In this document: positions 1-55,866 of the stretch, piece after piece
Layout of the letters: every line of letters starts with the position of its first letter
Position numbering within the stretch: the first letter of the stretch is position 1
Assembly (NCBI GenBank): GCA_010093815.1
Contig: ML996568.1
Direction: 5' to 3' (one strand)
DNA length: 55,866 bases
Source: Pseudovirgaria hyperparasitica
Lineage: Eukaryota
Translations under genes and position numbers: made by a program
Notes under the pieces: model-generated
Database searches by the model: none
What the model was told of the DNA's origin: nothing
What the model saw: the letters and a program-made list of their open reading frames with translations, nothing else

Positions 1-129
1 GAATATTGTCTGAAGTACGTTATTACTGCGTGCTATACACATAATGATGTAGCCATATAGGTACGCGTGAATGCCGTCGGCTGGGATATCGATGCTCCCT
101 GCTCTTATCCGCGGCGGAATTCAAATAAC

Positions 130-957
130 TCATGATGAGGAGCGCCACGAGGGTGCCTGGACTTGTGTCTTCGTATTGTGACTTAAGGGCAGAAAGGAGG
201 TCGTGAATGCGGGTATTTGCACCGAAGGAGAATCAGTGGAGCTGGAGTTGAGCGGATGGTATATCTCTGATGGTCTCAACGGATGTTTCGAGGGTTGACC
301 TGACAGCATTGACTGAATAGCATTGACTGGACGGCACGTTCCGGAATCTTTGTGAAGGATGATGCTGTAAGAAAAATTGTTTTCGTGGGTCAAGCTTGAG
401 GACAGTCCCAACATCGACAAGCGATCTTAAGCAAAGAGTGCTTCAGAATGGCCAAAGGCCAGGGAGATTCCTGGGGTGTGATTCAGGCCAGTAGAGGATA
501 TGGGGTCATTGCGATGAAGTTCAGTGGGGAGTTCTAAAGGCAGGGCTTGAGCGATTCGATACACTTTAGGTAGGCATGGAAGCTTGGAGTGTCCGAGGTT
601 CTTGACAGCCTTTTGACCGGTAAGTTGGCCTAAGTTTTTGTCGAAGATGTCTCGGAGGTTTTCTCTATTTGAGAACACATATGGAGGAGGAAGCTCGGAA
701 TATGTATTTACCCATCCACATGTCCGGGCATGATCTCATTTGTTTAATTCGAAGTCTGTCCCAAGCGTTTCATCGCAGACTTTCGCCGCGAAAGACCTTG
801 AGCCTTGCTTACCACTTGGATAGGAGTCGGAACAGTACTTGAGCTGGATCATTGACTCTAACATTATTGGTATTGCATTCGATGGATGTTTGGGGATTGG
901 GGAGAATTGACAATATCGAGGCTTTACACGGAGCAGGAATTGATGTGCTAATGGCAC
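130..957 (-). pseudogene. Possible decayed gene of unknown function
   Basis: ORFs 736-957, 427-678 and 130-420 share one minus-strand frame. They are separated only by single stops (TGA 736-738, TAA 427-429) with open linkers, giving ~276 codons. No family recognised. Confidence 0.3.
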
Positions 958-1233
958 TGATTCTAGACTTCAAAGACAATAGTCCTATAGACTAACACAG
1001 ATATTTATCTATCTCTTGATAACAGCAAGTGCACGTCATACTACCTATGAGGTCAGCGTCTTACCGCTGAGACACATCATTATTTGATACTACCAGTCAT
1101 GTATATATAGAGACGGGATCTAGCAATTGTCTCAGATTCAGGAGGTATCCTTCATGCAAAGTAACATATGCTTTATCGGGCGCTATGAAGTAAGTTGATC
1201 TTGTACGGATGAAACTGCGTATCTCTCATCTCG

Positions 1234-1265
1234 ATACGGCGCGAGATGTATACGGCGCGAGATGT
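1234..1265. repeat. Perfect 16-bp tandem duplication (ATACGGCGCGAGATGT)x2 upstream of the GT34 gene
   Basis: Directly visible at 1234-1249 and 1250-1265. Confidence 0.9.
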
Positions 1266-1600
1266 ACCTTCATGTGAAGGCACAAGCCCTTGAGGACGGG
1301 TCGCCAAGCTTTTGGCCTTAGGCCAACAAGCGGATATCCAATTTAATCTGCTTTTGATACTACTGGGTGCTTATCAGAAGATGTTGCTTTACGAAACAAT
1401 TAAGCAAATCTCCAACAAGACCAACACAGTACCAAGTACCACTCTTCTCTTGGGGAATACTCAGCCAGTAAATCTCGTCTCATCCACTTATCCGCATGGC
1501 GCGGTGAGTACCGCAATCAGCTAGCTATACAACTTCAGTGTCTCTCCACCCCGACGTAGAACGGCCCTCACGACTCTTTTTTACGAAACTGCACACTACA

Positions 1601-2664
1601 ATGCACTTCGCATTCCCACCACGCAAAACCTCAAATCCTCCACCCTACGCCGCACGTTCGACTCGCTACCCACTGTCTCAATACCTCCGCCGTAGCCAAA
1701 TTCGCAAATTCGCAATAATAGGCCTTGGCATCATCGCCTTCGTATACTTCATAGCCAGCTTCTCCAGCGAGAGCGAAGAGCGCATCCCACCTGGCACGCC
1801 ACCCGCGGTCATAGTCACTGTGTTCGACCCGAGCGCAGATGCAGTTCACACAGAGCAGATCAAGCGGAACAGGATATCCTATGCCAAGAAACATGGTAAG
1901 TGTTCCCAGGGGGGAGGAGGAGACATTTGCCATGACTGACACAGCACCAGGCTATGAGACTTTCTTTGCCTTATCCACAACTTACGACCTAGGCAAACAC
2001 ACAAACGCATGGTCCAAGATCCCTGCCATGCGCCATGCCCTCACCTCCTTCCCTCACAGCACGTTCTTCTGGTACCTCGACGCTCATAGCCTGATCATGA
2101 ATACCTCTCTCTCGCTACATGCCCGCATCACCTCTCCCTCGGTCCTCGAACCCCTCATGATCCGCGACGTGCCTGTTGTACCACCCGACAGCGTCATCAA
2201 GTCTTTCTCGCACCTGCGCGCCGACGATGCAAATCTGATCATAGCACAAGACGCAGAGGGCTTGCGGCAAGATAGTTTTATACTGCGGAGCGGGGACTGG
2301 GCGAAGTTCTTTCTGGACAGTTGGATGGATCCGTTGTATCGGTCGTACAATTTCCAGAAGGCGGATGCGCACGCGCTGGAGCATTTGGTGCAGTGAGTTT
2401 CTGGCTGCCACTATGCAACATGGCAAAAGGGGCTTGTTTGCTAACAAATGGGACAGGTGGCATGGTACCGTGCTTGCGAAACTGGTCCTGGTGCCGCAGC
2501 GGACGTTCAACTCGTTCACGAGGGATTCATCGGGAAAGAATGAGGAAGGTTTGTATAAGGAAGGAGATTTTGTTGCAAACTTTATGGGATGTGACAAAGG
2601 TGAAAGGAATTGCGAGGACGAGATGAAGCCGTTTCTAGACAAGGCGGACGACGTACCTGCGTGA
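1601..2664 (+). CDS. MNN11: Glycosyltransferase family 34, Golgi alpha-1,6-mannosyltransferase complex subunit (Mnn11-like)
   Basis: Exons 1601-1895, 1951-2392, 2457-2664 with GT..AG introns. N-terminus MHFAFPPRKTSNPPPY, one type II TM helix, and motifs NRISYAKKHGY, WSKIPAMRHAL, FFWYLD, YRSYNFQKAD.HALEHLVQWH and GDFVANFMGC typical of GT34. Confidence 0.85.
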
Positions 2665-3950
2665 TGTCCACAACGAGGAGCACGGCGATCGGAGTTTTAT
2701 ATACCCTGTTTTAGATGCACTCAAGGGCCGAGAGGCATACAATTCCAGCATTCAACGGTCCTAGATGAGTAATTGTAACATGAAAGGATTCTCAGCGTCA
2801 TTTACCCCCTCACTCCTGGCTCCATTTTCGCTTGTAATAAGACACGCAGCAGGTAGACCATATATACATGCTAATCTTTTAGCACATCTCTTCCCTTCTC
2901 TCTATTCACTGAAAACCCACACTGCTGGTCTCCCTGTTCGACGATAACCTGGGCCCTTGATCATCATGATTTCGACGTCTCCCACAACATCACCTTTAAA
3001 GTACAATCTTTTCGCGCCGATGCTTTGTGCAAGTACTAGGTACGCTTTCGCTCAGGACCAAGTATCGATGTGACCATTCTTAGACATACAACTCCGCCTT
3101 TTCTCATAAGCGCACACAAGTAGTACTAAAGAGGGCATTATGGGCCTAGAATTCACAGCTGATCCATTGAGCTTACCCTCACACTTACCTTGGTCCAGTC
3201 CCCGGGTAATTAGGCTATGGAAATAGTCCAAATGTGCTTCGATCTCGTACGAAGGTCGTAAGAGCAGTGATGTTGTTCCATTCTCGTCGTTGTGTTAACA
3301 TCATCTTCGAATTGACGATAGGCCGGCAAAATAAGCGTGCGGATCATGGACGATGCTCTGTTAATATTGACGTAGCGATAGGTGGTTTACAGTGTCGATC
3401 ATAGCAAAGAGTACATCTGCAGTCCAGACCTCTTGCAAGATTGATGTATCAAAAGCCAGGCTATACTCCCTTCTGCGCACTTGTGACGTACCGTTCATCA
3501 TGGTTAAGTTCGAGTGCATGAGCACGTCATCGCGATCAGTGTCGCCTGGCTGGATTTAATGAAGTTGCGCGCAGCTTTAATGCAATGCGAATTTGAAGCA
3601 TTGTTAGGATTCGGAGGATCACATGCGAACGCGCTCATGGTTTGTAAGTTGAGAGTCCTATTAGTAAGCGTAGGGCCTTTCGAATTGTACTATGCAGGTA
3701 CCACAGATGTGTCGCCGGAACAGCAGTCGATGATATGCACTGCGCTGGTGACGAGGTATAGGTAAAAAGTCCAAAGTTTTGCACAGGCATCGCCAATAGA
3801 GCGACTGAGTCTCCTATCCCATTTATGTAGGGAATAAGAATTCCGCTCCAAAGTGCCACGCCTTTTTTCCCAAAGATGCCTTGTCATGTCACGTCATCCG
3901 TCACGCCGTGTGAGTCGTCTCACAACGTCGGAGAAGAGAAGGGGTATCAC

Positions 3951-4611
3951 TCATGCTTCGTAAAACTCCCTCATGAGCTTCTCAATAACCTCGAAATCTT
4001 TCTTGGTCTGCTTGATGATGCCATCTAGTTTTTCTAGGCTCTTATCGTCGTCCAATTCGTCGTGCGATCCAGTCTCGTCCTTGCGGGAACCAATGTGCTG
4101 GATTTTCTCGCAGCTGTCTTTGACTTTGGTCAGACCTAGAGTCGCCGATGAACCTTTGAGGAAGTGGCCGAGAGACGAGAGTTCTTCCAAGTCGCGCTCG
4201 CCGCTGGTCTAAAGTCAGCACGAGCCCTACACACGCATCATTCGGAGCTGGCCGCTTCGGCCTAGGAAACTCACAGGGCTGTATCCATATTCTTGAATGT
4301 GCTTTCGGCTTGCTGGAAGAAATCAAAGACAATCTCGCGGCTAAATTCCCTCTCATCCTCGTCATCGTCCATTTGTAAGATTTGCTCGAAAGTCGCATAG
4401 TCGAGCGCATCGCCAGCCTTTTTGATGAGGGTTGCCTCCTTCAGTGACTTCATAGTTAGGAGAGAGGGTTAGCAATGGCGAGCTTGGGAGTGAGGGAATG
4501 CTGTGCCTTAATGTGGAAGTAGAGAGGATCAGAGGAAGAGGATAGATAGTGGTGAGAGACAGAGAGAGGATAGAGAGAGGTACGAACAACGTGCAATTCT
4601 TCGGGAGCCAT
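3951..4611 (-). CDS. YPD1: Histidine-containing phosphotransfer (HPt) protein of the two-component phosphorelay
   Basis: Three exons. TFEQILQMDDDEDEREFS and the phosphoacceptor motif LSSLGHFLKGSSATLGLTKVKDSCEKIQH are diagnostic. First exon MAPEELHV is inferred. Confidence 0.95.
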
Positions 4612-6302
4612 GATTCTGGATGTCCGCCGTGCGTAACTTACGCCTTCCAATCTCGCTGTCTTACACGTGCGGGGCAGGTGGTAGGTAGGTAGTAGCAAGT
4701 GAGTAGTGATGGAAGTAGCTGGAGTAATTAGTGCTTTCTGGCTGCCGATTGATGGCGGCGTCGTGGGAGCTTGCCTGGCCTTTGGCGGGGTTCTTCCACC
4801 TCCTACCGTAGAGCTTCGCTGATGCCTGGGGGAGGGGACTTGGCTGGTGGCTGAATGTCAGACTTGATAGCGCTTTTTCGGCTCCTTTGCAAGCACGACA
4901 AAGGTTTGGGCAGAGTGGTATATCCTGGATGAGGCTGCTACAAACCTATGCATGTAGTGATTGTAGAATAAGTTTTTGTGTCGCTTCAGGCTTCGCATCA
5001 TCCGCTAGAACTGGTCAGACGAGCCGACACGAGACGGCCTCTCGTTATTGCCCAGTGGGCCCCCAAACTGTATGTAACATGGATGTGTCTGTGATAGTAC
5101 GCCCAGGTAGCACTGCCTTAGGTAGGGTGTGAGTCGTGTCCCCTAACTATGACGAGGTTTATGTTCACTCGATCACTCGAGGGTCGGGCCGACACGTGTT
5201 GTCTAGGTTTTCAAGCGTTCCCAAGTGAGTAGTCTGTCGACATTCATTTGTACTTCCGCAAGATCACCCAGCACACCTCACTTAAGCTCGTTGCTTAGGA
5301 TGTTAACAAAGATACTTTAGGGTCTCTATGCTCCAATGGATTTAGACAGACTCTTTGGCCGCACAGAAGGTTGCTACAACCCGCTAGTACGGTCGTTCAT
5401 GGCGCCCTTTGAGAATTTGGGCCATGTATCAACTGTTTTTATCATACAGACTGCTGTGCTTGAGCAACCTGTTAGGCTGTGCTGCAGAATCCAAGACACG
5501 TATGTCATGTAACAAGGTAAACAGTATGTGCAGGCTGGCAGGATTGGAGCGGTATCTCCGTATACGTTTAATAACAAATAATTAATTACGGCGCAAGCCT
5601 CACACCCTCCATTCGGCGGTCTCCCGAGAACACGGATGGTAGGCGTGCGCTAAAGAGGTCTAGAACAAACGAACTCGTCGCGTCTTATATTGAATGCACG
5701 CAATGTTGCATTTTGCCGAAACCCGTCCACTAGACATGCGTTATACAGCCTGATCCTGGTCAGCCCTTTGCGACACACCGCACCTACGTCACATCTACTT
5801 TTTGATCTGTGGGGAGGACTGCTGTAGCCCGCACGTCTGGTTAAGGTGTCCGCTGTCGCGTTGTGCACGAGTCTTGTTGGACAGCTTGTTTCATCACGGC
5901 CAGATCTCGAGTATCACTGCAACGCGGCAGCATCAGGTAGATGGGTGCGCCGAAACGATAAATTGCTCAGGCCCTGTCACTCACAGCGAAGACAAATGCT
6001 CTTTGGTATTTGCAAAGTCCGATTGGGGCAGCTATGGCTGCCGCCACTGGTCGAAGAAATCAGCAATCAGTTTCCACCTTCAATTATTGTGCTGCACTTC
6101 CAGTCCAGGTCTGACCTGCAATCGGCTCGGAGTACTTTTTAACAGAGTGATCTCTGGTAGACCGTTGCATTGCTTTCGAACAAGACATGATGTGCTGAAT
6201 TATCAACTCTATGGTATCCTACATACGTTTTCTCATTCCATATGCCAGTAAAGGTACACGTGACATAATGACAAGTAAGAATGGAAGTGAGACTGGGCAT
6301 GC

Positions 6303-7891
6303 CTAACCAGTAACGGCGTGTATAGATTCGGCCAGGCGCTGAACATTTTCGGACGTTATTCCGGCGACTGAAATGCGGCCATCCTTGGTCGCATACACAG
6401 AGTGCTGATTGCGTTAGCATTCGCGTTAGCACCAAAGTTGAATATCGTACCTCCTTAGCGAGCTTATCCATTTGCTCAGGCTTGAGGCCAGTGTACGCAA
6501 ACATGCCAATCTGGGACGTGATGTGACTCCAATCATGCTTGCTACCCAGCTTCTCCAAGTTCTCCTTGAGCAGAGCACGCATTTTGATTATGCGGTCAGC
6601 CATACCCTTGACCTCACCAAACCATTGCTTTTTCAAGGTAGGGTCATTAAGAATCGCCGATGCGATGCGAGCTCCATGGACAGGTGGGTTGGAGTAGAGA
6701 GGGCGAACAAGAATCTTGAGTTGCGAGTCCACTCTCTTTCTCTCCTCTACAGACTCGCAAACTATGGAAAAGGCACCGACACGCTCGCCGTAGAGCCCCT
6801 AAAGCTGTAATTTAGTGACCAGTGTGCAGTGTCAAATGTACGAAACGTACCATGTTTTTGGCAAAACTTTGAGCAAGGCAAGGTCGGAGACCCTCCTTGA
6901 TGAAGTGTCGAAGAGCGAAAGCATCCTTACCGGCGTCACCACTAGCAAAGCCTTGGTAGGCCATATCGAAGAAAGGATAATGGCCGCCTTCCTTCACAGC
7001 ATCGCAAATTTGAGCCCATTGCTGCTGGGTCGGGTCGACCCCAGTGGGATTGTGCGCACATGCATGAAGCATGACGATACTTCCCTTTGGCATAGCTTTG
7101 ATGTCCGCGACCATGCCCTCGAGATCTAGTCCAATGGTGTCCTTGTTGTAGTAGCGGAATTTCTCAACGGTCAGGCCAGAATCTTTGAAAACAGCATTGT
7201 GATTTGCCCAACTTGGGTTGGGGATGTAAATCGTCTTAGAGCCGGGGTAGAATCTTTCGAGGAATGCACCTCCGATTCTTAATGCTCCCGTGCCAGAGAT
7301 CGACTGTGTGATCACGAGCCTATCTTCTTTTATGGGCGCAGAGTCTTCACCGTACGCAAGAACAGCTGCAGCCTTGGTGAAAGTCGGTACACCGGTAATG
7401 CCAGCATATTCTTTGTCAAGCTCTGACTCGACGAGTTTCTTCTCTGCAGAGCGAACGGAAGGAAGAACATAGGGCTTGCCTTTATCATCACGGTATGCGC
7501 CAACACCTAAATTAACCTTCATTAGTAGCTAGATGGTATGGACGGAGACGACTCACATACCTAGATTGATCTTCTTAGGGTGGCTATCTGCTTTAAAAGC
7601 CTCAGTAATACCTGTCCAAATTAGCTCATGCTGTGAAGAGGACTGTTTAACCACATACCGAGAATGGCCTAAACAAAAAAAGCCAATAAGTACTTGATGT
7701 ATCAATCAAAAGAGTTAGAGTGACTTACATCCTACAGTATTGTCAGTTAAAGATCTTGGGCGCGGTACGGATTTACTTACTGGAGGTCCTTGTGGGACTT
7801 GAGCCCATGCTGAAGCAGCTCGAACTGAAATTCCACCATTGCGAAACTGCCGAGGCACCTGGCTAAGAGCGGATCTTGTAGAAGGCAACAT
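6303..7891 (-). CDS. AAT1: Aspartate aminotransferase, mitochondrial
   Basis: Arg/Ser-rich presequence [17 protein letters not shown], then [45 protein letters not shown], the PLP-lysine motif [15 protein letters not shown] and GRISVAG. Exons 7891-7781, 7731-7729, 7668-7659, 7611-7561, 7506-~6851, ~6799-6451, ~6405-6303. Confidence 0.95.
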
Positions 7892-8156
7892 GACTCTAGA
7901 TATGGAGATGATTCAATTGAAGTTTGAAAGGAACAGGATGATTGACGTAATGGGACAAGGAAAAGGAGTGCAGATTGCCGCTGTTATGATGCGTACAATA
8001 GGTGACAAGGAGCGCGCCGGCTGGAGCCCATCGCCGGAAACCTTAGGGAGCTTGATACTTTTTCGGGCCGGTCAAAAGTCCGGATCCATCTGTCGTATAG
8101 AGCTACTGTGAGCAAAAAAAGTTGCGAAACTGTCTGGTTACATCGCAACTTTCTTA
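7892..8156. promoter_or_regulatory. Short divergent (likely bidirectional) promoter between AAT1 and GEP3
   Basis: Two head-to-head start codons only 265 bp apart. Confidence 0.55.
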
Positions 8157-10523
8157 ATGCAGACTCTATGCAACCACCCCAGGCGGCTGATAGCACAAAA
8201 TGTTACTCAGTTGGCGCGTACCATTTCAATCTTACCGTACCCGGTCCTCAGGCCCTCGACCCTTACTACGCGAACCTTGCGGCGAACTCAGGACCTCCGC
8301 TACAGAAGCACTGGAGCTCAAACTTCCGAAAATCTAGATCTGAGCGATATTGATATAACAGGGAGGCCCGACTTAGGCTTTTACAAGCCCATTCGTCAAT
8401 TGCCTGTGTTTTGTCCCGGATGCGGTGCGCCGACCCAAGCTACTGATTCCAAAGCGGCTGGCTTCTACAACACAAGACGCCATAGGCTGAAACAATACCT
8501 ATATGGTACGAACCCAGAAAAAAAGAAGCCCTTTTCCGAGAAACGGGCACGCGAAGACGATATATTTGAAGCGGCCTTGAAGCAGGCCAACCAAAATGTA
8601 GTTGGGGAATTGGCAGCACTGTCCAAGAATGACGGTATCCTCTCTTCTGACCAACTGCACATGAAACAAAGTTACTAAGATTCCTCAGACGTACAGAAAA
8701 GACTAAAAAGCCTCACACAAGCACAAGGCATACCTGTCTGCGACAGATGCCATCATCTTACGCACCACAACAGCGGGGAGTCTATATATCACCCGTCCAT
8801 CGAGTCCATAGAGGAGATTATCGCTACCTCACCTCACAAATACAATCATATATACCATATCGTGGATGCGGCAGACTTCCCTATGTCGCTAATACCGAAC
8901 CTCCAACACACCTTGGATCTCTCGCCTCTCCGCTCTCAGAATCGCAGGTCAAAAGACCGCACATTTCGCCACGGGAGAGTGGCTGAGGTCAGCTTCATAA
9001 TTACAAGAGCTGATTTGCTCGCTGCCAAAAAAGAGGATGTCGACCGTTTGATGCCATGGGCTCTTGAGGTACTGCGAACTGCACTAGGAAGGACAGCAAA
9101 GAACGCCCGCCTTGGTAATGTACGTCTTGTTAGCGCTTCAAGAGGCTGGTGGACACCAGAAGTAAAAGAAGAAATATGGGATCGAGGGGGGGCAGGGTGG
9201 ATGGTCGGTAAGGCCAACGTAGGCAAGAGCAAACTGTTCCAAGTGGTATATCCAAAAGGAAGAAGCACAGGCTCTCACGTGGCCATGGACAAAGTTCGAC
9301 GTGAAGCACAACTGCAAATAACGATGAATGGGTCTAAAAACCACTCTGATACGTCAGTAGCTGCAGACTTAGCTGCTCCTGATCTCAGCACGTTCGGTAA
9401 GTCGAGTTCGGAGGATGGCCAAGATGCTCATGGCGAACGACAAATATCCGAAAATATGCTCGAGACATGCTCTGATTCTTCTGTTCCTGGGAGTTCGTTA
9501 GTCTCTGAAATTAGTAACACGGACGAGCCGGCTGTCGATCCTTTTTCCGCGACTTCTTTTTTCGACCCTGATTCACTATTGCCGCCGCCCCAAATTGAAA
9601 CTCAATATCCAATTATGCCCATGGCATCGAGTTTGCCGGGCACAACAGCAGCTCCAATTAGGATACCATTTGGCGGCGGTAAAGGCGAGCTTATCGATCT
9701 TCCTGGCCTGCTGAGATCAGATATCGACACATACATCGAACCTGAACACAGGTCTGGTATAATTATGACAACCAGACAAATTCCAGAGAAGATTGTTATC
9801 AAGCCAGGACAGTCACTAGTTCTTGGCGGGCTTATCCGCATCACGCCCAAGAACCCAGACCTTGTCTTCATTGCACACCCTTTTCTTACATTGGAGCCAC
9901 ATCTCACATCTACCGAAAAAGCCATCCAGCTCCACGAGAGACGTAGCACACTGAAAGTACCAACCATCACGACAGAGTCGGCTGGTGAGGCTATGCGGTC
10001 GGCAGGGACGTTTCCTTTGACATGGGATGTAACGAGCAAGCAGACCGGTACACTTACGGCAAGAGATGCGGGCAGAGTCAAAATCCATCAACTGCCTTTC
10101 ATTGTATACTCCACCGATATCGTGGTAGAAGGTATTGGATGGGTAGAGGTCACCTGTCAAGTACGAAAACGACACTTGGAGGAGACACAAGAGATCCGTA
10201 GTCAACCCAGGGAGACGTCTATTGATGATTCAGGGCCTATCATAGACGCCAAAATTGATGCTCTCCCATCTGATAACCCACTCGACGGCGAGAATACGCT
10301 CGATCATTCGTCACAAGCTCCAGCCTCACCGTTTCCTGAAATTGAAGTTTTCAGTCCATTAGGGAAGTATATTGCAACTAGAAGGACTATGAATGGCTCC
10401 GTCGTCGGTGGAAAGCTGCCAATTCCCAAACATCTTCAGAAAGCAAGACCACGTCAAAACATGAAAAGAGTGAAGAGGAGCCTACGCGCCAATAAATCCA
10501 GTATCATGAATATTCCCCAATAA
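8157..10523 (+). CDS. GEP3: Mitochondrial YqeH-family circularly permuted GTPase (mitoribosome small-subunit assembly, Gep3/Mtg3)
   Basis: Intron 8635-8688. Zn finger CPGC...CDRC, then G motifs in permuted order: G4-like TRAD, G5 VSA, G1 GKANVGKS, G2 PGTT, G3 DLPG. C-terminal IKPGQSLVLGGLIRI and DIVVEGIGWVE. Confidence 0.9.
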
Positions 10524-10561
10524 GGGTGGAAGACTTCAAGTCAAGGGCCAGTCCACAATGA

Positions 10562-11586
10562 TCAAGATCTGCTCCAGACATTATGTTCTGACTGTTCGTT
10601 TGGAGTGTCTCTTTGCTCGTGTGTAGGTTCACGGGAGTGGCTTCTCGTGTGTTCAGCTTCAGCCTCTTGACTTGCAGCTGATGTCAATCTTTCGAGTGTC
10701 TCTTGTAACTCAGGAGCACTTTCAATATTACTAGCGTCTTCTGGATCATCGGTATAGCGCTCTCGGCTGGTCGGATACTCGAGGGCACGTTGGACATTAC
10801 CGTTTTCTCCACTTGACGAAGTCGCCTGGAGCTGGCGTGGGAGAATACGTCCGAGCCACGAGTGCTGCTCCAGGGGCGCCGTAACGACCATCATCTAAAC
10901 TATTTCAGGACACGTTCTTTTTCTCGCCACTCCTCATACTCACCTGCCACAAGAATACGATGATTGGTACAATCAACAGTATGGCTGCAATCTGCTGCTC
11001 ATCCTTCCGCCAGTCACCCATGCAGCCTTTGGTCCTTCCAAACGTCTCTTCGCAGGAGCGGGCCGTATGCTGCTTGTCCGGGAATGGCCATGCCATATCA
11101 TGCGAGCTGGCAAGACCACAGCATTGGAAGGCATCTTGGATGGCTCTGATATGGTTCCCATCTTTGCGATGGAACATGTCCTGCCAGCGTCTTTCCATAC
11201 CACACCGCAAGTCGCCAGATGGCGCAATATGGGTGCCCGCGAGGGTAGCAAGGACCGCTTCAATAATTGTTAAGCAGAATAATGGGACAAGATTCGAGAT
11301 GAAGGGTGATGCCTGCCTGCTCCCCAGGAGTCTTCGTCGGCGTCTGTTGGTTGCACGTACCGTCTCGACGGACAGACCACTGAACACTGGAAGAGCCAAT
11401 GTGATGGCTCCGAGTACAGTAGGAATGGGTAACGAGCGAGCATTGATTTCGTAAAGCGCGTATGCTACGAGCGCCGTCGTTGCAAGCAGACCCTGATGTT
11501 TACTTAGCTTTCATATCGTAGGATACAACATCTCCACTCACCACTACATTAATGGCGATAACCACCTGCTTCTTGCGTGAAACCAT
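10562..11586 (-). CDS. Fungal tetraspanin-like membrane protein (Tsp3-like)
   Basis: Three exons from ATG 11586 (MVSRKKQVVIAINVV). Four hydrophobic segments, and an extracellular loop with IRAIQDAFQCCG, AWPFP and further Cys. Long acidic C-tail. Confidence 0.75.
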
Positions 11587-12137
11587 GTTCTTAAATCCTA
11601 CTAAAGTAGGTGGAAGGCTGAAATCTGAAACTTAAGTTCATGGAGCTCAAGTGGGCAAGGCCCAGTAGATAAAGGCGGAAGTGACACTCACAACCCTGAG
11701 GCAAACAAGCGGGGTCGTTACCCTGTTCGCTCTATTATAGAACGCACAACAGCATGTACTCCAGCAACAAGAGCCATTCGCCGGACGCCATTCCAGCAAA
11801 TCACCAACAATATTCACACCACCCCTAGTTCCCGTATTGTGGATTGCGAAGTCAGTGATTTCAATGTATATGCACGTTCTTTGTATGACAGGATGTGTGT
11901 ATGGTGTGGTTCGGCTTACTTTAGCATTCGAACCTTTGCTAGATGTAAAAGGTGAAATGCTTCGCAAAGTACATCACATGTCCGTATATGGGACTTCCAA
12001 GTGGTTTACGAATCGGCCCTAGCTTTGACCAGCGGAGATCATCCTAGTTCGAGATCGCGAGAATTCTTAGGTAGCTTGATATGGAATTTTTATGCAAGCC
12101 TCAGCTTATGTGTATAATATATATTTCTTCTTCGCCA

Positions 12138-12602
12138 TCAGAAGTCCGTCACTCTTCCATTGTAGCTCCAGTCTCCACCATGTCCCCATCTCAAGGGTTC
12201 ATTCTTCGGCCCACCTACCTCTCCCGTCTTCGGATTTGTGTCACCCTCAAACTCTGGTGGTGCACCCCTTCTCATATTTGGGTGCAGTTCGTCGCCTTCG
12301 CCATCAGCTTTGATTGTTGCGTTCAATATTTGCTCGGATTGTGGAGATTGGTTAACACTGGCGTTGATCTGAGAGGTGTCGGTGGCAACTGATGAGGTAT
12401 TTTGCGATGCAGGTGACTGGTTGACTGGTGAAGGAGTCCGGGGCGTGCTGAAAGCGCCCGTGGACTGCTCTTGAAGCTTCTCGAATAGAGCCTGGTCTTC
12501 TTTGGGGAGTCGTGGTGGTGCTGGCGAAGGGCGGAATGTGCTGTATGAGTGGCGAACCTGAGGTCGGAGGTGAGGTTGATATTGCAGGATTGCCCTACGC
12601 AT
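12138..12602 (-). CDS. SDH8: Succinate dehydrogenase assembly factor 4 (DUF1674)
   Basis: PPRLPKEDQALFE and the C-terminal signature FEGDTNPKTGEVGGPKNEPLRWG..GDWSYNGRVTDF. The start is uncertain (ATG 12602, MRRAIL, presequence-like; or 12620). Confidence 0.9.
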   Translation of the reverse strand: MRRAILQYQPHLRPQVRHSYSTFRPSPAPPRLPKEDQALFEKLQEQSTGAFSTPRTPSPVNQSPASQNTSSVATDTSQINASVNQSPQSEQILNATIKADGEGDELHPNMRRGAPPEFEGDTNPKTGEVGGPKNEPLRWGHGGDWSYNGRVTDF

Positions 12603-15600
12603 AGGAACAGATATTAACATTACTAAAGGATGTTGTTGGGTAATAACTCGCATTCGAGGTGATGTTCGAAGGTGTCGGATAGTACGCCTTTGGCGGAATT
12701 CCTTGGAATACCAAGCCATAGGGCTGAGGCTGAGGTCAGCATCCATCGTAACCGGATGAATTGGCAACCTTAGCAAAAATTACACTAGATCATTTTCTCC
12801 AAATATATTTAGAGATCTACACACGTGTCACCACTTGGGCAGCCACCTGCGCATCATTGCCGCTCTAGACATTTAGGCCTAAGTCGAACGAATTCAACAT
12901 CACATTTTCCAGAACCTCTTTGGGGATGACTATCAATTACAAATGGAAGATGCGATCAAAATCTGTATGGAAGGCAAGGAATATTTCAAATTGGTAGTAC
13001 TGCTCCAGTCTTGCCACTCGATGGAAGGCTTCGACCTTACTGGCATGGCTGCTTGCTGAGCTTTTTGGATTGCAAACGACCAGGTTTATTAGAGGACGTT
13101 GTGAGCCAATTATAGTACGCTCTAGATACAGTCCATAACCACGTCTCGAACGGTATGCTGACAGTCTTTCAATGCTCGATTCGCCACTGGAGTCAATCTG
13201 CTTGTTCTATACTGAGCGGAATCTTGGCCTTAAGTGACCTGGATAGTTTGAAGGCGCTTGTGCGCCAGGGCTGTTTTTGCGGCCATTTTTCATAGTTTTC
13301 TCCCGTCCTCTCGTAAGAGCACGAAATTCCACTACCTACCAACAGTTCAATTCCGTGGCGGTCCGGCTAAGTCACGATCATGGTCAGTATCATAGCGTAG
13401 AACGTAGAAGGACTATCAGTATTGGTAGTTGGGTGGTCCAATGCCTTCGAGAGATCGAGTCAACCCGTATTATGCAAAAGAAGAAAGATGAGCTATTGAA
13501 CTGAAGATTAAAGCACTAGAAAGGGTTCGAAATTCAGGGACCTTTCTGTTTCATAAGCGCAGGCTTTATTAACACGTCATATCTCTCTAAACTATGCAAG
13601 GGATCTATCTAATGATGTCTTCAATGCGAACCACAGGCATAACGTTAGCTCATATTTACAGGAACCGGGTTTTCTAGTCTCGCAAGAGACGGGGTTTGTT
13701 TCCTACTTCGTTAGATTTGGCTCTGATAACTCTATCAAAGAATGATGGTCAAGTATTTGTTTCACTCTTTCCCAAAGCCTCGCATGGTGATATAATGCAC
13801 CTGTTTCGTGATCATGAAGCGTGTTTCCCGTACTTGATTGTCGTAGAGACATCGTAGCCATAATGGTATTAAACTTGTTATGTATACTCAGAACTATATA
13901 CCAATTTGTAGAGCCATGTGTAACCTTCCAAAATCTCGAGACAATCGCATGTAGATTTCAGTCGGTGTTTTACCAGATTCTGCACCCTCGTAGGGATCTT
14001 ACAGTGTTGTGACTGTACGGACTTGGGAACCCCCTGGGCAAGGCCAAGCAAAAACTGCTCGAAACTTCAAGAACACAAATGACTAAAGTCGTTGAACATA
14101 GAATTAAACATTCTTCACTTCATGAATTCGTGAAGCATACAAGGGTTATCAAGACTGATGCCTAGACTAGATGTGGTTTTCATAGATGATGATGATCAGG
14201 CGATAGCCACGAACGAAACGTAACGCTCAAAGCGTGCGATACTGTGGTTGGTCCTGTAAGAATACTGAATCCATTTTGCCAGTCATAATTTCCCTGGTAA
14301 TCCAAAAGGTGTCAGTAGGATTTGAGACCTGTCTTCTCTTTCTCACGCGGTGATTGGGCCTAACTCATCATGTTGCATTAGGGCAGTGCTTCAGTCCGAC
14401 CAGCCCACCTAAACTGGTACCCGTGCTCTCGGATCTTGTATCCTATAGCTGATTCTTAGCTCTCACCCATGAATAACACCATTCCAACATTTATAAACGG
14501 CGCAATGAATTCTAGCGACCAACATCTCTGCCGTCGGTCTAGTTTAATTACCCGTAGGTATGGATTTCCCTTACCCCCTAATCTGTGACAGCAACGATGT
14601 TTTCCCCAGAATAGGATGGATTGAGTACGATGGAGAAGATATTGCATATTTGTGTTATTCGTCGACAGAGTGCACATATAAAGCTACGATAGTACAGCAA
14701 AGAAGGAAAGTCTAGACCAGTAAAGTGACGAATAAGACCCAGAGCCTGTTAGCTTGATGTGCTCTTTTGGGATGTCTTCTGATCGCTGATAATTCGAAGA
14801 TTAGTGATCTTCTGTTGCTTGCATTGCTCGACATTTACAGGGCTATTACAATACTCTGTGCCAATTTTTAGGTCTCTTATTTGAGCTAGCCGCTATTTGT
14901 GATGGAGAGATTTCGAGTTACTTGCACGAAGATGCTGAGAAGCTATGCTAGTCAATCAATGAACAACTTTTTCAAATCTCAGAAATGAAAAGCTCTATTG
15001 GACTACTGCACAGCCATTCGTAGCTCCTAATAGGTTATTTGAAGGGAACATTAGATTGCCACTGAGACTATACTGTCTCCTTAGACCATCTCTCATTGCT
15101 ATATCAGTCTCTAAGATCAGCTATCTCAAACTGTTAGCTCGATAAGACACATCGTACTTGTCAGTCATATACTTTACTCCAAACCATCAAAGGTCATGTC
15201 ATGTTGTCGTCCATAAAGAGCAAGTTTCGCCCAAGGTATCCTACGTTATGTCTTCTCCAGTTCCCTGACGTGTGACTGGTGCCAACAGTACCGAGACCAA
15301 CGTCGTCATCACCACAAGACCCTTCTGTATTTTTGTCAGCGAAACACCTATAACTGTCTCTTTTCTAAGCTTCTCTTTCAATCTGGTACAACATTAATCG
15401 CTGGTGGAAGTTTTCCGGATCGCTCAACTTTTCTCAATCAAGTTTAGACCTTATCGAGGCCTTGTTCGAAGATATATCCAAGTGATCCACCTCTTCCGGT
15501 TATTCGGCTCTAGTAAATGCAGACCACTTATATGGAGGAGAGAATAAGATGGCTACGGTTCTTGTCATATACAGCCAACGTCTAAAGAGAATGGTCCACT

Positions 15601-16354
15601 GGCAGATATCTCAATGGTCCTAGGTTGAAAGCTCCTGGCTTGCCTACTATCGTTTGACACACCGGATCATGACTCAAAGCTCTGGATTGATGAGCCTGAA
15701 CAATTGCTTAGATCTCGCTCTGGTGGCTTCCCGTGTGTTTTTCCTTATACGCAGTAAGCATGAAATGGAGAAGTTCCAGATAGTCGAAATTCTGAAGCGT
15801 TTCGAAGTTGAACATTATGGATAAGAAGTGAGATAGCAACACTAATGGATGGTGTTAGCTTGGATGAATGAGAGCCCGAACATCAACTACCTGAGAAGAA
15901 CTTCGTAGCTTCAACGATGAAATGATGTAGCCATCTATCTTGCTCTGTTTCGGCTAGTCAGTGAGTCTGGTAACTGTATGGGAGTTTCCCTCTGTCTATG
16001 ACAAGATGCTTTCTCGAAATGCGAATAAAGAAAGTTCTCCAGGGAATGTTCCAACTTCATATAGCTATTAGAGCAATGGGTTCCCTGTTCGAGGTCTCTT
16101 TATTTATCTTATGCTGGTATGATGTAACCTCGATCTCTTTTCTCAATCTCATTGTCGTGTTCAATGGTTGAGCCACTTGCGTCTAAAAGGGGGGTGCCTG
16201 CCTTGTACACTCTTTGTCACGTTGTTATCATCCGCCGATCTGCCGGATAAATTTGATAGCTCTCTAAGCAGCTCAACGCATCAGTGTCATTTTCCTACTC
16301 GTCACAAACCAGCTTTTCACTCTTGTCACCCTTTCACTTCGAGGAACTTTCGAC

Positions 16355-17513
16355 ATGGCAGGAAACAACTTAATAGATCTTAGCTATGAGGAGCCGCACC
16401 GTCTGGAGGATCTTAGGAGAGTATGCAATGACTAATATAATCCTGGTACCAACCACCAACTGACACTTTTGAAGGTAGTCTTTCGTGACGACGCTCAGAG
16501 AACACTTATAGGAGACGATGATAGGTATGCATTTTCACAAACCTTGTCACTACATAACTTGCTCTAATCACTGAAATGGGATAGGTCCACTGCGGGTATG
16601 AATCTTTCTATTTATAAAAAGTTGAGCTAAATAGAGGGAAGGTTCTGTCTATAGTCACCTTAATCAGCGTGGCCAGCGAGACAGCACACCTGGCTCGGCA
16701 ACCGGCTCGAACTTCACTGCTAATACCGGGACTGTCTTCCAGACCGTCAAATTTGCGATCGACGAGGTGACTCCGATCGAGAACCTCTTTCACAATCTTA
16801 GATGTGAACTCACCAAACGCGATGATAAGATAAAAAGCCGCGAAGCTGAGCTAGAGAAAGTCAAAGCTGAGCTTGCCGAGTCTCAGAAAGTTGCCTTGAA
16901 GCTCAAACTCGTTGCTAACGAGGAGGCGATCTCTGAGAACGTAGCGAAGGAAGAGAAACTAGCAAAGATGGAGGCACTTGTCAGACAGATGGAGCGAGCC
17001 CTCGATGAGAAAGATCGAGCCCTCAAGTGTGCGCACTCCAAGCAGCTCGAAGCAGAAGATGAACTCGAAGTGGTCAACCAGGATCTCGTTGCCCATTCTC
17101 GTCAGAATAACTTTTTGTCGACTGAACTTGAGCGCTCTTCCCGAGCTCTTCAGAGCGCCTCAGCCCAGACTCTAGAAAGCCAGCGTGACATAGCATCATA
17201 CGAAGCTGCTATCGTAAAGTATAAGCAGAAGCAGATGGAACTGGAAGTCAAGATCCAGTTCTACGCGATGATGTTTTCCGGTTCCGCTAACGGCATCTCA
17301 ATAATAAGTCAGCTTGAGGAGTCATACCGCCAACGGATTGAGCTGGAGAATAAGTTACAGCAGACAGAGCAGAATTTAAAGTTCTGTGTGGCCAAGCTAG
17401 ACTTACTTATCTGCTCGATCAGTGCCCCAAGCAAGAGTTTGGGAACCAGGGAAGACTATCAGAAGCTTGGCAAAGAGGGGATGGCGTATGTGATGAGACC
17501 TTTGAAGCACTAA
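16355..17513 (+). CDS. Hypothetical coiled-coil protein (orphan-like)
   Basis: The 248-aa E/K/L/Q-rich heptad ORF 16767-17513 can be extended through three small GT..AG introns to ATG 16355 (MAGNNLIDLSYEEPHRLEDLRR). Confidence 0.6.
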
Positions 17514-19969
17514 GATGAAATCCGGCTTGTACTTCTGGGGAGTTGCGATACTACGACCGTTGATTTGGATTACAAAAGTAGTCCTAATCAGTTCACACCT
17601 GTGAAAAATACTGAGGTGGAAGAAATCATAGTGGCGTTGTTAGCGTATATTGGCCAACCTGTCAATGTATCGAAAAGTCGATACATCCATGTCAATATCG
17701 AATCCCACAGTGATATTGCTGAATTAACTAGACCGTTCACAGAAAATCCTTTCACACTCCATTGAAAAGAATGGATGGCGGTAGTAGTCGAGCTCTAAGA
17801 GCATCATAATCGGACGTAGTGCCTACACGAGCCTGGTTATATCCTGACTCAGAGGTAGGTTCAGGTTACTGCTGTCTCACAAAATCTGTATACTATGGTA
17901 TAGTCAGTTTGCCTACCAGCGGGTGAATCGCGATCTCTCCTATCACCTTCATCGTCAACGAATCCAGCTTGCTTAAAATGAGAGCTGATTAGTGAAGCTT
18001 AAGCTCACTTTAAGCCGAAGTCTCGGCTCGAACATAGCTGAACTGGACCAGGTAAGTCCTGGAAGCTCCCTAAAGGTATGGCTGGTAGACCAGTGGGAGT
18101 TGAAGTGGTTCTCGAGCTCGTTACTAATCACTTGGAAAGCACAGTTCTTCTTTTGAATCCTCGCATGAAGCATGGAGGCTCAGCTTACGCAATGAGTCTG
18201 AAGCTATCAATTTGGAGCCATATAATTGATTGAGTTCCTCAAACTCACTGGTAATGTGACGCATTACATGGCCGTCAAACGCTAGATAATCGCAGTAGTC
18301 AAGACCTGACTTGGCAACAGCTTCGGACTATGTCCAGTGTTACAATGGAGTATGTATTCACTGTGGGACAATACTTCTTCTGGTGCCATTATTACAGTAT
18401 ATCATGTCGCCGAGGAACTCCATCCGAAGGATCTACACTCCACAAAATTTCACCTCATCAAGCTATCGTTTCTAAGTTACTACAAGAATTCAAGGTAGAG
18501 CCAGATGGTTACATTGGATCTGATTTCGATGTCTACGACGTGTTAGGAACGTGATAGGGTTTTTTATTTGTATCGCGCCTTGAATATAGCATAGTGTCAA
18601 GGGTGTGTTCTCGCTTATCCATATGCTATACTACATTTTGACATTGTGTGATAGAATTTTTCTTTAATGATGCATCCGCCATAAGTCTTTACACAAAGTT
18701 ATAGGAGCTAGAGCAGGTTTGCGTAGCTTGTATTCTTGTGGGCACGCTGTCAAGTGACTGTTGTGAATTTATAGCCAAAAGGGGAGATATATCGGATGGA
18801 AGGTATAGTCATATCTCAATATTTACCTATATCGCGTTCTGACATGCTAGAACATGAAGTATATAAAAGACATCCAGAATCCTAAGTGTCTCTTGAGGGA
18901 AAATGCAAAGAGAATGAAGATTGAGAAGCATTGGATGATATGCAGTATATAATGACTCATTGTTCCATCACACTACTTGTGGGATTTGTGTGAAACTGCG
19001 GACAAGAATTGCACAACATACCCCTATACTGCTGACACGCACGTTCGAAGATCAGATTGACAGTAAATTTGAGTAATGCTGCGAATGATTTGCCCCGTAT
19101 GAGGTCCGTTGTGCGGCATGTTCATAATCTTCCGCGAAACATCTGTTTAAAGTCTCAGTGGGCATTCACGCATGACCGGGCAAGCAAGAGATGTCGACAG
19201 ACACAGTACTGAAGTCTGAGTGGGAGTGCCTTATACTCACTGTCGACAATGAGAGTGCAATCATCACAGGGATCGTTGGTGACAGTGTTCACACCACAAC
19301 TTCGAGAGTTAAAGTCAAAGTGCTCTACAATGACTGGGTTGGTAATCGCAATCTAGGAATGAAGATTCTGTCGTTGAGCCTCAAAAGTGATGTAGTTAGC
19401 TGGGAGAGATTTAGGAGATCCTTGAGCTAACAGATAAAGGGCACTACCAGCACACTGCTACTCTTTATTCATATTACAACAAGCTCTCATTAGTCTCACA
19501 CCTAATTAACAGTCTGATGCACCATAATGCATGTCGACTTAAACAAATAAATCGCGCTACGCATGATATTGGTTAGGTTTGTAAAACTGTCTGATAGAAG
19601 CAAAGCGAACAGACTCGCGGTACCTTCCTGAGTATCGTCAAGGAGGGTTTAATTATAGCTAATTAGAACGGCTATAGTAGAATTTATCGTGAGATATAGA
19701 CATGCAAAATTGTAGGATTGCAGGCTGCCAGTCCCCCTGGAAGAGCGGACTCCTCACCCACAGCCATGCTGTAATCTGTAATCTCCTTTTTCAATTGTTC
19801 TGCATTTCTGAGTGAATCGATAAAATATTGCTTGAATGGCTCACAAGATCCCATTTTCCTTGCCATGTATATTGAGTTTCCGATTTACAGCATCTGTAAG
19901 TGATATGTCTTGTGACCTTTTCAGTACCTGGCGTTCCCGCATTCATTTGTGAGCATCCAGATTGAGCTC

Positions 19970-20955
19970 TTAAACTCTAAGTTTCGTGGCGTTTCAGCGT
20001 AAGGTCTCTAGGTAAGGCCACTCAGCCCCAATAAGGCGATCAATCCTCCAGACACTCTTAAAGTCTTTCGACTACCGATATATGTCGTCATAACAGTCTT
20101 CATGTTGCTCATCTGACTCTGGATACTGCATTGTGTCGGCCAGCTCAGCCTCGACATTGTTAACTGACACACTGATCTCTTCCCCTTCGGATGGCAGTGG
20201 CAACAGCTTAAGCCTTCGCAACGGCTCTGTAATCATGCTAATGCGATGACCATAACAGCGTGATTCCTCCACGACGCATTGCATAGCGGTATCGTTCTCT
20301 ATACCTTGCATGGCTATGTGGAATATGCTGAGGATTCTGTCAATAGCCTTGCCCCTGACGCTCATGATAACATCTTGTACCAATTAGTACATGTACGTAG
20401 GTGTGCCATTTGTATCGTCGACCTACCACCAATGCCTGCTGGGGTTGACAGCTCCCGGATGCAGCGTTCAGTAATTCCTCGCTCATCATCCTGCTTATTA
20501 GTGGCTTTGACTAGATCTATGAAGCAATCTTTGAACATTTTCTCCTCGCCAAAGACCCAAGCGATCGAAGGGGAATTTACTGTGATTTCATCGCAGAAGT
20601 ATTCCAGCCAACGGCACGAAAAGGCTTTTATAAGATGATACAGATCGTGTGTCTCCACCAGATTTGCCATCTGAGCCAAAATAACGTGACTCAGTCCGGA
20701 ATCCAAGATCTTGTCGAATTGGAGATGAGCGATTCGGAGAACGATTTCCATTGCATCAGGACCATCGTGGGGGAATTCTACAGTGTCCAATGAGCTTTCA
20801 CTGAGCTTTCCCATAAGCATCTTGCTCCACACAGGGCAAGCAAGACACATGGTATGGCGAGACACTTAGAATCGGCTCGGAATGCCGGCAGCAAGCTTCG
20901 CACCGACCATAATCGTCAAGTCCCCAGTCAAGTCAATTATTGTGAGTGTCGCCAT
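19970..20955 (-). pseudogene. BTB/POZ-domain protein pseudogene
   Basis: MATLTIIDLTGDLTIMVG...RF*VSRHTMCLACPVWSKML...VEFPHDGPDAMEIVLRIAH follows the fungal BTB pattern. In-frame TAA at 20866-20868, intron 20426-20374, and further stops at 20072-20074 and 19994-19996. Confidence 0.75.
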
Positions 20956-21986
20956 GCTGGGTTCCAGAGGTAGAGATTGAAGTGAGCGACTTTGTCCGCT
21001 TTGGTGACGAGCATATGATAATTGTAACCACCGTTTTGACTTGTTCCTGAATAGCTCACAAGCAAAGGTGGAATATAGCATCTGGAAGACTTTGACGGTG
21101 AAGGAAAAATACGATCTCAACACCTGAGCCGGAGTTGTGTCGGCGACGCAGGAAGTATAAGTCTGGTAGTGTATTACCTAGATGAGATCACTTAGACCTC
21201 GCATTTGTTTGTACATTTGTGAAGCAAGGCTTGGAAGGCGATTCACTTGTGGCCATCCACGTGCCTAAGAGCATATAATGGGCAGCCGACAGCTTGTCCC
21301 GTGAACTGTTGACAACTCGGATATTTGAAATTTTTGAAAATTAAGTATTAACGCGGGACCAAGAGGAAACCAGCGTGAGGGAGCATAGAATCCCGTTGGA
21401 GCAAATGAATGCCTTTCTAGGACTATGTTGTGAATTATCTGCCGACTCATTTCGCGGTCATCAAGTTCCAGGACCATGGCAAGATAAAAAGCGCATGGTC
21501 ATTTGGAGATTGGGATGCAGCATTAGCGCCTGGTTTTGCGTAGTTTTGTGTGAATGACGTGCACCACGAAGCTAGACGGTGTTTGTAGAACTCTTTCCTT
21601 TGTTGATTGATTCGAGCCAATCATCACCTGTGTACATCCTTGCGTGAGCAGCTTATTAGTATCAATAGGTTCAATCGGAAATGAAAAGATGGATGCAGCA
21701 ATGCAATCGTGTAGTAGGGTTGTGCTCGAGAGGATGTCGTAAATGATTGACGAGGTGAACGTGGATCTCGAGATCGGAGGTTCAAGCCGAATCATGTGAC
21801 TTATCTCAACCACCATCCATCATCAAGCTAAGCTAAGCTTGTCCCTGCTCAACCGCAGCGTAGCTATAAGCACACCTGAGGGCGACGACAACTCTTCCGA
21901 CGACCAGCACACACTCGATAGCCCTTAACTTCCCATATACCCTCCCTAGTCCTCGCTGCAGCAACTGTAGCATCAAACCGCCCGCC

Positions 21987-23888
21987 ATGCCGGCCGAAAC
22001 AATCGATCCTAGGATGATGAAGGTCAATCCTAGGATACGTTACAACACTGTCGGGGGTGTCAACGGACCATTGGTCATTCTGGAGAACGTACGAGCCCCA
22101 GGAAGACTGTAAAGAGCCCTTAGTAAGATACTGATTTGTGATCGATCAGGTCAAATTCCCCCAATACAATGAGATCGTTACTTTGACACTTCCGGATGGC
22201 ACAGAGAGAGCGGGACAGGTTTTGGAGGCTAGAGGTACACATTTTCAACCCCCCTCCCCTTTATTCAATCGCTAATGGATGTCGTCTGCAGGTGATAAGG
22301 CTGTTGTACAGGTACACACCATCATACACCGAATCAGCCGGCCAGCTTCTCACCCAATGAATAGGTTTTCGAAGGCACATCAGGCATCGATGTGAAGAAG
22401 GTTTGTGCTTGCATATCATACGAAGAAGTCTGTTGACATTTGTAGACAAAAGTCGAGTTTAGTGGACACAGTCTAAAGCTTGGTGTCTCGGAAGACATGC
22501 TTGGTCGAATATTCGACGGCTCCGGCCGTGCAATCGACAAGGGACCCAAGGTACTGGCAGAGGACTATTTGGATATTAATGGCAGCCCTATCAACCCATA
22601 TTCGCGTGTGAGTAAAGCAATGAGATGTAAATGGTTAGGGTCAGAGCTTGACAACCATACAGGTGTACCCCGAAGAAATGATCTCGACCGGCATCTCCGC
22701 TATTGATACGATGAACTCCATTGCCCGTGGGCAGAAGATTCCTATCTTCTCCGCCGCCGGTCTTCCTCACAACGAAATTGCCGCTCAGATTTGCAGACAA
22801 GCGGGTCTCGTCTCCAAGAGTGTACATGATGGGCATGACGACAATTTCTCCATTGTCTTTGGTGCTATGGGTGTCAACCTGGAAACCAGTCGATTCTTCA
22901 CGAAAGACTTCGAAGAGAATGGCAGCATGGAGCGCACCACGCTCTTCCTCAACCTGGCAAACGATCCGACGTAAGCGCTGAATTTCAGTCTTTGTGTGCT
23001 GCAGCTAATAGTGCTCATAGAATTGAACGTATCATCACACCTCGTCTCGCTCTTACCACCGCCGAATACTATGCCTACCAACTAGAAAAGCACGTTTTGG
23101 TCATTCTTACCGACTTATCATCATACTGTGACGCTCTCCGTGAGGTGTCCGCTGCCCGTGAAGAAGTGCCGGGACGAAGAGGTTTCCCAGGTTACATGTA
23201 CACGGATTTGTCGACCATATACGAACGTGCTGGCCGTGTCGAAGGCCGTAATGGATCTATCACCCAGATTCCCATTTTGACCATGCCTAACGACGGTAAG
23301 TACATCTATGTCTCTGATCTTGGCACCCAGACTGATCTGCTCATAGACATTACCCATCCTATTCCTGACCTGACGGGCTACATCACGGAGGGCCAAATCT
23401 TTGTGGACCGCCAACTCGATAACAAGGGTATCTACCCACCCATCAACGTCCTTCCTTCTCTCTCGCGGCTCATGAAGTCTGCCATCGGCAAGGGACGTAC
23501 GCGTGACGATCACGGTGACGTATCAAATCAGCTGTACGCCAAATACGCCATCGGCCGAGATGCAGCAGCCATGAAGGCTGTCGTCGGAGAGGAAGCTTTA
23601 TCCAACGAGGATAAGTTGTCGCTCGAGTTCCTCGAGAAATTCGAGCGCACATTCATTCAACAATCAGCTTACGAGTCACGCTCCATCACCGAGTCTCTCG
23701 ATCTTGCATGGTCGCTCCTGCGCATTTATCCGAAGGAGCTACTCAATCGTATTCCGGCCAAGGTCCTGGATCAATACTACCAGAGGACCAGTGATAGGAA
23801 GAGCAAGCGCGGAAACAAGGATACGAAGGACAGTGCGGGCAAGGACGGGCCGGAGCAGGAGCAGAGTGAGAACCTGGTGGATGTTTAG
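21987..23888 (+). CDS. VMA2: Vacuolar H+-ATPase subunit B
   Basis: Eight exons. [71 protein letters not shown] and [15 protein letters not shown]. Confidence 0.98.
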
Positions 23889-23913
23889 AGAGCATTGATG
23901 GGAAGGAACAGGA

Positions 23914-23936
23914 AGACGGAGACGGAGACGGAGACG
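23914..23936. repeat. (AGACGG)n microsatellite in the VMA2 3' region
   Basis: About 4 tandem hexamers visible. Confidence 0.8.
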
Positions 23937-25023
23937 ACGTAGGAGAAGTAGAAGGAGAAGTTGCATGTAGTCAGGGTCCAGGAACACACGAAACGAGCGC
24001 ACATCATACTTGGTAGAGAAATGCAGTGCCTTGCGCGGATAGACAAATGGCCTGGAGGAATTATGTATACTTTCGACACGTGAGCGAATCATAAATTTTG
24101 ACTGCCACGACTATTATCTCCACTCTAGCAACGTCATCTGAACGACTGATCCAGCACACAGAAAATAGGCCACCCGTTCGTCGTCCTAGCCAGTAAAATT
24201 ATATGCTCTCACTATTGTTTCATATAATGTTCAGTCATCGGCATTTCCCACTAGTCCATTGGCCCCAATGATTAGCCGCCGAAGTACTCCGGCCCAAGCT
24301 GAGAGGCCAGCATAGGGGAATCCGGGGTAAGATGCAATTATCACATGCCAAAGCCAGCGCACGCACCGGGTCATTAATCCGAGGCCGTGGAGAACCGTCC
24401 AAGGCCAGGGTCTGAAGTGTGCGGCCGTAAGGCGATTTTGGATGATGGTGCATACCAATTGCTGATCCCGATGACAGCGGTGTCGTGAGTAAGTAAGGTA
24501 CTACGCAACGTCATTTACGTGCCGGGAGCCTTTCAGATTAAAACACCTGACTGTGTTGTTGCAGGCAGCGATCCCAAGAGAGAGAGAGAGAGGATCGGGA
24601 CGATTACGGCACGAAATTGTGCTCACTGCGATTCATGTGCTTGATCGCAGCCGTGTTCCGAGGGAGCCTTGGCACATCATGCAGATGAGATTCCGGAATC
24701 ACGTACATCGACTCTATACATTTGTCCCCTCCCGACGAGCCTTGACAGTGACGTATGCAATTTTTTCACTTCAGAAATTGTCGTGTCGCTGTTTGAATTG
24801 CATACCCAGCGATTTGTGACGTAGTCGTAGACTCGGCGTTACGAGGCAGTTAATCGCGTACAGGAAGTGCAGAATAATATCTGCTTTGATCGTGTATGGA
24901 GAATTGGTGGCCAAATAGCCGATTCTCCATTGCGTTCATAGTTCGTACACCTGTCGCCATGCCGGGTATAGTACACATTGAGGTTCGATTGGGAAATCTC
25001 GTCAGACCGTATCGCATGTATGG

Positions 25024-26432
25024 TCATGGTGGCCCTAAATTTGAACTTGGGCTCGGCCTCGTAAAGTCTGCGCTGGGATATGGACCAGCGCGCGCGATTT
25101 CTGTGCCGAGCATGTCTTCTAGCTCATTATTTCCTTCGATAATATCGTGGAGAAATTGGTAAGTTTCACGGATGGCTATTGCTTTGCTGGCCGTTGTATT
25201 GATCAATGCCGGGACAACATTGCGAACCAAGGTCAGATCATCAGTGATGACGGTTCGCCGACGCTGTTCAGACTTGTTATGATTCTGGCGTCGTTGCTCC
25301 TCTGTCAAGTTTCGGCGTGATGATGCTGAGATTCCCGCTGAAGACTTGCGCCGATTTTGGGGTTGGTTCATACCGTCCCCCATATCGTCCCTTTCATCGT
25401 CTGACGTAGAGGTGTCTTGGGATGATGAGCCTATTCGTCGACGCTTCGGCTGACTGATATCTTGCATCGCAGACTGCTCCGAGTCAACACTCTCTCCGCG
25501 TGTCGAAATGCTTTGTATAGCTGATGGGCGTCGTAGGTTAGGACTCGTTACGGGAGTAGTCTCTTCGCTGGCTGCGGCTGTGACGAGAGCAAACCTAGTG
25601 AGCCGATCACGCTTATCGACAGCATCGGCAAAACTTGGAGATTCAGTAGGTCGTGTGAATCGTTCCGAGAAAGCGGGGTCGGAACCGAAATGTGGGAATC
25701 TTAGAAGGGAAGAGACTTTTGACGGGGCGCCCTGCTGTCGTCTGTTTACGTCTGGGTATGGGAGAAAGAAGTTGTCTTGGGTTGGCCCGACATGTGTCGG
25801 ACTTGCAGGCTCATTGAATGATTTGACAGAAGAGACATTAGGTTGCGATGACTGCAGTGGCACTTGTGTGTTGATGGAGGTGTCTATAGGGCTCATGACT
25901 GGCGCGGCTGGGTTTCTCGGGGCGGATACAGCTCCGGGCATCATGTTCAGACCTGCAAAGGAATTTGTGACTTCTCCAGTCGGGGTGTAAGGATTGGCTG
26001 GATCGAAGCCCACAAACTCGTATGCAGGGTTGTGCATGCCCATATACGGAGCATTCATTGAAGACAGGTGTGTCGTGGGTTCAAAGTAGACAGCGTCGAC
26101 TCCATGGACGGTAGGAGGTGTGAATGTAAATTGATGAGTGCTGGGATCATGAGAGGCTAGATTGGCGAAGGGATTTGACGACTCCGGGCCGATTCCTGCG
26201 TAGGGATCTGCGGCAAAGAGATCGTTAAGAGATGCAATCTCGTTTTGGAATTCTCGCTCTTGAGCAGCAGCATCATGGATATTCGCGCCACCGTCGGGTA
26301 CAATCATGTCTGGCAGAACTTATGGTTAGCTTGAGATGTTTAAAAAGTCGGGGTTGTGAACATACAGCCGAAGGCAAAAGGCTTCTCATCTCGGGGTGAA
26401 AGATGCGTCTGAGTTTGAGGATTCGAAGTCAT
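25024..26432 (-). CDS. bHLH transcription factor, INO2/INO4-like
   Basis: First exon MTSNPQTQTHLSPRDEKPFAFG with an intron joined to the 427-aa ORF. C-terminal NLTEEQRRQNHNKSEQRRR...VVPAL....SKAIAI...YQFLHDIIEGNNEL retains the H/E/R basic-region residues. NLS-like PKRRR. Confidence 0.8.
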
Positions 26433-27248
26433 GTTGCCTGATAGAGTGGCTCAAAGCTCCTTTGGGGGAATGTCTTTGTCTTGCTGCGCTCCTATGGCGG
26501 TAGTGGTAGTGGTGGAAGAACGAATCGAAGCGGCAGTCGGCGGAGATGGCATGGAGAGGTGTTGGGGAGTACGACACGCAGTAGCGAACAGGTGGCTGAG
26601 ATGTGTATCGGAGGGTGATGCGCGGTAGTGGTGATTGTAGGAAGTTGCTGTTGGTACAGTGCCAACTGTCGTAGGAAGCAGTAGGAAGAGGAGATGTGGG
26701 AGATGGAATGACGACAGCGCAGGCAGTTGAAGGTCGCAGCGCAAGTTGGGGTGAATTCGGTAGATGTGGGGCAGCAGACTGCGTTTTGTGGACCAGGTCA
26801 GGGGGCACGGGGACCTGGAAGGCTGGAAGGACGATGTGGAGAAAGCGGTGACCTCGAGATGAAACAGATGGCTTCCAATGCCAGAAGATGTGATGTAGGA
26901 TGTGTGATGTGTATATCTTGTGTCGTGGTTCTCAGCGCAGGCTGTCACATGCATGTAAAGAGAGTCCACCGAAGCCGCAGTAGGAGGGGAGAGAGGAGCT
27001 GAATAGTGTTAGGTGAGAGGTAATTATTGGGTCGAAAGAGGTGCGAGGACGAAGTCGGTTTCTTGCAGGAGGTGATGAAGAAGAACAATCAATGCAATGG
27101 GCGCTGGCTTGTAAGTAAAAGTTGTCGACTGGCTGGCTGGATGGAGTCTGTCCAGACTCCCTTCCCGTCACTAATTAATAAGAGTTCTTTCTCTACGCTA
27201 AACTTCTCCTGACTGTTCGACGCTCAGCAGTAGGTGAGCCGTGAGCAG

Positions 27249-27273
27249 TGAACAATGAACAATGAACAATGAA
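27249..27273. repeat. (TGAACAA)n heptamer tandem repeat
   Basis: 3.5 copies visible in the bHLH/TMEM135-like intergenic region. Confidence 0.8.
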
Positions 27274-28714
27274 TAGTGAGCATGTCTCTGACTGTCCAAC
27301 GGCGCGAACGGCCCCTCCCCCCCCGGCCCTGGTCGTGCACGTACAGCAATACCAGTAGTAGTGGACAGTGAATATTAGTTACAGTACTGTAAGGCCGCGT
27401 GTGGAAATAAAGTGACCCCGGATTTGCGGTTGGAGCTTTGGAGCTCTTGCAGGGGGACGCGCGCCTGAAGTAGCTGGAAACGTGGGGTAATTAATTAGCT
27501 ATGGATGGATACTATACCTACAGTACGTAACTTATCCTCCGCGGTTCGCCGACACCGATTTGGACATTTTCCTACGCAGTACACTTCTACTTGTGCCTAT
27601 TTGCATGTACAGACTAACCAAATAAAAGTCTCTTTGTACAGCTAATATGAAGGGATGAGTCGGTGACTGGTGCCGGTGCTGGTGTTGGTACTAGCACAAA
27701 CGCCAAACGCCACAGCTGTCTCATCGTTCTCCTCTAACGTGGTCGAGCCGCATCATCACACTAGTGAATACTAGTCATAAGTATGTAGGTAGTATGGCAG
27801 ACTTTGGAATAGTCTTTCACAAAACAAGCTATCTACTTCATCATCAGAATTACTATGATATGGTGTGAGTCCAAGGTAAATAGAAGATAGATATAGGAGA
27901 TAGTCATGAAAACAACAGACATACTATATTCTTATCATCTTCATCTTCGTAAATCCTATCTGACCATGCTTGCAAGTGAGTAAGTTCTTAGTACACGTGT
28001 ATACATAAGTTGTATTATCTAAACAAGCATTGGCGATAACAGCGTTACTGATGTGCAGTTGGCTGATGCCCGCTGAGATAAGTTTGACGTTGGGTCCCGT
28101 CCCGTGTGCAGTAATTAATCGCCGCTCTAAGGATGTAGCTCCTACGCACGACAAGCGTCGTGGCTAATTAAGGTGAACGTTGGTCCCAAGTTACTGTAGG
28201 AAGAATATAAGAGAATAAAAATGCCCAGACTGAGACTTAGACTCAGCGAGGTAATTATACTGGACCTAAGCCTCTCCATCGAACGGCTCGCGTTGCTTCA
28301 CTCCATCCTCGTTATTATTTCTGTTCCTGCGCTACTGCAGCCTGGTCGACCTCCCCACCAAGTCGCACTCACTGCTTCTGCCTCGGCTTGCTGCTCTTTC
28401 TGACGATCTCGCGTCGCTTTTTGACGTCGCCTCACCTGCAGCTCCAATCTACACCCGCTGAGACAATCCGGGTTGACTTAACTCTACGCATCCAATCTCT
28501 GCTGCTTGCTGCACCTCGATCCATCAAATGTAGCATTCTTCACACACATCGCTTTTCGTGCCTCGGCGTTCTGTCCACTAGCACTGCTCCGAAACCTCCC
28601 GAGCTTTGCTAACTTCTGTGAGCGCGTCGTTCGCTTCATGGCTCCAGTTTGTTGATCTTGGGTTGCTTAGAGTGCATCATACATGCACCCTTTGAGCTCC
28701 TCTGACATCCAACA

Positions 28715-30571
28715 ATGACTCAATCAATCAGTCGTCCGCTTTACTCACTAAGACCGTATGTGGATATTTCTCCCAAATGTCTACTATCCCTTCCCATCTT
28801 GATGCATACTAACTCCTATGCCTCGTTGCATGCAGCTTCATTCAGGCGTACATGCTGGCGTACCTGTCTTCTACTGTCCCTTCGCTGATCAGTCTCTCCA
28901 TTGTCGTCTTACGTCGGAGATCGAGTGCTGCCGCGGCACTGACAAGAGTGGGTGATTCTTACTTCTTCTTTCACTATCCAATCCCAGCCCTCCAAGCAGG
29001 CTCCCACAAGCACGTCTTGCCTCCTACGGCTACGAATATCCCGAGACTACTTCTGAAAACCAAACAAATAACGCTGATTCACACATACTGCAGTTACGGC
29101 AGATCTTGTCTGCAGCCACTGGTCTCCACCGTTTCCCCGCCTTCTGTGCCGCCTTGATCGGAGGGTCAACTTTACTGCAGACTCCTTTTCGAATCATACT
29201 TGGATATCTGACTAAGCGTGGTCCAGCCACTGGCAAGCCTTCCCTTTTGATTCAACGTCTAGCAAGGTTTCTTGCAGCATTGTTGTCTTCCTATGTCTCC
29301 TTTATTTTTCTGAACAGTACTCCCGTCCAGTCGTCACATCCTGGTCATGATGTGCAAGAGTATCATGGCGCCGCCGTACAGCCGTTGGACAATGGCGAAG
29401 CTTCACTCAACGAACTTCGAAAAGTCACCTCGAGAGAATTGCCAAGCGACATAGCAGCTGTGCCTGCCCAGGCAATGACCGTGGATATTCTATCCCGTCC
29501 TCCAGGATCGCTCGCCGGAAAGTCCATGGATCTTACTCTACTGGCTTTTACTCGGGCTGCAGATATAGTAATTACCTCAATATGGTCTGCCAGTGGGCCA
29601 CACTCTACGAGGACAAACCGGATAGCCTCTTTCTCCACACCTACCCTTTTCTCCCTGTCTGCAGCAACCATCATGCATGCTTGGTTTTACGCCCCGCATG
29701 CCCTGCCTAGAACATATGTCAAGTGGATTTCTGCCGCGGCTGAGCTGGATCCTCGTTTGCTGCTTGCGCTGCGTCAAGCCCGTTATGGTAACTTCGTGTA
29801 CGGCAAGGAGACGGGAATAGGCTCACTCTTGGGCAGCATGGCAGTCGACCACGGCCTACCCTTTGAAAAGGGCGATCCTGCTAAGACCATCCCGGTCGCG
29901 TGTGAGATTGTCCATTCCGGCGCGGGACCTAGCTGCGAAGTCCACGGTCTCGTTCGCTTTGCGCAAGGCTGGATGTTCGCGGCCAAGATGTACGCCCCCT
30001 TGCAGCTCCTCATACTGCTCCGGAAACTTCAAAGTGGTCGACTGGGCTCTTCTGCTGCCAAGAAGAGCGCGTTCATACGAGCTATCGCGGGCACGGCGCG
30101 CAGCTCTGCGTTCTTGGGTGCCTTCATCTCCTTGTTCTACTACGGCGTCTGTCTCGGGCGGACGCGGCTTGGACCTCGTATCTTCAGTCGCAAGACTGTG
30201 ACGCCGCAGATGTGGGACGGTGGATTGTGTGTGCTATCCGGGTGTATGGCCTGTGGCTGGAGCATCCTCGTCGAGCGCTCGAACCGGCGAGAGGAGCTGC
30301 TCTTCTTTGTCCTTCCGCGTGCTCTCAGCGCGTGGTTTCCGCGCCGTTACCTGCGTGAGGTAAGTCTACCCGAAAACCCCTCCTTTTAAATCGCAGCTAT
30401 ACGTAGCATCTTCCAAGAGATTTGAGATTTTGACACGTCTACAACTAGAATCAATGGAAAGAGCACCTCACGTTCTCATTCAGCGCCGCCCTCGTACTCG
30501 CTGCCGTCCAGGAACGTTCTGAAAAAGTCCGTGGTCTGCTGGGCAGTGTGCTCTCGCAGCTCCTCAGATGA
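28715..30571 (+). CDS. Integral membrane protein, TMEM135/PMP24-like
   Basis: Exons ~28715-28755, 28836-28947, 29103-~30359, 30449-30571. Motifs LRPFIQAYMLAY, HRFPAFCAALIGGST, GKSMDLTLLAFTRAAD, IMHAWFYAPHALPRTYVKWI, ARSSAFLGAF and RREELLFFVLPRAL. Confidence 0.75.
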
Positions 30572-31672
30572 AGCCTGGGGCTTGGCTGTTAGTAGTACCT
30601 GTGTCTTTTTCGACATGAGGCTCTTCTGCGCATTAAAGAGAATCTAACACCTTCTCTTGCGCAAAATAATCAATAACAGGGCTTACTTAATTAATCTTTC
30701 GAAATTCTACATCCACTCAGCCCAACTATAATATACGCATCGCCCATCTGAAGGTAGTCAGATGACGTCAGTCTCAAGTCCGAAACTCCCGAGTCAACCC
30801 GCCCAGGTCGTACCACAGCAAAGTCAAACAAAAGCCAACATCTGGATATGGCCTCGCCAGCTATCCTAGAATGTGTCAGCGTGCCAGATGTACGCTACCT
30901 CCCCTGAGCGCTGTCATCTAAGAAAAAGCATCCCGAAGAAAACAGCACTTCGGTTCTTTGCACCAATTAATACCTACCGCTTTTTGGGTTTCACTATATC
31001 CCTTGTTATATATATGTTTTTTTCCTAAATCTGATAGATGTATAATAGTATGTCCATCCATGATGATATGCGCTTCATGTCGAGAGGTTGAACCAGGTAC
31101 AAAGGAAGACGTTTGTTCTATTATGACATGACTGGGTTGTTGGATTGGTGGTTGGGTAGTTGTACATGAATGGTTGTGATATATAATATATATAAGGTTA
31201 GAACTTTTTTATTTCTTGGAGGGTGTTTCGGTCCGCCGTTCACGGGTCTGCTAACCTACTAATCTAGTTATCTGGTACCACCTCTCTTTTTGTCCTTGTA
31301 TTTTCTCTTCTAAAAGGATGCTCGTGTTCGTGTGTGTATGGATTAATAATGTATGCATCTTATGTATGTATGCAATTCGTCGTCATTCGTGGTGCGCGTG
31401 TCATATTTTCCATCCTTCCGTCTGTCCATCCTTCCATCCTAAGTTCCGTCCGTCTGTCCGGCCGTCATTTCGTGTCTCCAAAACAGTTACTCTTACTACT
31501 ACTATAACAACTCCTACAAGGCGCTTCGAGATGCCAAGACCAGGCCATAAAACCCCCCGAAAGCCTTCCTTCTGGTAGGACCGTCAAGAAAAACCCACAC
31601 AATTACACAATCATCCACACCACTCAGCTCATTCATTCATTCACTCAATCCATCATTCAATCATGCAATCAT

Positions 31673-34502
31673 TCATTCATACTTTCGCCAATCCGCCGCC
31701 AGCCGATCCATCTCATACTGCATCATCCGCTGCTGCTCCAGCAGACCACCAGACGCATTGCGATCCCGGCCGCGCCCATCAAGCCCCTCCTCAGCCGCCT
31801 TCTTAGTCGCCCTGTCCATTCTCCGTTCCAACGTGCTGATGCGCGCGCGATATCGATCCTCTTCGCGCTTGCGCTCGCGCGCTTTCGCCGCAAGAGTGTC
31901 GTAGTCGTTGTATTCGTCGCTGTCGGCCCAGAGCTTTTGCATGGACTTGGGATACATCTGGCAGGACACGCCGTTGGCGTCGAGACTGCGGGGCAGGTAT
32001 GTGGGCTTGGCGAGGAAGCGGTCGGCGAGATAGCCTTCCGCGATGTAGGGCTTGATGTGTTTCGTGTAGCACTCGCTGCAGACTGTGAATTCGGGGAGCC
32101 GGGGTATGTAGTGCCATTTTGCGTTGGTTATGAAGAACCCACGAGTGCATGGTGGGGGTGGTTGTGAGACCGATGTGGTGAGCTGGCGCTCTGGGGTGCT
32201 GGGGAACAGCGCGACCAAAGGCTTCATGTTGGGCATGCAGTAGCCCTGGTGCTTTGTCTCAGCTACGGCCTTCTCGTCGATAGCATGCAAAACATCGAGG
32301 TAGGACGTGAACTCGGGGCTTGAGGGTCGGCCAAGAGTACAGCGGTGTGGGCTGCGCTCGCGGGGTTGGGGAATGATGGTGAACATGCCCTTGAGCGTGG
32401 AAAAAAGGGCTTCGAGTTGGTGGATATCGTACGGACAGATGAATAGATCTGGTACGAATTTGCCCTCGTGTTTTAGCCCATACCACACGCCAGGAATTTT
32501 TTCATTCTTAGGGCATTCGCTTTCTTTCTCCGCGATCTCGGCGAGATCCTTGATTAGCCCCAAGTCTCTTTCTCTTCGCCACTTGGTCAAGGTAAATGCC
32601 ATGCGGACCCATGCCGAGTCGAAGCTACACCGCAGTTTGACACCAGGTCGGTATCGCGGCCGTTTTATCTCGTCGTCATGATCGAAAATGGTACCGGCGA
32701 TATGATTTTTGTAGCAGTCACGGCAGATGGCAAATTTGCTATAGCCTTGAATAGCGACCCAGTCATCGTGATGTGTCGTCCAGCCAGGCCTCGGGCAAGA
32801 CTTCATTTGTAAGACTCGCTCTGTTTTACGACGAGACTCGGAGTCTGATTCGGAACCATAAGAGTCCTTATGTCGATGTTTCGAAGTCGGAGAGTCCGTG
32901 CCAGAGCCAGTGGAATCTGTGTATCGATGTGTCAGAATTGGTCTTGTTGTTGCATTTTTTGGGCTGTGTCGTGTTGGCGACGAAGGTCGTGAAGATGATT
33001 TTTTCCAAGACTGCGCCTTGTTGACATCAAGTTCAGGCAAACGTTGTCGCTGTATAGGAGCTTCTACAGTTGGAATATAGACGCCATCCGAGCCATGGTC
33101 ATCGTCAGGATACGGTAGCTTCGATTTCCGGGCTGGAGTCGTTGCTTGCACTTTGATTACCGGACTTGGAGGTGGTAGAGTGTCGTGTCGCAATGACGAG
33201 GAGACTCTGGGCTCTGGCCTCACCCGCGAGTCGCCGCTGGAATATGTAGAAGGATATCTATCGGCATCGCGAGTTCGCGGGGGTGAAGGAACACTATTAT
33301 TATGGATCGGAGAGACAGGTCGCGAAGTTGGTTTGGAGCTAGACCTAGGAAAGGTTGGTTGTTCCTTCTCCCATGGTGACCGGGGTGGCGATGGTGGGTA
33401 CGAGGGTTCCTTCAACTGCGCCGAGCTCGGTACGGCGGTCGCAGGCCTCAAATGGCTATCTGAGTCCGGATAGCTGTTCCTAGGAGAATTGTTCTTTGAG
33501 CTGGCGGAGGTCTGCTGCGTGTGGATTTTCTGAGCTCTTTGGTTCGGAGGAGGGGTAGATGCCTGTGATGATGTGCCACTTCCGGGAGTGTCCGAGAACC
33601 TGACATTCGATTGCTTGGATGTTGCCTCCTTCTTGAGATCTTGTAAGGAAGCCCTTATATCTTCGCGTGCGTGATCACTGGAGCTAGGCGCAAAGGAGTA
33701 ACGTGCGGGTCGCCTGGTATTTTTCAAGAGCTCCTCATCAAGCTCGACATCCGAGTCCTCGAATGTGCTGTTTGCGTCTGAAGTCATTGCTGATGAGCGT
33801 TGCGACTTTGGCCGTGGTTTCCGATCCTCAGGCGGAGCCAATCTTGGCGTGCTCGAGTAGGAGGGTGTCATTGGCTTTGGAGATAGATAGAAGTCCCCTG
33901 GTTCTCGCTTGCTGGGTTTGTCTGAGTCCCTCGAGAACGCATATGGACTCGGCTCTCTCCTCGAGTAAAGATTTGCTTCTTCGATATCAGTATTCAGCGC
34001 CGGCATCCTGTTAAAACGTGACCTCCTCCGCTCGCGTGTAGGTGTATCTTGCTCATCGTCATTAGACCCTCTCCCGACAATGACAAAGCGGTCTTCCTTG
34101 TTCTCCGGAACAAAGGATGGAGGATCGACATCCTCAATAATTGGATTCTGATCAGGAGTGCCGCGGGCAGGGACATCGTCACGGGGATCAGTCAGGGATG
34201 CATTGCCAAACTCTTTGGCAAGAGCGTCGGATTCATCGTCTACGCTCGGTGATGGAGGCCATCGCCGCCGTTCACTGCGATTATAAGCGGAGCTGGCACT
34301 CGAGAGATATGAGGGGTCGTTGTAGGGGGACGAGCGCGGAATGTTTTCGTAGTGTCTCGGACTGTTGGGTGCACGCAATATTAGCTTGTGGATGGTAGCG
34401 ATGATGTCTCACTTACTTATAGTAGTGACTGGAGTCGTAGTCGCGGGGACGAGTGGTATAGGGATCACGCAGACGATCGTGGGAGTAATCGTAGGACGGC
34501 AT
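31673..34502 (-). CDS. Conserved fungal hypothetical protein with a long Ser/Pro/Arg-rich disordered N-terminus and C-terminal Cys-repeat modules
   Basis: 901-aa ORF plus first exon MPSYDYSHDRLRDPY (ATG 34502, GTAAGT..GCTAAT..CAG intron). Repeated C-x(n)-W-x(n)-F-x-I/V-CxxC/D units and a terminal coiled coil. Confidence 0.85.
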
Positions 34503-35229
34503 TAGGGAAGAGAGCGACAGAGGAGGAGTGAAGAGGATAGTGGAAAAGAGAGAGTATTTGACGGATACGAATTACATGGGTACGAAGGCTTGGTGGTGGA
34601 GAGAGAGTGTGCATGCAGCAGACCGGAAGGGTGGCTGTCGGTGTGGAGCGGAGGATTGGAGTCAGAAGGAGTCGTAGGTTGTAGTGTAGGTAAGTAAGTG
34701 GCCATAAGAGATTACAATTACATGATCGGAAGGCGAAACGACTAAGCCAGCCGTAGATGACCGGACTCGACAAGAATGGTCACGCTGGTCGGAAGAGAGG
34801 ATGAGGGCGAGAGTATTCAAGGTGATGAGCAAACAATGAGTGACGACACAGCGTCAACATTACACCGTCTTGCGCGTCCAACGAGTACTTGTGGTGTACC
34901 AGTAATTAACTAATTAGGTACCTAGTAATGTACAGAGAGAGTGAGCAGTACTCGTCCAAGTACTCTGCGTACCTGAACGACGTTGGAAACCCATCCATCC
35001 CTTGTCATTATACTACTAGGTACCTAGTAGCACACGCTGATCTGGAGGGGTAATTTTATAAGGCGAACAAAAAGGCAGCAGCTGGGGATTATCAATTATT
35101 AGGCGACAAGGCGAACAGGTGAAGAGGCGAACACCGCTCATCAGATCCAGCCAGCAGCAGATCGACAAACCGCCTGCCGCCTGCCCTGGCTGCTTCAGGC
35201 AAAGTTCGCTGAGGACCCTGCAGCAGAGA

Positions 35230-35289
35230 CAGTGGGCAGTGGGCAGTGGTTAGTGGTTAGTGGGCAATGGGCAGTGGGCAGTGGGCAGT
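35230..35289. repeat. (CAGTGGG)n-like heptamer minisatellite
   Basis: About 8.5 near-perfect copies (CAGTGGG/TAGTGGT variants). Confidence 0.85.
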
Positions 35290-36414
35290 ATGTACTGAGT
35301 ACTGTTAAGGCCCCCCGGATATGCGCCCATTGACCGCTTCTTCCATGCCCTGCACCAATCAAATTCCCTGCCCGGCCCTTTCCGCCACTGCACTGTCGCA
35401 ACAGCCCCAGCCCCAAGCCTTCCAGCCCTATACCAACTACCCTTCATCGTAAACGCCATCAAGGCAGACAAGATGCCTTATCCATGCGCGTTCCTGCTTA
35501 GCGTTTGCCCTCTTGCCATACATATATTGGGTCTCGCCGTATTCTGTTGGCTATCGCAGATGTAGGTGTCTTAAGGGCGTAGAGTGGCTATATTCTTCGT
35601 TGGATAGGTGGAATATGGGTGGTCAGGTGTTGGGGAGTGTGTGTATATGTCCTGCTGGATACGTAAGGATGGAGGGCTTATTAGGCGGGTAGGTGTGGAT
35701 ATTGTGTGATGGATATAATGGATCTGAGGGTTTGTTCTTGGGTGAATCTGAGGTATGTCGTGCTGTTTGTAGTATATCCTAAGCCTTCATGTTGAGCGGA
35801 CGTCTATATGTTATGTTTTGAACAGCGATTTTGGACCTCATCATCAAGCAAACCTCTGCTACACTGCACTATCACCAGCATCCTCAGGTCCTCCCAGTGG
35901 AGCAAACACCTTGACGCCCCGTTACCACCACCAAAACCCAAGCATCAAGATCACTGCAATCCACCATCTGCTCTACTAGCAATCTCAAGATCATCACCAC
36001 AAGCAAGCACACATCACCAATATCACCAACACCAGACGCACAATTTTTGGTGGGAGATGGCCATTAAATTAAACCATCTCCCCTTTTCTAAGATATTTTT
36101 TAATGTGCAAGAAGCACGAAACTAAACGAGTGGACGGTCCCCCTGCCGCCGCAATAGGCGCAGGGGGACCAGAAACGGCCAACGACGGACCGGACAGCAA
36201 GAACAACGCAACCGGCGCCCATCGGCGCCCCCAGCAGGTGGTGGAGGAACAGCGGTAACGACAGTGATGACAAAAGAAAAAAAGAAAAAGGAAAGGAAGG
36301 AACAAAGGAAAGAAACAAGCAAAGAGGGTGAGTGCAGCAGCAGCAGCAGCGGCAGCGGCAAACGGCACGACACAACACAGAACGCCAAACTCCAGAGGGA
36401 AAAGCCAGCAACGC

Positions 36415-38489
36415 CTACGCGGAGCTCTGCGCGGCCCAGTACGCTGCGAACGCCTTGCGCTCCGCCGTGCTCTCCATCTCCCAGGCCTGTCCGGCCAGCA
36501 CGATGCTCTGGGTGAGGCGGACCTCATACCTCTTCACAATGCGGACATTGTACTCCGCACGACGCTCGGCAGCGAGCCAAGCAGCATGTAGCCTAACGAG
36601 CGCTGCATGCATCTTAACATAGGACTCGCGGACGGCGTGCTCAATGTTGTCGTTGTCCGCGTCGACGATGCGCTCGACGACGCTGCTGAAGAGAGCCTTG
36701 TCGGCCACGTGTGGCTCGAGGAGGGAGACGAGTGCCAGGACGGCAGGTGCAAACGACGGATTCGTCGTTGCTTCGGTAATGGACGCGGGGGGCGCGCCGG
36801 CCTCTGCGAGCATGGCCTTGAGCTTGTTGATCTGGGCAGGCGAAGCGACGGGACCGCAGAGGTGCTCGAGGAGCATGTTGTGAGTTCTGCCAATGTGGAT
36901 GCACGTGTTTACGAGATCGCCGCGGTACATGCTTTCGTCCTCTGCGATTTGTTTGTTCAAGCGGAGTTCTGCTGTCTGCTCCATGACTTCTGCCTTCTGG
37001 CGATCATCGCACGCGATCATGGCTTGCCTGTGCTGTTCCTTCATGTCGGCGAGTTGTCTGGCGTGATTGGCTTGCATCTGGGCCATCTTGGACTGAGCCT
37101 CCTTCAGACTGGAGCTGGCCACCTTGAGATCGGAGCTGATCAACTTGCTCTCAGAAACCACAGCGTGGACTCGCTTCGGATAGAGTTCAACGAGAGAGAT
37201 AACATCTTGCGAGAGGTCGGTATTGAATAGCACGGCGGCGGTGAGTTCGCGAAAGTGATCCTTCAGCTCTGGGACGACATCGAAAACCGTGTGAGGCACA
37301 CTAGAAATACCAGAAGAAGACCACACCCGAAGCAAGGACTTGTAGAGCGGCTCTTGAGCCGTGTGGACATTCTCTTTTCCGGTGAAAGAGCCGGGGTGTC
37401 GCTTGTGTGGTACTGTGAAAGCCGACGAGGCCGCGATTGGGATGTTGACATGACGTACTTGCATATTCCTGTCTTGTGCGGATGGAATGTCGTCAAAGAA
37501 GCCGTCTCCTCCGGGCACGGGCATGCTAGAAGCATCATTGAGGGTGGTGCGTCTCGAAGGACTCGGCTGACTCTCTCTGAGCGGACGAAAGCGGCTGCTA
37601 CGACGAGGAGTGGTAGGCTCGGGACTTGAGGAGCTGCCCAATCCATGCAAGCTTGCCATGAGGGTCAGGCGTTGAGGGTCAAAGGTCTCTTCAATTGGGT
37701 CCTCCTGTATAGGAGTTGCCATGAGATTAGCAAGAGGTCTCAACGCCAAGCCACGTCTGCGTGAACGATTCCATACCTGAGTGCTTCCGGTGTAGACTGA
37801 GTTGACATGAGGGTTATTGTTCGAGGGAGGCGATGTACTACCCCTCAGTTGCTCTGTCAAGCGCTGATTCTCATCGATTGCCGTCGCAAGGGCTTGACGA
37901 GCATCGTCTTGTGACATTGAGCTCCGGTTCATGACAAGATCAAGCTGTGCTCGCATACGATGATTGTCTTCCATTATACGCCGACGTACTGCTGCATCAG
38001 AATCAGCCACAGTCGGCGGGTTCTCCCAGGTCGGATTGTCCAAGGCCGTCAAGGTCGGTGGGCCATTGGGGATGCTCTGCTACCGTTAATCATGTACAGA
38101 CAAGACAGAGACACCAACTTACTGTTGGGGCAACCTCGAGCGGAGCCTCGTCAACTATGGCTAAGTGGTCTTGAGAATGAACCCCATTGGCATCAGGAAC
38201 AACGTCTTCGATGACTGAATTTGCGGAAGTGGAAACCGTATCGGGAGTGATGAAGCGAGCAGTGTTGTCTACATCAATGTTTAGAAGACGCAGCCCTTCA
38301 CAAGAACGATCAATAGAGCTTGATGTACCTAGATCTGAGGTCAGACTTGTTTTACATACATGGTAGTGTGTTCAGGAACAAGCTGCTCGGCTTACCTGGC
38401 TCAAGTTCTTCAACCCTTCCGTGGTGATCCTCATCTGTTACGTCGACGGCACGATCCTTGCCGCTGCGGGAGCTGTCTGATGGGTTCAT
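36415..38489 (-). CDS. Hypothetical protein with coiled-coil segments (orphan-like)
   Basis: 545-aa ORF extended by two upstream exons (ATG 38489 MNPSDSSRSGKD; introns with GTAAGC/GTAAGT donors and TAG acceptors) that stay in frame. No family recognised. Confidence 0.75.
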
Positions 38490-39191
38490 GGTGTCTAATG
38501 GTGTTGAACTAATCGTACGCTACGTGTTGTCAACTTCCGTTTCCAGCCAGAGTAATCCAAAATATCACAACAACAACAGCAATGACGCCAAGAGCGATAC
38601 GAACTCTGGTGTGTGTAGCCAAGACGGTCCAAGAGAGACCAAGAGAGGTAAAGGAGTGTCGTGGAGATAAAAGTACAAATAATACAAATAATTGATACAG
38701 GAACAGCAGTAACAAATTTCTCTGAAAGTGTGTTGAAGAAGGAAGGGAGAGAGACCGCCCATCGTTGACTGAAATACTTCTGTGGGCCTTGGCATTACCG
38801 GACGCCATGGTTACGTGACAGTTTGATACCTTATCAACAAGAGGCGGTGAGCATAGCAGAACCTGGGGAAGGTCCTGGCCTGAATGTTGACAAGTGAACA
38901 ACGGCAGAATGTGTCAACAGCCGGACGCGTCACCGATCCAGACCCTGTGTGAACACCCAGATCTTGCCCAACCCAAGGATGAAATGACGTGGAATTGTTT
39001 ACTGCCAACAACATCTCATTTGATCAATATCTTACGTGGGTTAGATAAATACCACACGGTCTTATGCTGTCTCCAAGGCATGCCTCCAGAAGTATGAAAT
39101 CGCTAACTGACCTAGGCATCCGAACCTGTTATACTCAAAAGACATGCTGGAACCGCCCATTGTGAGGTAAAATCTCACACAATACTACTCA

Positions 39192-42100
39192 CTATTTCCT
39201 GCCTCTTCCACGACCTTTACTATTGTTACCCCTGGCAACAGCCTTTCCCTTCTTGGGCTTGACTTCCTCCTCATCACTCAGCTCTTCATCGCTATCGTCC
39301 TTCTTGGTCCTTTTCTTGGCCGCTGGCTTGGGCTTTGCTGCGGCCTTCTTCTTCTTGGGCTGTTTGACATACTTGTCTTTCGACAGGTCAACCTCTTCTT
39401 CATCCTCTTCCTTGACTTCATTGATGACTTGATCATCGTCGGACTCTTCGATGGCCTCTTCAAGATCAGGCTGCTCCTTTTGTTTGGCTTTGGGTTGGAG
39501 AACGTTACCTGCCTTCATAAAAGGCAGTGGATGTGACTGTTGATTGTACCTAGAGATGATTAGCTTAGCGGTTCCATATTGCATACCCAGTACTCACAGT
39601 CTGGTGAAGGTGGCTTTGGCCTGAGACTCAATGTTGACTTTCTCTTGGTCCATGTATCCAACGCCTAATTCCTGAATAGCATCAAAGTCATCCTTTGTCA
39701 AGAAGTAGCTGTCCATCAAATCAATAACAGCAGGGACAGCCTCCTTGCCATCTGTCTCCAATTTCTTCACCATCTGCGACCACAAGACGGGCACGTAAGA
39801 TTGTCGTATCTCGTGACGATCTGCTGATGATCTTAGACGCATATGGCCTTGTATTTCCTTCACCATACGCTGCATCTTCTGCGCGGAGCTGTTCTTGCCT
39901 AGCCAAGAGGGAAAGCCGGTCTTGTAGCCCGCCATGCTTCCAGACACGAAACTCGCGGGGCGTACGAAGCTGAAGGCAGCATGAGTGGGCATAAGACTCC
40001 ACTGTTGCTGTGAGCCATGGATCATCCGGTCAACTAGATCGCCGTCGCTGATGCTTGAGGCAGCGTTGTCAACAAGCTCGAGCATCTTCAGGTTTCTCTC
40101 TTTACCAGTGTAAGTCGACGCGACGATTGGGTTTGTACCAAGATAGTTCTCTTGTAGCATCAAATAGCTGAGCTCATGATCATTAAAATATAGCTCAATC
40201 TTCTCGTTCAGGGTAGCTTTGCTGCTGGCAGCGAACATTCCCCCGCCAAGTATCTTGCCAACGATGTCCCATGGCTTTAGAATAACGTGTTTCTCCCATG
40301 CCTTCGACATAGACTTGCCGCCATCAAAGTCCATAGCTTCCTGATCCAACTTTGCTGTCGAAACCATATTGACGACCTGGCGGATATCGGCGTTACTCCC
40401 TTCGATAAGAGCGTTGATTACGTTGGGCGGGACCTTCAAGCCCTCACGAAACGCAATAGTCATGATACGAGACCGAATGTGATCAACAGTTGGACGTCGA
40501 AATGGTAAGTCATATGTGCAGTGATCAAAAGGCTTCATCTTTGGCAACCTTCGATCATTGCAGATCAGGATCATGGGGACCTGTGTCTTCTTGCAAACCG
40601 CAGCCAATGCGCCGACACCACCACGATCACCAGCTGACATACCGTCAACCTCATCCATGATAAGCACCATCTTTTTCTTAGAAGCCTCGACTTGCTTGCC
40701 ATCGCCTGAGAAGTATCCGAGTAAGGATGTGGTACTGAGTACTCCTCGGAGGCCTTCCTCGACTAGCTTCTTGCTCCTAGTGTCGCTTGCATTACTTTCA
40801 ACGATGTCATAGCCCTCGAGTTTGGCGACAAGATGAGCAGCAGTGGTTTTGCCAATGCCTGGTGGGCCATGGATAATGACAGCTCGGTAAGTGCCACTGC
40901 CGTCAGCGCCCGCAAGCTTGAAGTTTGTGCGCACTGCTCGAGGAAAGTTCTTGAGCCACTTCTGTAGCTTGTCCACCTGCGTTTTATTGCCACATATCTG
41001 GCTTAGCTGCGTAGGAGCGTACTTGACAGTCCAGAGCCTGTTATCAGGTCTGGCTTCTACAGCTTTCTCAAGATTCCCCGATGATGAAGCTTTGCCTCCG
41101 CCTGCTCTACCAGCGCCATCCTTTCTTTGGTCTCCCTTCTGCATTCTTGTTGCCAACTGGTTCATCTTTGCCTCTTCAGCTTTCTGCTTTTCTTGACGTT
41201 CTTCCCTTTCCATTTCCGCGGCCATTTTCTTGATCTTTTCTTCTTCAGCTTTCTGTTTTTCCTCATAGGCTGCTGCAGCTTTGCTGTCGCCGCCATTCGC
41301 AGGAAGACGTCGAATAAGCTCGAAGAGACCATCCTCATCGATAGTCTTGATACCGTTCGTTCTGATTGTCTGAAGCTTTTTGGGACCGGCATCAGAACCA
41401 AGGACCACGTAGCTTGTCTTCTTACTCGGCGCAGTGGTCACTTTACCCCCATAGCGCTTAACCAGAGCTTGTCCTTCTTCTCTTTGTAGTGTTTGCAGGA
41501 GACCGGTGAATACAAATGTAAGACCAGCGAGGCAGTTCGGTTGACCGGTAGGAATATCCGCCGAGCCAGCGGAGGGTGGTGCTCCTGAATTGGCATGTTG
41601 TGCCCGGAAGTTGAATTTTTTCGCCTCTCCAGATGCAGGCGGTGGGGTCGGAGGTCGTATGGTAGGAATGCTGTCGAAGATCTCTTGCACCTTCGGATTC
41701 TCCGGTACGTCTTCCTTCTTCGCTTTTTTCTTGACAGGGGACTTCTTTGCTGGTGCAGCTTTCCTGGTCTTCTTCGAAGGCTCTGCTTCTTCGTCTTCTT
41801 CAGACAATTCCACGGATTTTCGCTTCCGGCTCGATGTTTTTGTACTCTTTCCACCGTCCTTTGATTTGCTCTTGACAGCTTCCTTATGGTCATCTGAGAC
41901 AGTGAAATCACTATCGGCGTCCGTGTCCTTCATATTGATGTCATGACCGTCGGGCTCGTAGTTCTCCTCGTGGTCGTCCTTTGCCTTCTTCGTGCCCTTT
42001 CTTTTTGGCGTCTGGTGATGGGGAAGCTTTACATGAGTAACGTCCAGACTTTCAACGTAATTATCGGTATCTATCCTTCTGTTTTTGAAATCAGCTGCAA

Positions 42101-42724
42101 ATATATCATCGGCGCCATCATCATCATCGTTAAGGTATGCATCAATGTTATCTTCGTCTTCGTTATACGTCATTGGTTTCTTCGCGCGGGTCGAGGTTCG
42201 TCCATTTGTAGCAGGTGGAGAAGGCTTAGTTCGAGACTTGGCTGGAGAAGATTTGGGGCTGGCTTTGGGTGTTGTAACCTCTGTGGTTGCATTTTTCCTT
42301 TTCACTGGTTCCGAACGTTTTGGTTTCTTACTTCCAAAGTAATCGGATGTAGTTGTGGCTTGTCCCTCAGGGGTAGGTTCACGCTTCGCTTTGGGCGCAG
42401 ACTTCTTAGGCGTGGGTTTCGTGGGAGCATCATCTTCCTCTGAGTCATCATGGATCACTCGGCGGGTGGCAGGACGGCCTCGCTTCTTCGTGGGCGGGGC
42501 CTGTTTGTATTTAGCACCAGTTTGACGAAGATCTAACAAGTTTGGAGGGTATGACATTGGGAAACGTTACAGAGAAGAAGGGATACGGAATTGAATGCGA
42601 AAGCCGACGGGTATCTTCATGAGCCAAAGTGCCAACAAAGTGAACTCACCTCCTCCTTTCGTGCAGGTAACTTCTGAGTCCCTTGCCCACCACCGCCAAA
42701 GAAACTCCTGATATCAGAAGGCAT
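39192..42724 (-). CDS. RFC1: Replication factor C subunit 1 (clamp loader large subunit)
   Basis: MPSDIRSFFGG first exon; BRCT domain (NCLAGLTFVFTG..GGKVTTAPSKKTSYVVLG); LWTVKYAP; Walker A GPPGIGKT; Walker B DEVDGMS; RFC1 C-terminal KATFTRLYN across the last intron. Confidence 0.97.
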
Positions 42725-42851
42725 TATATCCCAAAACTAATCAAAACAATTGGAATACGTTCAAACATGTAATGCAAAAGAGCAGCGTTTCAGAAAAGAT
42801 TGGTGATGTGAAATGGAAAGACAAGCCTACCTGATGCTCCGCTTCCTTAGG

Positions 42852-42993
42852 ACGCGCTCATAATGAGGTAGACGCGGGAAAGCGCGTCCGCCGCGCCGCG
42901 GTAGAACTTCGCAGTGATGAATCCGGATCCGTTTGTCCATAGTTACATGGGAAAGCTTGGCGCCCGATGCACGTCTATGCCACCAACACGCGT
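42852..42993. promoter_or_regulatory. Cluster of MCB-like (ACGCG/ACGCGT) elements upstream of RFC1
   Basis: ACGCG at 42852 and 42872, CGCGT at 42883, full ACGCGT at 42988. MBF control of DNA replication genes is established in ascomycete yeasts. Confidence 0.6.
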
Positions 42994-43126
42994 TTTTATA
43001 TATAATTAATATTTTACGGCATCATCGCCGTACTACACGTATATAGGGTCTATAACTATATAATATAGTATATAAGAGTTAGTATATATAATATTTAGTA
43101 TTTTTAACTTACTAACGCGTGTATAT

Positions 43127-44227
43127 ATAGTACCCTAGGGTATTATCTATCCCGATTCCGTATACGGATAAATTAACTTCCTCCTATAATATAATATACC
43201 TATTAATAAGATTATCGCTATTACTAAAGTTAGTAAGAATATAGTATATAGAATAAGGTTTAACCTTAAGATATACGGATAGAGAAATAAACCGTGGTTA
43301 ATACGTTATGGTCTACCTTATCGACTAAGCGATTATATAATACGATAACTACTTAAGAGACTACTTCGTAAGAGCTGGCTATACCTTAATAAGATAGCTA
43401 GATAGATATATAAAGAGTTTAATCTTACTATATCTAAATAGCTTCTATCTAAAGAGTTATCTAAGCGAGGGTGGGATTATAAGCTATTAAAATATATTAG
43501 TAGTACGCGCTTAGAGATAGCGCGTGCTTTATACCTTAAGAATATTATAGAGCTACTAGTAGACTCGTACGTCTTCTTAGATAAGGTTATTTTTAATAAG
43601 AAAATTAGATAGAGGCGTCGAGCTAGAGTACTAAAAGAATAGACTCTAACTAAGATTAGTACTCTTAATTAAGGACCTACGTATAGCGTATATAGAGCTA
43701 TTACGGCTAATGGTTTTATCTACTATTAGATAAAGGAAGGTTATTTCTCGATGGATAAGTTCTATACCTAGCTATAAGTATATCTATTACCTACCCTTAA
43801 GGTAAAATACCCCGGGCGTATAATAATAATTATTATAGATAATCTCGCACTTTATACAAACTAATAGATTAAGCTACTTATACTTAGCGCTAGCTATATT
43901 ATATAGTATATACTACCGTACTTACCTAACTTTAATTCTATTAAGCTTATATAGGCGGTAATAAAGGCATAGATTTATAGGTGGTATATCTAGATACGTT
44001 AGTAATCTTAAACTTTTAAGAACTTCCTCTATATCGTATTTATATATAGCTATACTAATTAGTAGGCTCTATGCTTCTTTAAATATACTATAGATAGATA
44101 CTATATTAATGAGACGCTCTAGTAGAAGGTAGTTACTAATTTAGAGAGGTTTAGATAAGGTAGAGATGGTAGAGAGATTACTAAAGTTAAGGAGATTAGG
44201 AGACTTTTTTACGAACTCGTTAAGTAA
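43127..44227 (+). mobile_element. RIP-inactivated IS630/Tc1/mariner (DDE_3-type) transposase
   Basis: One frame of ~367 codons with RIP-type stops. Reads VFLD(K<E)VIFN.K, IIIDNLA and ILPYLPNFNSIKL (de-RIP ~MPPYSPDFNPIEL.W), plus N-terminal HTH-like WLYL(D)(E)..W..EF. Confidence 0.85.
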
Positions 44228-44382
44228 CTTACTTATTACTAACTTACTAATAAGTAAGTTACTTAGCTAGCTAGTAATAGTCTATATATATATCCGTTTT
44301 AGGTACTATTCGTTAAGTATATAGCCTTAATATATAAATATATACTCCTAAATATACTCTAAGAAATACTATACCATTCCTA

Positions 44383-45235
44383 TCTAAATACTAGTTATAC
44401 TAGTTATAGTAAACGCCTAGAGCGAGGACGCTGTCTTACTTACCTTAAGTTACTCCTTATACTTACGAAGGTATAGACGTACGTCTAGTAGAATACTAAG
44501 TAGAATACCTACTATCTTCGCGGCTTTATAATAAGTAGTTCTAGGCCGAGTTATCTCCTTAATATAGCGGTAAGTATAGTAGTTATTATCTATATATAGT
44601 CTTAATTCGTGTATTCTAGCCCTCGTCTTATTATAAGTCTCTATCTCCTTATACTATTTAAGAGCTAATAGTACTATATCCGTCTAGTAACGCCCTAGTT
44701 ATACTAGACTACTAAAGGTTTCTATAACTCGTGTCTAAGGGGGTGTTTTATAATAAGTCTTACGAGTTAATAAATAATTCGAACTATAAGTAGATAGAGA
44801 GTAAGGTTAAGATTAAGGTTAAGGAAATATAGATATCTATATAGGTATTATAGGATTAAACCTATAACGCTATAATTCTATCTAATAAAGTAGTTAAGTA
44901 TACGCGAGCTTATCTTTATTATCTTAATAATATCTTACCGCCGCCTCCTTACGCTTAATTATTATCTATCTTATCTACTTATCTTAAAGCCTCGTATTCC
45001 GCTCCTTATAATCTAACTTAGCCTTCTTATATTATAATCTCTTTATTTTGAGGCGCTTAAGTATAGAAGTAGTACTTCCGTTAACGGTAGTTAATAAGGT
45101 ACTAGTTCTACTACTAGTTCGAGACTTCCTTAGGCACGGTCGAGTAATAATCTTATAGAATAAGTCTATTAACGGCTTATCCTTAGTTACGCCTTAAATA
45201 CTATTAATAATATTATTAGCCTATGGCTCTAAGAT
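44383..45235 (-). pseudogene. RIP-inactivated second ORF (coiled-coil, Q/P-rich) convergent with the transposase; 5' part cut off by LTR insertion
   Basis: Single frame for ~280 codons whose stops are TAA/TAG (revertible to CAA/CAG/TGG). De-RIP reading gives a charged coiled coil, FPQPQSQP, FSSPV..W and KAAK..GI.L..L.DVR.YLRKYKE. End coordinate approximate. Confidence 0.55.
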
Positions 45236-45471
45236 TGTTAGGCACGTGAGGAGCACGTGGCCTACTAGTTGATTATACATGTGTATAGTAGTCGTATATA
45301 AGTAGTGTACTCTACCCTTGAAGTAGTAGCTTCAAGATTCGGTTCTTTTGGTGTAGTTAGTTAGTGCGTAGAGCCCGCCTCCTTATAAAGATAGTCTTAT
45401 CTACCTTATAGTAGAGTATTCTATTAGATAATATAATCTTATAGTACTAACCTTAGTAGTTTATATATATC
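45236..45471. mobile_element. Fragment of a different LTR, interrupted by gypsy copy 1
   Basis: Starts with TGTTA exactly where the upstream ORF is cut. Contains TATATAAG and is less RIP-affected than its flanks. Ends at the start of the gypsy LTR. Confidence 0.5.
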
Positions 45472-45694
45472 TATAAAGAGTAAAGACGTAGGATAGTAGT
45501 CTAATAGTTTATAGAGAGACATAGAAATGTATTTATAGAGTAATCTTACTCTTATATAAGGTTAATTCCTAATAAGTAGGAATCGGTTTATACGGTCTAC
45601 TTATATAGTAACCTCGCTTAACTTAGCTAACTTAACCTAGCTCTAGCCACTACGTGGCTATATAGATTAGAATAGTCTATATAGATCTATTATA
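45472..45694 (-). repeat. LTR of copy 1 (223 bp)
   Basis: Matches 51302-51524 at an offset of 5830. Termini T(G>A)TAA...TTA(C>T)A. Confidence 0.8.
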
Positions 45695-46188
45695 GTTCCC
45701 GTCCTAATAATATCCTTCTTCTTTTTATACTTCGCCCTAAAGTACTTAAGTATATATAATTCTAAGTCTCTATAATCTATTATATATCTATATATCCGTA
45801 ACTAAGTTTCTATAATGTTATAACCATCCTTAATATAGATAAACTCGAGATTCTAGTTTACTTTTACTAGTTTATATACGCGCTTATCCCTTACTTCGTA
45901 GCTACTATCTAGAATATATAATTACTACTTTAGTTAAGTATATATTTAGCTTCGCTCGCCTTTAATTTTATTCTCTAGTATATCTATCTCGCTCTTAAGG
46001 TAAGTCGTTAATTTATATACTATCTTCCCTAGTTTAGGTTTAGAAGGGTCTATAGTAGTCTATTCTTATTAGAACTAGTCCTATATAACCTATTCGCGTT
46101 ATTATAGTTACTAATTTAGCTTCGTTAATTACCGTTAAGGGTAGATAAATATTCCTTCCTTAGATCTCTAGCTAATATATATATATAG

Positions 46189-47501
46189 ATATCTAATACT
46201 AGTTCTATCTCTAAGCCTACCTTCTCCTCTCGTAAGACTCGCTCTAAAGGTATTGCCTTCTCCCCGGCCACGCCGGCTAAGAAGCCTATCTATTACGGTA
46301 GTATAAAGGCGTGCTCTAAGTTAGAGAAGAGAGTAGCTAGGGCTACTACTACTACTACCTCTACTACTAATATAGCTACTAGTCGCTCTAATCTAGATAA
46401 TCCTAGTACTAAACTTATGGATAAAGTGGTTATAGGTTCTCCTCTCGCTCTAAAGCATATACTATCTACTCTACCTTCTCTAGAGGATAAAGAAGATCTT
46501 ATTATAGATAATAATCGCGAGCCCTTACGCTTACCTATACCGCCGCCTTACTACTCTTCCTTCCGGTCTAATATAGACTAATTTAGTTACTCTAGGTCCT
46601 TTTAGGACCTTAATATTTACTCTAAACCCTAGCCTACTAATAATAAGGCCTAGGTTACTAAGGATACTAAACGTGGTTATAGTTTACGCTATAGAAAAAC
46701 GGCGAACTACGGTTTAATATACTATAAGTATATTAAGGGCTATATAGCCGGCTCTAAATATCTCTTTTACTCTAACTCTAGTATTAGCTACTACTCTACT
46801 AACTACGACGGGCCTATACGCCCTATCTTTACTCTATCTACCCGCTACTACCGCTATACTATAACTAGTAAGACTTATCTATAGGTAAGTATAATAGGCT
46901 ATCTTAATCTAGTATAATCTAAAGTAGTCCGCGCTAATATATTCTTAGATTCCTATATATATATAAGATATATATAACGACCTTCACGTCCGTGAGACCC
47001 TTAGAGGTCCTTATAGCCGCCTACCTACTATATAGAGGGAGTTTAGGGAGCGCTATAAGCTCTTTCTAGAGGTTATTAAAGTATAAGTTATAAGCACGTT
47101 AATTATTTTTAATACCTATTAATTTTTCTAGCTACCGCGAGATCCCTAGCGCCTAGATAGTCTATTCTAGAGAGTCTATTCTAGCTATAGAGGCCGTAGA
47201 GAGGATTCGCTCTATCCCCCCCTATCCGTCTCGCGCTACTAACGGATCTTATAAGAGGTCTACTATTTCTCCCTCTAAGTCGCCTTATAAGAGGGTATAT
47301 ATTCCCTTCTAGATTATTCTAGATCGTATTAGCTAACTTTAGACCTAGTCGCTACGCTCTAGCGCTTAAGGCTCTTCCCTCTAGGCTCTAACGGATTAGA
47401 TTATTACTCTAGAGACTAAGGTTATTATTCTCTACTACTATATTATATAGTTAGAGAGAACTATACTAGAGGTTAGAACGGATAATAAGATAGAGGAGTA
47501 G
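46189..47501 (+). pseudogene. Spliced antisense cargo gene inside gypsy copy 1 (RIP-inactivated, ~400 codons)
   Basis: Exons 46189-46884, 46949-47082, 47132-47501 total 1200 nt in one frame. Intron 46885-46948 has GTAAGT..GCTAAT..TAG. Intron 47083-47131 has a RIP-mutated donor. Stops are RIP-revertible. Confidence 0.7.
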
Positions 47502-50500
47502 CTCTATAGTTCTAGCTCTATAGGTTTAGCTCTATACCTAGCTCTATATATTCTAGATCTACTATAGGTAGTACGCGCCGGCTCTATTTACCTAGCTTTT
47601 ATCTATTTTAGTCCTTTTTAGACTATTTAGATACCCGTTAGCTAGTTTCTAGTAATTTAATTCTTAACTTAATAATATTATATATACGCTCGCTTAGCTT
47701 ATAACTATCGGTTTCTATATTCTAATTTTCCTTAAGTTACCTAAGTGTAGGCACCGTATATAAATTAGTTTATCTCTATGAATTCTATTAGAGCACCCGA
47801 ACTAGTAGCCTAGTAGTTATTAGTTTAGGTACTCTAACCTTTTATATTTTATATTAAGAGTTTAATTCTATAGTAGGGTACCTTTTTTAGGTTCTTAGTT
47901 CTATGTTTTTCTCGTATATAATAGTCTATATTAGTCTATTCTAGACTCTTCTATATTATTCTATTATAGTATATCGCGTCGCGTTCCTAAAATAGTTATT
48001 TACGCTTTCTTTACGTCTAGTAACCGTACGACGCTTAAATTATAGGGCTACTATATAGAGTTTTCCTAGTACGCGTCTAGATTTCCTAGTTTAGCACTTC
48101 GTTCTCTACGGTATCCTTCTTCTTTTTATAATAACTATAATATTACTATACTTATATTAATAATACGCTATTCTATATCTTTTACTTATACGTAGCTATT
48201 ATAGAACTTAAGATATATACCGCTGGTTCCTAGGTGTCCTCGTTCTTAGTATAGTCCTTCTAACGGATTCTATATTTCTAAATACTATCTTTATTAATCC
48301 TATGTTTAATAATATGGTCCACTTCGAATATATCTAGTCTATCTTAGAGTATAATAGAGTATAACTATACGTTTATACGGCCATATATGTTAGGTCGAAA
48401 TCTTTTAAGTAGTAAGACGTGGAACACGTTATAGATTCTTATATTACTTCCTAAGTTAAGCTTATAGGCTCTTATACTAATATAACGTTTAATTTAGAAG
48501 GGACTAGCCATTTTATAATTAAGCTTCTTATTTACTCGCGATGTTTATATATTATAGACATTAAGAAGGACCTTGTTACCCTCCTTATACGTCTAATCCT
48601 TAGCTAACCTATTATAGTACTTCGTATATAAGTCGTTTACTTATTAGATTATAGCGCGATAGTTACGTACGGTTTTAAAGATTTTAATTACTAATTCCTA
48701 AGCGTAGACGTTCACGTCTATTATTTAATTAAATTAGACCGTCTAAGGCTTAAAACCTATCCTTAGACTACGTCCGAGGTTCGCCTAGAAAGGTATAATA
48801 CCTATTATACTATAACGACTATTATTATATATAAACTCTACTATACTTAGTAGGGAGGCCTAGTTATCCTACTTAAAATTATAGAATACGCGTAGATACG
48901 CCTTAAGCGTCTAGTTCTATCGCTCTATCTAGCTATCCGTCTAAGGATAAAATACTATAGATATATTTCTATTTATACTTACTATTTCGTAGAATAACGT
49001 CTAGAATTTAGATATAAAGGTACTTTCTTAGTCTATAACGATTCTTTTTAGTATACTATAGACCTTAATAATCTCGTTCTAGAATATCTACGCTAGTTCT
49101 TTAGATATAATTATCTTCTATACTAGGATATACCTAGATATCTTTATAAGTCTATCTATAATAATAAGAATAGAATTATAACTTATCCTAAGTATCTCGC
49201 TTAGAGGTAAGTTAACTATAAAGTCTATAGTAATATCTTCCTATATAAAGAGAGGGGCTAAAAGAGGCTATAAATTCCTATATGGCTTATATCTAGGGGC
49301 CTTCGTTCTTTAATAAATCGGATAAGTAGCTATCTATTCTTTAATATACTTAGATATATCTTTCTAAAAATAGTACTAACGAATTAAGCTTAGGGTACAT
49401 ATATACCTAAAGTATTCTACTAGATTAGCGTTATAGTATTAGCTAACTACGTTAAATCGCGTGTTACCTATTAGTATATAGTACTTTCTATTATAGTAAA
49501 GTAAGCCGTCTATAAAGGTCTACTTATAGTCTACTTTAGTCTATAATAACCTATCTTACTATATTTTACATAACTTTAAAACTATTAGGTCTATCTTCTA
49601 TAGATCTATAATTAACTAGGCGAGGTTAATTAGATATTTACGCCGGGTATTATTACCCTTCCCGATAGCGCTAATAAACGGCCTACTAGGGACTTCGGTA
49701 CCGCGTCTTTAGTTACCGGCTTCGGTCTTAGAGATTTAATTACTAGTATCGATGTTAGTATCTCGCTAATCGCCTAATAACTTAAAATCTAACCTCGTCC
49801 TTAAGAGTTAGGCCTATAGCTACTCTAGGACTCTATAGCTACTATAATTCTAGGCGCCTTCTTTATAGTTAGGTCTTCTTAATATTCTATTAGCTAGATT
49901 TATACTTCTAGGTCGATAGTAGATTATAAAGTAAAAGTTCGTAAGCTACTTAGCCTATTAGACCTATTAATGGTTTAAAACCGTTATACTTATAAACCCC
50001 TTTAAGTTATAGTAATTAGTTAGTAACTCGACGTTATATATAGTACCTTTAAGATAATATCGCTACTATTTAAATAACTCTACTATTACTAGTAGCTCTT
50101 AGTTATAGATAGTATATCTAGTCTTAATATCGACTATTTTACGTAAGAAGAACGTAACTAGATACTATTAGACCTTTTTAGACTTAGTTAGTCTAGGCTA
50201 GAAGAGAATACCTAAGATTATAAATTCTAACGCGTTAGTTTTAACGTAGATAGATTTAGTTAGGTCGAAGTATACTAGTAATAGGGTAGTTATAAATGCC
50301 TCTTTGATTTTCTTAAAGGAGGCCCTTTCGCCTTCTAATAATTCTATAGACTATAATTTAATATTATACTATTTCTATCTACCGCGGACCGTAATAGACG
50401 AATCTATAGTAGTAGTATACGCGTTAAGCGGTGCTACTAGCCGGGAGAAATACTTAACGAATTTTTAGTAGTAATTAGTAAATCTAATAAAGACACGTAT

Positions 50501-51301
50501 ATCTTAAACCGATTTTAGTTTAGGCTAGTCTATAATAGTAGCGACCCTATCCCTTTCTATAGTTATACCTTAATTAGTAATAATAAAGCTAAGGAAGTTA
50601 ATGTGGTCCTAGTGGAACTCGCATTTAGATAGCTTAATATATAGCTTATATTTTTCTAGCCTATCTAGGACTACGCGTACGTGCTAGATATATTCTTCTT
50701 TATTATTAGAGAAGATAAGAATGTTATTAAGGTATACGATGCACGTTATATTAAGTAGGCCTACTAGCGCGTTATTAATATACGCTTAGAAGGTTCCTAG
50801 CGCGTTAGTTAGTCTAAAAGGAACTACTATATACTCGACGTATCTATAACGGGTCCTAAACGCCGTTTTCTACTTATCGCCCTTCTTAATACGTAGGCGG
50901 TAGTAGATGTTATATAGATCGAGCTTAGTAAAGATCTTTACGCGCCCTAGTCTATTAATAGACTTAGAGATAAGAGGTAGTAGGTAACGATTCTTTCGCG
51001 TAATATTATTTAGGCTATAGTAGTCGATATATAGATAGAGACTTCTATTCTTCTTCTTTATAAAGAGAATTAGAGCTCCGGCTAGGGATATACTAGGCCT
51101 AATCTATTCTTACGTAAGGTTCTTTTCGATATATTCTTAGAGGATCTATAGCTTAGGTTCTAATAGAGGGTAGATAGGTCCGTATAGGGGTTATTAACCG
51201 TCTTCGAGGTTAATAGTAAGGTTAGTAGGTTAGTATTAAGGTAATTCGGACGAGTCGATCGCTAACGCGATATGTTAGTACATTTTATACTAATATAGTA
51301 G

Positions 51302-54300
51302 TGTAAAGAGTAAAGACGTAGGATAGTAGTCTAACAGTTTATAGAGAGATATAGGAATGTATTTATAGAGTAATCTTACTCTTATACGAGGTTAATTCCT
51401 AACGAGTAGGAATTAGTTTATACGGTCTACTTATATAGTAATCTCGCTTAACTTAGCTAACTTAACCTAGCTCTAGCCACTACGTGGCTATATAGATTAG
51501 AATAGTCTATATAGATCCGTTATAGTTCCCGTCCTAATAATATTCTTCTTCTTTTTATACTTCGCCCCGAAGTACTTAAGTATATATAATTCTAAGTCTC
51601 TATAATCTATCGTGTACCTATATATCCGTAACTAAGTTTCTATAATATTATAACTATCCTTAATATAGGTGAACTCGAGATTCTAGTTTACTTTTATTAG
51701 TTTATGCACGCGCTTATCCCTTACTTTATAGCTACTACCTAGGATATATAATCGCTACTTTAGTCGAGTATATATTTAGCTTCGCTCGCCTTTAATTTTA
51801 TTCTCTAGTATATCTACCTCGCTCTTAAGGTAAGTCGTTAATTTATATACTATCTTCCCTAGTTTAGGTTTAGAAGGGTCTATAGTAGTCTATTCTTATT
51901 AGAACCGGTTCTATATAACCTATTTATATTATTACGGTTACTAATTTAGCTTCGTTAATCACCGTTAGGGGTAGACGAATATTCCTTCCTTAGATCTCTA
52001 GCTAATATATATATATAGATATCTAATACTAGTTCTATCTCTAAGCCTACCTCCTCCTCTTATAAGACTCGCTCTAAAGATATCGCCTTCTCCCCGGCTA
52101 TACTAGCTAAGAAGCCTACCTATTATAGTAGTATAAAGGCGTACTCTAAGTTAGAGAAGAGAGTAGCTAGGGCTACTACTACTACTGCCTCTACTACTAA
52201 TATAGCTACTAGTCGCTCTAATCTAGATAATCCTAGTACTAAACTTATAGATAAAGTAGTTATAGGTTCTCCTCTCGCTCTAAAGTATACGCCGTCTACT
52301 CTATCTTCTCTAGAGAATAAAGAAGATCTTATTATAGATAATAATCGCGAGCCCTCGCGCTTACCCACGCCGCCATCTCGCTACTTTTCCTTCTAGTCTA
52401 ATATAGACTAATTTAGTCGCTCTAGGTCCTTTTAGAACCTTAATATTTACTCTAAACCCTAGCCTACTAATAATAAGGCCTAGGTTACCGAGAATACTAA
52501 ACGTAGTTATAGTTTACGCTATAGGAAAACGGCGAACTACGGTTTAATATACTATAAGTATATTAAGGGCTATATAGCCGGCTCTAAATATCTCTTTCGC
52601 TCTAACTCTAGTATTAGCTACTACTCTACTAACCGCGATAGGCCTATATACCCTATCTTTACTCTATCTACCTACTACCGCTACTATACTATAACTAGTA
52701 AGACTTATCTATAGATAAGTATAATAGACTATCTTAATCTAGTATAATCTAAAGTGGTTCGCGCTAATATATTCTTAGGTTCCTATATATATATAAGATA
52801 TATATAACGACCTTCGCGTCCGTAAGACCCTTAGGGGTCCTTATAGCCGTCTATCTACTATATAGAGGGAGTTTAGGGAGCGCTATAAGCTCTTTCTAGA
52901 GGTTATTAAAGTATAAGTTATAAGCACGTTAATTATTTTTAATACCTATTAATTTTTCTAGCCGCCGCGAGATCCCTAGTACCTAGGCTACCTATTCTAG
53001 GGAGTCTATCCTAGCTATAGAGGCCGTAGAGAGGATTTACTCTATCTCCCCCCCGTCCGTCTCACGCTACTAATAGATCTTATAAGAGGTCTACTATTTC
53101 TCCCTCTAAGTCGCCTCGTAAGAGGGTATATATTCCCTTCTAGATTATTCTAGATTATATTAGCTAACTTTAGACCTAGTCGCTACGCTCTAGCGCTTAA
53201 GGCTCTTCTCTCTAGACTCTAACGGATCGGGTTATTACTCTAGAGACTAAGGTTATCGTCCTCCGCCGCTATATCGTATGGTTAGAGAGAACTATACTAG
53301 AGGTTAGGATAGATAATAAGATAGAGAAGTAGCTCTATAGTTCTAGCTCTATATATTAGCTCTATACCTAGCTCTATATATTCTAGATCTACTATAGGTA
53401 GTGCGCGCCGGCTCTATTTACCTAGCTTTTATTCGTTTTAGTCCTTTTTAGACTATTTAGATACCTATTAGCTAGTTTCTAGTAATTTAATTCTTAACTT
53501 AATGATATTATATATGCGCTCGCTTAGCTTATAACTATTAGTTTCTATATTCTGATTTTCCTTAAGTCACCTAAGTGTGGGCACCATATATAAATTAGTT
53601 TATCTCTATGAATTCTATTAGAGTACCTAAACTAGTAGCCTAGTAGTTATTAGTTTAGGTACTCTAACCTTTTATATTTTATATTAAGAGTTTAATTCTA
53701 TAGTAGGGTACCTTTTTTTAGTTCTTAGTCCTATGTTTTTCTCGTGTATAATAGTCTATATTAGTCTATTCTAGATTCTTCTATATTATTCTATTATAGT
53801 ATGTCACGTTACGTTTCTAAAATGGTTATTTACGCTTTCTTCGCGTCTAGTAACCGTGTAACGCTTAAATTATAGGGCTACTATATAGGGTTTTCCTAGT
53901 GCGCGTCTAGATTTCCTAGTTTAGTACTTCGTTCTCTACGGTATCCTTCTTCTTTTTATAATAACCGCGATATTACTATACTTATATTAATAATACGCTA
54001 TTCTATATCTTTTACTTATATATAGCTATTATAGAACTTAAGATATATACCACTAGTTCCTAGGTGTCCTTATCCTTAGTATAGTCCTTCTAACGGATTC
54101 TATATTTCTAAACACCGTCTTTATTAATCCTATATTTAATAATATAGTCTACTTCGAACACGTCTAGTCTATCTTAGGGTATAATAGAGTATAACTACAC
54201 GTTTATACGGCTATATACGTTAGGTCGAAATCTTTCGAGTAGTAAGACGTGGAACACGTTATGGATTCTTATATCGCTTCCTAACTCGAGCTCGTAGGCT

Positions 54301-55866
54301 CTTATACTAATACGACGTTTAATTCGGAAGGGACTAGCTATTTTATAATCGAGCTTCTTATTTACTTACGATGTTCGTATATTATAAACGTTAAGAAGGA
54401 CCTTGTCGCCCTCCTCGTACGTCTAATCCTTAGCTAATCTATTATACTACTTCGTATACGAGTCGTTTACTTATTAGATTATAGCGTGATAGTTACGTGC
54501 GGTTTCGAAGATTTTAATCGCTAATTCCTAAGCGTGGACGTTCACGTCTATTATTTAATTAAATTAGACCGTCTAAGACTTAAAACCTATCCTTAGACTA
54601 CGTCCGAGGTTCGCCTAGAAAGGTATAATACCTATTATACTATAATAACTATTATTATATACGAACTCTACTATACTTAGTAGGGAGGCCTAGTTATTCT
54701 ACTCGAAATTATAGAATACACGTAGGTAGGCCTTAAGCGTCTGGTTCTATCGCTCTATCTAGCCATCCGTCTAAGGATAAAATACTATAGATATATTTCT
54801 ATTTATGCTTACCATTTCGTAGAATAACGTCTAGAATTTGGACGTGAAGGTACTTCCTCGGTCTATAACGATCCTTTTTAGTATACTATAGACCTTAATA
54901 ATCTTGTTCTAGAACACCTACGCTAGTTCTTTAGATATAATCGTCTTCTATACTAGGATATACCTAGATATCTTTATAAGTCTATCTATAATAATAAGAA
55001 TAGAATTATAACTTATTCTAAGTATCTCGCTTAGAGGTAAGTTAACTATAAAGTCTATAGTAACGTCTTTCTATATAAAGAGGGGGGCTGAAAGAGGCTA
55101 TAAATTCCTATATGGCTTATGCCTAGGGGCCTTCGTTCTTTAATACATCGGATAAGTAGCTATCTATTCTTTAATATACTTAGGCATATCTTCCTAAAAA
55201 TAGTACTAATAAATTAAGCTTAGGGTATGTATATACCTAAAGTATCCTACTAGGTTAGCGTTATAGTATTAGCTAACTACGTTAAATCGCGTGTTACCCG
55301 TTAGTATATAGTACTTTCTATTATAGTAAAGTAAGCCGTCTATAAAGGTCTACTTATAGTCTACTTTAGTCCCTAATAACCTATCTTACTATATTTTACG
55401 TAACTTTAAAACTATCGGGTCTATCTTCTATAGATCCACGATTAACTAGACGAGGTTAATTAGATATTTACGCTAGGTATTATCGCCCTTCCCGATAGCG
55501 CTAATAAACGGCCTACTAGGGACTTTAGTACCGCGTCTTTGGTTACCGGCTTCGGTCTTAGAGATTTAATTACCGGTATTAACGTTAGTATCTCGCTAAT
55601 CGCCTAATAACTTAAAATCTAACCTCGTCCTTAAGAGTTAGGCCTATAGCTACTCTAGGACCCTATAGCTACTATAATCCTAGGCGCCTTCTTTATAGTT
55701 AGGTCTTCTTAATATTCTATTAGCTAGGTTTATACTTCTAGGTTAATAGTAGATTATAAAGTAAAAGTTCGTAAGCTACTTAGTCTATTAGACCTATTAA
55801 CGGTTTAAAACTATTATACTTATAAACCCCTTTAAGTTATAGTAATTAGTTAGTAACTTAACGTTA
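51302..55866 (-). mobile_element. Ty3/gypsy chromovirus, copy 2 (nested in copy 1, runs off the window)
   Basis: Begins with intact TGTAAAG LTR (51302-51524) and is colinear with 45472-~50035 (offset 5830, then 5831). Contains the antisense gene, chromodomain, integrase and the end of RNase H. Confidence 0.93.
52019..53332 (+). pseudogene. Antisense cargo gene inside gypsy copy 2 (RIP-inactivated)
   Basis: Paralog of 46189-47501. First donor mutated GT>AT (~52715), and a 1-nt insertion in the poly-C run near 53046-53054. Confidence 0.65.

Follow-up and report, generated by a model that had tools for sequence, protein, structure and literature searches.

What did the extra DNA between the end of pol and the 3' LTR of this fungal retrotransposon once encode? 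The window (a 55,866-nucleotide stretch of Pseudovirgaria hyperparasitica, contig ML996568.1 of assembly GCA_010093815.1) ends in a degraded Ty3/gypsy element in which a first-pass annotation had proposed a spliced gene on the strand opposite pol, with a motif resembling a zinc cluster. We therefore examined the anatomy of the element, the opposite strand, and the corresponding region of related elements.

Positions 45472-55866 comprise two nested copies, in the same orientation, of a RIP-inactivated chromovirus (Ty3/gypsy with a chromodomain), repeated with a period of 5830 bp. Its parts are as follows.

48184-51303, minus strand: pol of copy 1, from RT to chromodomain, 5'-truncated at the RT start.
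45728-48183, no strand assigned: accessory region from the chromodomain end to the polypurine tract, about 2.45 kb.
45714-45727, minus strand: polypurine tract AAAAAGAAGAAGGA, immediately upstream of the LTR and identical in copy 2 except for one G>A.
45472-45710, minus strand: 3' LTR of copy 1, about 239 bp, its TG..CA ends blurred by RIP.
51302-51540, minus strand: 3' LTR of copy 2, adjoining the truncated copy 1.
47499-47561, no strand assigned: 14-bp tandem repeat, 4.6 copies.

Pfam placed the pol domains in a single minus-strand frame and in Ty3 order: RT (51061-50578; RVT_1, E = 8.8e-18), RNase H (50329-49972; RT_RNaseH_2, E = 1.4e-10), integrase SH3 (48580-48397; SH3_Tf2-1, E = 9.2e-10), and the chromodomain (48328-48184). 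The Chromo match lay below its cut-off (E = 0.0028; 18 bits compared with 25.1 bits). The chromodomain motif Y.I.*K.Y....DT*EP is legible, with stops at the expected Trp positions, and the alignment of chromodomain-bearing relatives reaches 48176-48212. The true pol frame carries 51 stops in 617 codons, about 1 per 12 codons. Among 8000 candidates, 1589 Pol relatives were found at E ≤ 1e-10; their alignment begins at their residue ~204, corresponding to position 51289. An in-frame IPxxY run spanning 51304 proved spurious, the genuine IPxEY/LPxH motifs lying below the junction.

Both copies share the repeat-unit end T[A/G]TAAAGAG (...ACA when read on the minus strand), at 45472 and 51302. Because contigs from other genomic copies diverge at 45709/45710, the 3' LTR was placed at about 45472-45710; together with the polypurine tract, this delimits the accessory stretch. 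The extra sequence beyond the chromodomain, previously put at about 2 kb, is thus present and extends over about 2.45 kb.

The repeat period approximates the length of one element, and the extra DNA might accordingly be the LTR, gag, and protease of the element that comes next in a tandem array, the plus-strand frame described below being the back of gag. It might also be gag in inverted orientation, with a CCHC knuckle (YYKYIKGYIAGSKY), as its Tyr pattern resembles CX2CX3-4HX4-5C, although the His position is off by one. The LTR, however, occupies the low-coordinate end of the unit, where it abuts the RT start of copy 1 and leaves no room for gag-PR. The two flanks following the LTR are unlike each other and lack a primer-binding site, and the polypurine tract is consistent with a minus-strand element only. 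No match there was obtained with the N-terminal ~200 residues (PR) of Pol from 120 relatives, and on the minus strand of the accessory region no Pfam family, gag and protease included, was detected at E ≤ 10 (0 of 6 reads). We consider a gag origin extremely improbable, the tandem-array and inverted-gag forms both being rejected on the LTR position, the polypurine tract, the differing flanks, and the lack of a PR or gag match.

RIP is extreme in the window (TpA/ApT 1.81; (CpA+TpG)/(ApC+GpT) 0.12). As the first-pass annotation held, the extra segment is part of the repeated element: both copies contain it, and it is multi-copy in the DNA run, in which word depth, a rough guide, was 65-155 thousand over 45416-48031 compared with 71-242 thousand in pol and 7-43 thousand in the neighbouring element. 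Sequencing runs X3 and X4, from another sample under the same species label, contain next to none of the element.

A segment of this kind could also be of foreign origin, derived from a host gene fragment that the family captured or from an element nested in reverse, and later amplified; on this view it would be unrelated to the antisense genes of relatives. Consistent with this, word depth drops to about half the pol level over 45852-47595, although this is a weak measure. In one contig, 45709 is followed by 47883, with 2173 bases missing and 7 other letters at the join, the short side being 22 letters long; this join could be a form of the element without the segment. A foreign origin is at odds with the Pfam searches, which revealed no transposon or host-protein family on either strand (E ≤ 0.01 for the plus strand of the accessory region), and the comparison with relatives bears on it further below.

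On the plus strand, opposite pol, the accessory region contains two open frames, both shared with copy 2.

46189-46581, plus strand: ORF A, 130 codons, starting with ATA (possibly a RIPed ATG), rich in S, T, K, and P.
46654-46884, plus strand: ORF B, 76 codons, in the frame of ORF A, ending with TAG immediately before GTAAGT.
52019-52714, plus strand: copy 2 counterparts of 125 codons (52019-52396) and 76 codons (52484-52714).

Both ORFs (46189-46884) sit inside 45728-48183, that is, between the pol end and the polypurine tract/3' LTR. The proposed continuous frame of ~400 codons over 46189-47501 did not hold, since only the 130 and 76 codons are open and all frames are stop-rich beyond 46885. 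Two other parts of that proposal did: the ATA at the putative start, 46189, and the presence of the gene in copy 2.

In DNA this altered, plus frames might be by-products of RIP-skewed composition that were never a gene. The severity of RIP, a low-complexity (CTA)13 run within the frame, the lack of any homologue found for the plus frame, and the chance frequency of Tyr-based motifs and GTAAGT (see below) all fit such an origin. In contrast, dinucleotide-preserving shuffles matched a 130-codon open frame in only 1 of 1000, 0 of 1000, and 0 of 300 trials (1/2300 in total). The frame from 46189 to 46884 has 5 stops in 232 codons, a density four times below that of the genuine pol frame, and base use in ORF A is biased by codon position, with A at 0.40 in the first, C at 0.38 in the second, and T at 0.48 in the third. 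Relatives, moreover, carry selected antisense genes at the matching place. We judge a purely compositional origin very unlikely and consider it highly probable that a real antisense gene was once borne by the element. In the window that gene is dead: its start is ATA, all of its Cys codons but one (TGC at 46312, in ORF A) are lost, and its downstream part is filled with stops.

ORF A and ORF B would represent the best-preserved exons of this gene, with an intron next at 46885-46948. The candidate splice features are listed here.

46000-46188, plus strand: candidate 5'-UTR intron, with AAG/GTAAGT at 46000, GCTAAT at 46171-46176, and TAG at 46186-46188; signals in both copies.
46582-46653, plus strand: "intron 1" stretch, 72 nt following the TAA (46579-46581) that closes ORF A, with three more in-frame TAG and ending TACTAAT..CCTAG.
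46885-46948, plus strand: candidate intron ("intron 2"), 64 nt, with GTAAGT, branch GCTAAT at 46933-46938, and TTAG.
46949-47501, plus strand: possible downstream exon or exons (candidate), including 47157-47312 (51 open codons with SPSKSPYKR) and ALTD.IITLETKV.

GTAAGT is abundant across the window (42 observed, 32.6 expected), so that its occurrence by itself is no evidence of an intron. The upstream signals, GTAAGT at 46000 and GCTAAT...TAG before 46189, exist as the first-pass annotation described, but the GTAAGT alone is uninformative. Its two-intron model survived in part: intron 2 is well formed (copy 2 reads ATAAGT at the donor), whereas intron 1 has a branch and acceptor but no usable in-phase GT donor. 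The 46582-46653 stretch is either an intron without a recognizable donor or a series of RIP-made stops. From 46950 on, the three plus frames contain 13, 18, and 17 stops per 183-184 codons, and a de-RIP consensus of the two copies removed at most 2 stops from the frames beyond this point. Downstream of 46885, we found no clearly coding frame and none similar to the proteins of relatives; with no frame standing out, the suggested C-terminal coiled coil was not borne out.

Two short stretches of ORF B bear on a possible cysteine cluster.

46843-46878, plus strand: R-Y-R-R-Y-TITSKT-Y, from the two-copy codon comparison, with CX2CX6C spacing if its Tyr codons (TAC, TAT, TAT) were once Cys.
46720-46743, plus strand: YYKYIKGY, reminiscent of CVKCAKGY in L001, the nearest relative (resemblance only).

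The end of ORF B had been read as R-C-R-R-C-x6-C. The spacing is present as R-Y-R-R-Y-x6-Y, but both copies encode Tyr (codons 46846, 46855, and 46876), not Cys. The remaining TGC at 46312 of copy 1 is TAC in copy 2, indicating that RIP converts Cys to Tyr here. At 6 informative ORF B codons TAC is derived from CGC, and Y65 (TAC) may thus once have been Arg. By chance, [CY]x2[CY]x6[CY] occurs 0-6 times per frame in window DNA. A second half-motif candidate, YLFYSNSSISY, was refuted, because copy 2 has CGC (Arg) at the second Y. The full Zn2Cys6 pattern CX2CX6CX5-12CX2CX6-8C is absent from every window frame, even with Tyr counted as Cys, and the plus strand of the window did not reach the Pfam gathering score for Zn(II)2Cys6 (PF00172), with no family at E ≤ 0.01. 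We put the chances that the window gene once carried a Cys-cluster motif at about even.

To place the window gene, we turned to relatives, which are metagenomic chromoviruses, and surveyed 45 loci that include the pol C-terminus plus 500 bp or more beyond it. At 16 of the 45 there is an antisense ORF, 60 codons or longer, containing CX2CX5-6C; removal of L003 (stop inside the motif) and L013 (uninspected) left 14. As controls, motif ORFs occurred on the sense strand at 6 of the 45 loci, and 8 were found on the antisense strand within pol in 143.6 kb. In L037, L052, and L059, the antisense motif ORFs lie between pol and a recognizable 3' LTR. The dN/dS ratio was 0.15 for L035-L052 (182 codons) and 0.28 for L033-L046 (100 codons); judged by these values, the antisense gene of intact relatives is under purifying selection. 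Such genes are spread across several branches of the pol tree.

The predicted proteins of relatives are 130-230 residues long and combine a Cys motif with a basic stretch, a single long helix, and an acidic tail, the Cys residues being spaced as CX2CX6CX8-11CX2CX6-7C ahead of the helix and tail. Full Zn2Cys6 spacing is contiguous in L026, L033, L046, and L050. In all three loci inspected for this, an intron-like segment splits the spacing (L059 GTAAGT, L022 GTGAGT, L055 ATAAGT), and in L022, L055/56, and L059 the spacing is satisfied once the intron is removed. In the predicted structures a long, confident helix follows the motif (pLDDT 95-98 at residues 100-152 in one, residues 47-90 in another), whereas the Cys-rich part reached pLDDT 38-69; in the AlphaFold model of the L033 type, only the helix was confident.

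Searches with these proteins pointed weakly to zinc-cluster regulators. Foldseek returned 0 rows for the L033-type model and 3 rows in all for the L050 model, all of them Zn2Cys6 proteins (PUT3, and Pho7 twice; E = 6.5-9.3). A VIA-align wide search with the L050 model gave a list dominated by single helices and no significant fold match, and a PDB sequence search with L050 found nothing relevant. L026 matched HAP1 (1hwt) weakly (E = 0.31). Of 12 ORFs from relatives, 4 gave a sub-threshold Pfam Zn_clus match (E = 0.006-0.68), and none attained the cut-off (best 17 bits vs 21). The L033-type protein has 298 database relatives, none of them named; the clusters closest to L026 in an Atlas search are unnamed Ascomycota proteins, and the L001 antisense protein matched only itself in a set of 5.8 billion proteins.

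The window pol clusters with L001 and L002 (SH-aLRT 95), on a long branch. Both relatives have an antisense Cys-rich ORF whose intron donor lies two codons past CxxCx5-6C, the same arrangement as Y-R-R-Y-x6-Y-L-*/GTAAGT in the window; the donor contexts are C-L-E/GTAGGT in L001, C-L-A/GTAAGT in L002, and Y-L-*/GTAAGT in the window. At the sequence level, phmmer with the plus frame (X at stops) gave 0 matches against 1.84 billion representatives, and tblastn with six frames of the extra region of both copies gave 0 matches at E ≤ 1 against 79 relatives' loci. In a RIP-aware alignment, the right frame scored z = 1.9 (L001) and 1.4 (L002), with wrong frames up to 3.5. For exon B, the L001 score was equalled by 46 of 2000 shuffles and the L002 score by 534 of 2000. 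Local alignment with in-silico RIPed relatives and shuffle controls did not single out any window frame.

The lack of detectable similarity to relatives' antisense proteins fits a foreign origin of the segment. Against that origin, the relatives' genes occur on several branches, and even the L001 and L002 proteins are not significantly alike (195 of 2000 shuffles reach their score), so that dissimilarity between the window and its relatives is expected. Position, orientation, Cys-type motif, and intron placement all agree with L001 and L002. We regard a foreign origin as unlikely.

Our preferred explanation, to which we assign a probability of roughly 60%, is that the window contains a RIP-killed chromovirus with the remnant of an antisense gene like those of its relatives. 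The remnant between pol and the polypurine tract/3' LTR would belong to an extra protein gene of the element itself, of the same kind as the genes in the matching position of intact chromoviruses. Transcription would start from the 3'-LTR side and run against pol; as the genomic RNA corresponds to the opposite strand, the introns would not be lost in retrotransposition. The product may have been a zinc-binding, probably dimeric nuclear protein regulating the element through LTR transcription or escape from silencing, a function we propose only tentatively. It is possible, if rather doubtful, that a broad set of fungal chromoviruses encodes its own antisense Gal4-like zinc-cluster transcription factor, with an intron (in many cases between the halves of the cluster) shielded by orientation, that acts on the LTR or against host silencing, the window element being a RIP-killed member of this set.

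The interest of the locus lies mainly in its relatives. Their antisense gene is apparently maintained by purifying selection and is abundant yet unnamed in databases; its product has zinc-cluster-regulator-like cysteine spacing, a long helix, and an acidic tail, and the gene contains an intron that could not persist in any other orientation. The window contributes one dead example, with its intron at the spot found in the nearest intact relatives. Should the proteins prove to bind both zinc and the DNA of the element, chromoviruses would possess a transcription factor of their own. Such a retrotransposon with a private transcription factor would be a fungal counterpart of retroviral accessory regulators and would bear on how chromoviruses escape or tune silencing in fungal genomes.

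Among known systems, Zn(II)2Cys6 regulators with a coiled coil (Gal4, HAP1, PUT3, Pho7; PF00172) share the Cys spacing, long helix, and acidic tail of the relatives' proteins, and HAP1, PUT3, and Pho7 are the weak top matches of those proteins. The relatives' genes differ in being element-borne, small, fast-evolving, and under the Pfam cut-off; the window retains one half-motif, in Tyr codons. HBZ of HTLV-1, a dimerising bZIP regulator, is produced from a spliced antisense transcript starting in the 3' LTR. HBZ, too, is a spliced accessory gene lying antisense at a retroelement's 3' end, with a transcription-factor-like product, but this is a purely functional analogy: HTLV-1 is an animal retrovirus, HBZ has a bZIP instead of a Cys cluster, and homology is not implied.

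Antisense extra genes of LTR retrotransposons are already known from Botrytis and plants, and the present comparison gives a handle on their function. In the literature covered, which excludes the original brtn description and the supplements of PMC8365987, no zinc-cluster antisense gene in a retrotransposon was found. In plants, PMC7264820 describes antisense ORFs between pol and the 3' LTR in Grande1, RIRE2, Retand, and PvRetro13, and PMC4408406 assigns such ORFs PMD (plant mobile domain) or Tr28 (transposase 28) domains. The plant ORFs match in position and orientation and are conserved within a family, but they belong to Tat/Retand lineages, not chromoviruses, and have other domains without Cys-cluster spacing. 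The closest parallel is brtn, the additional antisense gene of the Boty-like (BcGypsy1) chromoviruses of Botrytis cinerea (Zhao et al. 2011, Virology 417:248, as cited in PMC8365987, PMC7264820, PMC4227169, and PMC5987419). According to those accounts, brtn too is an extra gene opposite pol, between pol and the 3' LTR, of a fungal chromodomain Ty3/gypsy element; the window copy differs in being RIP-dead. By this analogy, the window element belongs, as a RIP-killed case, to a known kind: chromoviruses with an antisense extra gene, such as Boty with its brtn.

The window holds an element-borne, formerly coding segment antisense to the pol gene of a chromovirus present in two RIP-mutated copies (copies 1 and 2). 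A Pfam search of all six frames, translated with X at stops, found no family on the plus strand and the following pol domains, which all share one minus-strand frame.

51061-50578, minus strand, RT (Pfam E 8.8e-18)
50329-49972, minus strand, RNase H (Pfam)
48580-48397 and, in copy 2, 54410-54227, minus strand, Tf2-type integrase SH3 domain (Pfam)
48328-48184, minus strand, chromodomain (Pfam, sub-threshold)

Among 8000 candidates, 1589 Pol proteins were matched at E<=1e-10, the best with 36% identity and 98% of the query covered. Alignment of these relatives begins with their residue ~204, at 51289, and runs down to 48176-48212, indicating that copy 1 starts at the very beginning of RT.

Self-comparison of the window gave a single long direct repeat (45474-50036 = 51304-55866; 92.6% identity, spacing 5830) that reaches the window's end, and nearly all of the 340 inter-copy differences are transitions. 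The last 13 kb (about 43000-55866) have a G+C content of 30-37% compared with about 50% elsewhere and bear the marks of heavy RIP, with a TpA/ApT ratio of 1.81 against 0.74 in the rest of the window and a (CpA+TpG)/(ApC+GpT) ratio of 0.12 against 1.23. An intact 990-codon frame at 39594-42566 on the minus strand encodes replication factor C subunit 1 (RFC1_C E 8.6e-60, BRCT, AAA); the RIP-mutated block is no more than about 400 bp away, so the mutated region stops sharply beside an essential gene. The minus strand between 42927 and 45387 also carries the relic of another Ty3/gypsy element, distinct from the chromovirus and older, with RT-like stretches at two places.

44644-44585, minus strand, RT-like stretch of the older relic
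43476-43321, minus strand, RT-like stretch of the older relic

Its word depth is far lower (7-14 thousand). Less mutated versions of this relic, with A>G and T>C differences, occur in contigs of X3 and X4, two sequencing runs of another sample under the same species label, which contain next to none of the chromovirus.

The repeated unit starts with T[A/G]TAAAGAG at 45472 and 51302, reading ...ACA on the minus strand, with the TG retained in copy 2. The sequences flanking the two copies on the left are unrelated to each other, and contigs of a DNA run containing this sequence depart from it at 45709/45710 for other places, with joints to 44529 and 47883. Directly upstream of the LTR on the minus strand stands AAAAAGAAGAAGGA, and we read 45472-45710 as the 3' LTR preceded by a polypurine tract. 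Copy 2 terminates against copy 1, which is 5'-truncated; the simplest explanation is a nested insertion, and the other end lies beyond the window. The accessory DNA could instead have been the LTR, gag, and protease of a tandem array. This was rejected because the LTR abuts RT, and the idea also fails on the two downstream flanks, which differ and are without a primer-binding site. No gag or protease was detected in the accessory region: six minus-strand reads yielded no Pfam family at E<=10, and the protease-bearing N-termini of 120 Pol relatives found no match. With the tandem array rejected, about 2.45 kb (45728-48183) separates the chromodomain from the polypurine tract, bearing out the extra sequence proposed in the first-pass annotation.

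By word depth in the DNA run, a rough measure, the accessory segment is of the same order as pol, at about half its depth, and exceeds the distinct element next to it several-fold. One DNA contig links 45709 to 47883 with 7 other letters between, omitting 2173 bases that include the antisense frames; it may stem from a nested insertion at another site or from an element variant that lacks the accessory segment. The region also contains two 14-bp tandem repeats, at 47153-47184 (2.3 copies) and at 47499-47561 (4.6 copies), the latter just beyond the end of the antisense frame as first annotated.

Two open stretches in the same frame of the accessory region are antisense to pol.

46189-46581, plus strand, ORF A, 130 open codons
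46654-46884, plus strand, ORF B, 76 open codons

We take ORF A and ORF B as a former coding region. A 130-codon frame arose in 1/1000 dinucleotide-preserving shuffles of the extra region, 0/1000 of the local 800 bp, and 0/300 of the whole AT-rich block; the plus frame contains 5 stops in 232 codons compared with 51 in 617 of the true pol frame, and ORF A shows codon-position bias. The expected presence of the frame in copy 2 was confirmed, where the ORFs span 125 and 76 codons. Its proposed continuation to 47501 did not hold: from 46950, the three plus frames contain 13, 18, and 17 stops per 183-184 codons, and a two-copy de-RIP, taking the un-mutated base wherever the copies differ, removed at most 2 of them. 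The 72 nt between the ORFs add further in-frame stops, making four in 25 codons once the TAA that ends ORF A is counted. For the first intron placed here (46582-46653), the branch and acceptor are good (TACTAAT..CCTAG, then 46654), but a frame-keeping donor is missing. GTAAGT itself is not rare, with 42 occurrences in the window and 32.6 expected.

Codon-by-codon comparison of the two copies placed R64-Y65-R66-R67-Y68-T-I-T-S-K-T-Y75-L-TAG at 46843-46884, followed by GTAAGT (ATAAGT in copy 2). The spacing of the suggested R-C-R-R-C-x6-C motif is present, but Tyr codons (TAC, TAT, and TAT) occupy the Cys positions. Conversion of Cys to Tyr by RIP does occur in this sequence, the sole surviving TGC (46312) being TAC in copy 2. 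In ORF B, however, the other copy has CGC at six TAC codons, so a former Arg codon is an equally possible source of TAC. These are all 6 of the Arg/Tyr differences in ORF B, and the two bases are always altered jointly and never singly, which suggests a first hit at CpG, giving CpA or TpG, and a near-immediate second mutation. The 8 TAT codons are identical in both copies, a pattern more in keeping with an original TGT, CAT, or TAT than with CGT. A second half-motif candidate, YLFYSNSSISY, is refuted by CGC at its second Y in copy 2. When Tyr is accepted in place of Cys, each frame of this DNA contains 0-6 instances of the half-pattern and none of the full six-Cys pattern.

A Pol-alignment scan of metagenome contigs gave 79 loci of related chromoviruses, in several of which pol and the 3' LTR stand 1.4-2.1 kb apart, with antisense ORFs in the gap. 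The pol C-terminus followed by 500 bp or more of sequence was available at 45 loci; in 16 of these, an antisense ORF of 60 codons or longer that contains CX2CX5-6C lies within 2.5 kb (14 without L003, where the motif spans a stop, and L013, which was not inspected); the controls gave 6/45 on the sense strand and 8 ORFs in 143.6 kb on the antisense strand inside pol. The full CX2CX6CX8-10CX2CX6-7C spacing is present in L026, L033, L046, and L050. In L059, L022, and L055 (L056 is identical to L055), a short segment splits the motif halves, with GTAAGT, GTGAGT, and ATAAGT, respectively, a CTRAY-type branch, and YAG. These antisense Cys-motif genes are under selection, with dN/dS values of 0.15 (L035-L052, 182 codons) and 0.28 (L033-L046, 100 codons).

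The antisense proteins form sub-families with likeness only within each. In a protein-set search, the L033-type protein has 298 relatives at E<=1e-3, none with a name or Pfam domain, and the L001-type protein matches only itself. Pfam Zn_clus appeared in 4 of 12 relatives' ORFs, each below the cut-off, and AlphaFold confidence was limited to a long helix after the motif. Weak matches to HAP1 (E 0.31) and, in a Foldseek search that gave just three rows, to PUT3 and Pho7 (E 6.5-9.3) are hints that do not establish membership. Copies among the L033-type relatives (A2 and A3) differ mainly by R/W, R/Q, R/C, E/K, and G/S changes, of the sort that CpG transitions produce, and gene callers often begin this protein at a Met inside the second CxxC, losing the first cluster half. 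The antisense ORFs L050:5240-5908 and L026:5635-6159 overlap the 3' end of pol by about 100 bases or more, where one DNA stretch may code on both strands.

A Pol tree of 40 rows comprised the window and the 39 loci whose pol ORF reaches 900 codons or more, to the exclusion of the other 40. In this tree, L001 and L002 form a group with the window (SH-aLRT 95), which itself sits on a very long branch. The Cys-rich antisense ORF of L001 reads ...CVKCAKGY...CESCTGATNC-L-E before GTAGGT (44 nt), that of L002 ...CGRCMLMNSEC-L-A before GTAAGT (79 nt), and the window ...YYKYIKGY...Y-RR-Y-TITSKT-Y-L-* before GTAAGT (64 nt, branch GCTAAT, TTAG). In all three, the donor lies two codons past the third Cys/Tyr, a coincidence with a chance of some 0.004-0.03 by our rough estimate, not a computed test, from about 5 motif matches, 2 donors, and 2450 positions. 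With the relatives RIPed in silico, L001 exon 1 scored 47 against ORF B compared with 32.5 +/- 5.8 for shuffles, 46/2000 of which reach it; L002 against ORF B was not significant under the same control, nor was L001 against L002 (195/2000 shuffles), and frame-by-frame alignment controls gave no signal. As no sequence similarity is demonstrable, it is position, strand, type of motif, and placement of the intron that link the window to its relatives.

In our reading, the window's segment and the relatives' antisense genes would be the same gene, and the Tyr codons of its motif may formerly have been Cys. The product might bind zinc and DNA and pair through its helix, as Gal4/HAP1-type factors do, and might regulate the element. 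In the LTR-element life cycle, the sense genomic RNA alone is reverse-transcribed, and antisense introns therefore survive retrotransposition. HBZ of HTLV-1 may serve as a useful working analogy for such a gene. For Boty-like elements (brtn) and for plant elements, passages in published accounts describe an extra gene that lies antisense between pol and the 3' LTR (PMC8365987, PMC7264820, PMC4227169, PMC5987419, PMC4408406). A full-text literature search, whose reach did not extend to the original brtn paper and supplements, found no zinc-cluster-like antisense gene of a retrotransposon. We class the window's gene as a defunct representative of this known kind, and the Cys-cluster family in the relatives as a possibly undescribed variant of it.
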